Of a DNA stretch of 64,000 bases, positions 1-64,000 are shown piece after piece; positions within the stretch are counted from its first letter, which is position 1; every line of letters begins with the position of its first letter. The position numbers and the translations under genes are program-made. Where the stretch lies: positions 1,344,001 through 1,408,000 of the forward strand of contig CAWAHW010000002.1 of the NCBI GenBank assembly GCA_963781885.1. Reading direction: 5' to 3'. The notes under the pieces are model-generated. The model ran no database searches. It had not been told where the DNA came from and saw only the letters and a list, made by a program, of their open reading frames with translations. The DNA is from an uncultured Spirochaetota bacterium. GTDB lineage: Bacteria > Spirochaetota > Spirochaetia > SZUA-6 > Fen-1364.

Positions 1-1
1 G

Positions 2-577
2 AAGGCAATCGGCGCCGTCCTCATCCTCATCTGTCTGCTCACGCCGCCTTTTCACCGCGACGGGCAGGTCGTGCTTCGGCTCTTCGGCTTTGCCCTGCTG
101 ACCGCGGACGGCCTGCGTGAGACGGCGGTCATGCTCCTGCGCTTCCTCGGCATCACCTTCGGGGTTTTCGCCATGCTCCGCACGCTTCCGCTGGACGATC
201 TGGTGCTCGGGCTGCGATGGTTCCGCCTGCCCTATGCCGCGTGTCTGGTGATGATCGTGACGCTGCGCACGATCCCGTCGCTTGCGGGCACCTGGCGGAA
301 CGTGCTCGACGCGCATCGCCTGCGCGGAGGTCCGGTGGCGCAGCAAGGGCGCAAGAAGATCGTTGCGCGCTATCTGCCGCTCCTCACCTCGGTGCTCATC
401 GAGGCGGTGAAGAGTATTCCTGCCCTTGCGATGGCCCTGGAAAGTCGGGGTTTCGGCCGGCGCAACCCGCGGACTGCTTTCGCGCAGCTCCCGGCGGGGC
501 ACGCGTTCTTCCGCGACATGACGGTGTGCCTGCTCCTGTCCGCGGCGCTTCTCTGGCCGGCATTCGTGCGCTGGTGA
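2..577 (+). CDS. ecfT: ECF transporter transmembrane T component (CbiQ/EcfT), 5' truncated by window
   Basis: Frame open from base 2; hydrophobic helices plus EcfT motifs AHRLRG and LAMALESRGF. Confidence 0.85.
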   Translation, partial: KAIGAVLILICLLTPPFHRDGQVVLRLFGFALLTADGLRETAVMLLRFLGITFGVFAMLRTLPLDDLVLGLRWFRLPYAACLVMIVTLRTIPSLAGTWRNVLDAHRLRGGPVAQQGRKKIVARYLPLLTSVLIEAVKSIPALAMALESRGFGRRNPRTAFAQLPAGHAFFRDMTVCLLLSAALLWPAFVRW

Positions 578-635
578 GCTCCGGCATTCTTTCCGCGTCG
601 CGCGTTTTCTCCTATAATGAAGGGGTGAGGTGCGA

Positions 636-1163
636 ATGAAAGACGATCGACCCATCATGTCTCCCGCGTTCCGCGTGGCGTCCATCGCCGTCCTGGCAGC
701 CGTGACGACGGTGCTCACGCGCCTTGTGCAGATACCGACGACCGCGAGCAATTACATCAATCTCGGGGACGTTATCATCGTTTTTACCGCCTTGATATTC
801 GGCCCCTTTTCCGCCGCGCTCGCCGGCGGCGTCGGCACCGCGCTCGCCGACCTGCTGAGCGGACCGTTCGCGTTCTGGGCGCCCATTTCGCTCGTCGTCC
901 ACGGTCTGCAGGGTCTGCTGATCGGCCTTATCGTCCGCGCGCGGCCCTCGAACGTCCCCCTTGCGATCGCGGCCGGCGCCGTCGGAATCGTCATCATGGC
1001 AGGCGGCTATTTCGTCGCGGGGGGCTTCATCACCGGTTTCGGGCCTTCGCTCACGGCCATACCGCTCAACTGCCTCCAGGGAGGCGTCGGCGTGGTTCTT
1101 GGACTGCTCGTGGCCGCGACGGTGGAGCGGGCCTATCCGCCCGTCCGCCAATGGAAATGGTAG
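636..1163 (+). CDS. ECF transporter S component (possibly pyridoxine/HMP type)
   Basis: YINLGD...ALIFGP..AALAGGVGTALADLLSG..WAP pattern, about 6 TM helices; SD-like GGGGTGAGG and TATAAT at 613-618. Confidence 0.85.
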   Translation: MKDDRPIMSPAFRVASIAVLAAVTTVLTRLVQIPTTASNYINLGDVIIVFTALIFGPFSAALAGGVGTALADLLSGPFAFWAPISLVVHGLQGLLIGLIVRARPSNVPLAIAAGAVGIVIMAGGYFVAGGFITGFGPSLTAIPLNCLQGGVGVVLGLLVAATVERAYPPVRQWKW

Positions 1164-1849
1164 AAACGCTCGCGGCCGCATACGTCGCGGTGCAGCAGAG
1201 AATCGAGGCAGCGGCGCGCCGGGCGGGCCGCCCGCTCTCAGGTATCCGTCTCATGGCGGTGAGCAAGGGCTTTCCGCGCGCCGCTGTGGATGCCGCGCTG
1301 GCCGCAGGGCTCCGGCTTTTCGGTGAGAACAGGGTGCAGGAGGCGGAAGGGAAGTTCGCGGAACTGCCGACGGACGTCGAGCTCCACCTGATCGGACATC
1401 TCCAGCGCAACAAGGCGCGCACGGCAGCCGCCGTCTTCTCCTGCGTGCAGTCGATCGACAAGACCGAGACGGCGGAAGCGCTGGACGCGCATTGCGCGCA
1501 ACGCGGCACCGTCATGGACGTGCTGCTGGAGCTGAACGCAAGCGGCGAGCAGTCGAAATCCGGATTTGCCGACCGAGACCGGCTTCTCCGCGGCCTTGAC
1601 GCGATTTCCCGTCTCACTCATCTCCGCGTGAGGGGGCTCATGACCGTGGGTCCACTCAGCGATGAGGAAACCAGGATTCGGTCCGCCTTCTCCCTCCTGC
1701 GCAGCCTCTTCGATGAGATTCGCGACGGGCAGACCTCTTTCGATACGCTTTCCATGGGAATGTCGGGCGATTTCGAGCAGGCCATCGAGGAAGGGTCCAC
1801 GCTCGTGCGAATCGGCACGGCGCTTTTCGGGCCTCGGCAACCTCAATGA
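1151..1849 (+). CDS. yggS: YggS family PLP homeostasis protein
   Basis: MAVSK, FGENRVQE, HLIGHLQRNK, LSMGMSGDF, VRIGTALFG. Confidence 0.95.
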   Translation: MEMVETLAAAYVAVQQRIEAAARRAGRPLSGIRLMAVSKGFPRAAVDAALAAGLRLFGENRVQEAEGKFAELPTDVELHLIGHLQRNKARTAAAVFSCVQSIDKTETAEALDAHCAQRGTVMDVLLELNASGEQSKSGFADRDRLLRGLDAISRLTHLRVRGLMTVGPLSDEETRIRSAFSLLRSLFDEIRDGQTSFDTLSMGMSGDFEQAIEEGSTLVRIGTALFGPRQPQ

Positions 1850-2238
1850 GCACAAGGGTCGTGCGCGTGACGGCGCTTGCCGTCCTCCTCTGCCTCGGCG
1901 CGGCCACCGTCGGCCTGGCCGACGACCACACGCCGAAGCCGTACGACCCCGACGAGTTTGCCGCGTGGATGCGCGATCTCTGGCGCGCTGAGGCCGTTTT
2001 TGTTGGCGCATTCCCGTTCGCGATCTTCGTGACGTTTGAAGTCTACGACACCATTCGCTACGCCGAGGATGGGTTTCGTGACCCCAGCTATGCCCCCTGG
2101 CCGCTGGGCTCGGGCTCGTCGACGTACTCGACGACCGAATCCACGTGGCTTGCGGTTTCGGCCCTATCCCTTTCCCTGATCGTCGCCGGCATCGATTTCC
2201 TGATCGGTCGCATCAATGAATCCTCCCCGAAGAATTGA
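1846..2238 (+). CDS. hypothetical membrane protein with signal peptide
   Basis: ATGA overlap with yggS stop; signal peptide plus two hydrophobic segments. Confidence 0.7.
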   Translation: MSTRVVRVTALAVLLCLGAATVGLADDHTPKPYDPDEFAAWMRDLWRAEAVFVGAFPFAIFVTFEVYDTIRYAEDGFRDPSYAPWPLGSGSSTYSTTESTWLAVSALSLSLIVAGIDFLIGRINESSPKN

Positions 2239-3173
2239 AAGACGCGTCGCGCTTGCCGCGGACGACGGCGTTCGCCTGGACGTCTTCATCGCCGACCGGC
2301 TGGGTCTTTTTTCGCGCAGCCAGGCCAGGTCACGCGTCGTGTCCACGACGGTGAACGGAAAGCCGGCGCGGCTGGCGCGCAAGCTGCGCGTCGGAGACCT
2401 CGTACGCGTGGATTGGGCCGACCCTCCGCCCAGCGAGCTTGTCCCGGAGAACATCCCGTTGTGCGTCCGATTCGAAAACGAGGACGTCGTGGTCATCGAC
2501 AAGCCGCAGGGCATGGTTGTGCACCCGGGAAGCGGCAATGCGGGCGGCACCATGGTGCATGCGCTCCTCTTCCGCTACGCCGGCTTTACGGATCGGTTTG
2601 CGGAGTCCGGGAGCAGGCCGGGAATCGTCCATCGACTGGACAAGGAGACCTCCGGCATCATCATCGTGGCGCGCCACCCCGCGGCCCATGAGATGCTTGC
2701 CGCCCAGTTCCGCGACCGCAGCGTGCGCAAGCGCTACCTTGCCATCGTCCAGGGCGTGCCGGCCGAGCGGGAGGGCAGGATCGACAAGCGCATCGCAAGG
2801 GACCCGCACGACAGGAAGAGATTCACCTGCGTCGCCACCGGTGGAAGGACCGCCTCGACGCGCTACCGCGTGTTGCGCAGCTTCGGCGCGGGAAAAGGCT
2901 CATATTCACTGGTTGTTCTGGCGCCGCGCACGGGGCGTACGCACCAGCTGCGCGTCCACATGAAGTCCATCGGAACCCCCATACTCGGCAACCCCGTCTA
3001 CGGCCGGCCCAGACGCGCGCTTTCCCGCCAGCAGGCTCATGCTCCACGCCCGCAGTCTCACCATCAGGATACCCGGAGAGGAGCAGGCGCGCACATTCGT
3101 CTCACCGATGCCCGATCGGTTCCGCGGCGTGCTGCGGGAGATTCAGAACTTTTCGCCCAGGACGGAATTGTAG
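2216..3173 (+). CDS. rluD: RluA/RluD family pseudouridine synthase; +1 frameshift near 3010
   Basis: S4 domain RLDVF, DKPQGMVVHP, HRLDKETSG, TGRTHQLRVH; the C-terminus RLMLHARSL...TEL* continues in the next frame to TAG at 3171-3173. Confidence 0.85.
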
Positions 3174-3712
3174 AGCTTTTCAATCCCCACCTTCGAGGGC
3201 GGCCCATGTCCGGGGAATATCAGCACCTCGTCACCGAGTGATAAAAGCTTGTCGCGCACGGATTCCAGAAGCAGCCCCCGCGCATAGCCGTCGCGCGTCG
3301 TCCCGATCGTGCCCGCCGACAGGGTATCTCCCGTAAAAAGGAGGTGACCGCAGAGAAAACAGACCGAATCGATTGAGTGCCCCGGTGTCTCGATGACGCG
3401 AATGGTGAACTCTCCGAGATCGAGCGAGTCCCCGTCTTTGATGTGCCGGGCAGGGAAGTCGAGAACGCTGGGCTGGTTTGCGTAGATCACCGACTCGTAG
3501 ACCTTGCGTAGCGCGCGGATGCCATTGATATGCGCGTTGTGGGCATGCGTCACGAGGATGGACCGAACATACAGGCCGTTCTCCTCTACCGCCTGGAGGA
3601 GCTGCGCGTCGAATGCGCCCGGGTCGATCAGGATGGCGTCGCCCCCGCCGTCGGATCCGATGAGGTACGAGTTGGAGAATCCCAGCCGGGAAAAAAGCGA
3701 AAAGAACTTCAT
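3143..3712 (-). CDS. MBL-fold metallo-hydrolase (glyoxalase II-like)
   Basis: NSYLI, LIDPG, THAHNAH, TPGHS, LFTGDTL, IFPGHGP; start ATG overlaps the pentapeptide gene stop. Confidence 0.9.
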   Translation of the reverse strand: MKFFSLFSRLGFSNSYLIGSDGGGDAILIDPGAFDAQLLQAVEENGLYVRSILVTHAHNAHINGIRALRKVYESVIYANQPSVLDFPARHIKDGDSLDLGEFTIRVIETPGHSIDSVCFLCGHLLFTGDTLSAGTIGTTRDGYARGLLLESVRDKLLSLGDEVLIFPGHGPPSKVGIEKLYNSVLGEKF

Positions 3713-4293
3713 GGCGACTGTTCCAGGAAGACCGCTTCGTTTGGATTGGAGGACCTGAAGTCGACGATGGCGCGGTGCCCCGCATCGAAGAGCGTGCGCA
3801 TGAGACTGCAATCGCGCATGCCCACCTCCTGCAAAATGGAGCCGACAAATCGCGAGCCATAGAGGTTGGAGTGGTCGAATTGCGTACGAACGGCGCGAAT
3901 GCCAAGGAAATTGCACTGCACGATCTCGCATTCGGCGAACGTGCAGTCCAGGAGCTCGCAGCCGGCGAAGACCGAGTTCAGGAAATTCCCGCCCGTTGCG
4001 TCGCAGGAGGTGAAGGTGGCGCGGTCCAGGAAAGAGAGATGAATCTGGGCGCCGCGGAGGATGACGCGCGCCATCGTGGCGGCCGTCAGCCGGCAGCCGT
4101 ACAGCTGCACGCCCGACAGGTCCACGTCCTCGATGCGCGCCCCCGCCAGGTCCAGGTCCCGCACGACGCGCCCCGGCTGGAGAATGCTGCGCACATGGGC
4201 CACAGGGGAAGGGTGGTGCACGACGCAGGTCGTCGCACCCGAGAGGGCGGGGCGGCCGCACCCCTGCACGGCACATGACCGGGGAACGAACAT
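3709..4293 (-). CDS. pentapeptide-repeat protein with N-terminal Cys/His zinc-finger-like motif
   Basis: CAVQGC...CVVHH, then repeats such as DLAGA, DLSGV, RLTAA; start at 4293 chosen from promoter geometry. Confidence 0.85.
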   Translation of the reverse strand: MFVPRSCAVQGCGRPALSGATTCVVHHPSPVAHVRSILQPGRVVRDLDLAGARIEDVDLSGVQLYGCRLTAATMARVILRGAQIHLSFLDRATFTSCDATGGNFLNSVFAGCELLDCTFAECEIVQCNFLGIRAVRTQFDHSNLYGSRFVGSILQEVGMRDCSLMRTLFDAGHRAIVDFRSSNPNEAVFLEQSP

Positions 4294-4300
4294 GGCCTTA

Positions 4301-4329
4301 AGATTACCCATTCATATCTGCGGGTGCAA
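4301..4329 (-). promoter_or_regulatory. sigma70-type promoter, leaderless geometry
   Basis: TTGCAC-N17-TAATCT-N7-ATG(4293). Confidence 0.55.
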
Positions 4330-4365
4330 GGCCGGGCAGGGGATTTGCAGGATTTACCGTCATAC

Positions 4366-4394
4366 TTGCCGCCTCCGCGGCCTTGGTATATCCT
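4366..4394 (+). promoter_or_regulatory. sigma70-type promoter, leaderless geometry
   Basis: TTGCCG-N17-TATCCT-N7-ATG(4402). Confidence 0.55.
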
Positions 4395-4401
4395 GTGTGC
4401 G

Positions 4402-4704
4402 ATGTATGCCTGCCATTTCTGCGGGACGGAGGTCGGGAATCCACGCGAAGTATTCAGGAACTCGACCTGCGCTTCCTGTCAAAAGGACCTGAAAATATGC
4501 CTCAACTGCCGGTTCTACAGCCCCGGCGCCCACTGGGATTGCGGTGAAACTATCGACGAGCAGGTGAAGGACAAGGATCGGGCCAACTTCTGTACGTTTT
4601 TCTCCTTCCGCGTCGCGACGCCCGGCACGAAGGCAGAGCAGCAAAAGGACGCGCGGCAGCAGGCAAAACGAAAAATCGACACGCTATTCGGCGATGAGTC
4701 CTGA
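4402..4704 (+). CDS. small Cys-rich (zinc-binding) hypothetical protein
   Basis: CHFC, CASC, CLNC, WDC, NFC; overlaps the murI start. Confidence 0.8.
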   Translation: MYACHFCGTEVGNPREVFRNSTCASCQKDLKICLNCRFYSPGAHWDCGETIDEQVKDKDRANFCTFFSFRVATPGTKAEQQKDARQQAKRKIDTLFGDES

Positions 4705-5485
4705 GACAATAGGCTTTCTTGATTCCGGCATCGGCGGCCTGCCGTACCTGGCGCACCTTCGCATGCGCCTGGGCGGCGGGCGTCTCGTCTATGTGGCGGA
4801 CCGGGCGAACTTCCCCTACGGGGAAAAAACACGGGAACAGGTCCTTGCGGCATCGCTCTCCGTCGCGGAACGCCTCATCGCGCGGGAGAACCCACGGCTG
4901 ATTGTCGTCGCCTGCAACACGATGTCCGTCATCGCCCTTGAGGCGCTCCGCGAGCGCTTCCCGCTGCCCTTCGTCGGGGTGGTTCCTGCCGTAAAGCCGG
5001 CCGCCGAGCTTTCGCGCAAACGGCGCGTGGGAGTGCTTGCAACCCGGCAGACCGTGGAGGGGGAATACCTGCGGGGGCTCATCGAACGCTACGCCTCCGG
5101 CTGCGCCGTTGTAAGCCTCTCGTCGGCGCGGCTGGTCGAGTTCGTCGAGAGGGAAATGGCCGACGCATCGGACGAAGTGCGCATGGAAAGGGTGCGCGAG
5201 GAGGTGGAGCGCTTCCACACCGCGCGCATCGACGCGCTGGTTCTGGGCTGCACGCATTTTCTCCATCTCGAGCAGGAGTTCCGCCGGCTCCTTGAGGCAG
5301 AGGCCATCGCGCTCGTGGATTCGCGCGACGGCGTCTCCCGCCAGGTCGTGCGCCTCCTGCCCCCCGATATCGGTGCATCCAACGGCTCCCCGCATGTGAT
5401 GTATCTCACCGGCGCAGAGCCCCTGGAAGAGCGCTACCAATGGTTTGCCGCCCGATTCGGCCTGCAGCTGGCGGGCACCCTGTAG
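4694..5485 (+). CDS. murI: glutamate racemase
   Basis: DSGIGG, FPYGEK, VVACNT, VLGCTHF. Confidence 0.95.
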   Translation: MSPETIGFLDSGIGGLPYLAHLRMRLGGGRLVYVADRANFPYGEKTREQVLAASLSVAERLIARENPRLIVVACNTMSVIALEALRERFPLPFVGVVPAVKPAAELSRKRRVGVLATRQTVEGEYLRGLIERYASGCAVVSLSSARLVEFVEREMADASDEVRMERVREEVERFHTARIDALVLGCTHFLHLEQEFRRLLEAEAIALVDSRDGVSRQVVRLLPPDIGASNGSPHVMYLTGAEPLEERYQWFAARFGLQLAGTL

Positions 5486-5491
5486 GAACAT

Positions 5492-6445
5492 ATGGCGCCG
5501 AAAAAAACCGGCGAAGTGCTTTTCGGCATCAACTCCATCTACACGGTCGCCTCGGAGGGCGCGCGATACCAGTGTCGCATCAAGGGCAAGAAGGTGCGCG
5601 AGGATGCGCGCAGCTACAACCCGATCGCCCCCGGAGACCTTGTCGAGCTGATTCCCGATGATTACCACCCCCACGAAGCGATGATCAGCGCCGTGCTTCC
5701 CCGTCGCACGCGCCTCGTGCGTTGGAACAAGAAGGGCCGGGCCCCGCAGGTGCTTGCCGCGAATGCGGACATCGCGGTGTGCGTCACGAGCCCCGCTTCC
5801 CCGCCGTTTCGGCCGCGCTTCATCGATCGGCTGATCGTCGCCGCGGAGACCGGAGGCCTGACGCCCGTCGTCGTCCTCAATAAGTGCGATCTCACTCCGG
5901 CGGCTGACGTGACGGGGCGGCTGGACCATTACCGCGGAATGGGCTATCGGACGCTCGCCTGCTCGGCGCTCACGGGCGAAGGGCTGGGCGAGCTTGCCGA
6001 CCTTCTTTCGCGGCAGCTCGCGGTGCTCGTCGGCCAGTCGGGCGTCGGAAAGTCGTCGCTCCTCAACGCGCTCTGCCCCGGGGCGGCAATGCGCGTCGGC
6101 GAGCTTTCCGAAAAGCACAACCGGGGCAATCACACGACCATCGTCTCGATCCTGCTGGAGATGAATGACGGGCTGCGCGTCGTCGACACGCCGGGCATCC
6201 GCGAGCTGGAGCTCGCCGACGTGCTTCCGGACGAAATTGGTTTTCACTTCCGTGATTTCGCTCCCTTCATGCAGGACTGCTCCTTTCAGCCCTGCCTCCA
6301 CGACGGAGCGCCTCAATGCGCGGTCGCCGCCGCGGTGGAATCCGGAGAAATACATCCCGACCGCTATGAGAGCTACCTCCGCATCCTGCAGGAGCTGCGG
6401 GATTCCCGAAAGGGCATGTACGGGAGGACATTCCGCGATGGATGA
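5492..6445 (+). CDS. rsgA: ribosome small subunit-dependent GTPase A
   Basis: NKCD, GQSGVGKSS, GNHTT, DTPG, C-terminal CSFQPCLH..C Zn finger. Confidence 0.95.
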   Translation: MAPKKTGEVLFGINSIYTVASEGARYQCRIKGKKVREDARSYNPIAPGDLVELIPDDYHPHEAMISAVLPRRTRLVRWNKKGRAPQVLAANADIAVCVTSPASPPFRPRFIDRLIVAAETGGLTPVVVLNKCDLTPAADVTGRLDHYRGMGYRTLACSALTGEGLGELADLLSRQLAVLVGQSGVGKSSLLNALCPGAAMRVGELSEKHNRGNHTTIVSILLEMNDGLRVVDTPGIRELELADVLPDEIGFHFRDFAPFMQDCSFQPCLHDGAPQCAVAAAVESGEIHPDRYESYLRILQELRDSRKGMYGRTFRDG

Positions 6446-8775
6446 GCATACCCTGGAGCTTCTCGAATTCCCAAAGATCGTGGAGGAGCTCGCGTCGCTC
6501 TGCGCGAGCCCCGAGGGCGCGGCGCTCCTCCGCGGCCAGCCCATCATGACCGACAAGGGGCTGATCGAGCAGCGAATCTCCCTGGCGCTGGAGCTCCGCG
6601 CGATACTCGAATCGGGCGCTTCAATGCCTGGTTTCGATTTTCCCGACATCGACGATGCGACGCCGCGCCTGGGCAAGCAGGGGCTCCAGCTCGAAGGGGA
6701 AGAGCTGGCCGCCATCGGGCGATGGATACTCTCCGGTCTCAAGATGAAGCGTCTCATCGAAAAGGATGCGCGCGGCGGCGTTGCCGAAATGGCCGCGGGC
6801 ATCCCCGACCTGAGCGCTCTGTCCAAGCGCATATTCCGCGTCGTGGACCATGACGGACAGCTGCGCGAAAAGCAGCTCCCCGAGCTTGCGGCGATACGCG
6901 ACCGCATCCGCCGGCACCGCGAAGACGCGGACAAGTCCGTGCGCGGCCTCCTGGAGGAGAACGCGTACCGCGGGTACTGGCAGACGGCGCTGCCGACGCA
7001 GCGCGACGGGAGGGTGGTGCTGCCCCTGAAGGCCCAATACAAGGGGAGGGTCAAGGGTATCGTGCACGAGATGTCGTCCAGCGGGTCGACGCTCTTCATC
7101 GAGCCTCTGGAAGTGGTGGAGAAGAACAACGCCATCGTGCAGGAGGAAAACCTGTACCGGCTGGAGATGCGGCGCATCCTGCGCGAGCTCACCGCCGAGG
7201 TGTCGGCGCGCGCAGGCGAGCTCGACACGCTGGTGGCGACCGTCGCATTCATCGATACGCTGATGGCGCGCGCTCGCTATGCCGTCCAGCACCGGTGCAG
7301 CCGCGTGGAGAACGGCGGGCAGACCATCGCGCTGCGGGAGGCGCGGCATCCACTTCTTGGCGCCGCGGTCGTCCCGGTGTCGATCACGCTGGCGCAGGAC
7401 CTGCGCGTGCTCATCATCACGGGACCCAATACCGGCGGAAAGACCGTGAGCCTGAAGACCGTGGGGGTCCTGGCCCTGATGAACCAGTTCGGCATGGAGG
7501 TGCCCTCCGGGGAGGGATCGCGGCTGCCGATATTCGACGCGGTGCTTGCCGACATCGGTGACGAGCAGTCAATCGAGCAGTCTCTTTCCACCTTTTCCGG
7601 GCACGTGAAAAATCTTGCGGCCATCGTGAAGCAGGCGGGGCCGCATTCCCTCGTGCTCCTGGACGAGCTGGGCGCCGGCACCGATCCGCAGGAGGGCGTG
7701 GCCCTTGCCATGGCGCTTCTGGACCACTTCATGGCGCGCGGCTGCTCCGTCATGGCGACGACGCACCACGGCATCCTCAAGAATTATGGCGCGACCCGGC
7801 CCGGCGCGCAGAACGCCTCCATGGGATTCGATCCGGAGAGCTTTGCGCCGACGTACCGCATCCAGATGGGCGTGCCGGGAGAAAGCCATGCGCTGGAGAT
7901 CGCGCGCCGCAGCGGCATGCCGGAGAATGTGCTTGCAAGCGCCTTTTCGTATCTCGATGACGAGCGCACCGACATCTCGAAGCTCGTGTCGCACCTCGCC
8001 GAGAGGCACCAGAAGCTTTCCCAGGCCGAGGAGGTTCAGACGGAGCGCGAGAACGAGCTGCGGGAAAAGCGAAGGTCGGCGGACCTGAAGGAGCTCACGC
8101 TGCGGCAGAAGGAGCTGGAGCTGCGCCGGCACGGCCTGCGGGAGCTCAGGGACTTCATCGAGCAGGCACGCAAGGAGTGGGAGTCGCTGCGGCAATCCTC
8201 TTCCGCGCCCGCCGGCGCCGAGTTCGGCGCGCTGGCGGCCGGCATCCAGGAGCGCATCGAAAAGGAAGAGCAGAGGATCTCTGAAGAGAGGGATGCCCTG
8301 GCGCCGGCCGCCACATTCGACGTGCAGGAGGGGATGGAGGTCGTGATCGCGCGCACGGGAAGGAGGGGCAGGGTGCTCCGCCGGGACAAGGGACCGCGAT
8401 GGATCGTGGAGACGGAGACGCTGCGTCTGTCCCTCCTGCCCGGCGAGCTTCGCCCCGCGCCCGCCGTGCCTGACAAGGAGGCCTCAGGGGTCTCGGTGAG
8501 CTTTTCTTCGGCAGGGACGACGGATACGCCGGCGCTCGAGCTGTACCTCATCGGGCTGCGCGTGGAAGAGGCCATGCAAAAGGTGGAGAAGCAGATCGAC
8601 AACGCCCTCGTGCACGGGTTGCGCGATCTTCAGCATCGTGCACGGAAAAGGGGAGGGGAAGCTCCGCACCGCCGTGCACGCGTACCTCCGCGCCCTTCCG
8701 CTGGTTGAGGAGTTCCATTTTTCCGCGCCCGAGGAAGGCGGATTCGGCAAGACCATCGTCACGCTCAGGATGTAA
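6438..8775 (+). CDS. mutS2: MutS2 endonuclease; +1 frameshift near 8627 inside the Smr domain
   Basis: TGPNTGGKT, DIGDEQSIEQSLSTFSGH, LLDELGAGTDP; Smr motif IVHGKGEGKLR...GGFGKT in the next frame to TAA at 8773-8775. Confidence 0.9.
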
Positions 8776-8818
8776 GTCTTCGAACAACCGCGTATCCCGT
8801 CCACGCGCGGCGGTCAGC

Positions 8819-8847
8819 TTGCCATCCCCATGGCCGGACGATAGTAT
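8819..8847 (+). promoter_or_regulatory. sigma70-type promoter, leaderless geometry, ahead of the small ORF-uvrA-lptD unit
   Basis: TTGCCA-N17-TAGTAT-N6-ATG(8854). Confidence 0.6.
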
Positions 8848-8853
8848 TGCGCG

Positions 8854-9120
8854 ATGGATTCCGGTGTCTTCGGCCAGGTCTTTTCCTCCTGGGAGGTGAT
8901 TGCCGCCTCCCTCGTCCTCATCCTCCTTCTGCCGCTCGTCTTCTATGTCGCCTCGACCCGTGCGCGGAAGAAGAAGCCGGCGCGTCTTGCCCCCCCGAGG
9001 TCAAAAGCGAAACCGGCGGCTGCTCCGAAGAAGGATGAGCGCGAGGAGGTGCGCGGGCCGCGGGAGGGCCGGCCCTCCCGGTCGATCGAGCCGCCAGACG
9101 ATGCCGAAGGGAAAAAATGA
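8854..9120 (+). CDS. small single-TM protein with basic tail
   Basis: One hydrophobic helix then K/R/P-rich tail; ATGA-coupled to uvrA. Confidence 0.7.
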
Positions 9121-11942
9121 AAAACATCGTCATCAAAGGGGCGCGCGAGCACAACCTGAAAAACATCGATCTCGTGATGCCGCGCGATGCCCTGATTGTC
9201 GTTTCCGGTCTGAGCGGCTCCGGGAAGTCCTCCCTCGCTTTCGACACCGTTTTCGCGGAAGGTCAGCGCCGCTACGTGGAATCCCTGTCCTCCTATGCGC
9301 GCCAGTTCCTCGGCAGGCTGGACAAGCCAGACCTGGACTACATCGAGGGGCTGTCGCCGGCGATCGCCATCGAGCAGAAGACCACCCACCGCAACCCCCG
9401 GTCCACGGTGGGCACGGTCACGGAGATCTACGATTACCTGCGGCTCCTTTTCGCGCGGGTGGGCACTCCCCACTGCCCGCAGTGCGGTCGGGAGATCCAG
9501 GAGCAGTCGGTCGACCAGATCGTCGATTCGCTGCTCGTGCTGCCGGAGGGAACGAAGGTGGTCCTCCTTGCGCCGGTCGTCGGGGCGAAAAAGGGGGAGC
9601 ACCAGAAGATACTCGATGACGCCAAACGCATGGGATACGTACGCGTCCGCATTGACGGTGAGATACGGGCTCTGGACGAGGAGATCGTCCTGGACCGCAA
9701 GCGCAAGCACACCATCGAGGTCGTCGTGGACCGGCTCGTCGTCGCCCCCGACACGCGCCGGCGCTTCTCCGAATCGGTGGAAGGAGCACTGGAGACGTCG
9801 GGGGGCACGCTCATCGCGCTCGTGCGGGAGAGGTCGGGCGAGCGGGAGATACTTTTTTCACAGAAAAGCGCCTGCCCGACCTGTGGCATCAGCATCCCCG
9901 AGCTGCAGCCGCGGCTTTTTTCCTTCAACAATCCATTCGGCGCCTGCCCGGAGTGCTCGGGGCTCGGCGTCACCCTTGAGTTCGATCCCGCCCTCGTCGT
10001 GCCCGATAAGACGCTGTCGTTCAATGAAGGCGGCATCGTCCCGTACAATCCCAAGGCCAACTGGTACAGGAGCCAATTCGACTCCCTGGCGAAGCATTTC
10101 GGCTTCTCGCTGGATACGCCGCTTGCGGACCTGCCGGCCTCCACCTACAACGCGATCCTGCATGGAACGAAGGAGAAGATCGGCTTCCGTTACCAGAGCA
10201 AGGACGGCCGCGGCAAATGGGAGTTCGAGTCGGGCTTCCGCGGCGTGCTCAACGAGCTGAAGCGCCGCTACTTGGAGAGCAGCTCCGAGCAGGTCAAGGA
10301 ATGGATGGAAGGCTTCATGTCGCAGAAGGACTGCACCTCCTGCGACGGCAGGAGGCTGAAACCCGAGGTGCTTGCCGTCACCGTGGGGGACAAGAACATC
10401 CATGAGATCACGCAGCTTTCGGTGAGCGATTCACTTGCCTTTTTCGCCAGTCTCCCGCTCACCTCCACCGCGCAGAAGATCGCGCGACAGATCCTCAAGG
10501 AGATCGCCGCGCGCCTCACGTTCATGAAGAATGTCGGGCTTGCCTACCTCACGCTGGAGCGGCGCGCGAGCACGCTTTCCGGCGGGGAGGCGCAGCGCAT
10601 CCGTCTTGCCACGCAGATCGGCTCGTCGCTGGTCGGCGTGCTCTATATCCTGGATGAGCCGACGATTGGTCTCCACCAGAGGGACAACGCGCTTCTGATC
10701 GACACGCTCAAGCACCTGCGCGACATCGGCAACACCCTCATCGTCGTGGAGCACGACGAGCAGACGCTGCGCACCGCTGATTACATCGTGGACCTGGGGC
10801 CGGGCGCCGGCGTCCACGGCGGGCACATCGTCGCGGCCGGGAGCATTGAGGAGGTCTGCGCCAATCCGCAGTCTCTCACGGGCCAGTACCTTTCCGGGGC
10901 TCTCACCATCGAGCGCGGAAGGCCGCGCCGCAAGGGCAATGGAAAGACCGTGGTCCTGCGTGGCGCCCGCGAGCACAACCTGAAGGGCATCAACGTCGAG
11001 TTCCCCCTGGGAACATTCATCGCCATTACCGGGGTGTCGGGGTCCGGGAAGTCGACCCTGCTCTCCGACCTGCTCTATCCGGCGCTTTCAAACGCGATTG
11101 GAGGCCCGCGCCTTGCCGAGGGGGCATACGATTCGCTCATGGGCTCAAAAGAGATCGACAAGGTGATCAATATCGACCAGGGCCCCATCGGCCGCACGCC
11201 GCGGTCCAACCCGGCGACGTACGTGGGCCTCTTCGGTGCCATACGGTCCCTTTTCGCGCAGCTTCCTGAGGCGCGCGCAAAGGGATACAAGGCGGGTCGC
11301 TTCTCCTTCAACGTGAAGGGCGGCAGGTGCGAGAAATGCCAGGGGGCCGGCACCATCCGCATCGAGATGCATTTCCTGCCCGACGTCTACGTGACCTGTG
11401 ACGCGTGCAAGGGCAGGCGCTACAACCGCGAGACGCTTGAGGTCCGCTACAAGGGCAAGAACATCCACGAGGTGCTGGAAATGACGGTGGAGGAGGGCGT
11501 CGCGTTCTTCCGCCACATCCCGACCATCGCACCGAAACTGGAGACATTGCTCGACGTGGGGTTGGGCTACGTCTGCCTCGGGCAGTCGGCGCTCACCCTC
11601 TCCGGGGGCGAGGCCCAGCGCGTGAAGCTTTCGCTGGAGCTTTCCCGTCGGAGCACGGGCCGCACGTTCTACATCCTGGACGAGCCGACCACCGGGCTGC
11701 ATTTTGCCGATGTGAAGCAGCTCATGGAGGTGCTGGAAAAGCTGGTCGATGCGGGAAACACGGTGGCGCTGATCGAGCACAATCTGGATGTCATCAAGTG
11801 CGCCGACTGGGTGATCGATCTCGGACCGGAGGGAGGCGACAAGGGCGGCGAGCTGGTGGCGCAGGGCACCCCGGAGCACGTCGCGCGCACCGAGGGCTCC
11901 TGGACCGGGAAATACCTGAAGCGTTTGCTGAAAAAGGAATGA
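9117..11942 (+). CDS. uvrA: excinuclease ABC subunit A
   Basis: [17 protein letters not shown], two LSGGEAQR, Zn fingers; 941 aa. Confidence 0.98.
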
Positions 11943-14900
11943 TCGCTTTTCTCCTGGCGTTGCTGCTTCTGTCATCCCCCGCTCCGGCCTCAGCGCGGCC
12001 TCTTGACGAAGGAGCGACCGCGGCTCCGCGTCCGGCGGCGGCAGGCGCAGCGGCAGCCCCGGCCCCGGCCGCCGCGGAGAGCCCGCAGGACCAGGCAGCA
12101 GCCACGCTTGCCCAGGACGTGGCCACGGCAAGCTACTACGAGCTTGTGACCTGGTGCCGGGAGCTCGGGCTGGACGATTCCGGTTCCCGCCGCGACTTGC
12201 AGCAGCGGCTGGCTGAGCACCTGAAGGTGTCATTGCCCGCCGTGGCCGCAACGCCAAAGCGGACCATCACGGTGCGCTCCGCCCGGGAATCGGAGTACTC
12301 CACGCTGAAGGAAGCGGATGAGAAGTATGTCTTTCTCCGCGGGGACGTGCTCATCGAGGTTCGCGATGAAAAGGACGGCACGCTGCAGTCGATCAAGGCA
12401 GACAGCGTCACCTACAACCAGACGCGCGGCAAGGTGAGCGCGCAGGGCAATGTCGCCTATTCGCTCACCCGGGGCGGCCAGACCGACACCTTTACGGGGC
12501 AAAGCCTCGATTTCGACCTGGAAAGCTCAGAAGCGGTTTTCTACGACGGGAGCACGACGCGCGTGATCAAGCGGACGGGCGCCGATGTGCCCTATTCGTT
12601 CAAGGGACAGACGATCACCCGCTTTGCCAACGACACGGTCATCATGTCGGACGGCACCTTCACGAGCTCGCCAACGCCGGATGATCCGCTGTACCGGGTA
12701 AACGCGTCCGCCGTCTATCTCCTGGCGCCCGGCGAATGGGCGATACAGAACGTCGTTCTTCTCGTGGGCAGGGTGCCCATCCTCTGGCTGCCGGGCTTTT
12801 TCTGGCCGGGTGACGAGTTTTTCTTCAATCCCAACTTCGGCTCGAATACCCGCGAGGGATCGTACGTGCAGACGACGACGTATCTGTTCGGCAGGAAAGC
12901 CAAGGAGGACAGCCCGCTCTCATTCCTCCAGATCGCCGATTCCACGGACGCAGGCTACACGCTGGAGCCGCACGGCCTTTTCCTGCGCAAGGTTCCCGGC
13001 ACCACGACGACGACGCCGGATACGCGAAACGTCAAGCTGCTCCTGGATGCCTATTCCAACCTCGGCCTGTTTGCCGGTCTTACGGGCGACCTGTCGCCGC
13101 TTGCGACGTTCCGCACCGGTATCGGGTTCAGCCGGACCATCTTTGACAACAACTCCCCACTCTGGGTCAACCCGGACGGTTCGGTGCAGAGCTACTGGAA
13201 CTCGTCCTCCCTTTTCGGTCTCGTCGTTCCCTTCCGCTTCGGCCTGGAAGGAACTCTCCGCACAACGGGCGATGTTTTTTCGATGAGCGCGGATTTTCAG
13301 TATTTTTCCGATCCGTCCTTCCCGAGCGACTTCTACAACCGCTCCGAGGCGAATTTCCTGTCCACGCTCCTGACGCCGCCGAGCACAACGACCGCTGCCA
13401 CCACCGCGCAGCAATCCAACCTGTCATGGGATCTCGCCGGGCGTCTCGACCTCACGAAGCTTGTCGGGCTGCCCTTCGTGCAGAATCTTTCCATCCCGAG
13501 CGCGAACTTCAAGGTCACGTGGCTGAGCAAGGCCGGGCCTTTTGTCAATCCGCTCTCCACCGTTCCGACCGACCCTCAGGACTACGACCCCGGGCGCACG
13601 TTCTACTATCCGTCGAGCATCACGGCGCCTGACATTTCCTTTTCCATGACGGGAGACATCCTCTCCTTGAGCACGGTCCCGCAGACGGCTGCGGCGCAGC
13701 CGCCGAAAACGGCGGCACCTGCCGCTGCTTCGACCGGGACGGCGCAGGGCAAGGGCGGAGCACCCGGCGCTGCCGCGCAGTCGCAGCCGGCAGGTACAGC
13801 TGCCGTACCATCGGGGACGGCAACGTCGGCACCCGCGGCAGCGACCGCAACAGCGCCGTCAGCAGCGGCACCCGCGGCAGCGCCGTCGGCAGCGGCACCC
13901 GCGGCAGCGCCGTCGGCAGCAGCACCAGCAGCGGCAAAGGCGTCTGACTCGTCGGCGAAAACGCCAGCCCCGGCACCCGATCCCGGCAAGGGTCTACGGG
14001 AGCCTCATGTCGTGGCGGTTGCAGGTTCAGCTTCGTCGGCGCCCGCCGCTGCACCGGCCGCGCCGCGCATCCCGTTCCGTGAGCCCGCGCGGCAGCCGGA
14101 CGTCCAGCAAAGCCAGAGCCCCGGCGCATCGGCATTCAAGCTTTCCTACCAGCTCCAGCCGCGCGCGACATTCGAGCACACGTTCGATACCACGAATTGG
14201 GTGAGCAGGCAGACAGTCGACTACAGCATCCTCTACCGAACGCTGGAGCTGGGTGGATCCGGCGGCGTGACTGCCGCCGCCTCCTTTCTGGACAAGCTTG
14301 CCGACGTGAGCCTTGGTTTGAGCACGGACGGTTTGTGGAGGACCCGATTCGATCCCAGTGCGCTGGAGCTGGCCTCCACAGACTGGCCGAGCCAGCTTCT
14401 TCGTGACATGCAGCAGGACCAACTCGCGCTGCGCACCAATTTTCAAGGGACACTGCGGCCATTCCAGTCCTTGCCGTCGCTTGCCAGCTCCACGCTGCAA
14501 TATCAGCTCGGGGTCCGTCTTTACCAAGTCAGTCTGACGGGAAGCGACCCGCTGAATCCCGTGCTCACGAAGGCCTCACCCGATTGGACGACGAATACGA
14601 TCACCACGAACAGCCTGGCGTCGACGCTGGCCTTCAATACGGTGCAGACAACGGACACCCTTGCCGTGACGTTGTTGCTTCCACCTCAGAACGCCGTCGC
14701 TCACGGCGCGACTGGATGTGGGGGCAGGTCCCTTCAAGGGCACCGTGCAGGGAGGATTCACGCAGCCATCGACCCTGCTCTACCAGCCGTTGATCGTGAA
14801 CGGCACGCTGGATTTCGGCTCCGGCTTCGGCGGGAGCGAGGAGGTGCAACTGGACGTTGCCAACGCGGCGATCTCACGGTCGACCACCCAGCTCAACCTG

Positions 14901-15518
14901 GGCTACTTCAGCGGCACATTCATTGCCCAGGAAACCGGCCCGTTGAACCTGCTCGAGCCTTCGACAGTGAAGGTCGGTTTTGAAAACGGCGGGACGCCGG
15001 TGTGGCTCTGGATGGACAGGATCAAGCTCAGCCTTTCCCTCAAGACACACTGGTACCTGAATCTGCAAAATTACTTGGACAATCTCTTCGATTTCAATCT
15101 GGGCCTGACGCTCTCAATCTTCAAATTCCTCGATCTGACATTTTCATCTGTTTCTACAAACAGCAAAACGTACCGTTATATCCCTGCGTTGGCTACGGCA
15201 GAAGGCGAAACGTGGGTGAATCCCTTCGACGATCTTCTTGCATCGTTCGATTTTTTCGACACCCGGACGTCTGCTTTAAGTGACAGGGTGAGATCTGCCT
15301 TCAAGATTCGGACGCTCGCTATCACCGCCGTGCAGCATTTCCCCGATTGGGATCTCAGTTTCCAGTACCAGGGGTCGCCGCAGCTCCGCAGGGACCCTGT
15401 TGACAACATTCTCAAGAATATCTGGACGCCCACATTTTCCATCCAGGTGACGTGGAACGCGGTTTCGGAGGTGAAGAGCAACGTTCATGGGGACTATACG
15501 GGTGTGTATCTGCGGTAG
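11939..15518 (+). CDS. LptD-like outer-membrane protein (spirochaetal type); +1 frameshift near 14690
   Basis: Signal peptide; jelly-roll-like N-terminus ([32 protein letters not shown]); beta-rich C-terminus continues [17 protein letters not shown] in the next frame. Confidence 0.7.
13853..13935 (+). repeat. about 3 copies of a 27-bp in-frame repeat (APSAAAPAA) in the LptD-like linker
   Basis: GCGCCGTC(A/G)GCAGCGGCACCCGCGGCA repeated in tandem. Confidence 0.8.
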
Positions 15519-15539
15519 CAGGCCGTCACCCGGGGAGGC

Positions 15540-15658
15540 AGCTGCGACTCCGGCGCAATTGAAGCTGCGACTCCGGCGCAATTGAAGCTGCGACTCCGGC
15601 GCAATTGAAGCTGCGACTCCGGCGCAATTGAAGCTGCGACCTTCTTGGGCGCAATTGA
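15540..15658. repeat. intergenic 23-bp tandem repeat, 4 perfect + 1 degenerate copies
   Basis: AGCTGCGACTCCGGCGCAATTGA starting at 15540, 15563, 15586, 15609; variant at 15632. Confidence 0.97.
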
Positions 15659-15684
15659 CGCTCGGATCGTTTTTCCACTACGAT
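15655..15684 (+). promoter_or_regulatory. putative promoter of the phoH operon
   Basis: TTGACG-N18-TACGAT, then GGGAG SD and ATG at 15700. Confidence 0.55.
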
Positions 15685-15699
15685 GATCGCGGGAGTTGA

Positions 15700-16659
15700 A
15701 TGGAGAAACCGCTGACGGTTGTCGTAAACGACGAAACGATCCTGCCCGAAATCTGCGGGGCAAACGATACAAACCTGAAAATCATGGAAGAGCTGATGGG
15801 AGTGCGCATATACTCCCGCGGCAACGAGATACTGCTCGATTCTGAAGATGACGCCATCCAGCGAACCTTCCGGCTCCTGCTCCAGCAAATGGAAGACCAC
15901 GTCCGTCTCGGGCAGTTTCCCGGCCCGGACCTCATCCGCACGCTCTATCGCTCCCTCGCCGACGGCGAGGAGGAGAAGGTGGAGATCCTCAAGCGGAACC
16001 TCGTCGTCATTCCCGGCGGCACGCGCAAGGTCTATCCCCGCACGCACAATCAGGCCCTCTACCTCGAATCGATCGAAAAGAACGAGCTGGTCTTCGGAGT
16101 CGGTCCCGCCGGCACCGGGAAGACCTATCTCGCCGTCGCCCAGGCGCTGAAGCAGGTCCTCAGCCAGGGCAGGAGGAAGCTCATCATCACGCGCCCCGTG
16201 GTGGAGGCGGGCGAAAGCCTCGGCTTCCTGCCCGGTGACCTCACCCAGAAGATACACCCCTACCTGAGGCCCCTTTACGATGCCATCGAATCGCTGGTTC
16301 CAATGGAGGTGTTTCGCCGGCTGGAGGAAAACGGGGTGATCGAGATCGCGCCGCTTGCCTACATGCGCGGCCGAACGCTTTCGGGAGCCTTCATCATCCT
16401 CGACGAGGCGCAGAATACCACCCGGGAGCAGATGAAGATGTTCCTCACGCGCATCGGAGAAAACTCCCGCACGGTCATCACGGGCGACATCACGCAGATC
16501 GATCTTCCCCGGAAATCGGACTCCGGGCTCCTCACGGTAATCCCCATCCTCACCCCCATCCGCGAGATACGGTTCACGTTTTTCGAGGAGCGCGACGTGG
16601 TGAGGAATCCCCTCGTGCGAAAGATCGTCCACGCCTACGAGACCGCGCATGAAGAATAG
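15700..16659 (+). CDS. phoH: PhoH family ATPase
   Basis: GPAGTGKTYLA, TRPVVEAGESLGFLPG, YMRGRTL, LDEAQN, GDITQIDLP. Confidence 0.95.
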   Translation: MEKPLTVVVNDETILPEICGANDTNLKIMEELMGVRIYSRGNEILLDSEDDAIQRTFRLLLQQMEDHVRLGQFPGPDLIRTLYRSLADGEEEKVEILKRNLVVIPGGTRKVYPRTHNQALYLESIEKNELVFGVGPAGTGKTYLAVAQALKQVLSQGRRKLIITRPVVEAGESLGFLPGDLTQKIHPYLRPLYDAIESLVPMEVFRRLEENGVIEIAPLAYMRGRTLSGAFIILDEAQNTTREQMKMFLTRIGENSRTVITGDITQIDLPRKSDSGLLTVIPILTPIREIRFTFFEERDVVRNPLVRKIVHAYETAHEE

Positions 16660-18874
16660 GCGCCCCCTCGTCGTGGCGCGCCTCCTCGAGGTCGCACGGC
16701 GCATGCGTCTGGAGCGCTGGACGGTCATTGCCGTGAGCATCTCCTTCGTCGTGGCGCTGGCCATCATCCTCGTGACGACGGAGTTTCGAAGCTTGTCCCT
16801 GCGCGCCGCCGGCGCCTCCTGGACCGCGGGGGGGGTCGCGGAGAAGGATTATGTCGTCGAGAAGGACTACCAGTACGTGGATGAGAATGCCACGCAGGAC
16901 AGGCGCGAAGCGCAGGCCACCCTCGTGCCTCCCGTTTTCACGCTGAACGCGGTCACGAGCGCGACGATCCTGGCGACCTTCGACCGGTTCGGCCAGATCC
17001 TGCTCCGCACGATCCGTGAAGGCTCGTCGGCGGAGAAGGTGTTCCTCTCGGTGCAGGTGGAGTTTCCCGACCGCATCTCGCGCGCCGACCTGCGCCAGAT
17101 CCTCTCCCCGCCGGACGTCGCGCAGACGCTGCAGCAGAGCCGGGACCTGCTCGATGCGACTCTCGCGCGCGGCATCACGGACCTCCTCGCGCATCGCGAC
17201 GAGGCGGCGGCGGCGGGGGCGATAGAGATCCGTCGCTTCCAGGACGGTCGGCTGCAGTCGGAAGAGGTCCCCTTCGAGCAGATCGTGACGCGGGAAAACA
17301 TCGTCCCGCAGATCCAGGACCATTTGCCGACCACGACGGCCGGAGATGGCACGCGCCGCGCGATGACGATCCTCGTGCGCGCCTTCGCCGCGGAGAACGC
17401 CTTCTACGACGCCGACAGCACGCTCATGCATCGAAACCGCGCCCGGGCGGAGGTTGACCTCGTGACGGAAAAGCTGTCGCGCGGCCAGGTGCTGGTCCGT
17501 CGCGGGGACCTCATCAGCGACGCCACGGCCCGCAAGATCCGCGCCCTCAACGACTACACGCGCACCGTGGATATCAACGGCATCGTCGGCACGACGCTTT
17601 TCCTCGCGGTGATATTCGGCCTCTCCCTCTATCTCCTTTCGATGAAGACGCCGCCGGTCCCGCTGCGGCGCGGCCATATCCTGCTCCTGCTTTCGGTGGG
17701 CCTGGGCTATCTTGCCGTGAGCGCCCTTGTGGTGCGCTTTGCGGCACTGCCCGAATGGATGCCGGTCTCCATCGCCATCCCGACCAGCAGCATGGCCATG
17801 CTCGCGACCATCCTCGTGTCGACACCGGTGGGTGTGTTTTTCTCGCTGTTTGCATCGCTCGCCCTTCTGCTGCTCACCGGCATGGGCGTCCAGGGCTTCC
17901 TTTTCGCCTTCCTGAGCGGCATCGCGGCGACGGCCGTCGTCCTGAACGCGGAAAAGCGCATCGATCTGATACGCGCGGGGCTCATCCTCTCCCTTGCCGA
18001 CATCCTGATCCTCCTGATCGTCGGCCTCCTGGGCAACTACGATTCGCGCATGATCCTGAGCCTCATGGGGTGGGGGCTTGCCAACGGCTTTTTCTGCGGC
18101 ATCCTCACGCTGGGCTTCCTGCCCATATTCGAGCTGATGCTGAATGCGCCCACGCGATTCAAGCTCATGGAGCTTTCGGACCTGAACTCGCCGATATTCA
18201 AACGCATGCTTTCCCAGGCGCCCGGCACCTACACCCACTCCATCAGCGTCGCCAATCTCGCGGAAACCGCGTGCGAGGCGATCGGCGCCAATGCGCTCCT
18301 GGCGCGCGTGAGCGCCTATTACCACGACATCGGGAAGGTCGACCAGGCCGACTATTTCGTGGAAAACCAGAAGGCCTATAACCGGCACGACCAGATGAGG
18401 CCGAGCCTTTCCGTGGCCGTGATCAAGAGCCACGTGCGCATCGGCATCGAGAAAGCGCAGGAGCTGAATCTTCCCCAGGCGATCATCGACATCATTGCGC
18501 AGCACCACGGCCGCGGTCTGATCACCTTCTTTTACCAGCGGGCGGTCAAGGAGGGAAAAAACCCGCGCCTTTCCCGCGACGACTACTCCTACCCCGGCGC
18601 ACGGCCGAAGACGAAGGAGGCGGCGGTCCTCATGCTCGCCGACACCGTGGAGGCAGCGTCGCGCACCCTGAAAAAACCCACCGAGGCGCGTCTGGAAAGC
18701 TTCGTCCAGGACATGATCATGGAAAAGTTCACCTCGGGCGAGCTGGGGGATTCCAGCCTCACCCTGCGGGACCTCGAGCTCATCCGCAAGAGCTTCGTGC
18801 ACATCCTGGAGGGCTATTTCCATACGCGCATCGAATACCCAAAGCTCGCGCGTCCCCGGGAAAACGACTCATGA
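16649..18874 (+). CDS. 7TM-HD (HDIG) phosphohydrolase, PgpH-like cyclic-di-AMP phosphodiesterase
   Basis: Extracytoplasmic domain, 7 TM, APGTYTHS, YYHDIGK, QHHG, MLADTVEAASR; phoH-HD-ybeY context. Confidence 0.9.
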   Translation: MKNRRPLVVARLLEVARRMRLERWTVIAVSISFVVALAIILVTTEFRSLSLRAAGASWTAGGVAEKDYVVEKDYQYVDENATQDRREAQATLVPPVFTLNAVTSATILATFDRFGQILLRTIREGSSAEKVFLSVQVEFPDRISRADLRQILSPPDVAQTLQQSRDLLDATLARGITDLLAHRDEAAAAGAIEIRRFQDGRLQSEEVPFEQIVTRENIVPQIQDHLPTTTAGDGTRRAMTILVRAFAAENAFYDADSTLMHRNRARAEVDLVTEKLSRGQVLVRRGDLISDATARKIRALNDYTRTVDINGIVGTTLFLAVIFGLSLYLLSMKTPPVPLRRGHILLLLSVGLGYLAVSALVVRFAALPEWMPVSIAIPTSSMAMLATILVSTPVGVFFSLFASLALLLLTGMGVQGFLFAFLSGIAATAVVLNAEKRIDLIRAGLILSLADILILLIVGLLGNYDSRMILSLMGWGLANGFFCGILTLGFLPIFELMLNAPTRFKLMELSDLNSPIFKRMLSQAPGTYTHSISVANLAETACEAIGANALLARVSAYYHDIGKVDQADYFVENQKAYNRHDQMRPSLSVAVIKSHVRIGIEKAQELNLPQAIIDIIAQHHGRGLITFFYQRAVKEGKNPRLSRDDYSYPGARPKTKEAAVLMLADTVEAASRTLKKPTEARLESFVQDMIMEKFTSGELGDSSLTLRDLELIRKSFVHILEGYFHTRIEYPKLARPRENDS

Positions 18875-19326
18875 GCGCGCGGGTCCGCTCGGTGGAGGTG
18901 GTCGTGGAGGGGGTCCCTGCGCCCCGGTGGCGTGTGGCCGTGGGTCGGTTCTGCGCGGCGATCCTCGCGGAGGCAGGCTATGATGCCTGGGAGGTTGCCG
19001 TGCTGCTCTGCGGCGACGAGCGGATCGCTGAGCTGAACGGCAGGTACCGCGGCAAGAGCGGGCCCACCGACGTGCTCTCGTTCCCGCGCGAAGAAACACC
19101 CACCGCGGGGCGCGTCACCGGTGACGTCGCGATTTCCCTTCCGATGCTCCGCCGCAATGCCGCCTCTTTCGGCGTGGGCGAGGACGAGGAGTTGAAACGA
19201 CTGCTCGCGCACGGCATGCTCCATCTGGCGGGCATGGATCACGGTCGCGGCCGGGGCGGGGCGATGCTCGCCCTCCAGGAAAAGCTCCTGGAGCGCACGC
19301 GCGCCGTCCACATCATGGCGGAGTGA
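18871..19326 (+). CDS. ybeY: rRNA maturation RNase YbeY
   Basis: PTDVLSFP, GDVAIS, HGMLHLAGMDH. Confidence 0.95.
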   Translation: MSARVRSVEVVVEGVPAPRWRVAVGRFCAAILAEAGYDAWEVAVLLCGDERIAELNGRYRGKSGPTDVLSFPREETPTAGRVTGDVAISLPMLRRNAASFGVGEDEELKRLLAHGMLHLAGMDHGRGRGGAMLALQEKLLERTRAVHIMAE

Positions 19327-19333
19327 AGGCACG

Positions 19334-21316
19334 ATGAAAACGTATCGGTGCACCATTGTCGCGGGCTGCCTCGTGCTGCTTCTGGCCGGCGGAGGATCGC
19401 TCGCGGCGGATGCCCGCAGCGCGTACCTGGACGGGGTTGCCGCCCAGGGAACGGAGGACTTCGAGCTCGCCGTCGAGAAGTACAAGGAAGCGCTTTCACT
19501 CAACCCGGTGTACCTCGAGCCGCTTGTCGGCCTTGCAGAGGCCTTCCTGGAGCTCGAGGAGTACGACGAAGCGCTCACATTCGTGACAAAGGCGCGGACG
19601 CTGGACAGGAACAATCCCGACCTCGCGGTGCTGGAAGGCCGGATCCGTATCGGGCTTTCCGACGTGCCGACGGCGCGATCCCTTTTTTCCCAAGTGCTCA
19701 CCCGACAGCCGAACAATGTCGAAGCGCAGCTGGGCATGGCGGAGGCGTCCATTGCCGAGGGAAAGCCGCGCAATGCCCTGACGCAATACCAACAGACGCT
19801 GACGCTCGCCCCGGAGAGCACGAAGGCCCTCCTGTCCATCGCCATGCTCTATGACGAGACGGGGGACGAGGCGAGCGCCGGCACCTACTACGAGCTCGCG
19901 CTGAAAAGCCATGCCTCGGACGCCCACGTGCAGCTCGCCGCCGCCTCCTGGTATGCGACCCAGGGAAATCTGGCGATGGCGGAGAAGCACGCGCAGACGG
20001 CCCTTTCCCTGAAGCCCGGGTGGGATCAGGCGCAGATCGCCCTGGGGGGCATCTTCCTGGCGGAGACGCGCTACCCCGACGCTATTTCGACGCTGCATGA
20101 CGTCGTGACGACGAACCGTGACGACGCCGGTGCCTGGTACTCGCTGGGGCTCGCCTACAGGAAGTCCGGAGACCCCGCAAAGGCAATCGCGAGCTTCGGC
20201 TCCGCGCTGCACGCACGGCCGGACGACGAGGTGGCGCGCATTGCACAGGAAAACACGGCCATCGAATCGTTGCCCATGGACGACCCGCAACGAAAGAGCA
20301 TGGGGGCATTCCACCTCGCGCAGGGCAAGGCTTTCGAGGACCGCAGCTTCCTGGAAAAGGCGCTGGCGGAATATCGACGGGCCCTCATCCTCGACCCTAC
20401 GTCGCGGGACGCGCGGGTCGCCTATGCCCGCATCTACAAGAGCCTGGGTTTCCCCGCCAAGTACCTGAGCGAGCTGCAGGTGCTTGCGAAGCTCGGCGTG
20501 AACGATACATTCGTGTCGGACGAGATCGAGCGCCTGACGAGCCAGCTCGCGGATTCGGTCTCCCGCGCCTGGGGATACGACCAGTACAACCTGGACCGCA
20601 CCCGCTACACGGTTCCCGTCTTCACCATCGCGTCGAAAAATCGGCTGCGGCACGCGCTCGCCAGCGACGACCTTGCCCGTTCCTTCGCCTCCCTCCTGGG
20701 CCGCTACGACGCGCTCACGGCACCCGATGCGCCGCCGGCGGTGACCGGCTTCGACCAGGCGTTTCGCGCGGCGCGCACGGCGGGTGACGACTACTTCGCC
20801 ATTCTCACGATCGACGAGGCGGACAGGAGCTTTTCCGCGACCGTGGACCTTTATCTTGCGCGCACCGGCGGACGCATCGCAAGCTTCGCGGCGTTCCGCA
20901 CGGGGAACGACCGGGTCCGCGATGCGCTGATGAAGCTGGCCGGCCAGATCGCCGACTTGATGGCGCCGCGCGGAAACCTGCTCGTCCGCAAGTTCGCGCA
21001 GGGTGCCATCGACCTGGGCACGTTCCAGGGCCTGAAGAATGGCGATTCGCTTGTGATCGTGCGAAAGGGCGGGGTGCGTCTCCAGGCGGACGCGCCGGGC
21101 ATCACCTATGACGAAAAGGACGTGGCAGGGGATTTCAAGGTGACCGCGGTCGACGAGGCGGTTTCCGAGGGCACGGTGTCCTACCGTGGATACTTCGACT
21201 ACGTCAATGCCGGCGACCAGGTCGTCTTTGCGGTGAAGCGCGCCCCCCCGCCGGTCGTCGCCCCGGCCGAGCGGACGGGAAACATCCTGACGCGGCTTTT
21301 CCGCATCGGAGGTTGA
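19334..21316 (+). CDS. exported TPR-repeat protein
   Basis: Signal peptide; multiple TPR helix pairs ([18 protein letters not shown]). Confidence 0.85.
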
Positions 21317-21360
21317 AGGGCGCGCCCGACCCGGCGGCAGGGATCGGCGGAGCACCCGCG

Positions 21361-21389
21361 TTGACACGCCCGGGGCTTTCCCGTATATT
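21361..21389 (+). promoter_or_regulatory. near-consensus sigma70 promoter of pgk-tpiA-secG
   Basis: TTGACA-N17-TATATT. Confidence 0.75.
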
Positions 21390-21458
21390 TTTCACGATTT
21401 CGCCAAAAACCCCCGCACCGTGGACTGCGATCCGATCGCACGTGCAAGGAGAATATGC

Positions 21459-22640
21459 ATGGCCAAGAAGACCGTTCGCGACGTGGACTTGAGAAACAAG
21501 CGCGTGCTCGTGCGCGTGGACTTCAACGTGCCCCTGAAGGACGGAAAGATCACGGATGACACGCGCATCACCGCTGCGCTGCCCACCCTCACGTACGTGC
21601 TGGACCAGAAAGGCGCGATGCTCATCCTCATGAGCCACCTGGGAAGGCCGAAAAAGCCCGATACGGAGAACAGCCTTGCGCCGGTGGCCGTCCGGCTCTC
21701 CGAGCTGCTCGGCCGGAAGGTGACGCTCGCCCCGGATTGCGTGGGGCCCGCGGCTGAGGCGGTCGTCAAGGCAATGAAGGCCGGCGATGTGGTGCTCCTG
21801 GAAAACGTGCGCTTCCACCCCGAGGAGGAGAAGAACGACCCCGGCTTCGCGCGGCAGCTCGCCTCGCTGGGGGACGTCTACGTCAACGATGCATTCGGCA
21901 CGGCGCACCGCGCCCACGCCTCCACGGAAGGCGTGGCGAAGATTCTGCCGGGCGTTGCCGGCTTCCTCATGGAAAAAGAGATCAAGTTCCTCGGCGGCGT
22001 GTTCGAGAAGCCCGCCCGCCCGTTTGTCGCGATCATCGGCGGGGCGAAGGTTTCCACGAAGATCGCCGTGCTCGAGTCCCTCCTGCCGCGCGTGAACACG
22101 ATGATCATCGGCGGCGGCATGTCGTTTACGTTCAGCAAGATGCAGGGCCATTCCATCGGAAAATCGATGGTGGAGGCGGATTTCCTCGACACGGCAAAAA
22201 TCTTCTTGGAAAAGGCCAAAAAGGCCGGTGTCGAGATACTCCTCCCGGTGGATCACTTGGTGGCCTCGGAGTTTGTCGAGACGGCCACGTCGGAGCTCGT
22301 GGACAGCGTTGATGTCCCCGACGGAAAGATTGCGATGGATATTGGTCCGAAGACGGTGGCGCTTTTCCGCGGACGCATCCAGAAGGCGAAAACAGTGCTC
22401 TGGAACGGGCCCATGGGCGTGTTCGAGTTCCCCGCATTCGCAAAGGGAACGCAGGACATCGCGCGCGCAGTCGCCGATTGCAAGGGAACAACGGTCGTCG
22501 GAGGCGGGGATTCCGTGGCGGCCGTCAACCAGTTCGGCCTGGCGGCAAAGATCACGCACGTCTCCACGGGCGGCGGCGCCTCGCTCGAGCTCCTGGAAGG
22601 CAAGCAGCTTCCCGGCGTCGTGGCACTCCAGGACAGGTAG
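21459..22640 (+). CDS. pgk: phosphoglycerate kinase
   Basis: [40 protein letters not shown]; SD AAGGAG. Confidence 0.98.
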
Positions 22641-22647
22641 GAAAGAG

Positions 22648-23403
22648 ATGCGCCAACCCTATATCGCCGGCAATTGGAAGATGTATAAAACCGTCTCCGA
22701 AGCCACCGCTCTCGCGGGCGCCCTGGTTGCCGCCGTCGGCAAAGACACGGGCAGGAAGATGATGATTGCGCCTCCCTTTACCGCGCTGCATGCGGTGCGC
22801 GACGTCCTGAAAGGCTCGAAAATCCTGCTGGGCGCGCAGAATGCGTGCGCCGAGCTGGAAGGCGCTCATACCGGGGAAGTCTCCCTGCGCATGCTTCGCG
22901 ATGCCGGCGTGACGGTCGTGATACTCGGCCATTCGGAGCGCCGCCACGTCTATGGAGAGACGGACGCCCTGGTGAACCGAAAGGTGAAGCTTGCCCTCAC
23001 GGAAGGTTTCGAGGTCATCCTCTGCGTCGGTGAAACCCTCGATGAGCGGCAGAAGGGCGTGACGGAAAAGGTCGTGGAAAGCCAGACGCGCGAAGGCCTC
23101 GCGGCCGTCGCCGAAAGGGACCTGGGCAGGGTCACCATCGCCTACGAGCCCGTGTGGGCAATCGGAACGGGAAAGAATGCAACGCCGCAGGACGCGGACG
23201 CGGTGCATCGATTCATCCGGACGGTCATCTCCCAGATGTACGGGGCGGAGGCGGCGCAGGCGCTCACGATACAGTACGGCGGCTCCGTGAAACCGGACAA
23301 TGTCCGCGATCTCATGAAGATGGAGAATATCGACGGCGCGCTGGTCGGCGGGGCGTCCCTCAAGCCGGAAACATTCCTGCCCATCGTGCAATTCGATCGA
23401 TAA
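22648..23403 (+). CDS. tpiA: triosephosphate isomerase
   Basis: [35 protein letters not shown]. Confidence 0.98.
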
Positions 23404-23416
23404 GGGGGTTCGACAC

Positions 23417-23926
23417 ATGGGTGTCATCGGAATCGTGCTTCTTGTCATCCTCATCATCAGCGCAATCCTGCTGGTCCTCGTCGTGCTCGTGCAGGACGAC
23501 CAGGGCGAAGGCATCGGCGGCATATTCGGCGGCGGCAGCAATACCGCCTTCGGTTCGCGCTCGGGAAACGTGCTCACGCGATTCACGTCCGTGCTCGCTG
23601 CCATTTTCCTCATCTGCTGCTTCGGCGTCGCGTGGGTGAACAGGGCGCCGACCACGGGGAACGTCCTGAGCAAGGCGCGCCAGCAGGCGCTCAGCAATAC
23701 CACCCAGCAGAGCTGGTACCAGCAGACCACGACCACCGGCTCCACCGTGACCCCCGCCGGCACGCCGGTCTCGAGCACCACGACGCCCGCGGCGACAACG
23801 CCGGCATCCGGCAGCGCGACGGCCCCTGCTGCCGCGGCAAAGCCGGCGCCCGCGGGCGGCGCCACCGCGCCCGCTCCCGCAGTACCCGCGCCCTCAGCCG
23901 GCGGCACCGGCAAGGGAGGCCAGTAG
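23417..23926 (+). CDS. secG: preprotein translocase SecG with long Thr/Ala/Pro-rich tail
   Basis: VLVQDDQGEGIGGIFGGG...LTRFT; follows tpiA. Confidence 0.9.
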   Translation: MGVIGIVLLVILIISAILLVLVVLVQDDQGEGIGGIFGGGSNTAFGSRSGNVLTRFTSVLAAIFLICCFGVAWVNRAPTTGNVLSKARQQALSNTTQQSWYQQTTTTGSTVTPAGTPVSSTTTPAATTPASGSATAPAAAAKPAPAGGATAPAPAVPAPSAGGTGKGGQ

Positions 23927-23927
23927 G

Positions 23928-24410
23928 GTGCCATTGCTCCTGCAAGAGCTTTTCGTTCCGGGCCGGATCAAGTGCCATCTCGAGTCTGAAGACAAGGCCG
24001 AAGCCTTTGAAGAGCTCGTGGACCTCCTGGTCACGCACTATGGGCTGGATTGCCGCGACGAGATCCTGGATGCCATCAACAGGCGCGAGGCCAAGATGTC
24101 CACGGGGATCAAGAGGGGAATCGCCATCCCGCACGCCAAGACGTCGTTCACCCGCGGCGTGATCGGCGTGCTGGGAATTTCCGACCGCGGAATCGACTAC
24201 GAATCGATGGACGGCGAGCCGGTGCGTCTGCTTTTCCTGCTCGTGAGCTCCGACGAGGATGCGGCGACGCATCTGGCCGTTCTGAAAAAGATCGCTCTCC
24301 TGGTGGAAAGCCCGGAGTTCTATGCCGAGGTCTGCGCGGCGGCGGATGCGGAAACGGTCCACCGCATCATCCGCTCGTATGAAGAAATCCTCGACGGGCA
24401 GGACGAGTAG
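23928..24410 (+). CDS. PTS EIIA (Fru/Ntr type) protein
   Basis: RE.KMSTGIKRGIAIPHAK with phospho-His, SMDGEPVRLLFLL, HLAVL. Confidence 0.9.
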   Translation: MPLLLQELFVPGRIKCHLESEDKAEAFEELVDLLVTHYGLDCRDEILDAINRREAKMSTGIKRGIAIPHAKTSFTRGVIGVLGISDRGIDYESMDGEPVRLLFLLVSSDEDAATHLAVLKKIALLVESPEFYAEVCAAADAETVHRIIRSYEEILDGQDE

Positions 24411-24442
24411 CCCCGGGCGCTTGCGGAAGGAACAGGTACACG

Positions 24443-24748
24443 ATGGCAGACATGCTTGAAAAGCTCCTCGGCGTTGAAAAAGGCGCTGCATCCCTGATCA
24501 CCGACGCTGAGGCGGAAGTCGCGCGCAAGACGGCGCAGGCGCGCATGGACGCGCAGAAAGAATCGGCCTCCGCCTTGAAGGAAAAGGCGGCCGAAATGGA
24601 GCGCTCCGTCATCGCGGAAAAGGCGAGCCTTGCCGCGGAGCGCGCGGCAAAGACGGCGGCGTACCGTGAATCGCTTGCCAAGCGCGCCCCCGACGAGCAG
24701 GCATTCCGGCGGGCGGCGCTGGGCTTCATCGACAAAGGCGCGACATGA
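24443..24748 (+). CDS. A/V-type ATPase peripheral stalk subunit G/H
   Basis: Ala/Glu/Lys coiled coil; first gene of the ATPase cluster. Confidence 0.7.
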   Translation: MADMLEKLLGVEKGAASLITDAEAEVARKTAQARMDAQKESASALKEKAAEMERSVIAEKASLAAERAAKTAAYRESLAKRAPDEQAFRRAALGFIDKGAT

Positions 24749-25740
24749 GCCGTGCTTCCCGCTACGGGTTCATCCTCGCGAAGGTCTACGGGATCATGGC
24801 CCGTTCCTTCGTCGGGAAGAACTTCCAGGACCTCCTTCGGCTGAAGAAGCTTTCCGAGCTGCACGACACTCTTTTTCCCGGGGAAAAGCCTGCCGGGGCC
24901 GAGCAGCCCGTCGCGGAGGACCTGGAGCTCCGTATCGTGCAGGCCGGCATCGATGCGATGACGTACGTGCTGGATTTCCTCGGCGAACCGGTGGAAATAC
25001 TGGTCCACGTGCTGCGCAGGCTGGAGTACCAGAACGTGAAGACGATCATCCGTCGTCTTCGCGGCGGATCGACGGAGGGCATGCATCTCTGGGATCTGGG
25101 AGAATACGCGGGTCTGCGCCTGGACGGCGTCAAGGATTACGAAAAGGCCCTGAAGGCAAGCCCTTACGCGTGGGTTCTTCCCCGGCTCGCAGAGACGTCG
25201 ATCGCGCAGGCGGAAAACGCCCTTGACCTTGACTACTATGCGCGATTCCTCAGCCTGGCCGAACGGCTTCCCACTCGTGACCGGACGGGCATCCTCCGGC
25301 TCGTGCACCAGGAAGCGGCGCTTGCAAACGTGATCTGGGCGCTGCGCCTGAGGTTCTATTTCGGCATGGATGAAGTCCGGGCCCGTCCGATGCTGATACC
25401 GGGGCTATCCTCCGCGCAGAAAGCGGCTGTTTCGCAGGTGTTTCAGATCGCCCCGGATGCCATCGAGGACTGGCGCAAGTGGAAGTACGGCTGGCTCCTT
25501 GAAGACCAGCTTGCGGAATCCTTCCAGGCGCCGAACCCGCTGCGCGCCGAGCAGAAGGCCGCCGGGATGCTCTCCACACGGGCTCACCAGATCTTTCACC
25601 AGAGCCCCTTCACGCTCTGTCCCCTCGTGGCGTATTTCAAGCTGAAGGAATACGAGATCGCTCTCCTGAAGACCGCCGTGGAAGCGCTCCATTTTTCCCT
25701 GCCGGAGCAGGAGGTCCTGGCCATGGTGGGGGCTTCCTGA
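24745..25740 (+). CDS. A/V-type ATPase subunit C
   Basis: YGFILAKV, ENALDLDYY, NVIWALRL, AYFKLKEYEI; position in operon. Confidence 0.8.
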   Translation: MSRASRYGFILAKVYGIMARSFVGKNFQDLLRLKKLSELHDTLFPGEKPAGAEQPVAEDLELRIVQAGIDAMTYVLDFLGEPVEILVHVLRRLEYQNVKTIIRRLRGGSTEGMHLWDLGEYAGLRLDGVKDYEKALKASPYAWVLPRLAETSIAQAENALDLDYYARFLSLAERLPTRDRTGILRLVHQEAALANVIWALRLRFYFGMDEVRARPMLIPGLSSAQKAAVSQVFQIAPDAIEDWRKWKYGWLLEDQLAESFQAPNPLRAEQKAAGMLSTRAHQIFHQSPFTLCPLVAYFKLKEYEIALLKTAVEALHFSLPEQEVLAMVGAS

Positions 25741-27737
25741 TGCTGTTCACCGAGCGCATGAAGAAGATCGAGCTCCTCATCATGAAGAGCGACACGGATG
25801 CCGTGATGCGCTATCTGGGTTTCGCCGGCTGCGTGCAGATGATCGCAGAGGGCCGCGAGCAGCACGACCTGTCGGCTGAGGAGCGCGATATCGCCGAGCT
25901 CAAGGTGCGGCTCTCCGCGCTCGCGCGTTTCCTCGGTATCGACGAGACGGTCCCCGGGGAAGGAGAGGTGAGGGAAGCGCCCGGCCGCGACGAGCTTCGC
26001 GCCCGGTCGGAAGCGCTCATCGAGTCGGCGCGGGTGCTCGTGGAAGAGGAGAGCCGTCTCCTGCAGCGCAAGCTGGAGCTGAAGCAGACGACAGACGAGC
26101 TTTCGACGTTCGTGCACGTGAAGGTGCCCTTTTCCCAGATGACGAATCTCGCCTACCTCGTGGTGCGCGTCGGATCCGTCGCACCGGATCGCCTGCAAGG
26201 TCTCACGGCGCGCCTGGCGCGGCGGGCGCTGATCCTGCCGCTGGACAAGCCGGGTCATTTCATCGCGGTGACGCCGAAGAAGGGCCGGTGGGCGCTGGAT
26301 TCCGAGCTTGCCCGCGTGGAGTTCCAGGCCGCCCAGTTTCCGGCCGGCATGACCGGTGTGCCGTCTGACATGCTCGCCGCGCTCGCGGCGGAAAGCGACA
26401 GCGTGCAGGCCTCGTTGAAAGCGCTCGACGCGCGCAAGGCCGCGATCCGCGACGAAAAAGGCGGCGAGCTTTCCTACCTCCTGGCGCAGCTCGACCTCGA
26501 TTCCACGATCGACGCCGTCACGCAGGGCCTCGCGTCCACCGGGAGCGTGCAAAGGATCACCGGCTGGATTCCGACGCGCCGGTTCTCCGAGGTGACGGAA
26601 GGGATCGCAGAGCTCACGCAGGGGAGAATTGCGCTTCGCTCCTACGACCCCGAGGAGCTGCCGGAGGTGAAGGCGGGCAAAACCAAGGTCCCCGTCTCCA
26701 CGCCTCACGGCCCCGTGACGCGGTCTTTCGAGCGCATGGTGTTCACGTACAGCATCCCCCTGTACGGCACGGTCGATCCGACCCCCTTCGTCGCGGTGAT
26801 GTTCGTGCTGCTTTTCGCCATCATGTTCGGCGACGTCGGCCAGGGATTTGTCGGCGTGGTCATCGGGCTCCTCATCAACAGCGGCCGCATCGCCTCGTTC
26901 CAGACGTATCGGAAGAAGCATTTCGGCACGGCCTTCATCGCCGCGGGGCTCGCCTCCATGGTGAGCGGCTTTTTCTACGGCTCCTTTTTCGCCTCCGAGC
27001 ATTTCCTGGAGCCTGCCTCCCGCTTCGTGACGCAGCTCGTCGTCGGACGGCCCATCGATCACATCATCTCCCTCCAGGGCTTTCAGAAAATTGTTCTCTT
27101 CTTCGGCGTGACCATTGGCATAGGGGCCATCATCAACACGATTGGTCTCATCATCAACCTCATTAACACGATCAAGCGCCGGGAATGGGAAAAGGCGATC
27201 CTGTCGAAGACCGGGCTCGCGGGCGCCGTCTTCTTCTGGTACGTGCTCTCCGTGGTCATCCGGATCCTGCTGGGCGGCCATATCTCGATCGTCGACTTCG
27301 TCGTGCTGGCCGTTCCCCTTCTTGCGCTGTTCTTCAAGGATCCCATCGTACGTCTGGTGGAGGGTCATCGCCCCATCCTGACCGAAGGGCTCTTTGCCTT
27401 CATCATGGGTGGGATTGCGGAGATCCTGGAGTCGGCAATCTATTACGTGTCGAACTCCGTCTCTTTCCTGCGCGTGGCGGCATTCGCCCTTGCCCACACG
27501 GTGCTCAGCACGATCATCTTCCTCATGGCTGACATGGTGGGCGGTGCGCCGGGCGGCATCGCGTTCAAGATACTCGTCATCCTGATCGGCAACAGCATCA
27601 TCATCGTGCTGGAAGGCTTGATCGTGACGATCCAGGTCGTGCGGCTCCAGTACTACGAGTTCTTTTCCAAGTTCTTCAATGAGTCGGGGGAGGAGTTCTC
27701 CCCGTTCATTCTGCGTCCATCGGGAGGTGTGAGGTGA
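25740..27737 (+). CDS. A/V-type ATPase subunit I (a)
   Basis: GWIP, DPTP, MFGDVGQG, SNSVSFLRVAAFALAH, RLQYYEFFSKF. Confidence 0.95.
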   Translation: MLFTERMKKIELLIMKSDTDAVMRYLGFAGCVQMIAEGREQHDLSAEERDIAELKVRLSALARFLGIDETVPGEGEVREAPGRDELRARSEALIESARVLVEEESRLLQRKLELKQTTDELSTFVHVKVPFSQMTNLAYLVVRVGSVAPDRLQGLTARLARRALILPLDKPGHFIAVTPKKGRWALDSELARVEFQAAQFPAGMTGVPSDMLAALAAESDSVQASLKALDARKAAIRDEKGGELSYLLAQLDLDSTIDAVTQGLASTGSVQRITGWIPTRRFSEVTEGIAELTQGRIALRSYDPEELPEVKAGKTKVPVSTPHGPVTRSFERMVFTYSIPLYGTVDPTPFVAVMFVLLFAIMFGDVGQGFVGVVIGLLINSGRIASFQTYRKKHFGTAFIAAGLASMVSGFFYGSFFASEHFLEPASRFVTQLVVGRPIDHIISLQGFQKIVLFFGVTIGIGAIINTIGLIINLINTIKRREWEKAILSKTGLAGAVFFWYVLSVVIRILLGGHISIVDFVVLAVPLLALFFKDPIVRLVEGHRPILTEGLFAFIMGGIAEILESAIYYVSNSVSFLRVAAFALAHTVLSTIIFLMADMVGGAPGGIAFKILVILIGNSIIIVLEGLIVTIQVVRLQYYEFFSKFFNESGEEFSPFILRPSGGVR

Positions 27738-28033
27738 AGAAAACTTTCCTGGTCTCCGTCGGGCTCATGCTGGTCGCCGGCGTGCCCATGCTCTTCGCGC
27801 AGGCGGCCGCACCGGCGGCGTCGGGGTCGGTGATCAAGTACATCGCGGCGGCCGTCGCCGTGGGTCTTGCCTGTCTCGGCGGCGGCATCGCGGTCGGCCA
27901 GATCGGCGCCGCGGCAATGGCGGCCATGTCGGAGAACCCCGAGCTGTCCGGTCGCGCCATCCCCTTTGTCGGGCTGGCCGAGGGAATCTGTCTCTGGGGC
28001 TTCATCGTGGCCCTGATGATCCTCTCCGCATAG
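27734..28033 (+). CDS. A/V-type ATPase subunit K (c, proteolipid)
   Basis: GLACLGGGIAVG, SENPE, GLAEGICLWG. Confidence 0.92.
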   Translation: MKKTFLVSVGLMLVAGVPMLFAQAAAPAASGSVIKYIAAAVAVGLACLGGGIAVGQIGAAAMAAMSENPELSGRAIPFVGLAEGICLWGFIVALMILSA

Positions 28034-28049
28034 AGGGAGGCGAGCCCGC

Positions 28050-28355
28050 GTGGCTTTCCATTTCATCGGGGGTGAGGAGCTTGCCATCGGATTCCGGTTC
28101 GTCGGCATCGCGGGAACCGTGGTGCGGACAGCGGAAGAGGCGCGCGCCGCGTTCACGGCCGTGACGCGCGATCCTGACGCCAAGGTCATGATCCTCACGG
28201 AGCAGATCTCCGCGATGATCCCCTCCGAGGTGATGGCGTGGCAGCTGAGCGGGGCGTATCCGCTCATCGTGGAGATACCCGACATCGGGGGCCACGAGGA
28301 GAATCGCACGAGCCTCATCGACTCGATCCGGGACGCCGTGGGACTCCACGTGTAG
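28050..28355 (+). CDS. A/V-type ATPase subunit F
   Basis: IGGEELAIGFRFVGI, PLIVEIP, IRDAVG. Confidence 0.9.
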   Translation: MAFHFIGGEELAIGFRFVGIAGTVVRTAEEARAAFTAVTRDPDAKVMILTEQISAMIPSEVMAWQLSGAYPLIVEIPDIGGHEENRTSLIDSIRDAVGLHV

Positions 28356-28382
28356 GGTTCCCGCCGAAGGGAGAACTGCGGA

Positions 28383-28999
28383 ATGGAAACCGTCAAGACC
28401 AGCGAGGTGCTGGAGTCGCAGATCATCGAGGACGCGCGCGCGAAGGCGCGGCGCATCCTGGAGGCCGCGGATCGCGAATGCGCCGCCATCCGGGCGCAGT
28501 GGGAATCCCACCGTGACGCCGAGATCCACAGGATGGAAGCGGCGCGCGACGCCAGGATCGCCCTCATGCGGCAGGAGCTTGCATCGTCGCTGCCGCTGGA
28601 CTTCATGCGCTTGAAGCTCGCCTTCCTCCAGCAGGGCGTCGCGGGGGCGATGGAGCGTTTCTTCGCGTCGCTTTCGGCGGAGGAGCGCGCGCGCATCATC
28701 GGCGCACTGCTCGCACGGGCGGCGTCGGCATTCAATGGCGCCCGTGTGACGGCCGGCTACGCCGGTCTCACGGAAAAAGAGACGCGCGCCATCATCAAGG
28801 ATTCCCTGCCGGGCGTCACCGTCGGGGAGGTCACCCAGCTCACCGGGGATGCCGCCGTGGAAGCGGGCACGGGCATCATGGTGGAGACAGCAGACGGCAG
28901 CCGGCGCTACCGCGGCTCGCTGGTGGAGCTTGCCGGCTTCCTCCTGGAGGAGTACCGCGAAGAGCTCGCCACGGCCTTATTCGGAAAAGACGTGCATCA

Positions 29000-29003
<4 letters not shown>
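28383..29003 (+). CDS. A/V-type ATPase subunit E
   Basis: [16 protein letters not shown] coiled coil plus GIMVE C-domain. Confidence 0.8.
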
Positions 29004-30750
<1,747 letters not shown>

Positions 30751-30754
<4 letters not shown>

Positions 30755-32166
30755 AGGGCCTGGAATATCGGGGTCTCACGAAGGTGGACGGCCCCATCAT
30801 CATCCTCAACCGCACGGAGGACGTCGGCCTCGGCGAGCTCGTGCGCGTCTACGACCGCGGCCGCGCGGAACGGGCCGGCCGCATCATCGAGCTGTCGGAG
30901 AAGGCAGTGGCCGTGCAGATATTCGGCACGAACACGGGTCTTTCCATCGATACCTCGTCCGTGGAGTTCAGCGGAAAGCCAATGGAGATGCGCGTCTCCC
31001 GCGACATGCTCGGCCGCATCTACGACGGGCTGGGAAAGCCCATCGACGGCTATCCCGAATCGTGGAGCTCCCTGCGCCTGGACGTGAACGGCATCCCGAT
31101 CAACCCCGATGCGCGCACGTATCCCCGGGACTTCATCCAGACGGGCATCTCCTGCATCGACGGCATGAACACGCTCATCCGCGGCCAGAAGCTGCCGATC
31201 TTCTCGGGCAACGGGCTGCCCCACAACCGCCTCGCCGCGCAGATCATCCGGCAGGCGAAGATCCTCACCTCCGACGAGCCGTTCGTCATGGTATTCGCGG
31301 CCATGGGCGTGAAGTACGACGTGGCGCGCTTCTTCATCGACTCATTCGAGGCAAGCGGCGTTCTTGCCAACGTCGTCATGTTCCTCTCCCTTGCGGACGA
31401 CCCTTCGATTGAAAGGCTCATCACGCCGCGCTGCGCCCTCACGGCGGCGGAATACCTGGCCTACACCTGCGACATGCACGTGCTGGTGGTCATGACGGAC
31501 ATGACGAACTACTGCGAGTCGCTGCGGGAGGTTTCAACAATCCGCGGGGAGATACCTTCCCGCAAGGGCTACCCCGGCTACCTCTATTCCGACCTTGCCT
31601 CTCTCTACGAGCGGGCGGGCAAGATCGAGAACTCCGCCGGCTCCATCACCCAGATCCCGGTCCTCACGATGCCCAGCGACGACATCTCCCATCCGGTGCC
31701 CGACCTCTCGGGCTACATCACCGAAGGGCAGATCGTGCTCGACCGCGAGCTGTTCCAGAAGGGCATCTATCCGCCGGTCGCGGGACTGCCTTCCCTCTCG
31801 CGCCTCATGAAGGACGGCATCGGCCCCGGCATGACGCGGGAGGATCACAAGGAGGTCTCTTCCCAGCTCTTTGCCGCCTACTCGCGCGTCCGCAGCATCC
31901 GATCGCTTGCCGCCGTCATCGGGGAGGAGGAGCTCTCGGACCTCGACAAGCAGTACCTGACCTTCGGGGACCGGTTCGAGCGCGAGTTTCTCGCGCAGGG
32001 CGAGCACGAAAATCGCACCATCGACCAGACGCTCGACATCGGCTGGAACATACTCGGCGCCCTGCCGCGCTCCGAGCTCTATCGCGTGAGGGAGGAGACT
32101 CTCCAGAAGCATTTCCATCCTGAGACGGCAAAGACGCCGGAGCCCGCGCGGACGGGAAAGCGCTGA
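30751..32166 (+). CDS. atpB: A/V-type ATP synthase subunit B
   Basis: [35 protein letters not shown]. Confidence 0.97.
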
Positions 32167-32167
32167 C

Positions 32168-32797
32168 ATGGCGCGCTACGACGTCCCCCCGACAAAATCG
32201 TCCCTCTTCGCGGTCAAGGAGCAGCTGACTATTGCGCGGGAAGGCTTCGAGCTCCTGGAGCAGAAGAGAGAGATACTCGTCATGGAGCTCATGCGCATGG
32301 TGGAGGAAGTGAAGCTTCTCGAGCGCGACATGGAGAAGAGGATCACCACTGCCTACGGCTCCCTGCGCCAGATGATCGTCCGCATGGGCCGCGAGACGGC
32401 GGACGAGGTGAGCAACGGCATCCAGTTCGCCTACGCGACACGGGAGAAGCACGGCAAGCTTATGGGCATTCCGATGCCCACTCTCGACATGGACATGCCT
32501 CGCCTGGAGCTGAAGTACTCCTTCATGAGCAGCACGAGTGCCTGCGACGCGACGACGATCGAGTTCTTCGAGCTCGTGAAGCTCGTCGCACGCATGGCGG
32601 AGATCCGAACGACCGTCTGGCGTCTTGCAAAGGAAGTGCGGAAGACCCAGCGCCGGGTGAACGCGCTGGAAAAGATCGTGATCCCGGATGTCGTGGACAC
32701 GAAGAAGTTCATCGAAGGCGTGCTGGAGGAGAGGGAGCGCGAGGTTTTCTTCGTTCAGAAGATCCTCAAGGCACGGCTGCTGGGAGACAGGGTATGA
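32168..32797 (+). CDS. atpD: A/V-type ATP synthase subunit D
   Basis: PTKSSL, LLEQKREIL, KTQRRVNALEKIVIP. Confidence 0.95.
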   Translation: MARYDVPPTKSSLFAVKEQLTIAREGFELLEQKREILVMELMRMVEEVKLLERDMEKRITTAYGSLRQMIVRMGRETADEVSNGIQFAYATREKHGKLMGIPMPTLDMDMPRLELKYSFMSSTSACDATTIEFFELVKLVARMAEIRTTVWRLAKEVRKTQRRVNALEKIVIPDVVDTKKFIEGVLEEREREVFFVQKILKARLLGDRV

Positions 32798-33276
32798 AGG
32801 GGATCATTCAGACGGTGCTCGTGGCGGTAAGCGGATCTTCCTCCTCCCTGGCGGCGGCAAAGTACGGCATCGTGATGGCAAAGATGCACAAATGCCGGCT
32901 CGTGGCGGTCTATGTCGTGGATACGGCAACGCTGAAAGAGCTCTTGATTTCGAAAATATTCGTGGAGGACGAGAGCGCCGACTACGAAAAAAGCCTGGAG
33001 AGCAACGGCGAGCGTTACCTGAACTATATCGAGGAGCTGGCCCGCAAGAAAGGCATCCAGGTGGAAAAGACCCTGCGAAAAGGATCCATATCGACCGAAG
33101 TCGTCGAGGCGGCTCAGGAGTGCAAGGCGGACATCGTGCTGGTTGGGGGCTTCAAGGACAACGGAATACTCCACGATGCGATAAGCCGGCAGCAACGGGA
33201 TATCCTGAAAAATGCCGAATGCTCGGTGTTAGTTGTCAAACAACCCGACATTGACTCGATCTACCAGAAGCTATAA
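32794..33276 (+). CDS. universal stress protein
   Basis: VLVAVSGS, YVVD, ADIVLVG, ILKNAECSVLVVK; ATGA-coupled to atpD. Confidence 0.9.
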   Translation: MKGIIQTVLVAVSGSSSSLAAAKYGIVMAKMHKCRLVAVYVVDTATLKELLISKIFVEDESADYEKSLESNGERYLNYIEELARKKGIQVEKTLRKGSISTEVVEAAQECKADIVLVGGFKDNGILHDAISRQQRDILKNAECSVLVVKQPDIDSIYQKL

Positions 33277-33305
33277 GGCTGCGATAGTATCAGATATATG
33301 CGATA

Positions 33306-33334
33306 TTGACACAAACCTATTATGACTATATGTT
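33306..33334 (+). promoter_or_regulatory. sigma70-type promoter, leaderless geometry, with overlapping inverted repeat
   Basis: TTGACA-N17-TATGTT-N6-GTG(33341) in an AT-rich gap. Confidence 0.65.
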
Positions 33335-33340
33335 TGGATC

Positions 33341-34012
33341 GTGGCTGATATATTACAAAGGGTGGTCAGCCTTTTCGACGACCTGATCGCTCAAGGCGAG
33401 CAATTGCGCGACGCATGCAAGAAAATGTATTTCGCCGGCGCCAAGAAAGCTATTGATGCGCAGGTATTCGAGGCGTGGCGCACGAGCTGTCTGACGCTCC
33501 TTCGATCGACTTTCGGGACCTCCAGCCCTCACTTCGACAGCTTCGTCAATCTGAAATTTTTCGATCATTACAATTCGACCCTCCTCTATCTTGGCATCCT
33601 GCAGGGCGCCCGGGAGGACCTGCGCAAAGGGTACTTCTATCACAAGGACCTGATGCTCAGCGTCAATATATTCAATTCTTTTCTGTCGCACGCCCTCGCG
33701 TTTTGCGAAAAGGGCCAGACGGAGAAGGCCGTCGGCATACTGGATTCGGTGGTGAACGACGCGCTGCGGAAGCTGGCAGAATCTCACGGGCTCGCGCCCC
33801 AGGTGCCGGACGACATCATGGCGGCGGCCGATGCGCTTGTCCGTACGGAAGCCATTTCCAGCGAAACGAAGGAAAGCCTCTGCGCGCTGCAGCATTACCT
33901 CAGCGGCGATGGGCAGGTCGAGCAGGCTTCTGGGCTCTTCCAGAAGTGGCATGACTGGACGCAGAAGTTTCTTTACGAATACCTCGGGGCGCGCATCGTC
34001 ATTGTGAACTAG
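33341..34012 (+). CDS. hypothetical protein, HEPN/DUF4145-like, lacking the RxxxxH motif
   Basis: WRTSCLTLL.STFG..SPHF, GILQGAREDL, AVGILDSVVNDALRKLA resemble DUF4145-like proteins; family call by eye. Confidence 0.55.
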   Translation: MADILQRVVSLFDDLIAQGEQLRDACKKMYFAGAKKAIDAQVFEAWRTSCLTLLRSTFGTSSPHFDSFVNLKFFDHYNSTLLYLGILQGAREDLRKGYFYHKDLMLSVNIFNSFLSHALAFCEKGQTEKAVGILDSVVNDALRKLAESHGLAPQVPDDIMAAADALVRTEAISSETKESLCALQHYLSGDGQVEQASGLFQKWHDWTQKFLYEYLGARIVIVN

Positions 34013-35129
34013 CCGCAGCCTCCCGCAGCGAAATCCTGTAGAGCTTCAAGCCTCCCTGGGCAAGCAGCACGTAAAGGGCATTCGATGTGCGCGCCGCGGC
34101 AAATCCCTCGATGGGCTTTTCCCCGGACGCGATGATGGATTTCCTGTAGCGGGCGCCGCCTGCTCCGACGAGAGAGCCGGGGGCGATCAGAGAGAGCTGC
34201 GACGCCGTCACGCCGTCACCCGAGATGCGCGTTTCGTCAAACAGCATGAGGTAGCGTGCGCCTGCATCGCCGGGAAGCAGCGCGAGGGATGACGTTCCGT
34301 CGCACAGGGTCACGGTCGTCTTTGAAAATGGCGAACCGGCCGTGCTCTGTTCCTGCAGGAGGAGCCGGCGCGTCGCCTCGTCCCAGGACAGCACGGCGAG
34401 CGCCCCGCCGGGAGCCTCAAGGGATGCCTGGAGCGGCCCAGCGCCCGGCACGACGGAGGTGGTGTCGCCTTGCGAATCGCGCCGCACGACAAAAAGCTCG
34501 CGCTGGACCCTGCCGTACGCGGTAAAGACATCCGACCCCGCAATGCTCGCCCGTGACGCGGCGTCGAAAGAAGGCAGGACATCCGTGACGGGCCCCGCGG
34601 TGGCGACCGCGAGGGACTTCATCCCGCCCGCGGCCCAGTAGGCGTGGACGGAGCCGCGATTGTCGGCGAGCAGGGCAAGCGGATTCCCCGGGGGATTGAG
34701 GACGTCGAGCTCCCACTGCGTCGAGCTGCCCGTCAAAGAAGCCATTTTCAGGATAAGGCGCGCGTCCGCCTCGCGGTCCAGGTAAAGGACGCGCAGCGCG
34801 TCGCCGTCGGCAGCGAGCGCATGAGCGCCGAATGTCGGAGGGAAAGGGGCGTTCACGTCGATCTTGTCGATGATCGAGGGGATCGGCGCAACCGGCGGAA
34901 GGTGCGCGGCGTCGGGGAATGAAAAGACGTCCAGCGTCATCGTCGATCGGTCGGGGAAGACGGCCCACAGCCTGCCCCCGCTTTGCACCATGGAAAGCGG
35001 GGCACTCGGGGCAGAGGAGCCTGCAACGGGGATGGACTCCATTGTGAGAGGCGCCATCCCGCGCAGGTCCGAGCATCCGATGAGCAGCAGGAGCGCGGGC
35101 AATCCGATCAAAGCGGCGCGTTTCATCAT
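33999..35129 (-). CDS. putative lipoprotein, beta-rich (propeller-like)
   Basis: MMKRAALIGLPALLLLIGC lipobox. Confidence 0.7.
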   Translation of the reverse strand: MMKRAALIGLPALLLLIGCSDLRGMAPLTMESIPVAGSSAPSAPLSMVQSGGRLWAVFPDRSTMTLDVFSFPDAAHLPPVAPIPSIIDKIDVNAPFPPTFGAHALAADGDALRVLYLDREADARLILKMASLTGSSTQWELDVLNPPGNPLALLADNRGSVHAYWAAGGMKSLAVATAGPVTDVLPSFDAASRASIAGSDVFTAYGRVQRELFVVRRDSQGDTTSVVPGAGPLQASLEAPGGALAVLSWDEATRRLLLQEQSTAGSPFSKTTVTLCDGTSSLALLPGDAGARYLMLFDETRISGDGVTASQLSLIAPGSLVGAGGARYRKSIIASGEKPIEGFAAARTSNALYVLLAQGGLKLYRISLREAAASSQ

Positions 35130-35244
35130 GTTTCTCCCCGCCGCGGTACACCGCGGCATGTGGCGCGCCTTTGACCGGAGGCGGAAACGCCGCGCGTCGG
35201 CCTTGGCCGCAATCGCGCAAAATGATGAGGGCACGGTGTTTGTC

Positions 35245-35274
35245 TTGACCATGTTTTTCCGGAAAACCTATACT
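35245..35274 (+). promoter_or_regulatory. sigma70-type promoter upstream of the HEPN gene
   Basis: TTGACC-N18-TATACT-N6-ATG(35281). Confidence 0.65.
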
Positions 35275-35336
35275 ACCGAAATGCACGGGGGGTGTACAGC
35301 GAAACCCGCGCTCGCTGCATTGCGTGCAGGCACGGC

Positions 35337-36059
35337 ATGAGCATTTCCGCCGAGAAGCATCTTGCGACGCTCCGTCAGCGCTACGGGGAGAAGAGGCTGC
35401 GGGAGGCGGCGGAGCGGCGCGCCCATCTTGACTACCAGAGGCTGTCCATTGGCGACAACCCCGGCAGCGGGCGGGTGAAGTTCCTCCTCGCCCAGATGCA
35501 CCAGACCTACTATTTCGGCTTCTCGGAGAGCGCCTGCATCCTGTCGGGAACCCTGCTCGAGCAGGGGTTGATCTATTCGCTCGGGGTTGCGCTTGACCGC
35601 AGGGGCCCGCTGCAGTTCGTGCGCGGCGCGGAGAAAAGATGGCTGCAGACGCGCCAGGACCTTTTGGAGCTCGAGCTGGTCGACATGCTGGAGCTTGCCC
35701 GCGCGGAGAAAATCCTGCGGGAAGGCCGCATCCTCCTGCTCGCGCACGAGATCCGCTGGATCCGCAACATGGTCGTGCACGAGCGCATCCCGCTTTTCCG
35801 GGCGCACGACGACACGCATCTTGAGCTGCGGGTGACGAAGAGCCGGCGCGGACGCGTGCGCTACGCGGTCATCCTGCTGGATCGCGCCGAGGTTGCCGAC
35901 CTGCGCGCGGGCGACCAGCATGCATCGGGAGAGCTGACCGCGTATTTCTGCGTGAGCAGGACCCGCATGGTCCTGCGTCACCTGTTCGATCATACTGAAG
36001 CGGAGGCGAAAAAGCACGATGAGAGTGGCGGTAGTCTTCTTCTCTGGACGGAATCGTGA
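35337..36059 (+). CDS. HEPN (DUF4145-like) putative RNase
   Basis: YYFGFSESACILSGTLLEQGL helix and intact RNMVVH (Rx4H) at 35763-35780. Confidence 0.65.
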   Translation: MSISAEKHLATLRQRYGEKRLREAAERRAHLDYQRLSIGDNPGSGRVKFLLAQMHQTYYFGFSESACILSGTLLEQGLIYSLGVALDRRGPLQFVRGAEKRWLQTRQDLLELELVDMLELARAEKILREGRILLLAHEIRWIRNMVVHERIPLFRAHDDTHLELRVTKSRRGRVRYAVILLDRAEVADLRAGDQHASGELTAYFCVSRTRMVLRHLFDHTEAEAKKHDESGGSLLLWTES

Positions 36060-36432
36060 CGGGCTCATGAGGCTCTCCCAGGCAGTCGCCCGGGGCATTG
36101 ACAAGCAGGGCAGCCAGGTTGACACGTACGACGGCGCGCGCGACCCCAATGTGAAGCTCACGATGTATCAGTACGTCGTCGTCGGCGCGGAACCCATCGG
36201 CACGTTCGGCGGCAAGATCCCCGAGACGGTGAAGACCTTCCTGTCAGCCGCGGGAGCCGTCGCGGGCAAGAAGAGCTACGCATTCGTCTCCCGCGCGAGA
36301 TTCGGTGCCGCGAAGTCGCTTGCGGCGCTCATGAAGGTGATGGAAGGGGAGGGGATGCTCATCAAGACTTCCGACATCCTGCGGTCTCCGACCGAAGCGG
36401 AGGAAATCGGCAAGCGGCTGCACGTGAGCTGA
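36019..36432 (+). CDS. flavodoxin-like fold protein
   Basis: MRVAVVFFSG, YQYVVVGA, GKKSYAFV, AEEIGKRL. Confidence 0.7.
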   Translation: MRVAVVFFSGRNRDGLMRLSQAVARGIDKQGSQVDTYDGARDPNVKLTMYQYVVVGAEPIGTFGGKIPETVKTFLSAAGAVAGKKSYAFVSRARFGAAKSLAALMKVMEGEGMLIKTSDILRSPTEAEEIGKRLHVS

Positions 36433-36489
36433 GACGTCCTCCGCCCGGCGTGGCCGCTCCCGGCGGAGCCGGTCAAAGACGACCCTGTG

Positions 36490-37263
36490 CTACTCCCTCC
36501 AGGGAAAGATCATGCCCTTGAGCGTGCGTTTTCCCACGCGCTCGCGGTCATCCACCAGCAGGGCGTCCCAAGGGATGCGCCGCCGGTTGGCGCCGGGGTT
36601 CTGCTCCAGCCAGTCATACTTATACAGGCGCAGCTTGAAGGCGATGTTCCACCACAGAAGGATGGACGAGATGCCGGGGAGCAGGAGAGCGGTGAATGCG
36701 GAGCCGACCAGGATGATCAGGGCGCAGAGGATCAGCCCGATGCTGAAGGCGGGATTATCGAAAAAAATCAGGAAGCTCTTGCGGAATATCTTTCGGAACT
36801 TGCGATCCAGCCGCGACTGGATGGGAAAATAGAACTGGGCCGCGAGGACGCCCGCAACGGTTACCCAGAAGAGGAGCGCGACCGCCAGAGGCCCCACGAG
36901 CGATTTCATGCCGCCGTAGAACTGGAAGGCAACGCGGACGATAAGGAGATAGCCGGTGACGAGGAGCGCGAGCAGGAGGCTCGACGGCCAGCTCTCCTTG
37001 AGAAAAGTGAAAAAATCCTGGAAACCCGGCTGTTTGTAGTCGGCGATGTCCGAGCAGAGATGGCTGACGGCACCTGTATATGCGGCAAGAACGGCGATGC
37101 CGATGGCAAGAACGGCGAAAAAGGCGACCGGCATGGAGGAAAAAAGGGGCGCAAGGAAAAAGAATATCGCAAGCACCGCGATATAGCCCAGATTCATGAT
37201 GATGATGCGGAACATGTTGTCCCACATGTCGAAAAACGCCTTTTTCACAAGAAATCCAAACAT
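36490..37263 (-). CDS. conserved multi-TM membrane protein
   Basis: 5-6 TM helices, KKAFFDMWDN, C-terminal IFPWRE. Confidence 0.8.
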   Translation of the reverse strand: MFGFLVKKAFFDMWDNMFRIIIMNLGYIAVLAIFFFLAPLFSSMPVAFFAVLAIGIAVLAAYTGAVSHLCSDIADYKQPGFQDFFTFLKESWPSSLLLALLVTGYLLIVRVAFQFYGGMKSLVGPLAVALLFWVTVAGVLAAQFYFPIQSRLDRKFRKIFRKSFLIFFDNPAFSIGLILCALIILVGSAFTALLLPGISSILLWWNIAFKLRLYKYDWLEQNPGANRRRIPWDALLVDDRERVGKRTLKGMIFPWRE

Positions 37264-37269
37264 GCGCCC

Positions 37270-37298
37270 ACAGTAACACTCTTTGCTCCGGTGGTCAA
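37270..37298 (-). promoter_or_regulatory. extended -10 sigma70 promoter, leaderless geometry
   Basis: TTGACC-N17-(TGn)TACTGT-N6-ATG(37263). Confidence 0.65.
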
Positions 37299-37336
37299 AC
37301 TCCCAGGGGTCGCGTCACCCGGTCCTGCGCCCCGCC

Positions 37337-37365
37337 TTGACAACGACGCCCGATTTTACTATCGT
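37337..37365 (+). promoter_or_regulatory. sigma70-type promoter of the DnaJ-domain gene
   Basis: TTGACA-N17-TATCGT. Confidence 0.6.
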
Positions 37366-37382
37366 ACGGACAGCATTTGCCC

Positions 37383-38192
37383 ATGGTGAATTACTACGAG
37401 ATCCTTGGTATTGCCCAGGACTCCACGGCGCAGGAGATCAAAAAATCGTTTCGCAAGCGGGCAAAGGAGATACACCCCGATGTCCGCCCCGACGACGATA
37501 GCCGATCGGAGGAGGAGATGCGGCTCCTTCTCGCGGCCTACGAGGTGCTGAGCGACATCGAGAAGCGCGGCGAGTACGACCGCTCGCTGCATTCCTTCCT
37601 CCGCGTCAGGGGTTTCGACTACCGCGAGTTCCTCCGCCGCCGCGGAGACGATCCCCTGAGTCAGTCCAAGCTCATCTTCCACGACCTGCTCGCCAATCAC
37701 CAGGACGAGGCGCTCGATCTGTATGAAAGGATCACCGCGGGCGATCGGGACGCGCTGGAACGCTACCTGTCGCGCGAAGACTACATGGACTGCGCGTTCC
37801 TCCTCGCCGAAGTGTTCGAGACGCGGCACCGCTATGCGGAGGCGTACACCCTCTATCGGCAGCTCTGCTTCCTGGAGGAGGACAAGCCGTATTTCCACCA
37901 TTTCATCGATGAGGTGATCGATCGGCTGCGCACCCTTCTCTGCTTCAAGATGCTGCCGGAGCTTGACGCCGCCGATGCCATCGCGCGGCTGAAGGAGCTC
38001 GTGCGGATGAGCTTCTCCCGCAAGGACGACGCCTTTTTCTACAAGAAGCTCGCCGAGGTCTATGCGGGCCTCGGACAGCAGGAGACGGCGTTGCAATACC
38101 TTCAAAAGGGGCTACAATTGGATCGGAAGCTTTCCGGGGTGAAGAAGCTCATGGACCGCATCGGATGCCCCGTGTGCCTTGACAATTCCTGA
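37383..38192 (+). CDS. J-domain protein with TPR-like C-terminus
   Basis: NYYEILGI, EIHPDV (HPD), AYEVLSD..KR.EYD. Confidence 0.9.
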   Translation: MVNYYEILGIAQDSTAQEIKKSFRKRAKEIHPDVRPDDDSRSEEEMRLLLAAYEVLSDIEKRGEYDRSLHSFLRVRGFDYREFLRRRGDDPLSQSKLIFHDLLANHQDEALDLYERITAGDRDALERYLSREDYMDCAFLLAEVFETRHRYAEAYTLYRQLCFLEEDKPYFHHFIDEVIDRLRTLLCFKMLPELDAADAIARLKELVRMSFSRKDDAFFYKKLAEVYAGLGQQETALQYLQKGLQLDRKLSGVKKLMDRIGCPVCLDNS

Positions 38193-38260
38193 GGCGTTCG
38201 CTTAACTGGCCAGGTCGTCGATCCTCGCCTGAAAGAGTCCACAAGGAGCGGTAGATCACC

Positions 38261-39316
38261 ATGAAGAAGTTGATATTCTGTGCGGCGATGGCATGCGCGC
38301 TCGTCGTGTCCCTCGGCGCACAGGTGCTCGACAAGCCCGCCGCGACGGTCCGGTACACCAGGACCGAATCCATCACGGTAAGCCAGCTCCAGAAGCAGGT
38401 GCAGGCCTTTGAGAAGACCGCCGGCCGCGTCCTCACGACCGACGAGCGCAAGCAGGTCCTCGATTCGATGATCGGGCAGACCCTCCTCCTCCAGGCGGCG
38501 GAGAAGGAGAACGTGGTCGTGTCCGACCCGCAGTTGAAGGCGGCGCTGCAGACCTACGAGCAGCAGCTCGGTCAGGGCTATGGTCTGGGCCGGCCGCTCA
38601 CGGATGCGGAGCTCCAGCAGTACGTGAAGAGCACCGGCCAGACCTATGACGTGTTCCTGAAGGCCCTGCGCGATCAGCAGACCGCCTACAGCTACATCCA
38701 GAAGAAGCGCCCGAATATCGCCGACAGCGTGAAGCAGCCGACCGACCAGGACATCCAGGACTACTACGACCAGAACAAGCGCCAGTTCTTCATGGACGAC
38801 ATGATCACTTTCCGCCACATCTTCGTCGATACCACGCAGCTCACCACCAAGGATGACCGGGACAAGGCGGCAAAACACGCCGACGACATCCTGAAGGAGC
38901 TGAAGGCGGGAGCTGCCTTCACCGATCTCGTCACGAAGTATTCCGACGATTCCCGATCGAAGTACAACGGGGGCCTCTATCCCAGCGTCTTCCGCAATGA
39001 CGAACAGCGGCGCCAGGCGTTCGGCGCGGCATTCTTCGATTCCCTCTTCAAGATGAAGAAGGGGGAGACCAGCGGGGTCCTGCAGTCCAACGCGGGTTTC
39101 CACATCGTGCAGATCATGGATCGTATCGATGCGCGCCTGCTCGGGCTGGACGACAAGATTCCTCCGCAGAATACCGCCACGGTGCGCGATACGGTGAAGA
39201 GCGCCATTCTCATCAACCGGCAGAACGCCGCGTGGACGCAGGCGCAGAATGACCTCGTCGCGGAGCTGAAGAAGACCGCGGAGATCAACATCTTCAACGA
39301 CAACATCTCCTGGTAG
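38261..39316 (+). CDS. periplasmic parvulin-type PPIase (SurA/PrsA-like)
   Basis: Signal peptide, RHIFV, KYSDD.SKYNGG, SNAGFHIV. Confidence 0.85.
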   Translation: MKKLIFCAAMACALVVSLGAQVLDKPAATVRYTRTESITVSQLQKQVQAFEKTAGRVLTTDERKQVLDSMIGQTLLLQAAEKENVVVSDPQLKAALQTYEQQLGQGYGLGRPLTDAELQQYVKSTGQTYDVFLKALRDQQTAYSYIQKKRPNIADSVKQPTDQDIQDYYDQNKRQFFMDDMITFRHIFVDTTQLTTKDDRDKAAKHADDILKELKAGAAFTDLVTKYSDDSRSKYNGGLYPSVFRNDEQRRQAFGAAFFDSLFKMKKGETSGVLQSNAGFHIVQIMDRIDARLLGLDDKIPPQNTATVRDTVKSAILINRQNAAWTQAQNDLVAELKKTAEINIFNDNISW

Positions 39317-39343
39317 GCGCCGGGCGGCGCTCGGCGGAGGATC

Positions 39344-39772
39344 ATGGGCGCGCGCAGGAAGGGCCGGATCATTGCATTCCAGTCTCTCTATCGCCATGAC
39401 TTGTCGGGCGCGCCCCTCGCGGAGCTTCTGGACTTCTCCTGGCTGCAGGGCGAGCGTGCGGCCGTCCCACCCGAAGAAACGCTTCTCTTCGCGCGGCTCC
39501 TCATCCAGGGCGCCCTGGAGAACCTGCCGAGGATCGACGAGGTCATCAAGGGACAGCTGGAGAACTGGGATTTCGGCCGCCTCAACAAGGTGGACCTCGC
39601 CCTCCTGCGCATGAGCGTCTATTGCCTTCTCTACCAGCCCGAGATTCCCCCCACCGTGACGATCGACGAGGCGGTGGACATCTCGAAGACGTACGGCACC
39701 GCGGATTCCTACCGTTTCGTCAACGGTGTGCTCGACGGCGTCCGCAAGAAGCTCAATCTGCCGGGCGATTGA
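39344..39772 (+). CDS. nusB: transcription antitermination factor NusB
   Basis: RRKGRIIAFQSLY, VDLALLR, IDEAVDISK, FVNGVLD. Confidence 0.95.
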   Translation: MGARRKGRIIAFQSLYRHDLSGAPLAELLDFSWLQGERAAVPPEETLLFARLLIQGALENLPRIDEVIKGQLENWDFGRLNKVDLALLRMSVYCLLYQPEIPPTVTIDEAVDISKTYGTADSYRFVNGVLDGVRKKLNLPGD

Positions 39773-41421
39773 TGACAGTCCGCTTGCCCGTCAGGGTGGG
39801 GATCGGCGTTGCAGCCCTGGCCGTGATCGCGGCCGCTCTCTTCCTCTTCATTCGCCCTTTTCGTCCGTCCCCATCAGTCCGGTTGCCGCCGTATGCGCAA
39901 ATCGATGCGGCGATCGCCGGCGGATACGTCGCCACAGCCGGCGAGCTTCTATCCGCGGTTCCCGTCCTGCCGTCGTCGGAAAACGACCTGCTGCGGCTCC
40001 TGAAGCGCGCCTACCAGGTCTGCACCGAGACGGGTGACTACACGCTGCTTGCCGACATGGCGGGACGGGCTCTTGCCCTCCAGGGGAGGAGCGCGCGCAT
40101 CCGGGCAATCGCCGGCTATGGCGCCATGAGGGCCTCGCGGCTGGCGGATGCAGAACGCGCCCTTTCGCGCGGCGCGCTGCCGCCCGGCACCGGCGACATC
40201 CTGCGGGGTGAAGCCGCCCTGCGACGCGGGCGCGCGTGGCCTGGCGCCGATGCCCTCACGCGCGACCTTGTTGCCTTGACCGGCACGGAGGACGCGGCCG
40301 CGTACGCACGCGCGGCGCTGCGTGCGGGCGACCAGAGGCTTACGCTGGACGCCGCGCTCCTGGACATGAAGCAAGGTGCGCTTATGCAAGCCCGTCTGCT
40401 CGTCCTGGGCTCACTTGGCGAATCACGCTTCGACGAGGCGTCCGGATTCATGCTCTACGATGCAGGTGACTTCGCAAATGCGCTGCGGCGGCTGTCAAAT
40501 CTCCAGGCATCGCAGCCGCAAAGCGCATCCTTTGCGCTTTGCCTTGCGGACATTTCCATGGCCGGGGGAAATGCGGCGGATGCAGAGTCGTGGCTGCTGA
40601 AGGCTCTTCCCCTCGGACCGTCGGCGAGCTGGACCGCATACGCCGACCTTGCGCTTTTTGACCTTCAACGCGGCGCGCTTCCGGCTGCCGCCCGTCGCAT
40701 CAACGACGGCCTTGCCTTTTTTCCCCGGTCCCGCGAGCTTCGGTTCCAGCAGGCGCAGATCGCAGTCGCGATGGGGCAGAAAGACCAGGCCGAATCCATC
40801 GTCCGCGCGCTCGCCGCGGAAAATCCCGCTGATGCCGATGCCGGGCTCCTCCTGCTCGCCCTTCGGGCGCCTTCCCTCTCACCGGAATCTTACCGAGGCG
40901 AGCTCTGGACGCTTTTCAACCATGCCCCCGCGAGTCGGGCGGTCTTCGGCGCCTTGTCGGCCGCGCTTTTTGCAACGCACGACTGGGAAGGGGCGGAGCT
41001 CGCCCTCCATCAGTTCGAAGCGGCGCAGGGGGAGCCTGCCGCCGACACACTGCTCGTTGCGGGCATGGTCTCGGCGCAGAAGGGCGACCCCGCGGCAGCC
41101 ATTGCAGCGCTACGAAAGAGCATGCTCCTGGCCCGCGATCCGCGCGCGCTCTATGACCTGGGGCTCGTCTACCTGTCGCAGGGCAACGCGCGCGCGGCGC
41201 GCGCCGAGCTGGACGCCGCCGCGGAAGAATATCCGCCGCCGGGAGAGGCGCCTGACGCGCGCGCGGCGATGGCCCGTATCGAGACATTCCGCGGCACGGC
41301 CCACCTGCTCGATGGCGACCTGACGGCGGCGCGCACCGCTCTCGAACACGCGCGCATGCTCGATCCGCGGAATCTTCGCGCCGCGCTGGAATTGCGGAAA
41401 CTTGAAGCGGGGAGGCAATAA
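39772..41421 (+). CDS. membrane-anchored TPR protein
   Basis: N-terminal TM; Ala/Leu-rich TPR helices (ALYDLGLVY). Confidence 0.75.
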   Translation: MTVRLPVRVGIGVAALAVIAAALFLFIRPFRPSPSVRLPPYAQIDAAIAGGYVATAGELLSAVPVLPSSENDLLRLLKRAYQVCTETGDYTLLADMAGRALALQGRSARIRAIAGYGAMRASRLADAERALSRGALPPGTGDILRGEAALRRGRAWPGADALTRDLVALTGTEDAAAYARAALRAGDQRLTLDAALLDMKQGALMQARLLVLGSLGESRFDEASGFMLYDAGDFANALRRLSNLQASQPQSASFALCLADISMAGGNAADAESWLLKALPLGPSASWTAYADLALFDLQRGALPAAARRINDGLAFFPRSRELRFQQAQIAVAMGQKDQAESIVRALAAENPADADAGLLLLALRAPSLSPESYRGELWTLFNHAPASRAVFGALSAALFATHDWEGAELALHQFEAAQGEPAADTLLVAGMVSAQKGDPAAAIAALRKSMLLARDPRALYDLGLVYLSQGNARAARAELDAAAEEYPPPGEAPDARAAMARIETFRGTAHLLDGDLTAARTALEHARMLDPRNLRAALELRKLEAGRQ

Positions 41422-41430
41422 TGCTATCAT
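41402..41430 (+). promoter_or_regulatory. extended -10 promoter of bactofilin-map
   Basis: TTGAAG-N17-(TGn)TATCAT. Confidence 0.55.
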
Positions 41431-41483
41431 TCAACCGGCCGGGAGCCGGGCGTCAGGACCCGACAGCGGGAAAAGGAGAAACA

Positions 41484-41948
41484 ATGCCGAACAAGAACGA
41501 CTCGACGAACTGCATCATCGGCGAAGGATCCATATTCGACGGGCGTTTTTACGTCAACGGCTCCATTCTCATCGAGGGCAAGTTCCAGGGCGACATCCGC
41601 ACCGACGACCAGCTTATCGTCGGCCCGACGGGAAAGGTGAAGACCGACATCCAGGCGCGCAAGGTGACCATCGCGGGCACCCTCATCGGCAACATCACGG
41701 CCACCGAGGAGGTGACGCTCCTCCACACGGGCAAGGTCCTGGGAAACATCTCCACGCCCAAGCTCAGCGTCGAGCAGGGCGTCATCACGGAGGGCAGGGT
41801 CACCATCACGTCCGGCCAGGCGGAGGACACCCGCAAGATCATCGAGGAGTCGTTCGGCACGGAAACGGAGGACGCATTCGGCTCTCTCATCAAGGAGAAG
41901 AAAAAGGAAAGGATCCGGGAGAAGGAAAAAGAAGAATCCGGCAAATAG
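41484..41948 (+). CDS. bactofilin (polymer-forming cytoskeletal protein)
   Basis: IIGEGSIFDG, IEGKFQGDI, VTIAGTLIGNI, LSVEQG; SD AAGGAG. Confidence 0.92.
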   Translation: MPNKNDSTNCIIGEGSIFDGRFYVNGSILIEGKFQGDIRTDDQLIVGPTGKVKTDIQARKVTIAGTLIGNITATEEVTLLHTGKVLGNISTPKLSVEQGVITEGRVTITSGQAEDTRKIIEESFGTETEDAFGSLIKEKKKERIREKEKEESGK

Positions 41949-41955
41949 GCGCCGC

Positions 41956-42705
41956 ATGATCCGCTTGAAGAACCAGAAGGAGATCGAAGGCATCCGGGAG
42001 TCCGGCAGGCTCCTTGCCTGGACTCTCCGCGAGATTGCCAAAATGGTCGCTGACGGCATCACCACACGCGAGCTGGATTCATTCGCCCGTTCATGGATCG
42101 AGGGGCACGGCGGAAAGCCCGCCTTCCTGGGCTACCAGAATTATCCCGCTTCAGTCTGCATATCGCTGAACAACGAGGTGATCCACGGCATTCCTGGGTC
42201 TCGGAAGCTCCGCAAGGGCGATCTGGTGAGCATCGACCTCGGCGTCATCCTCAATGGCTATTTTTCCGATTCCGCCGTCACGATGCCGGTGGGAGCAACC
42301 ACGGAGAAGCGGGAGAAGCTGATGCGCGTGACGCGCGAATGCCTGGAACTGGGCATCGCAGAAGCGGTCGTCGGCAATCGCATCAGCGATATTTCCCGCG
42401 CCGTCTATGCCCATGCGGCCGGCAACGGCTACGGAGTGGTGCGGGAGTACTGCGGCCACGGAACGGGTTTCGCCATGCATGAAGATCCCCAGGTGCCCAA
42501 CTACGTGGGAGCCGGACCCAATCCGCGGCTGAAAGAGGGGATGGTGCTCGCCATCGAGCCCATGGTGAACGCCGGAACGGGCGACATCGAACTTTTGGAC
42601 GATGAATGGACCGTCGTCACCGCGGACGGGGCGGATTCGGCACATTTCGAGCACACCGTTGCCGTGCTTCGCGATCGAATGGAAATCCTCACGCTTTTCT
42701 ATTAG
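41956..42705 (+). CDS. map: type I methionine aminopeptidase
   Basis: SLNNEVIHGIP, SIDLG, SDSA, CGHGTG..MHEDP, AIEPM, SAHFEHT. Confidence 0.97.
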   Translation: MIRLKNQKEIEGIRESGRLLAWTLREIAKMVADGITTRELDSFARSWIEGHGGKPAFLGYQNYPASVCISLNNEVIHGIPGSRKLRKGDLVSIDLGVILNGYFSDSAVTMPVGATTEKREKLMRVTRECLELGIAEAVVGNRISDISRAVYAHAAGNGYGVVREYCGHGTGFAMHEDPQVPNYVGAGPNPRLKEGMVLAIEPMVNAGTGDIELLDDEWTVVTADGADSAHFEHTVAVLRDRMEILTLFY

Positions 42706-42717
42706 AATTACCGGTAC

Positions 42718-43308
42718 ATGCGCAAGGAATTCCTCAACTATCAAACGGTGCGCAATGACGCACTGAAGCTGGCGCACCGTATACACGGGGAAGGCTTCCT
42801 GCCCGATGTCATCTACGTCTCGTTGCGCGGCGGGGCGTACATGGGGAACGTCATCAGCGAGTTCTTCAAGATGAAGCGCAAGGATCGCCGGCCCGTCTAT
42901 TACGCCGCCGTGGTGGCCCGCTCCTACCGCGATGTCGGCCTCCAGGACCGCGTCCGGGTCGACGGATGGACCTATGACCCCCGTTACCTGCGCAGCGGGG
43001 ACCGCGTGCTCCTGGTCGACGACATATTCGATTCGGGAAGGACCGTGAACCATCTCGTCGAGATCATCATGGACCAGGGCATCCCGCGGGAAGACGTCCG
43101 CGTGGCCGTCCATGACTACAAGATCCGCCAGTATCTCGCCCGGCAGCTTCCCGTGCAGCCGGACTACTGGTGCCGATTCCACGAGCTCGCGTCTCCCGAG
43201 GACGACTTCTGGATCCACTACACGAGCCATGAACTGGTCGGTCTCTCCGAAGCAGAAAAGAAGGAGCACTACTACGCAGAGGACCCCGAGCTCACCGGCC
43301 TGTTCTAG
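42718..43308 (+). CDS. type I phosphoribosyltransferase
   Basis: SLRGG and PRPP motif VLLVDDIFDSGRT. Confidence 0.88.
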   Translation: MRKEFLNYQTVRNDALKLAHRIHGEGFLPDVIYVSLRGGAYMGNVISEFFKMKRKDRRPVYYAAVVARSYRDVGLQDRVRVDGWTYDPRYLRSGDRVLLVDDIFDSGRTVNHLVEIIMDQGIPREDVRVAVHDYKIRQYLARQLPVQPDYWCRFHELASPEDDFWIHYTSHELVGLSEAEKKEHYYAEDPELTGLF

Positions 43309-43321
43309 CCTCGCGCACGCC

Positions 43322-46300
43322 TTGAGCCGGGGGTTCGCCCGCGCGCTCCTTGCAACCGCGCTCCTCCCGGTCCTCACGGTCCTTGCGTGGCCGCAGACGC
43401 CGGAGGGCGCTGCCGCCGCGCGGTCGGGATACATCTTTCTCTCCCTGATTTCGGGCACCTACAACCAGGACCAGACGCTGCGCGTCGAGCCGGTCGGCTC
43501 GATGTTCACATTGCGGTACAGCTTTCGGGACGTGGACGGCAGTGAAGGGCCGTGGATCCGTTTTCGCGAGCCGCTGGTGCTTTCCGCGGCGCCGGGCGAG
43601 GACCGGGAATATCGCCTGATCGTCCGCGCGGAGGGGCAGGCGGGGGAGCTGGAGCGCCGCGAGCTTCAGATACGAATCGACAAGAGGCAGCCTGCTCCGC
43701 CTGCCATCCTTCCCGCGGCGGGTATGTATGGGGACCCGGTGAAGGTGCAATTCCAGTCGGCGCCGGGCACGACGATCTCTTACTCGGTGCAGGGTGACGT
43801 CATGCAGTCACCCGTGGCGTGGGATGGGAGCCCGATCGCGGTCGGCAGGCCGGAAGAGAAAGCGGACTATTTCGTCCAGGCCTACGCGGAGGACGCGGCG
43901 GGAAATCGCAGTACGGTTGCAACCGCGCGATATTCCATCGACACGATGGCTCCCGGACTCGATGTGCTGAGCCCCGTCACCGGGACATTCGGCAACCCGC
44001 AGATCCTTGCCCTCTCATTTCGAAATCTTTCATGGGTCAGATACTCCGACGACGGCTCGGATCCGGCGACAAATGGCATTCCGTACACCGGCCCCGTGAT
44101 GCTGCGCAAGCAGGGTGCGACCCTCATCCGCGTTGCCGCGCAGCCGCGCAGCGCCTCCCAACCGGTCGTCCGTCGCGAGATAAGCTTCACCTATGCGCCC
44201 GAGCCGGGCAACGGCCTGCTTCTCGACGTCGACAGCGGCGCCTACCCGCAGGGGGTGACGGCGCATGTGCTTTCCGCCCCGGCAGGAAGCGTCTATTACA
44301 CGCTCTGGGAGAAAACGCCGTCGGACTCCGATTTCCTTGCCACGACGGGCATCGATTTGCCGGCGAGCGACGCGGTCCCCCGCACGGCAACCCTGCGCAT
44401 GCGCGCCCTCTCGGACGCGGGCGCCTGGGGAGTGGAATACCGATACTTCTATTTCCTTGGCCGTTTCGCGGCTACCCCGCCGACATTCGTGCTCGCCGAT
44501 CCCGAGCCGCTTCGCGGCCCGTCGCGCTTCCAGGTGAGCGCGCCCGAGGATGCACTGGTGTCGGCGACCGTGGATGGGTCGGTTCCCAATCCGCGCGCGC
44601 CGACCGGAACTGATTTCATCGCGATTCCCGCTTCCGCATCGGTCACACTGCGCGCCGTGGCTTTTAATGGGTCGGGTGTGATCGGAACGATGGCGGAGAA
44701 GAAGGTCTCTGTCGCCACGGACGCTGCCGTGAAGCCGGTCCTCAGCGCGGCGGACGGACCTGTGCGCGGAACCTCGGTCTTGACCGCTTCCGCCGCGCCC
44801 TCCGCGGGGCTGGTTTTCGAGATGACGTCGGACGGATCGGACCCGCCGGCGCCCGTATCCGGTTCTCCGCGCCTCTCGCTTCCGCTTGTTTTGCGCGTTC
44901 CCTTCGGCATGCAGCGTACGTTCAAGATCAGGCCGGCATCCATCGACGCCTTCGGTCGGATCGTTGCCCCGGGTGACGTCACGACGGTCGTCCTCAAGCA
45001 GAGGCCGCCGGGGCAGCCTGCGATCTCACCGTTGCCTTCTTCGATCGCGCTGGACGAACCGGCCTCTCTGGCTTTCGCCTCCCCGGCAAAAGCCTTCGTC
45101 ACGATCAGCAATGACGGCACCGACCCGCGCGATCCGGATCCGGCAAAAGACACGCCATCGACCTCCGTCCCGCTGCCGGGGGCGGAAGGCGCGGTCGTTT
45201 CCTACAGGATCAAGTGCCTTGCCGTCGACGACGCAGGGCTCGCAAGCGACGTCTTCGGACCATTCACGTACGTCGTTGACCTGCGGACGCCGCAGCTTCC
45301 CGCCGTGACGGGAATTGCTGACGGCGGAACCTACAACGCACGCCAGATCGCGCCGGCCGTCGTGGACAGCCCGTGGACGGTGCACTACACCTCGAGCGCC
45401 GACGGCACGGTGCCGCCGGCACCCGATGCCCATTCCCCCCTGCTCGCCGGCGCGAGCTTCCGCGGGGAAGAGGGCAGCATCACCACCTTCAAGGTCCGCC
45501 TTCTTGCCGTGTCGAGAAACGGCAAACGCACCGGCGAGCAAAAAGACCTGAGCTTCACGATCGATCTGAAGCCGCCGGATGTGCCGCAGCTTTCCGGCGC
45601 ACCGGACGGCAGCATCTACGCCCGACCGGTGGTCCTGACTCCGGACGCCATGCCGGCGGGCGACACGCTGTACTACTCGGTGGGGACAGGCGGGGCGGAC
45701 GCCCCGGATCCTGTCGCTCAGGGACAGAAGGTTTCCGGGTCGCTGAAATTCGACTCCCCGGATGGGGCGCGCACCGACTATCTCATCCGCGTCGCCACGC
45801 AGGATGAAGCGGGAAACCGCTCCCTATACGATCGGCGCTACCATTTCAGCGTGGATCGCTCCGTTCCCGACGACCCCGAAGTGAGCGGTGCGCCCGATTC
45901 CGGGCTGACGGACAGGCCCGTGACGCTTGCGCTCGCGGCAAGCTCCCCGACGATCGTCTACGAGCTTACCGACGATGGATCGACGCCGCGGCTTCCCACC
46001 CCGTCTTCAACGGCGTACGCATCGCCCATCCTGCTTGCAGGCAAGACAGGCGCGGCCGTGACGTATCGCCTCCTTGGGCGGGCTTTCAATACCCTGGGCA
46101 CGCCCAGCCGCGCAGCGCGAATCGTGACCGTGACAGTGGACCGCACGACGCCAGATGCGCCGGGTGTACCCCGCATGGTCCAGAGCCCCGGGAATCCGTC
46201 CGTGGCGTATCTGGTGTGGGATGCGCCATCCTATGGCCAGGTCTATTACCGCGTCCTCTCCGCAACAGGGAAGGCGGCAGATTATGTGCCTTATGTGGGC

Positions 46301-48648
46301 CCGGTCTCGGTGATGATTCCACCGCCGGGTGGGTCAACCATTGCAGGGGACGCCGTTGTGAAAAGTCCGTCCGGGGCGCAAAGCGCTCCCACGGCATTCA
46401 CGCTTTCCGTCGAAACGCAGCTTGCGCCGCCCACGGTACGCGGAGCCCGGGACGGCGCCCTGGTGACGCAGAAGACCGAGCTCAATATCGCGGCGCCCGC
46501 GGGCGACGTTCGCTACGAGATCGCCACGGACGGGAGCTATCCCCCGGCGGTGACGGCGGCATCGCCGCTCGTGCCCAATCCGCTCGTGCTCGATGCCGCG
46601 GACGGACAGACGGTGAGCGTCATGGTGGCGGCGCGCGCCTTCGATCCCCAAGGAATAGCCCTGCCGTCCACGGAGCTGCGCTTCAGTCTCACCATCGACA
46701 AGACGCCGCCGGATCCGCCCGTTGCGGCGGGCATCGAGGATGGCGCCTACTATCAGGACTCGCAGAAGGTCACGCTGCTCGCCCCGGAGGGGACGATCTA
46801 TTACACGGTTTCAAATGGAACGTCGGTGCAGCTTCCATCGCAAACTCCGGCCGACAAGTACGCCGGGGAGTTCACCCTGGACCCGGACCTGGGCCGCGCG
46901 GTGATCTATCGCATAATCGCCTTCACGGTCGACGATGCCGGAAACAGGAGCCGTGAGATTCGATCGTGGACCGTCACGATCGACCAGCAGATGGTCTACG
47001 TGTCTCCCACCGGCAACGATTACGCGGAAGGATCGCGGGGGCAACCGGTGCAGAGCATCGGCCGCGCTCTCCAACTTGCGTCCGTCATCGTCCCGCAAGA
47101 TGATACTCGCGGCGGCGGGTCGAATACCCGGTGAGCGATCCGATTGCCGTCTCGGGGGACATCTCCATCGTCGGCGGCATGGACCCGTCGACCTGGGTCT
47201 CGCTGGGTTTCGAGAGGTATTCCACGCTGACCGCGGGATCGGGATGGAAGTCCGGGGACGCGTTGATGATCGCAAGCGGGGGAACAGTGTCACTTCGCGG
47301 GCTGGAATTCCTGGGGACCTCGGACAACCCTCCCGCTCTTCTTGCCGTCCACGACGGCGCGGTGCATGCGGAGAAGATCGCCGTTAGCCTGGCGGGACCC
47401 GGCGCGGGCGCGGGGTTGCAGGTAAGCGGCGGCTCTCTTTCCGTTCTCGACAGCAGCCTGAAGGCAACGGGCTCCTGGACGGGGAGCCTCATCTCGCTGA
47501 CGGGCGGCACGGCCACGGTCACCGGCACGGAGCTCGATGGGCCCGCGCAGTCCGCCGACTTTGCCTGCCTGGATCTCACGGATGTAAAAGGCGTTCTCCT
47601 CCAGGGCGTGACCATCAATCCCGGCGCCGGGCAGAAGACGCGCGGCATCCGGGCTCTTCGAGCTGGATTCACGCTCCGTGACAGCAAGGTGCAATCAGGG
47701 TCCGGCGCGCGTGAAGCCGTCGGAGTGGACCTGCGCGAGAGCCAGGCGGAGATAGACGGGACAGATGTCGCGGGCTCGGCCCAGGGTCTTTCTCCCACGG
47801 CGATCCTTGCAAACGGCACGTCGCTGATTGTGACGCACAGCAAGGTCACGGCCGCGGGCATCGCAAGCGCCGTCGGCATCAGTGCGAGGGGCGGAAACCT
47901 CGTGGTGTCCCGCAGCACGTTGCAGGCAAAAGCCGTTGCGGAATACGTCGCCCTGGCGCGCGTGGAAGACGCGCAAGCACTGCTTGCGAACAGTATCATG
48001 CTCGGCGGGAATGCCGGCGAATCCATCTGCGTCCTTTTCAAGGGGGGCCAGGCCGACCTGATCAACAACACGATCCTGGCTGGCACGGGCTCCACATTGA
48101 CTGCCGCATTGTTCGTGCAGGGAGATCAGATTCCGCGCATCATCAACAACATCATCGACCGCGCAGGACCCCGGAAGGGAAACGCGATTGTCGTGATCGG
48201 CGCGGGTCGCCCGGTCTTTGTCCCCGGCGGCCAGGGGCCGGTGATGGTCGCAAACTCCTTCTCCGGCTGGCAGAGCGTGATGCACGTGGATTCCGCGCAG
48301 GGCGCAGGGCCCACGGGCGCGGACATTCCGGACTCCGATGCGCTCAACAATACAGACGCGAGCGCGCCGACGGGCACCGTCCGCGGCAATATCGGCAAGC
48401 CGCCGGAGGCGAGCTTCCAGCAGCCAAGCGGTCCCGACTACAGGCTGGCCGCAAGCTCGGCGTGCATCGACGCAGGAGTCGATGTCGGCGCGCTGACCGG
48501 TCCAGACGGCGCTCCGGCCATAGAGAGCGCGCAAGGGATGGACGTGATCAAGGATTTCGTCGACAGCCCTCGTCCCGCGGCTCAGCCTCGGGCCATACCG
48601 GGACCGCCCCGAGGGTGGGACATAGGAGCGTACGAATACTCTGACTGA
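43322..48648 (+). CDS. large (about 1770 aa) exported protein: many Fn3-associated/CHB_HEX_C-like Ig repeats plus a C-terminal parallel beta-helix; two +1 frameshifts near 47083 and 47121
   Basis: Repeated Y(S/T)xDGSDP, AxDxAGNRS and IDxxxP motifs; YVSPTGND..GS..QPVQSI..AL...ILAAAGEYP rebuilt across frames; ends DIGAYEY; start uncertain. Confidence 0.7.
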
Positions 48649-48654
48649 CGCCTG

Positions 48655-49791
48655 TCAGCTCGAGGGTCCGGTCCAGGCGGTGCCGCTCAGCACGTCTCCC
48701 GTGCCGGGATCGAATGTCGCGCTCCAGACGCCCTCGCTGTTCGTGCCAACCAGCACAAAGTGGTTGACGCTGTCAACGAGTATTCTCCGGACCGATTCGG
48801 AATAGAGCGCGATCGTGGTCATGCTCATCCGCGACAAGGTCAACGTGCTTGTATTAAAGGTGTAGTAACCGTCGCCGTCAGAGCCTGCAAGGTATATGGC
48901 GTTCCCTCCATCCACGGCATTTGAGACCGTGAGGAAACCGACCGTCACCGAGTTTATCTGGGGAGTGGTGATGGCGGTCCACGATCCACCGCCATTCGAG
49001 GAATAGAAGATGCCGAGAAGCTTGGTGGGAAGGAAAAGCCATCCGTTCTGGCCCACGGTGATGCCGCGGATACTATCGGATGAAGTAATTCCCGTCGGTT
49101 GGACGGCCGCGGCACTGAAGCTCGAAGGGTCACCAGCCGGGCTGCTGTAGACGGTGATGCCCGAGACGGCCCAATATTTCGTCCCATCCCAGGCTACCCC
49201 GGAGATGGGGACTCCAGTGACTCCCTGCAGCCCCGCGGAAGGACTCCACGCGGTGCCGTTGGTGGAATAATACAAACCGAAGCTTCCGTTGGATTCTATG
49301 CAGACGGCAAAGAGCACGTTGTTGCCGTTTGGCGCAGAAAGCAGGTAGATCTGCTTTCCGGTGATGTTGCCGTTGGTGTCACCAGCAGACGTGCTGCTTG
49401 CAAAGGAGTACGACCCGTCAGATTTTTCAAGCCCGGGTATCGTGCCGTCCGGAAGATAGAAGCCACCCCAGGTTGCGCCGTTGAATGTCACAAGGGCGTT
49501 GCAGAGCGCACCGTTTGTCGGGTTGTAGGGGTATCCCGCGACGTTGTTGTTCGGGTTCCAGTTTATCGTTCCGCTTGCAAGCGTCCCCTGGTAGATGCCG
49601 CCGGCCGCGACGTAGTAGTTGTTGTCAGGCGCCTTGGTAATGTCGTATCCCGTCAGCGTCGTCGGCAGGTAATTGTCCACCGTCTTTACTTCGGTTTCTA
49701 TGGTGGAGTATATATTGCCGCCGTCCGCGGTGCAGGAAATGAGACCCGCGGCGGCCAGGATCGCAAAAAGCAGGAGTATACGTGCTTTCAT
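48655..49791 (-). CDS. putative lipoprotein, beta-propeller with BNR/Asp-box-like motifs
   Basis: AAAGLISC lipobox; YYSTNGTAW, FYSSNGGGSW. Confidence 0.8.
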   Translation of the reverse strand: MKARILLLFAILAAAGLISCTADGGNIYSTIETEVKTVDNYLPTTLTGYDITKAPDNNYYVAAGGIYQGTLASGTINWNPNNNVAGYPYNPTNGALCNALVTFNGATWGGFYLPDGTIPGLEKSDGSYSFASSTSAGDTNGNITGKQIYLLSAPNGNNVLFAVCIESNGSFGLYYSTNGTAWSPSAGLQGVTGVPISGVAWDGTKYWAVSGITVYSSPAGDPSSFSAAAVQPTGITSSDSIRGITVGQNGWLFLPTKLLGIFYSSNGGGSWTAITTPQINSVTVGFLTVSNAVDGGNAIYLAGSDGDGYYTFNTSTLTLSRMSMTTIALYSESVRRILVDSVNHFVLVGTNSEGVWSATFDPGTGDVLSGTAWTGPSS

Positions 49792-49800
49792 TCCATTCCC

Positions 49801-50421
49801 CTAGAAGTGGTAGAGCGCGCTGAGCGAGACGGCAAGGAAATTGCCGATCCGCTGGTTCGCCGGTGTCGTGGCGTTGAACTGGATGTCGAACCAGTAGTCC
49901 AGATTGACGCCGAACGACCACGATGAGCTGTAAATCCAGTAGAGACTGATGCTTGGCCGCAGGAGAAGGTCGATGGTGGACATGTCGACGTATTTCACGA
50001 TATTCATGCCCGCGCCGAACGTGAGCGGTATCTCGAACGGGTAGAGCGTAAAGACGTATGAAGCTTTTACGATCAAGGGCAGCATGAACAGGGAGTTCAG
50101 GTTCGGCGACCATGTCCCGTCGAAGCCAAACTCTCCGCCGATGCGAATCTGCGGGGCGACATATGCCGCCCACGCCAGCGACAGGATGGGACCTACGGAG
50201 AGATGGGAGGCTGAGCCGGAACCGCCGCTCGGGGCAAGGAGCCATTCGCCGCTGGGGAGGAGGAAAAGGGGGATGAAAACGCCCGCGTTTATCGAGAGCG
50301 TCTGGTCCCCGAGGGAATACTGCGACGGCTGCGCGGTGGTCTTGTCCTCCGCAAAAAGCGGACCGGCGGCGCCGGCAAGCGCGATGAGGAGGGCGCAGAT
50401 CACGACGAGGTGTTTCTTCAC
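49801..50421 (-). CDS. small outer-membrane beta-barrel (TP0733/OmpW-like)
   Basis: Signal peptide, GDQTLSINAG, alternating strands, terminal YHF; GTG start with GGGAG SD. Confidence 0.75.
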   Translation of the reverse strand: MKKHLVVICALLIALAGAAGPLFAEDKTTAQPSQYSLGDQTLSINAGVFIPLFLLPSGEWLLAPSGGSGSASHLSVGPILSLAWAAYVAPQIRIGGEFGFDGTWSPNLNSLFMLPLIVKASYVFTLYPFEIPLTFGAGMNIVKYVDMSTIDLLLRPSISLYWIYSSSWSFGVNLDYWFDIQFNATTPANQRIGNFLAVSLSALYHF

Positions 50422-50446
50422 GATTTCATACTCCCGGTGTCCTTGA

Positions 50447-50475
50447 ATCGTAGCACGCGCGTTCTTCTTATTCAA
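50447..50475 (-). promoter_or_regulatory. extended -10 promoter of the OMP-lipoprotein pair
   Basis: TTGAAT-N17-(TGn)TACGAT. Confidence 0.6.
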
Positions 50476-51326
50476 GTTTCGGCAGCCTCGTCGATGTCCA
50501 GCACCAGGTTGCGCAGCGGTCCATCGACGTCGATCTCCACGCTCCCGCGGGAATCAGGGGTGCGCGGGGTGACAAGGGAGCCGTCCTGCTTCTTTTCCAG
50601 GTCTCCCTGCGGGTAATCGACGCGGCAGAATGGATTGAGGAGACGAACGCGGGCGAAAACGCGCGCGGGAAGGAGGACCGAAAGGCTGCTCCCGGATGCA
50701 TAGATCTGGCCGCTCAGCTTGCGCTGGGGCCGTCCGAGCAGGAGCTCCTGGTTGCCGGATTCCGTGCGCAGGTCGAGAGTTTCGACGTCAAGCTTGCGCA
50801 GGTCCATCCGCGAATCCGCTTCGTGGAGCTGGAAGAAAAGACGCAGAGGGAGCCCGGAGGGCAGGTCCAGTCTCCAGGTATTCTTCAGGTGGATATTCGA
50901 CGGAAAGATGGGCTGGTTCATGGCGATGGAGACCTCGCGGCGCTCGCCGACGATCTCCTGGCTGATGGTGGGCACCCCGCCGGCCCCGCGATGCTCCGTG
51001 ACCAGGCGCGGGGCGTCACTCGACCACGCGGCGAGCAGCCGGCCGTAGGAGAACTGCACGCGAAAGGCGAGCTCCGATGAGGCGTCGTCCACGGCAAGCG
51101 GGAATTGTTCCGTGGTAACGCTCACGACGTCGGCGAAGACCCTTTTTTTCGCCGAGTCGGCAACGAGCATGAACCCGGCGATTACCAGGAGCACGGGCCA
51201 GAGATTCAGGGCGATGGTGATGGCGCCCTTCGATATGAGGAGGAGGTTGTAGCCCAGGAGGAAAACCCCGATGACAAGGGAGAAAACCGACACCAGGAGG
51301 GCGATTCGCTTGGCCAGGGGCTGCAT
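50472..51326 (-). CDS. membrane protein, LiaF/LiaI-like TM region plus beta-solenoid domain
   Basis: LVIGVFLLGYNL...LWPVLLVIAG, then MDLRKLDVETLDL-type repeats. Confidence 0.7.
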   Translation of the reverse strand: MQPLAKRIALLVSVFSLVIGVFLLGYNLLLISKGAITIALNLWPVLLVIAGFMLVADSAKKRVFADVVSVTTEQFPLAVDDASSELAFRVQFSYGRLLAAWSSDAPRLVTEHRGAGGVPTISQEIVGERREVSIAMNQPIFPSNIHLKNTWRLDLPSGLPLRLFFQLHEADSRMDLRKLDVETLDLRTESGNQELLLGRPQRKLSGQIYASGSSLSVLLPARVFARVRLLNPFCRVDYPQGDLEKKQDGSLVTPRTPDSRGSVEIDVDGPLRNLVLDIDEAAET

Positions 51327-51332
51327 GCGTAT

Positions 51333-51362
51333 ACTCTAGGGGGATTGCGCGGGCCCTGTCAA
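51333..51362 (-). promoter_or_regulatory. sigma70-type promoter, leaderless geometry
   Basis: TTGACA-N18-TAGAGT-N6-ATG(51326). Confidence 0.6.
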
Positions 51363-51436
51363 CTCAAACCGCAACGGCGTCTCTGGACACGTCCAAGGGG
51401 GGCTGTGTACATTGATGATGGTGAGGGAGGAATTGC

Positions 51437-51796
51437 ATGAGTGATATTGTCCCCAGGAGCAAACTGTCGAAGCAAGGCGTGCAGGGGGTCGTTTCCCTTG
51501 CGGGCGGGGTGGGTGCATTTATCCTTGCCGGCATCACCGGCGGTTTCCTGGGCATCATCATCGGGGGCGTGGTCACCGTTGCCGGTATACTCCTTGCCGG
51601 ATCGAAGCACGAGCGGGGGGCAGGAATCGTCACAACCGTCGTCGGCGCCGCGACGCTTGTCGCGTCACTCCCGGTGCTTCACAGCATCTTCGGCGGGCTG
51701 GTTCACGGGGTCATGATTGGCGCGGGCATCATCCTGGTCGGCGTCGGCGGCTGGTCGCTTTTCAAGTTTTTCCGCGGTTTGAAGACGAGGTCCTGA
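51437..51796 (+). CDS. small Gly-rich membrane protein
   Basis: GGAGG SD; 4 Gly-rich hydrophobic segments. Confidence 0.8.
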   Translation: MSDIVPRSKLSKQGVQGVVSLAGGVGAFILAGITGGFLGIIIGGVVTVAGILLAGSKHERGAGIVTTVVGAATLVASLPVLHSIFGGLVHGVMIGAGIILVGVGGWSLFKFFRGLKTRS

Positions 51797-51804
51797 TCTG
51801 CCCG

Positions 51805-53117
51805 GTGAGCCAGCCCCGCAAGGTCTGGATGGAGACCTACGGATGCCAGATGAACAAGGCGGAATCCGAATCCATCCTGATCGCGCTCACCGAAGCGGGA
51901 TGGGCGGAAGGAAGCGCCACCGACGCGGAACTTGTCATCCTGAACACGTGCTCGGTACGCGAGACTGCGGAAGAGAGGATACGCGGCCGGCTCGGGTACT
52001 ACCGGCACCAGAAACAGCATCGCCCCCTCACGCTCGTTCTCACCGGATGCATGGCGGAGCGTCTCAAGGCAAAGGTGATCGACGAGCATCCCGAGGTGGA
52101 CGTCGTGGTCGGCACCTTCAGCAAGCGGGAGCTGCTCGCCGCGGTGCGAAGCGCGGAGGAAAAGCAGGCGCCGGTCGTCGCCGCGGCGGAAGAGGAATAC
52201 GCGTTTGCGCCGCTGCATTCGTCGCGCGGCACAAAGGCATTCGTCCCCATCATGCACGGGTGCGACAACTGGTGCACGTACTGCATCGTGCCGAGGGTCC
52301 GCGGCCGTGAAATCTCGCGCTCTCCGGACGCGATCGTCGCGGAAGTGACGGCCCTCTCGCGCCGCGGAGTCAAGGAAGTCACGCTCCTGGGGCAGAACGT
52401 GAACTCGTATGCGTGGCCCTCGGGAGACGGCGCGATTCTTTTCCGGATCTGCTGCGGCAGGTCGAGCAATGCGCGGGGTCCGTGGAATGGCTCCGCTTCC
52501 TCACGTCACATCCCAAGGACCTCTCAGGGGAGCTTCTGGCCGTGATGGCGGAAAGCCGTATCCTGTGCCGGCATATCCATCTCCCGCTCCAGAGCGGCTC
52601 CACCCGGATCCTCGGCCTGATGAACAGGGGATATACCGCCGACCAGTATCGCGAAAAAGTGCGCGCCATACGGTCCTCGCTCAGCGGCGCTTCGATTACG
52701 ACCGATATTCTCATTGGCTTCCCCGGTGAGACGGAGGAGGACTTCGAGGAGACCCTCGCCATGATGGGCGAAATCGGCTTCGACGACGCCTTCACCTATC
52801 ATTACAACCCGCGGGAAGGCACGCCCGCCTTTGACATGCCGGATGCCGTCCCGCCGGACGTGAAGCGCGAGCGGCTCGACCGCGTGATCGAGGCGCAGCG
52901 TTCCATCGGCGCGCGAAAGGCCTCCGAAAGGATCGGCAGGGAAGTTGATGTACTGGTCGAGGGGATATCGAAAAAAGACTCCGGCGAGCTTCTTGCGCGC
53001 ACCGCGTGGGACGCCATGGTGGTCTTCCGCGGAACACCCGACAGAATCGGCGGCTTCGCGCGCGTGCGGCTCGCGTCGCTCGCGGGGAACACTTTCCGCG
53101 CGGAAGCCCTGGCGTAG
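51805..53117 (+). CDS. miaB: tRNA methylthiotransferase MiaB; one T missing near 52440
   Basis: TYGCQMN, NTCSVRE, CDNWCTYC, LLGQNVNSY; continues RFLTSHP, HLPLQSGS, IGFPGETEEDF and TRAM domain in the shifted frame. Confidence 0.92.
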
Positions 53118-54270
53118 ACTCATCCTGGTTGCGCTTTTCTGCGCAGCGGCGACCCTGCCATACGCTGAGCCGCTTCTCGCGCACGCCCGCGCGCGGGAAA
53201 AAGCCGGTGACGCGGCCGCCGCTTCCGAGCTCTATGCCGCCTGGCTTGCGGCAAATCCTGGCGCCCCGGGCGCGCCGGCCGTCTTTTCAGACTGGTTCGG
53301 CGTGGAACAGGATTTTCCGCGTCTCGTCGACCTTTCCGTCTGGTTTCTCGATACGGCAAAGGGCGCGCCGGGAGCTGCCGTGCAATTCCTTCGGATTGCC
53401 CGGCTCCTGGATGTCTCGGCGCGCAGCGAGGAGGCCGCACGGGCATACCTGGCTGCCTACCGTGAAGGCGGACCTCCCTCGGCGCTCCTTTCCGCGTTCC
53501 TTCTTTCCCTGGAAATGAACGACATGCCCGGCATGGAAACGGCCCTGACGCAGCTCAACGGAAAAGGCGGTGCCGCGGAGCTCCTGCTTCGCGCTCTGCG
53601 TGCGCTGCAAGCCGGTGACGACGCTTCAGCGCAGGCGACGCTGGTCGGGCTTGCGGCCCAGACGGGCGAGCCCGATCTGGCCCTCAAGGCGATGTGGATC
53701 CTCTACCAGCGATCGGTCGCGCGCGGCGACGATGCGGGGCAGGCGGCGGCACGGTTGCGCCTCTCAACGCGTTTTCCAGATTCGCCCGAAACCGCCCTTG
53801 CCGTTGGCGCGCCTGTGTCGGCGGGGCATTCGGAGGTCGTGCTTTCTCCCACACCGGTGCCCGATCTTTTTTCGTTGCAGGCTGCGCCGCCGCCCGCCTC
53901 GGAAGGAACGCAGCCCCCGCTCTCTGCCCCGGCCGCACCGGTGAGTGCCGCGCCGGCTCCCGTGCCGGCGCCCGCCCAACCGGCGGCGGCCGCGCCCGCC
54001 GCATCGGCAAGCCCCGCGCTACCGGCGCCTGCCGCGGTTCAGCTTTACTCCGTGCAGGTCGGCGCATTTCAGATGCAGGAGAATGCCGACAACCTCGTCA
54101 ATGAATTGAAACAGCATGGCATCGCGGCCACCGTCATCCACGAAACGGCGCAGGGCAGGGACAGATACCGGGTGATGGCCGCAACAGGGCAGAATGCCGA
54201 TGAAGCGCGTGCAATGCTCCAGAAGCTGGGAAAGCTCGGCTACAGCGGATTCATCGTCGCGGACAAATAG
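53110..54270 (+). CDS. SPOR-domain protein with TPR-like N-terminus (start codon not identifiable, coordinate approximate)
   Basis: Signal-like RRLILVALFCAAA, Pro/Ala linker, YSVQVGAF..ENA, YRV, GYSGFIV. Confidence 0.8.
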   Translation, partial: WRRLILVALFCAAATLPYAEPLLAHARAREKAGDAAAASELYAAWLAANPGAPGAPAVFSDWFGVEQDFPRLVDLSVWFLDTAKGAPGAAVQFLRIARLLDVSARSEEAARAYLAAYREGGPPSALLSAFLLSLEMNDMPGMETALTQLNGKGGAAELLLRALRALQAGDDASAQATLVGLAAQTGEPDLALKAMWILYQRSVARGDDAGQAAARLRLSTRFPDSPETALAVGAPVSAGHSEVVLSPTPVPDLFSLQAAPPPASEGTQPPLSAPAAPVSAAPAPVPAPAQPAAAAPAASASPALPAPAAVQLYSVQVGAFQMQENADNLVNELKQHGIAATVIHETAQGRDRYRVMAATGQNADEARAMLQKLGKLGYSGFIVADK

Positions 54271-54274
54271 CGGA

Positions 54275-55829
54275 TCAGCTCTTTGCGCTGTTCGATGCCT
54301 GCTGGAAAGTCAGCGTATCTCCGCTCGCGTCGACATAGCCGTCGACGGTGAGCTGAACGGGCGACAGCGTGAGCGTGCGCAGCGTGGCGCCGTTGCCCTT
54401 TTTCTGTTGGAAATCGAGCAGCCAGGAGCTTATCTGGCCGTTGGGCCGTGTCGGCGAAAAGAACCGGACGGTCATGATGGTCTTTCTTCCAAGCGTGAAG
54501 AGCACGTAGCTCCCGCTGCGATGGCCGTTCGCGTCGCTCCACGCGAGCTGGGGCGACTGGAAAACGATCGTGGCACCGGTGGCATCCGTGTACGTGCCGG
54601 AAAGGGCGAGCGCCGAAAGCCCGACATGCGCATCGGGTCGGTCGAGAAGCTTGGCCTGGATATCGGCATTCACCTTGGTGTATGTGACGGGATCGGCAAA
54701 ATTATACTCGTCACCGCTCACGATGCCGCTCATGGCGACGTCGATGGTGTCGATCGCTTCGATGGTGATCTTGAAGCGGCGCTCCAGCTTGAACTGAGGA
54801 ACGATTTCGCTCACACCGGTGGCCTGGATGGTCTTGTAGATCGTGCGGTGGGACTCCTGCCACGAATAAGCCTCTTGCGCGTTTCCCGAAAGGATGCTGA
54901 TCGTCCTCCCCGCGGGATCGAAATCGATGATCTGGCCGTAGGTGTCCTCGCCGCGGCCGCCGGCGGCGGGAATGACCTGCACCCAGGAGCCGGAGATGAA
55001 CTGCTCGAATGCCTGGTCATTGGAGCTCGTGAACAGCGCCTGGAGCTGCGCCGCCTGCACCGTGTCGGCAGGGATCTTTTCCGCGGCGCCGGGCACGTAG
55101 CGTCCTTCCGCCGCATTCCAGGTGTAGCGGATGCGCACGAGGTCCATCACGTTCTGCGAGTCGGGGTCCTTCAGGAGAACGGTGATGGGGAAGCTCGGTC
55201 CCGGGCCCTGGTTGCTTGCATAGCTGTCGGGCCGGTCCGTCTGGTCGATGGAGATTTCATCTGCCTCGATCTGGCAGATTGCCTTGTACGTCAGGCCCTT
55301 GCCCTGGCTGGCCGGAAGGGGGCGGAAGACGTCGAGGGTGAGCTTTCCCGCCTCGTTCATGCCGCTGGCGACGATCTGGGTCGTGTGGTCGCCGATGAGG
55401 TCTTCCAGGCCCAGGGAAAAGGTGCGGCCGTTTGTCGCCGTGAGGTTTGTGTCCCAGCTCTGAAAATAGTAGTTGCCGTGGCCGGAATCGGTGTCCGCAA
55501 TGAACAGGTGCACGAAAGAGCCGATATCGTCCATGCGCTTCGCGGCAATAACCTGGTCCTGGTCGCTGTTCGCGTCGAGATTCGCGTTCGCGACCTGAAG
55601 GATGGTGTAGGACGGGTCGATGGAGATCCGGGGACGGGACGCGGCCTGGTCCGCGCTCATCTCCGCGTTGCTGCCCCCGGGGGCATTCGCCGCGACGCCG
55701 CCCGGCGGCTGCGGCACGATGCGCACCGGCCCGGCGCTTTCCGGTGCGCTGGCAGGCGATGCACGCCGCGCAAAGGAAGACAATGCCGGCTGTCCGCAGG
55801 AGAGCCGCCAGGCGCCGTGACGCGCTCAC
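54275..55829 (-). CDS. pallilysin-related adhesin-like lipoprotein; +1 frameshift near 55739
   Basis: Lipoprotein-like signal MSASRRLAALLRTAGIVFLCAAC joined to NLDANSDQDQVI / DLIGDH..QIV.SG / LDVF motifs; position between the vWA gene and miaB. Confidence 0.6.
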
Positions 55830-56808
55830 GTGAAATATGCCTTCAGCCTGTCGAGCACGATTTTCTTTGTCGCCTCCAGGCCGTCCCGGCATTTGAAGCC
55901 CGCGGCCGTCTTGTGGCCGCCCCCGCCGAATATCTGGGCGATCTCGGCGACATCGATATTTCCCTTGGAGCGCAAGGAACAGCGGAGGAGACCCTCGAGG
56001 TTCTCCTTGAAGAATACGGACACGCGGATATCCTCGCTTTTGAGGGGGATATTGATCAACTGGTCGGCTTCCTCGTAATTGGCACCCGAATCAATGACCA
56101 TCGTCCTTGAGCATTGTCAAGATCGAGACGTGATTGTCGTAGACGAGCTCCAGCGTGGAGAGCACGCGCGACTGGAGCACGAGCGCGGAGATGGAGTTGC
56201 TTTCGTAGATCTTCGCATAGACGTAATTCGGCTCCACTCCCCGGGACACGAGGTCACGCGCGATCTCGAATGTGAGGGCGGTTGTTTTCGGATAGATGAA
56301 AGAACCGGTGTCATAGACGATGCCCGTGAAGAGCGCAAGTGCAATCTCGTAGTCTATCGCGACGCCCATGGCGACGAGGATGCGGTAGATGATTTCCGAC
56401 GTCGAGGAGGCGCTCTTCTGGATGAAATTCCCCGTTGAGATATCCTCTTCCTGCTCGTGGTGATCGATGATGAAATGATCGCGCGACGCGCGGGAGAACA
56501 AGCTTCGCGATCTGGCCGATGTTGTTCACGTCATTCGTGTCCAGCATCAGGAGCGACCACTGCGCGATGTCCGCGGGGAGCTGCTCCTCCCTTTCCAGCA
56601 CGCCGACGATCTTGTCGGAATCCAGGTAGGCGAATTTCCGCGGCGTCGGATCCGCGTTGAGGATGATGGCTTTCTTGCCCTGGCTTCGCAGCGCCCGCAG
56701 CATGGCGCATTCGCTTCCGATGGCGTCCCCATCAGGGGTCTCGTGCGCCGTGATGACGAAACGTTCCGTGCGGGTGAGGAAATCGATGGCGGTCTGGAAT
56801 TCGTTCAT
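55826..56808 (-). CDS. DHH/DHHA1 phosphoesterase (NrnA/DhhP-like); +1 frameshifts near 56484 and 56104
   Basis: HETPDGDAIGS, LDT, IDHH, SSTSEI, YDTGSF, SLRS, GGGGHKTAAG spread over three frames. Confidence 0.88.
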
Positions 56809-57987
56809 GCCGATTCCCCGGCTTCCGTTGCGACGGCCAGGCGCCGCAGGCGCGGGGTCGCCGAGGATGCTCGTGCCGCGGCGCAGCACCTTCAGCTTGC
56901 GCAAAGTGGACGGGGAGACGCCCTGCGCCACGTAGCTCGCTGCCTCCGCCTGGAAACCATTGGGAATGTCGACATTGGCGCCGATCACCGCGATGCCGTC
57001 CCGGATGTGCGTGGGGAAATCGGCGTTTTTCATGGACGATGTCTTTGCGCCGATTGCGCAATTGTCCCCGATATTCGGACCCGTGCGCGGCGCGTCCGAC
57101 GCATAGGGGAGAATGAGCGCGTTGTGGATCTCGGTGCCGCTGCCGATGCGATTGCCGTTCAGGACGACCGAATGGGAAACGAGCGCATGACGGCGGACCA
57201 CCACGTTGGGGAAAATGATGGAATCCTCCACCCGGCCTTCCACCTCGACGCCCGAGGCAAGCCATGAGTTCCTGATGCTCCCCTTTTCACCGATATGGGA
57301 TTCGGCACCCTTGTCGGCGAGCTCGGGCAAGCGGGCGACGGCCGTGTGGAACCGGGCGTCCTCGCAGTGCGAGACGACCCAGATATTGTTCGTGTAGTAA
57401 TCCATGAGATCGTTGTAGAAAAGGATTTCCCCCGGAAGGTCTTCGATCAGGTCGATGGCCCCGTGCAGCACCCCCTCGAACAGGCCGTCGCGAAGACCGC
57501 GGCGCCCCCCGTTGCGCTCCGCGGCCGCCGCCAGGAGACGCGTCATGCGGGGACGCGGGGCGCAGTACATGTCAATGGGCGTGCGACCCACCGATATCTT
57601 GACCAGCTGGTCGGTCGTTGCCGAGACGAGGCCGCGCAGCGCACCCGCCTCCATGAGGCAGACGCTGGAAAGCGCCGCCAGCACGATGTGGTCCGCTCCG
57701 GATGCCTCCACCATGGTCGCGAGCTCGGCGAGCCCTCCCTCCAGCACGTGCGCGCGTACGATCTGCTTTTTCCAGCGCGAGGTGAGCGCCAGGGCCGCGT
57801 CGCGGGTGCCCTCCTCCAGCACGATGCTGAACTGGAGCTCGGGGCCAAGGCCGAAATTCGCCAGGGCGAAATCGATCAGGCAATGGGAGCCCCAGAAGGG
57901 GAGGAGAGAAAAATGAAAAGTATCCCCAAAACCCGGCAGACCCTGCTGCGGCCCGATATCGAAGAAAAATACGGCGGTCGTGCCCAG
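56805..57987 (-). CDS. GlgC/GlgD-like nucleotidyltransferase-fold protein with left-handed beta-helix; CTG start; no stop before the DHH gene as assembled
   Basis: LLPFWGSHCLIDFALAN resembles the GlgC/D PFGGxYRxIDF.LSN motif; NSWLASG..VEG.VEDSIIF..V.V hexapeptide region. Confidence 0.7.
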
Positions 57988-57988
57988 T

Positions 57989-59377
57989 CTATTTCTTCCT
58001 TTCCTTCGACTGCACCTTCATCGTCAGGGCCTTCCCGTCTTCCGCGCGCAGGGCAAAGGATTTGCCGCGCGCATCAGGGGGAATATCCGTGAGCTTCGGG
58101 AAACGGTCCTTCTTCAGAACCCCTAGCAGGATCCTGCCGTCCTTCAGAGAGAATTTCGCGATGCTCCGGCCCGTCCTGTTGCCGACCAGCGTGAAGGCGC
58201 CCTTGCCCTCCGTGAGGAAAAGCTCGCGCCGGCCGCGCAGCGCCACAGGCGCATCGGTGAGGGGCTTGTCCTGGATGAGCACGCCGAACCGGACGGGCTT
58301 TCCCGCGGTGAGGCGCCAGATCAGATAGATCACAGCGGCAACGATGATGAGCAGGAGGACGATCGCGGCAATGAGGACGATCAGGTTGTTCTGTATCCAG
58401 CCGGCAACGGTGAAGGATACGGAAGGCTCGGCCGGAGAGAAGCTCTGGCCGGCGCCGAACGTGAAGAATATCGTTCCGCTCAGGCTCCCCGGCTGCGGTA
58501 CGGAAGGGAAGGCAAGCGGAATGGAGACGGCAGTCGACCCGATCTTCTTCACCGTGAAGGTGAAGGGGGCCTTGAGGATCTGGGGGGCGGGGGTCATGCC
58601 CGTCCGCGCCTCGATACCAACCACTGTCACCTTCGTATCGTCCTTCAACCCGCTCGATGTCAGGGTGAATGAAACGCTGCTGCTGCCGTCCGCCCTGATG
58701 GGGCTGACGCGGGCAGCGCCTTTCATCTCCACGGTGGCGAAGAGGCTGCCCGCCTGCTGGTCCATCGCGCCGACGTTCGTGATCTCGTTGTACGATCCCT
58801 GGAGCTCCTTTGCGAGATCTTTTGCCGCGGTGTCCGTTCCGATGCCGAGGATCATCACCTTCCATCCTTTTTGCTGGATGGTTTTCGTATTGGTGAGGAA
58901 CTCGTGGTTGAACTGCCCGTTCTTTGAGTAGTACTTGCTCGTGGCGGGCGCCTCCTGGATACCATCAGTCAGGAGGAGGACGTATTTCTCCCGCCCATCG
59001 GATTCCCGCGCCGCCACCTGGGCCTTCACCGCGTCGAGCGCGTTGCCGATGTCCGTGAAGGCGCCGTTCCCCTTGATGCCGGATATCAGCTTCTTCAGCG
59101 CCGTCTTGTCCGCATCGTCCTTGATCTGCTGCGAAACGATGACGTCAGCCTTTCCGTAGAACTCGACCACGATTAAATAGTCACCGGGGATGAGCAACTG
59201 GTCGACAATGGAGCTGTTGACCCACGATTCCACCGCGCCGATCTTGTTCTCCATCGACAGCGACTTGTCGAGGGCGATTACGACGTCGATGTTGCTTGTT
59301 CGGGTATCCGCCAGAAGAGGGGCCGCAAGGCCTGCGCAAAGCGCCGCGACGATCAAAAAGGCTTTCCGGACTCTCAT
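57989..59377 (-). CDS. membrane-anchored vWA-domain protein (Tp0750-like)
   Basis: Signal peptide, MIDAS DKSLS, FTDIG, LLTDG, late TM helix. Confidence 0.85.
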   Translation of the reverse strand: MRVRKAFLIVAALCAGLAAPLLADTRTSNIDVVIALDKSLSMENKIGAVESWVNSSIVDQLLIPGDYLIVVEFYGKADVIVSQQIKDDADKTALKKLISGIKGNGAFTDIGNALDAVKAQVAARESDGREKYVLLLTDGIQEAPATSKYYSKNGQFNHEFLTNTKTIQQKGWKVMILGIGTDTAAKDLAKELQGSYNEITNVGAMDQQAGSLFATVEMKGAARVSPIRADGSSSVSFTLTSSGLKDDTKVTVVGIEARTGMTPAPQILKAPFTFTVKKIGSTAVSIPLAFPSVPQPGSLSGTIFFTFGAGQSFSPAEPSVSFTVAGWIQNNLIVLIAAIVLLLIIVAAVIYLIWRLTAGKPVRFGVLIQDKPLTDAPVALRGRRELFLTEGKGAFTLVGNRTGRSIAKFSLKDGRILLGVLKKDRFPKLTDIPPDARGKSFALRAEDGKALTMKVQSKERKK

Positions 59378-59512
59378 GTGGCCACCTCTTTGAATAATTT
59401 ACTTGTAGGATGCACCAAATTTGGATAAAATGGAAGGGGAGAAAAAAGTGCTTGCCAGAGATAGCCTTTTGTGGTCTACTAGGTTCGAATAAACTGAGAA
59501 AAGGAGATAACT

Positions 59513-61546
59513 ATGGCTGCTATTGACCTTCCGAAAAGCCCGAATGTGTTCCATCCGGAAAAGCCGAGCGCCGTCGGTTCTCGAAACTCGCTGGCCCAGG
59601 AGTTCAGGGACCAGCAGGCCGAGGTCGACCTCCTCATGTCGGAAGAAGTCGACAAGGTCATGAACCATATCTCCTCCAAGCTCCCCAAGGAAGTGGCGGA
59701 CAAGCTCGACATCATGGGCGGCATCAAGGAGAAGCTGTACAACTACTTCAACCAGAACTACCAGAACATGTTCAACCGCTTCATCGTCACATCGGAAGAC
59801 GAGATGGTGAAGAAGGTCAGGAACTTCATCGACAAAGAGGAAATGAAGACCCTGGCCCGCTACACCCCCAAGGAGATCGCCGCGCTCCTGGACCAGGTCG
59901 GCGGCATCGACAAGTTCAACACGGGCGAAATCGAGAAATCGATCGTCAACATGTACGGCCATTTGCAGGGCCACATCCAGCGCGGGGTGAACGACCTTGA
60001 GAACGTCACCAACTCCCTCCTGCGCCAGAAGACGGACGTCGGCGCGTTCATCCGCGGTGAGAACGCCTATTCCATCGTGAAGTGCTCCTTCAAGGACAGC
60101 GCCTTCAAGCCGAAGACGGTCACCGACGTGAAGCTCTCCGTGAACATCCTCGACTCGGAGCTCATCAGCCCCATCTTCCACTACCAGGTGACGGTGGAGT
60201 TCCTGGTGAAGGACCTCATCTCCAAGAACATCCTCGACCTGATCGACAAGGAGATCGAGAAGCTGAAGGACCAGGTCGTTGATGAAGGGCGGGAAGAGCT
60301 CTCGGACGGCGAGATCCTCTTCGAGAAGATGAAGAGGGTGGAAAAGTTCACCTCGGATGAAAAGGACGACGCACGGTCCAAGAGGTACTCTTTCTTCGCC
60401 AAGGCTCTGATGGACAAGATCGAAGGCCTCCGCGCGGAGATCGATCCCGAGGAATATGATCCGGTGAACATCCGTGAGAACCTGAAGCGGATCATCGACA
60501 TCGAAAACATCAGGAACCGCGGCTTCAACACGGCCATCAACTCCATCACGTCCATCCTCGACACCTCGAAGATGGGCTACCAGCACGTGGAGAACCTCAA
60601 GAACGCCCGTGAGCTGATCCTCCGCGAGTATGAGGACACGGACGACGCGCACCTGCCCGACGAGCGCTACGCCATCCGGCTGAAATATTACGATCAGGCG
60701 CAGCTCCTGGAAGAGCGCAAGGCCTACGACGTGCAGGCAAAGAGCTTCGAGGTGGAAGTGCTGCACGTGTGGGACGTGCTGGACATGGTGTATGAGGATT
60801 CGAAGTTCCTGAAGGGCGTCGTGGATTTCGAAGACCTCGCGCGCAAGCTGAAGGGGAAGATCAAGAGGCGGATCAAGGCGCGCACCGGCGACCCGCTCTA
60901 TGAAGACATCGAAAAGAGCTGGACGGAAGTCACCTTCATCAAGCCGGGGGACACGGACGTCGAGCGCATGAACCGCACCTATATCTCGGAGAAGGACGAC
61001 CTGAAGCGCCGCATCATCCTGATGCGCGACAAGCTGCAGAAGCTGTATGGCTACCGCTACCCCATCCAGCGCCGCGTCATTGAAGACAGGGTCGCGTTCC
61101 TTGAAAAGCAGTTCCTCAGGTTCGAATACCTCATCAACCCGTACCACATCCAGCCGGGGCTCCTCCTGGACGTGAATATCACGTCCATCAAGAGGAAGAA
61201 GGCCACACTGGACGGAATGGCGAATGTTTTGAACGAATTCCTCTACGGCGTATCCAAGGGATTCCAGGACGCGGCATTCGCATCCTTCTCCCGCCGCCGC
61301 TCGACGGTTCGCGCGGACATCGCGCAGTCCTTTGCCGCCAGCGCGCCGGAAGCCCCGGCCGCCGAAGGCAAGAAGTCGGAGTACCTCGACATGCTCAACG
61401 TTCCGGCCGCTGATGCAAAAGTAGCAAAAGCTGCGGAGCAGGGCGTCGTCGACGTGGCACCGCGCCGCCGGCGCGGCCGCCCTGCCAAGCAGGCGCGGGG
61501 GAGGCCGCGGAAGGGCTCCGGAGACGTAGGGCTCCGAGAAATCTGA
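59513..61546 (+). CDS. cfpA: cytoplasmic filament protein CfpA
   Basis: N-terminus [25 protein letters not shown] recognised as treponemal CfpA; coiled-coil rich, 677 aa; strong SD AAGGAG. Confidence 0.93.
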
Positions 61547-61561
61547 TTAGGCGGGTAATCG

Positions 61562-61594
61562 AATGGTGACCCTTCGGGGTCACCATTTTCATTT
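61562..61594 (+). terminator. intrinsic terminator after cfpA
   Basis: AATGGTGACCC-TTCG-GGGTCACCATT perfect stem with UUCG loop, followed by TTCATTT. Confidence 0.85.
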
Positions 61595-61659
61595 CTATCG
61601 CGCGCGTGCGCATTTTCCTTTCCAGCGCGGCGTACGCGATGAGGATAGAGGGGAAACAG

Positions 61660-62739
61660 ATGCCGGAACAAGTCCATGCTTTCGACGAGCTTGCCACACG
61701 GGACGGTTTCAACCGATCCCTCAGGCACTTCAAGTTCATTTCAACAGTCATCGGGGCTTTTGAATCGAGGCGCAACATCGCCGACACCTTGAGCGAATGC
61801 CTTGCCGACAAGAGCATCGAGCCACGGCAGGTGCTGCCGACGCTCAACGCGATCCTCGTCGACAAGTATCACTATCTCTGCCGGTCGCGAAACCTCACGG
61901 AAAGCTTCGAAGATTTCGACTCCCTCACGCAGACGGTGGGCACCTGGCGCGCGGTGGACCTCGTGGTGGCATACTTCCACCCCGAGCTCGGCGTCGTGGT
62001 CGTCAACCCGAAGAACCGCGAGCATTGGGAGGTCGTCCGCGCGCTGAAGAAGAACGAGCTTGTCGCCGTCTTCGCCGGCGCATTCGGCGAGACGGAGGAT
62101 CACGACAAGAAGTACGCCGACGCCATCACGCTCCTGATCGCCCTCATGGAGGGCGGGAAGGTGAAGACGCCGGCCGTCCTCACAAAAGGCAAGTTCGTGT
62201 TCAAGAAGGCAGCGCCCGTGGCGCCGCCGGCTCCTGCAAAGGCCCCGCGCAAGGCGACGCGGGGAAGACCCGCCAAGGCGTCGCGCATCGACCTGAGCGC
62301 CGCCGTCGCCGCGGCTCCTGCCGCGAGCCTTCCCGCGTACTCGTCGGCGCCGACGACGGCCCTCGCGCCCGCGCCGTCGGCCGCCCCCGCCGCGCCTTCC
62401 GGCGCGCCGAAAAAGATGACGCCGATGTATTCCATCCCCGTGACGAATGAGCTCTTCCACAACGGCAATGTGGAGGCGTGGAAGAAGATCATTCAGAGCT
62501 ACACCACGAAGTATCCGGGGCTGGACGTGTACGTCTTCTACGAGGGGGAACGCATCCACGACATCAACACCCTTTTCAAGTGGGGGAAGGTGAAGCACGG
62601 CAGCGCCATCATGATCGCGGTCGCCGGCGACGACATCCGGGACGTGGCGAAGCTCCAGCGCTACCTGAAGCAGGGCGCCAGCCACATGTTCGAGGCATTC
62701 CTCAAGGCGCAGGTCGGCGCGATCCTGAACCTGTTCTGA
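61660..62739 (+). CDS. conserved hypothetical protein with two predicted HPr-like domains and an Ala/Pro/Lys linker
   Basis: ORF clear, SD GAGGGG; HPr similarity by manual alignment only. Confidence 0.75.
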   Translation: MPEQVHAFDELATRDGFNRSLRHFKFISTVIGAFESRRNIADTLSECLADKSIEPRQVLPTLNAILVDKYHYLCRSRNLTESFEDFDSLTQTVGTWRAVDLVVAYFHPELGVVVVNPKNREHWEVVRALKKNELVAVFAGAFGETEDHDKKYADAITLLIALMEGGKVKTPAVLTKGKFVFKKAAPVAPPAPAKAPRKATRGRPAKASRIDLSAAVAAAPAASLPAYSSAPTTALAPAPSAAPAAPSGAPKKMTPMYSIPVTNELFHNGNVEAWKKIIQSYTTKYPGLDVYVFYEGERIHDINTLFKWGKVKHGSAIMIAVAGDDIRDVAKLQRYLKQGASHMFEAFLKAQVGAILNLF

Positions 62740-62759
62740 TCTGAAAGGGAAGGACACAG

Positions 62760-64000
62760 ATGAAGAAGAATATCCACTTCTTTGACCAGGGCGAAGCGAA
62801 CGTCAAACCGCAGGTTCTCGAGCGCATCGGCATCCGTGGCCGTCTTGCCATGGAGCTGGCGGATCTCGACCTGCCCATCCTGCCCGGTTTCATCATCGAC
62901 GCCGAGGTGGCGGCGCACCTGAAAGACTACGATATCTGGGCGGCGCTCTCGCCCTGGTTGGACCGGCTTGCAAAACTGACGGGAAAATCCTTCGGGGACG
63001 TGGAAAATCCGATGTTGGTGAAGATCGTCATCAGCCCCAACCTCGTCATTGCCTCCTACCCGACGCTGCACAACTTCGGGCTCACGGACACCACCGTGCC
63101 GGGATTCAACCACTATGTCGGGGAGAACTTCGGCTGGCACGAGATGCAGTTCCTCACGAGCGGAAGCCTGGAGATCGAGCTCGCCATCGCGGAGCTGGAG
63201 AACAGGGAGAAGGACGCCAAGGCGATCAAGCAGACCATCAAGGAGCTGGGCGCGGAGCTTTCCTCGGAGCGCGACTCGAAGAAGCGCAAGGAGAGCGTGG
63301 CGCGCTGCATGAAGATGCTGCCGGAGGGGTATTTCGCGGACCCCATGGACCAGCTTGTCATCGCCCTGAAGCGCATCAGCCACCTCCTGTCGATCACCGA
63401 TCAGAACCAGGAAGACACGGCGCTGATCATCCAGCCCATGGTGTACGGCAACTACGGCAAAGACTCCCTGAACGGGCAGTTCTATACCCGCAACATCGTC
63501 ACCGGGGACAAGGAGATCCAGGGCGAGTATTTCCAGAACAAGTTCAACGCCATCGGCACGGCGGGATCCGACATCTCCAACATCGCCAAGACCTATCACG
63601 CGGAGCTGGAGAAGATCGCCCGCGCCGTGGAGGACCATTTCCGGGAAATACGGTCCATCCGCTTTACCGTTGAAAACAAGAGGCTCTGGCTGATCGATCA
63701 GCGCTCCGTCATGACAAAGAGCACGCAGGCGGACATCCGCCTCCTGCTGGATCTGCATGCGCGCAAGATCGTTGATGACACCTACGTCGTGAGTCAGATC
63801 AAGCCGGGGCAGCTCAACGAGATCCTGCACCCCATCATCGATTTCACGTCGGTGAAGGGCCTGCCCTGCTTGACGGGCGGCATCACGGGTGCGCCGGGAG
63901 CCGCAATCGGCAGGATATTCTTCTCCACGGAAGGGCTCCTGGAGGCCCACAAGCTCGCCCAACAGAAGGGCCATGACACGAAGCTCATCCTCTGTCTCGT
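62760..64000 (+). CDS. pyruvate,phosphate dikinase homologue (PEP-utilising family) with divergent ATP-grasp site; 3' truncated by window
   Basis: Open frame to window end: LPILPGFII, GKSFGDVENPMLV, QPMVYGN, YTRN..TG, FTVENKRLW, LHP, GAPGAAIGRIFF. Confidence 0.85.
   Translation, partial: MKKNIHFFDQGEANVKPQVLERIGIRGRLAMELADLDLPILPGFIIDAEVAAHLKDYDIWAALSPWLDRLAKLTGKSFGDVENPMLVKIVISPNLVIASYPTLHNFGLTDTTVPGFNHYVGENFGWHEMQFLTSGSLEIELAIAELENREKDAKAIKQTIKELGAELSSERDSKKRKESVARCMKMLPEGYFADPMDQLVIALKRISHLLSITDQNQEDTALIIQPMVYGNYGKDSLNGQFYTRNIVTGDKEIQGEYFQNKFNAIGTAGSDISNIAKTYHAELEKIARAVEDHFREIRSIRFTVENKRLWLIDQRSVMTKSTQADIRLLLDLHARKIVDDTYVVSQIKPGQLNEILHPIIDFTSVKGLPCLTGGITGAPGAAIGRIFFSTEGLLEAHKLAQQKGHDTKLILCL

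What the first reader, a model, noticed from the sequence alone, without database searches (positions are those of the whole stretch)
59513..64000. Candidate PEP-driven phosphorelay attached to the spirochaete cytoplasmic filament (cfpA - tandem HPr-like protein - ATP-site-degenerate PPDK)
Seen: three co-directional genes - cfpA, a protein ending in an HPr-like domain with a His at the His15-equivalent position, and a PPDK homologue lacking most ATP-site residues. Established: PPDK and PTS Enzyme I share the PEP-binding barrel and swivelling phospho-His domain, and Enzyme I passes the phosphoryl group to HPr rather than to a nucleotide. From memory, the same gene order occurs in Treponema (about TP0748-TP0747-TP0746), where the last gene is simply annotated ppdK. 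Inference: this PPDK works as an Enzyme-I-like donor (PEP -> His -> HPr-like neighbour), coupling carbon flux to filament assembly, chromosome handling or division. I know of no description of such a system.
Basis: partly seen in the sequence, partly recalled or inferred. Interest (0 to 1): 0.88.

Follow-up and report, generated by a model that had tools for sequence, protein, structure and literature searches.

The report
Filament gene linked to remodelled PPDK
In spirochaetes that make the CfpA cytoplasmic filament, the filament gene always travels with a protein built from two HPr-like folds and a pyruvate-phosphate-dikinase copy that keeps its PEP and histidine sites but has a rebuilt nucleotide site, which suggests an untested PEP-driven signalling module.

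Summary
Window 59513-64000 carries cfpA, a 359-aa TP_0747-family gene and the first 413 codons of an 881-aa PPDK paralogue.

- **Middle protein.** Predicted structures show two HPr-like folds. His267 sits at the start of the first helix of the second fold and is kept in 69 of 72 relatives.
- **Paralogue.** It keeps the catalytic His440 and every PEP-site motif checked. The conserved nucleotide-site positions carry new, themselves conserved residues: K22R, R92V, M103Y, R135F, E323R, Q335D.
- **Own genome.** It also has a canonical PPDK, Enzyme I and HPr.
- **Distribution.** In 151 Spirochaetota genomes, cfpA (60), the middle gene (61) and the paralogue (59, plus one divergent copy) occur in the same genomes. 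In 80 named loci the order is fixed.
- **Small genome.** A 1.1-Mb genome whose coordinates match those printed for T. pallidum TP0746/TP0748 has only this paralogue and no pyruvate kinase.

Phosphotransfer from the paralogue to His267 is plausible but unproven. No sequence-level homology to HPr was found.

The parts
59513..61546 (+). cfpA, cytoplasmic filament protein A (677 aa)
   Evidence: NCBIfam NF040882 at 1162.8 bits, cut-off 500, residues 5-608. ORF.
61460..61513 (+). Basic tail of CfpA with two RGRP (AT-hook-like) motifs, outside the CfpA family model
   Evidence: Translation [19 protein letters not shown]. GRP or RGR motifs occur in the last 75 residues of 69 of 77 CfpA orthologues. 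DNA binding is inferred, not tested.
61561..61588 (+). 12-bp hairpin with a UUCG loop followed by a U-rich run, between cfpA and the middle gene; likely partial terminator or transcript stabiliser
   Evidence: Terminator-like scan. The fold of 61545-61662 is -49.1 kcal/mol, z = -4.26, and 0 of 200 shuffles fold as well.
61660..62739 (+). TP_0747-family gene (359 aa plus stop): helical bundle, HPr-like fold 1, Ala/Pro-rich basic linker, HPr-like fold 2
   Evidence: The 120 listed homologues all carry precomputed PF27497, named TP_0747_N. AlphaFold2 model pLDDT 87.3. 196 clusters at 50% identity.
61876..62148 (+). HPr-like fold 1 (residues 73-163); no His before its first helix
   Evidence: Model of residues 1-190 has pLDDT 85.5 and pTM 0.80. 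The top eight Foldseek PDB matches are HPr or Crh.
62407..62736 (+). HPr-like fold 2 (residues 250-359), the most conserved part of the protein
   Evidence: Mean identity to the window copy is 59.7%, against 31.9% for the N part and 18.1% for the linker, over 72 diverse members. Topology. HPr/Crh are the top matches. That those alignments lie on this domain is inferred, because their lengths and identities differ from those.
62458..62460 (+). His267 codon, in the motif NELFHNGNVEAW; candidate phospho-acceptor
   Evidence: Translation. His in 69 of 72, Asn270 in 72 of 72. It sits one residue before helix 268-284.
62760..64000 (+). First 413 codons of the 881-aa PPDK paralogue (remodelled ATP-grasp domain and the start of the central domain). 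The gene ends at G000:C2:1409405, stop codon included.
   Evidence: TIGR01828 660.7 bits, below the 843.45 cut-off. PEP-utilizers_C 244.8 bits and mobile domain 27.7 bits.
62835..63704 (+). Span holding the changed nucleotide-site positions R26, V90, Y100, F131, S299, R301, D313 and the retained R315
   Evidence: Mapping to 1DIK. In 66 paralogues against 5 canonical PPDKs: K22R 66/66, R92V/I 66/66, M103Y 66/66, R135F/Y 66/66, E323R 63/66, Q335D/E 64/66, R337 kept 60/66.

Best explanation
This is a conserved three-gene module of CfpA-bearing spirochaetes. It consists of the filament protein CfpA, a TP_0747-family protein made of two HPr-like folds joined by a flexible basic linker, and a PPDK paralogue.

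The paralogue keeps the PEP/pyruvate half-reaction. Its PEP barrel and swivelling His440 are intact, so PEP should phosphorylate His440. Its ATP-grasp half-site has been rebuilt with a new, conserved residue set: two metal-ligand positions swapped to Arg and Asp, and three basic or loop positions swapped to Val, Tyr and Phe. It therefore most likely no longer hands the phosphoryl group to AMP/PPi.

The most likely acceptor is His267 on the second HPr-like fold of the neighbouring gene product, docked on the rebuilt domain. The module would then work like Enzyme I and HPr and report the PEP/pyruvate state to the filament.

Shown: the gene content, the predicted folds, the residue patterns, the co-occurrence and the synteny. 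Inferred: autophosphorylation, loss of nucleotide use, transfer to His267, and any effect on CfpA.

My odds: the three genes are functionally linked, 0.9; the paralogue is not an ordinary AMP/PPi dikinase, 0.65; His267 is the acceptor, 0.35-0.4.
For: - **Intact donor half.** His440 and RTEHMF, GHRGCR, GTNDLTQ and CGEHG are kept in at least 95% of 66 paralogues, and the PEP domain is 46% identical to canonical PPDK.
- **Rebuilt, not decayed, acceptor half.** The N domain is only 23% identical to canonical PPDKs (canonical against canonical, 61%). Yet 67 N-domain columns are at least 95% conserved within the paralogues, including the replacement residues.
- **A second enzyme alongside.** In the per-genome table, 55 of the 60 genomes with the paralogue also have a canonical PPDK match over the cut-off. 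Two more have canonical fragments at contig ends.
- **Acceptor candidate.** There are two predicted HPr folds. His267 lies at the start of a helix and is kept in 69 of 72 members. The domain is near-invariant among close relatives.
- **Linkage in named loci.** In 80 of 80 loci the paralogue follows the middle gene on the same strand. In 77 of 80, cfpA precedes it; the other three loci have no room upstream.
- **Linkage in the phylum sample.** Of 151 genomes, cfpA is in 60, the middle gene in 61 and the paralogue's N domain in 59, all 59 within the 61. All three genes are kept even where they lie on different contigs, as in G076, G086, G103 and G146.
- **Expression.** The three T. denticola genes are repressed together (PMC3914990 Table 5).
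- **Not a substitute for the PTS.** HPr is in 150 of 151 genomes and Enzyme I over its cut-off in 145 of 151.
- **Precedent.** A PPDK descendant turned regulatory kinase is known: VadK (PMC13400623, abstract).
Against: - The HPr Pfam model does not detect the middle gene. Profile-profile comparison with 29 spirochaete HPrs gives probability 0.58% and E 0.1.
- The Foldseek E-values are weak (0.017-0.04), and no residue-level superposition was available, so 'His15-equivalent' rests on secondary-structure register.
- HPr's Arg17 has no counterpart (Gly269, then Asn270).
- Three of 72 members have Ser, Gln or Asn at position 267.
- PPDK lacks the helical subdomain that docks HPr in Enzyme I (established knowledge of the Enzyme I N-terminal domain).
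- R337, Q240 and a basic residue at K22 are retained, so a phosphate or PPi site may survive.
- G102, a complete 1.1-Mb genome, has no canonical PPDK and no pyruvate kinase. There the paralogue may carry glycolytic flux. A bypass through GTP-PEPCK and oxaloacetate decarboxylase is encoded.
- No fused form of the HPr-like domain with a longer protein was found (weak evidence).
- The catalytic roles of the 1DIK residues are recalled, not checked in a paper.
Confidence: 0.4

Rival explanations
1. The paralogue is still a metabolic PEP/pyruvate enzyme. It may be a dikinase with altered nucleotide handling, or an enzyme that passes the phosphoryl group to Pi or PPi. The TP_0747 protein merely tethers it to the CfpA filament, and the HPr folds serve as protein-binding modules.
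For: - G102 has this paralogue as its only PPDK homologue and lacks pyruvate kinase.
- Print treats TP0746 as the PEP + AMP + PPi to pyruvate + ATP enzyme (PMC10013896, passages).
- The ATP-grasp domain is retained at full length and conserved, and R337, Q240 and a basic residue at K22 are kept.
Against: - Both metal-ligand positions (E323, Q335) and three further conserved positions (R92, M103, R135) are replaced in at least 63 of 66 members.
- 55 of 60 genomes that carry it also have a canonical PPDK over the cut-off.
- Its strict co-occurrence with cfpA has no metabolic rationale.
- G102 encodes PEPCK and oxaloacetate decarboxylase as another route from PEP to pyruvate.
Confidence: 0.3
2. 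The module is a sensor without onward transfer. PEP phosphorylates His440, and the resulting swing of the central domain changes how the paralogue binds the TP_0747 protein or CfpA. His267 is structural or ligand-binding, and the HPr folds act like the His-less HPr relative Crh.
For: - Fold 1 has no His at the equivalent place.
- 3 of 72 members lack His267, while Asn270 is invariant.
- There is no Arg17 counterpart.
- The hydrophobic replacements V90, Y100 and F131 suit a protein interface (inference).
Against: - His267 is kept in 69 of 72 members, including the copies in the divergent G078 and in G076, where the three genes lie on separate contigs.
- Arg at positions 26, 301 and 315 would suit a phosphoryl group in transit (inference).
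Confidence: 0.2
3. The neighbourhood is historical accident, and the three genes have unrelated functions.
For: No physical or biochemical link has been shown. cfpA lies apart from the other two genes in some lineages.
Against: - The same 59-61 of 151 genomes hold all three genes and 90 hold none.
- 80 of 80 and 77 of 77 usable loci are syntenic at 43-96% protein identity.
- All three genes are retained where they are unlinked.
- They are co-regulated in T. denticola.
Confidence: 0.03

Closest known systems
PTS Enzyme I and HPr (the PEP:protein phosphoryl transfer chain)
   Same: - A PEP-binding barrel and a swivelling phospho-His domain of the same superfamily. TIGR01417 matches the paralogue's C-terminal part at 89.9 bits, and PDB Enzyme I chains match at E 1e-16 to 1e-21.
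- A small strand-helix-strand-strand-helix-strand-helix domain with a His at the start of its first helix as the proposed acceptor.
   Different: - The donor has an ATP-grasp domain where Enzyme I has the helical HPr-docking subdomain.
- The acceptor shows no sequence similarity to HPr, lacks Arg17, and is fused behind a second HPr-like fold.
- The genomes keep a normal Enzyme I and HPr as well.
- No transfer has been shown.
Canonical pyruvate, phosphate dikinase (for example C. symbiosum, PDB 1DIK/1KBL)
   Same: Same three-domain layout and length. It aligns end to end (501.6 bits). The catalytic His and the PEP-site motifs are identical.
   Different: - It falls below the equivalog cut-off (660.7 against 843.45).
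- N-domain identity is 23%, against 61% among canonical enzymes.
- The conserved nucleotide/Mg positions are replaced.
- It is always found with cfpA.
VadK (M. tuberculosis Rv1127c), a PPDK-derived regulatory histidine kinase
   Same: It is a PPDK descendant that left central metabolism for a regulatory role and autophosphorylates on His (PMC13400623, abstract only).
   Different: From recall, VadK keeps the ATP side and lacks the PEP barrel. Here the PEP side is kept and the ATP side is rebuilt. The two are not orthologous.
Rifampin phosphotransferase and related ATP-grasp / swivel-His enzymes
   Same: They use the modular swivelling-His mechanism with one substrate domain exchanged (PMC4844700, search listing abstract only).
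   Different: Those enzymes keep ATP as donor and replace the PEP domain. Here the PEP domain is kept.
Crh and the 3H domain (other HPr-fold proteins)
   Same: Crh (1zvv_J, 1k1c) and the 3H-domain regulators (1j5y, 7cv0) appear among the Foldseek matches. Like fold 1 here, Crh lacks the phospho-His (recalled).
   Different: There is no Pfam match to PTS-HPr or 3H. Here two such folds sit in one protein next to a PEP-utilising enzyme.

Membership tests
CfpA (NCBIfam NF040882, equivalog) | Full-length match above the curated cut-off of 500 bits | tested here: met
   1162.8 bits, residues 5-608 on model positions 1-604 of 605.
Pyruvate, phosphate dikinase (TIGR01828, equivalog) | Score at or above the curated cut-off of 843.45 bits | tested here: not met
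   660.7 bits for the whole gene. The genome's other copy scores 1214.9. In the phylum sample, the listed matches lying beside the middle gene score 654-740 bits, and the listed full-length canonical matches about 1215-1465.
Pyruvate, phosphate dikinase | PEP-binding barrel and mobile phospho-His domain with the catalytic His | tested here: met
   PF02896 244.8 bits and PF00391 27.7 bits (cut-off 23.1). His440 and the PEP motifs are conserved in at least 95% of 66 members.
Pyruvate, phosphate dikinase | ATP-grasp nucleotide domain (PF01326) with the conserved Lys, Arg and metal-ligand residues | tested here: not met
   PF01326 scores 21.9-25.3, below the cut-off of 27. K22R, R92V, M103Y, R135F, D321S, E323R and Q335D are seen, while R337, Q240 and E271 are kept in the window copy. 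The residue roles are recalled.
PTS Enzyme I (TIGR01417) | Score at or above 341.7 bits, and an N-terminal domain with the helical HPr-binding subdomain | tested here: not met
   89.9 bits on model positions 348-543 only. The N-terminal part aligns to the PPDK ATP-grasp domain instead.
HPr (Pfam PF00381) | Sequence match to the family model | tested here: not met
   The only PF00381 match in the genome at E <= 1 is the canonical HPr on contig 1. hhalign against 29 HPrs gives probability 0.58%.
HPr (fold) | Open-faced strand-helix-strand-strand-helix-strand-helix sandwich | tested here: met
   Predicted only. HPr or Crh are the top PDB matches for both domains, at TM 0.6-0.72 by target. E-values are 0.017 and above.
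HPr | Phospho-acceptor His at the N-cap of helix 1, followed by Arg17 | tested here: inconclusive
   His267 lies one residue before helix 268-284 and is kept in 69 of 72 members. The position two residues on is Gly269, not Arg. No structural superposition was available, because the VIA libraries are absent.
TP_0747_N (Pfam PF27497) | Match to the family model | tested here: inconclusive
   The local Pfam copy lacks this model. All 120 listed homologues, down to 57% identity, carry it in precomputed annotation.

The most novel reading that the evidence does not exclude
Spirochaetes that build CfpA filaments possess a second PEP:protein phosphotransfer chain, independent of the PTS. In it a former ATP-grasp domain has become the docking site for an HPr-fold acceptor. 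The chain sets the phosphorylation state of a filament-bound adaptor and so couples PEP/pyruvate status to the cytoplasmic filament and, through the AT-hook-like tails, to the nucleoid. A corollary: the gene annotated ppdK in T. pallidum (TP0746) is not the glycolytic ATP-forming enzyme. PEP would then reach pyruvate through PEPCK and oxaloacetate decarboxylase.
Probability: 0.25. Interest if true: 0.9.

Novelty: new variant of a known kind. Interest (0 to 1): 0.74.

Why it matters
The function of the CfpA filament has stayed open since its description in the 1990s (recalled). This analysis gives it two obligate genetic partners with a testable chemistry.

It also shows that the gene routinely called ppdK next to cfpA belongs to a distinct clade with a rebuilt nucleotide site. 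In a complete 1.1-Mb genome it is the only PPDK homologue, and no pyruvate kinase is present. That genome's coordinates and gene lengths match those printed for T. pallidum TP0746 and TP0748. If the enzyme is not a dikinase, current schemes of ATP yield in the syphilis spirochaete need revising.

More generally, it would be a case of an ATP-grasp site turned to a new use inside the swivelling-His enzyme family. It would mirror VadK, which (from recall) keeps the ATP side instead.

Tried and rejected
- **Complex prediction.** Full paralogue (alignment A3) with residues 250-359 of the middle protein (alignment A2). The result was no verdict (score 0.00, controls not run). It counts neither for nor against binding.
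- **Profile-profile comparison.** The C-terminal domain against 29 spirochaete HPrs showed no significant similarity.
- **Fusion search.** A search for longer proteins (630-2000 aa) containing the C-terminal domain found none. The tool itself calls this weak evidence.
- **Stand-alone C-terminal domains.** 239 short entries turned up, many of 104-107 aa. I suspected split genes, because one search listed two matches in eight genomes. The two I fetched (G039, G134) are single ORFs of 314 and 298 aa, so the split idea is rejected for those. The short entries may be truncated calls.
- **3H-domain reading.** Rejected: there is no Pfam hit, and only His267 of the window's three His is conserved. His300 is kept in 14 of 72 and His313 in 39 of 72.
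- **'The paralogue replaces a missing Enzyme I.'** Rejected: Enzyme I is over its cut-off in 145 of 151 genomes.
- **RNA evidence.** Four wetland or peat metatranscriptomes hold short contigs, mostly 90-95% alike (so from relatives), over cfpA. One 206-nt contig (X4, 62681-62886) spans the stop of the middle gene and the start of the paralogue. Contigs cannot rank expression or prove one transcript. The sparse cover downstream of cfpA is no finding.
- **Papers on the ATP-site residues.** None was found in the library.
- **Prior description.** Searches found no paper that describes the module or the divergence of the paralogue. Most subscription journals are outside this library, and for I read only the listing.
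- **Atlas search.** It gave the family name and a 0.84-score Myxococcota cluster, which I did not follow up.

Full report
**What is in the window.**
Three co-directional ORFs fill 59513-64000 on the + strand.
- The first (677 aa) is CfpA. It matches NCBIfam NF040882 at 1162.8 bits against a cut-off of 500.
- The second has no hit in the local Pfam or NCBIfam copies.
- The third runs off the window. It matches TIGR01828 (PPDK) at only 149.3 bits over its first 400 residues.

The window is G000:C2:1344001-1408000. I fetched the DNA beyond its end, and the whole third gene is 881 aa.

A 12-bp UUCG hairpin followed by a U-rich run sits between cfpA and the second gene. The second gene starts at ATG 61660 behind a GAGGGG, where its homologues start. 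Only 20 nt separate it from the third gene. A bidirectional terminator-like hairpin follows the third gene outside the window (L002 6428-6445). Upstream, on the other strand, lies a VWA-domain protein; downstream lie unrelated genes.

**The PPDK paralogue.**
Pfam finds the PEP-binding domain (244.8 bits) and the mobile His domain (27.7 bits). PPDK_N scores below its cut-off. The genome holds a second, canonical PPDK at 1214.9 bits, while this one scores 660.7, below the 843.45 cut-off.

The protein aligns end to end with C. symbiosum PPDK (1DIK, 501.6 bits). From that alignment:
- Positions K22, R92, G101, M103, R135, E279, D280, D321, E323 and Q335 read R, V, A, Y, F, A, I, S, R, D.
- Q240, E271 and R337 are kept.

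I recall from the C. symbiosum mutagenesis literature that these residues bind the nucleotide, its phosphates and Mg. I could not find that literature in the library, so the roles are recalled.

An independent argument comes from conservation. I compared 66 paralogues taken from related loci with 5 canonical spirochaete PPDKs.
- The canonical residues are invariant among the five.
- The replacements are themselves conserved: R 66/66, V/I 66/66, Y 66/66, F/Y 66/66, R 63/66, D/E 64/66.
- Identity between the two groups is 23% in the N domain, 30% in the central domain and 46% in the PEP domain. Canonical enzymes are 61, 51 and 53% alike in those domains.
- His440 (GGYSAHAS) and the motifs RTEHMF, GHRGCR, GTNDLTQ and CGEHG are kept in at least 95% of members.

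So the PEP half is intact, and the nucleotide half has been rebuilt under selection rather than left to decay.

**The middle protein.**
It belongs to a family of 2748 detected proteins that collapse to 196 clusters at 50% identity. Those with names are spirochaetes. Their precomputed Pfam label PF27497 is named TP_0747_N.

The last 105 or so residues are nearly invariant among relatives down to about 60% identity. Over 72 diverse members, identity to the window copy averages 59.7% in the C domain, 31.9% in the N part and 18.1% in the linker.

AlphaFold2 on a 72-row alignment gave pLDDT 87.3. Both 73-163 and 257-347 have the order strand-helix-strand-strand-helix-strand-helix.
- Foldseek on the whole model returns HPr and Crh as nearly all the top matches: probability up to 0.99, TM 0.6-0.71 by target, best E 0.036.
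- A separate model of residues 1-190 (pLDDT 85.5, pTM 0.80) also returns HPr as its top eight: 7x7h_B probability 1.00, TM 0.72, E 0.017.
- The alignments to the same PDB chains differ in length and identity between the two searches. I therefore infer that one search reports the C-terminal domain.

His267 lies one residue before helix 268-284, as His15 does in HPr. It is present in 69 of 72 members, and Asn270 in all 72. Fold 1 has no His at that place.

At sequence level there is no relation to HPr. The Pfam HPr model finds only the canonical HPr gene. hhalign against 29 spirochaete HPrs gives probability 0.58%.

**Linkage.**
A scan of species genomes found at least 570 that encode a relative of the middle protein. 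The best 80 loci are all named as Spirochaetota, Spirochaetia or lower spirochaete taxa.
- In 80 of 80, the paralogue follows on the same strand.
- In 77 of 80, cfpA precedes. The other three loci begin within or just before the middle gene.

In an even sample of 151 genomes of the phylum:
- cfpA is in 60 and the middle gene in 61.
- The paralogue's N domain is in 59, at 150 bits or more and 33% identity or more. Canonical PPDKs score 110 bits or less.
- All 59 lie within the 61.
- The two others are G078, whose more divergent copy lies next to the middle gene, and G105, where the contig may end.
- The one genome with the middle gene but no cfpA match (G048) may also be cut at a contig end.
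- Ninety genomes have none of the three.

In some lineages the genes are dispersed. In G076, G086, G103 and G146 all three lie on different contigs. In G011 and its relatives cfpA lies apart from the other two. All three genes, and both His residues, are still kept.

HPr is in 150 of 151 genomes and Enzyme I is over its cut-off in 145 of 151. The module is therefore additional to the PTS proteins.

**Treponema.**
- T. denticola carries TDE0842 cfpA, TDE0843 conserved hypothetical and TDE0844 'pyruvate phosphate dikinase, putative'. All three are repressed under the same conditions (PMC3914990, Table 5, passages).
- T. pallidum TP0746 (901 aa, reverse strand, near nt 810-811 k) and TP0748 (678 aa, near nt 814.9 k) are printed in PMC3373638 and PMC10013896 (passages). 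The latter says the enzyme 'most likely' forms pyruvate and ATP from PEP, AMP and diphosphate.
- Handle G102 is a complete 1.1-Mb single-contig genome. It has a 901-aa paralogue at 810746-813367, the middle gene at 813389-814393 and cfpA at 814710-816533. These figures coincide with the printed ones.
- G102 has no canonical PPDK and no pyruvate kinase. It does have GTP-PEPCK and the oxaloacetate decarboxylase beta subunit.
- Its paralogue carries the same replacements, and its middle protein keeps NELFHNGNVEAW.

**Reading.**
The safest statement is that CfpA, the TP_0747-family protein and the paralogue form one functional module. The paralogue can very probably still be phosphorylated by PEP on His440. 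What it does with the phosphoryl group is open.

I favour transfer to a non-nucleotide acceptor, with His267 as the best candidate. Three things point that way: the acceptor site was rebuilt rather than lost, an HPr-fold domain with a conserved His is encoded 20 nt upstream, and nearly every genome keeps a normal PPDK alongside.

Against this stand the lack of any sequence link to HPr, the missing Arg17 counterpart, the three His-less members, the absence of an Enzyme-I-type docking subdomain, and the G102 case, where the paralogue may be needed for glycolysis. The complex prediction gave no verdict.

**Comparison and novelty.**
- The module works most like Enzyme I and HPr, but it is not a member of either family by the tests above.
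- It is a PPDK-superfamily protein that fails the PPDK equivalog test.
- A PPDK descendant turned regulatory kinase is known in M. tuberculosis (VadK; PMC13400623, abstract). From recall, VadK keeps the ATP side instead.
- My searches found no description of the module or of the divergence of the cfpA-linked 'ppdK'. The library omits most subscription journals.
- I rate it a new variant of a known kind, with interest 0.74.

Noticed in passing
window 61460-61513: The CfpA tail outside the family model carries two RGRP motifs (AT-hook-like). GRP or RGR motifs occur in the tails of 69 of 77 orthologues and in 17 of 77 middle-protein linkers. This hints that the filament touches DNA.
   Followed up: partly
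L003:1237-4221 (-), G000:C2:714905-717613: The genome's canonical PPDK (994 aa) ends in a Lys/Ala/Pro-rich repeat tail of roughly 100 residues, resembling histone H1 tails.
   Followed up: no
G000:C2:891319-892982 (L008, L009): Enzyme I matches in two pieces that overlap by 16 nt: 891319-891852 and 891837-892982. This is a frameshift or an assembly error. In G102 the best Enzyme I match reaches only E 2.6e-80.
   Followed up: no
G018, G032, G044, G056, G104, G119, G126: In these genomes the paralogue lies in an open frame of about 965-972 aa. Its N domain matches in two pieces separated by an unmatched stretch of about 45-110 residues, which looks like an insertion.
   Followed up: no
window 61545-61662: The cfpA / middle-gene spacer folds far better than shuffles (z = -4.26). 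It forms a UUCG-capped hairpin and a second long stem just before the ribosome-binding site.
   Followed up: partly
proteins P0274, P0335, P0350, P0385, P0389 and others: Many database entries of 104-107 aa consist of the C-terminal HPr-like domain alone, some on long contigs, and one is labelled Deltaproteobacteria. Whether they are real free-standing genes or truncated calls is unknown.
   Followed up: partly
window 57989-59377 (-): A 462-aa protein with a VWA domain and what looks by eye like an internal hydrophobic stretch (not tested with a tool) is transcribed divergently from cfpA. I did not check whether this neighbour is conserved.
   Followed up: no
window 59399-61147 (-) and other long antisense ORFs: Long ORFs lie opposite cfpA and the other genes. 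I read them as by-products of the 55-67% G+C content. They were not tested.
   Followed up: no
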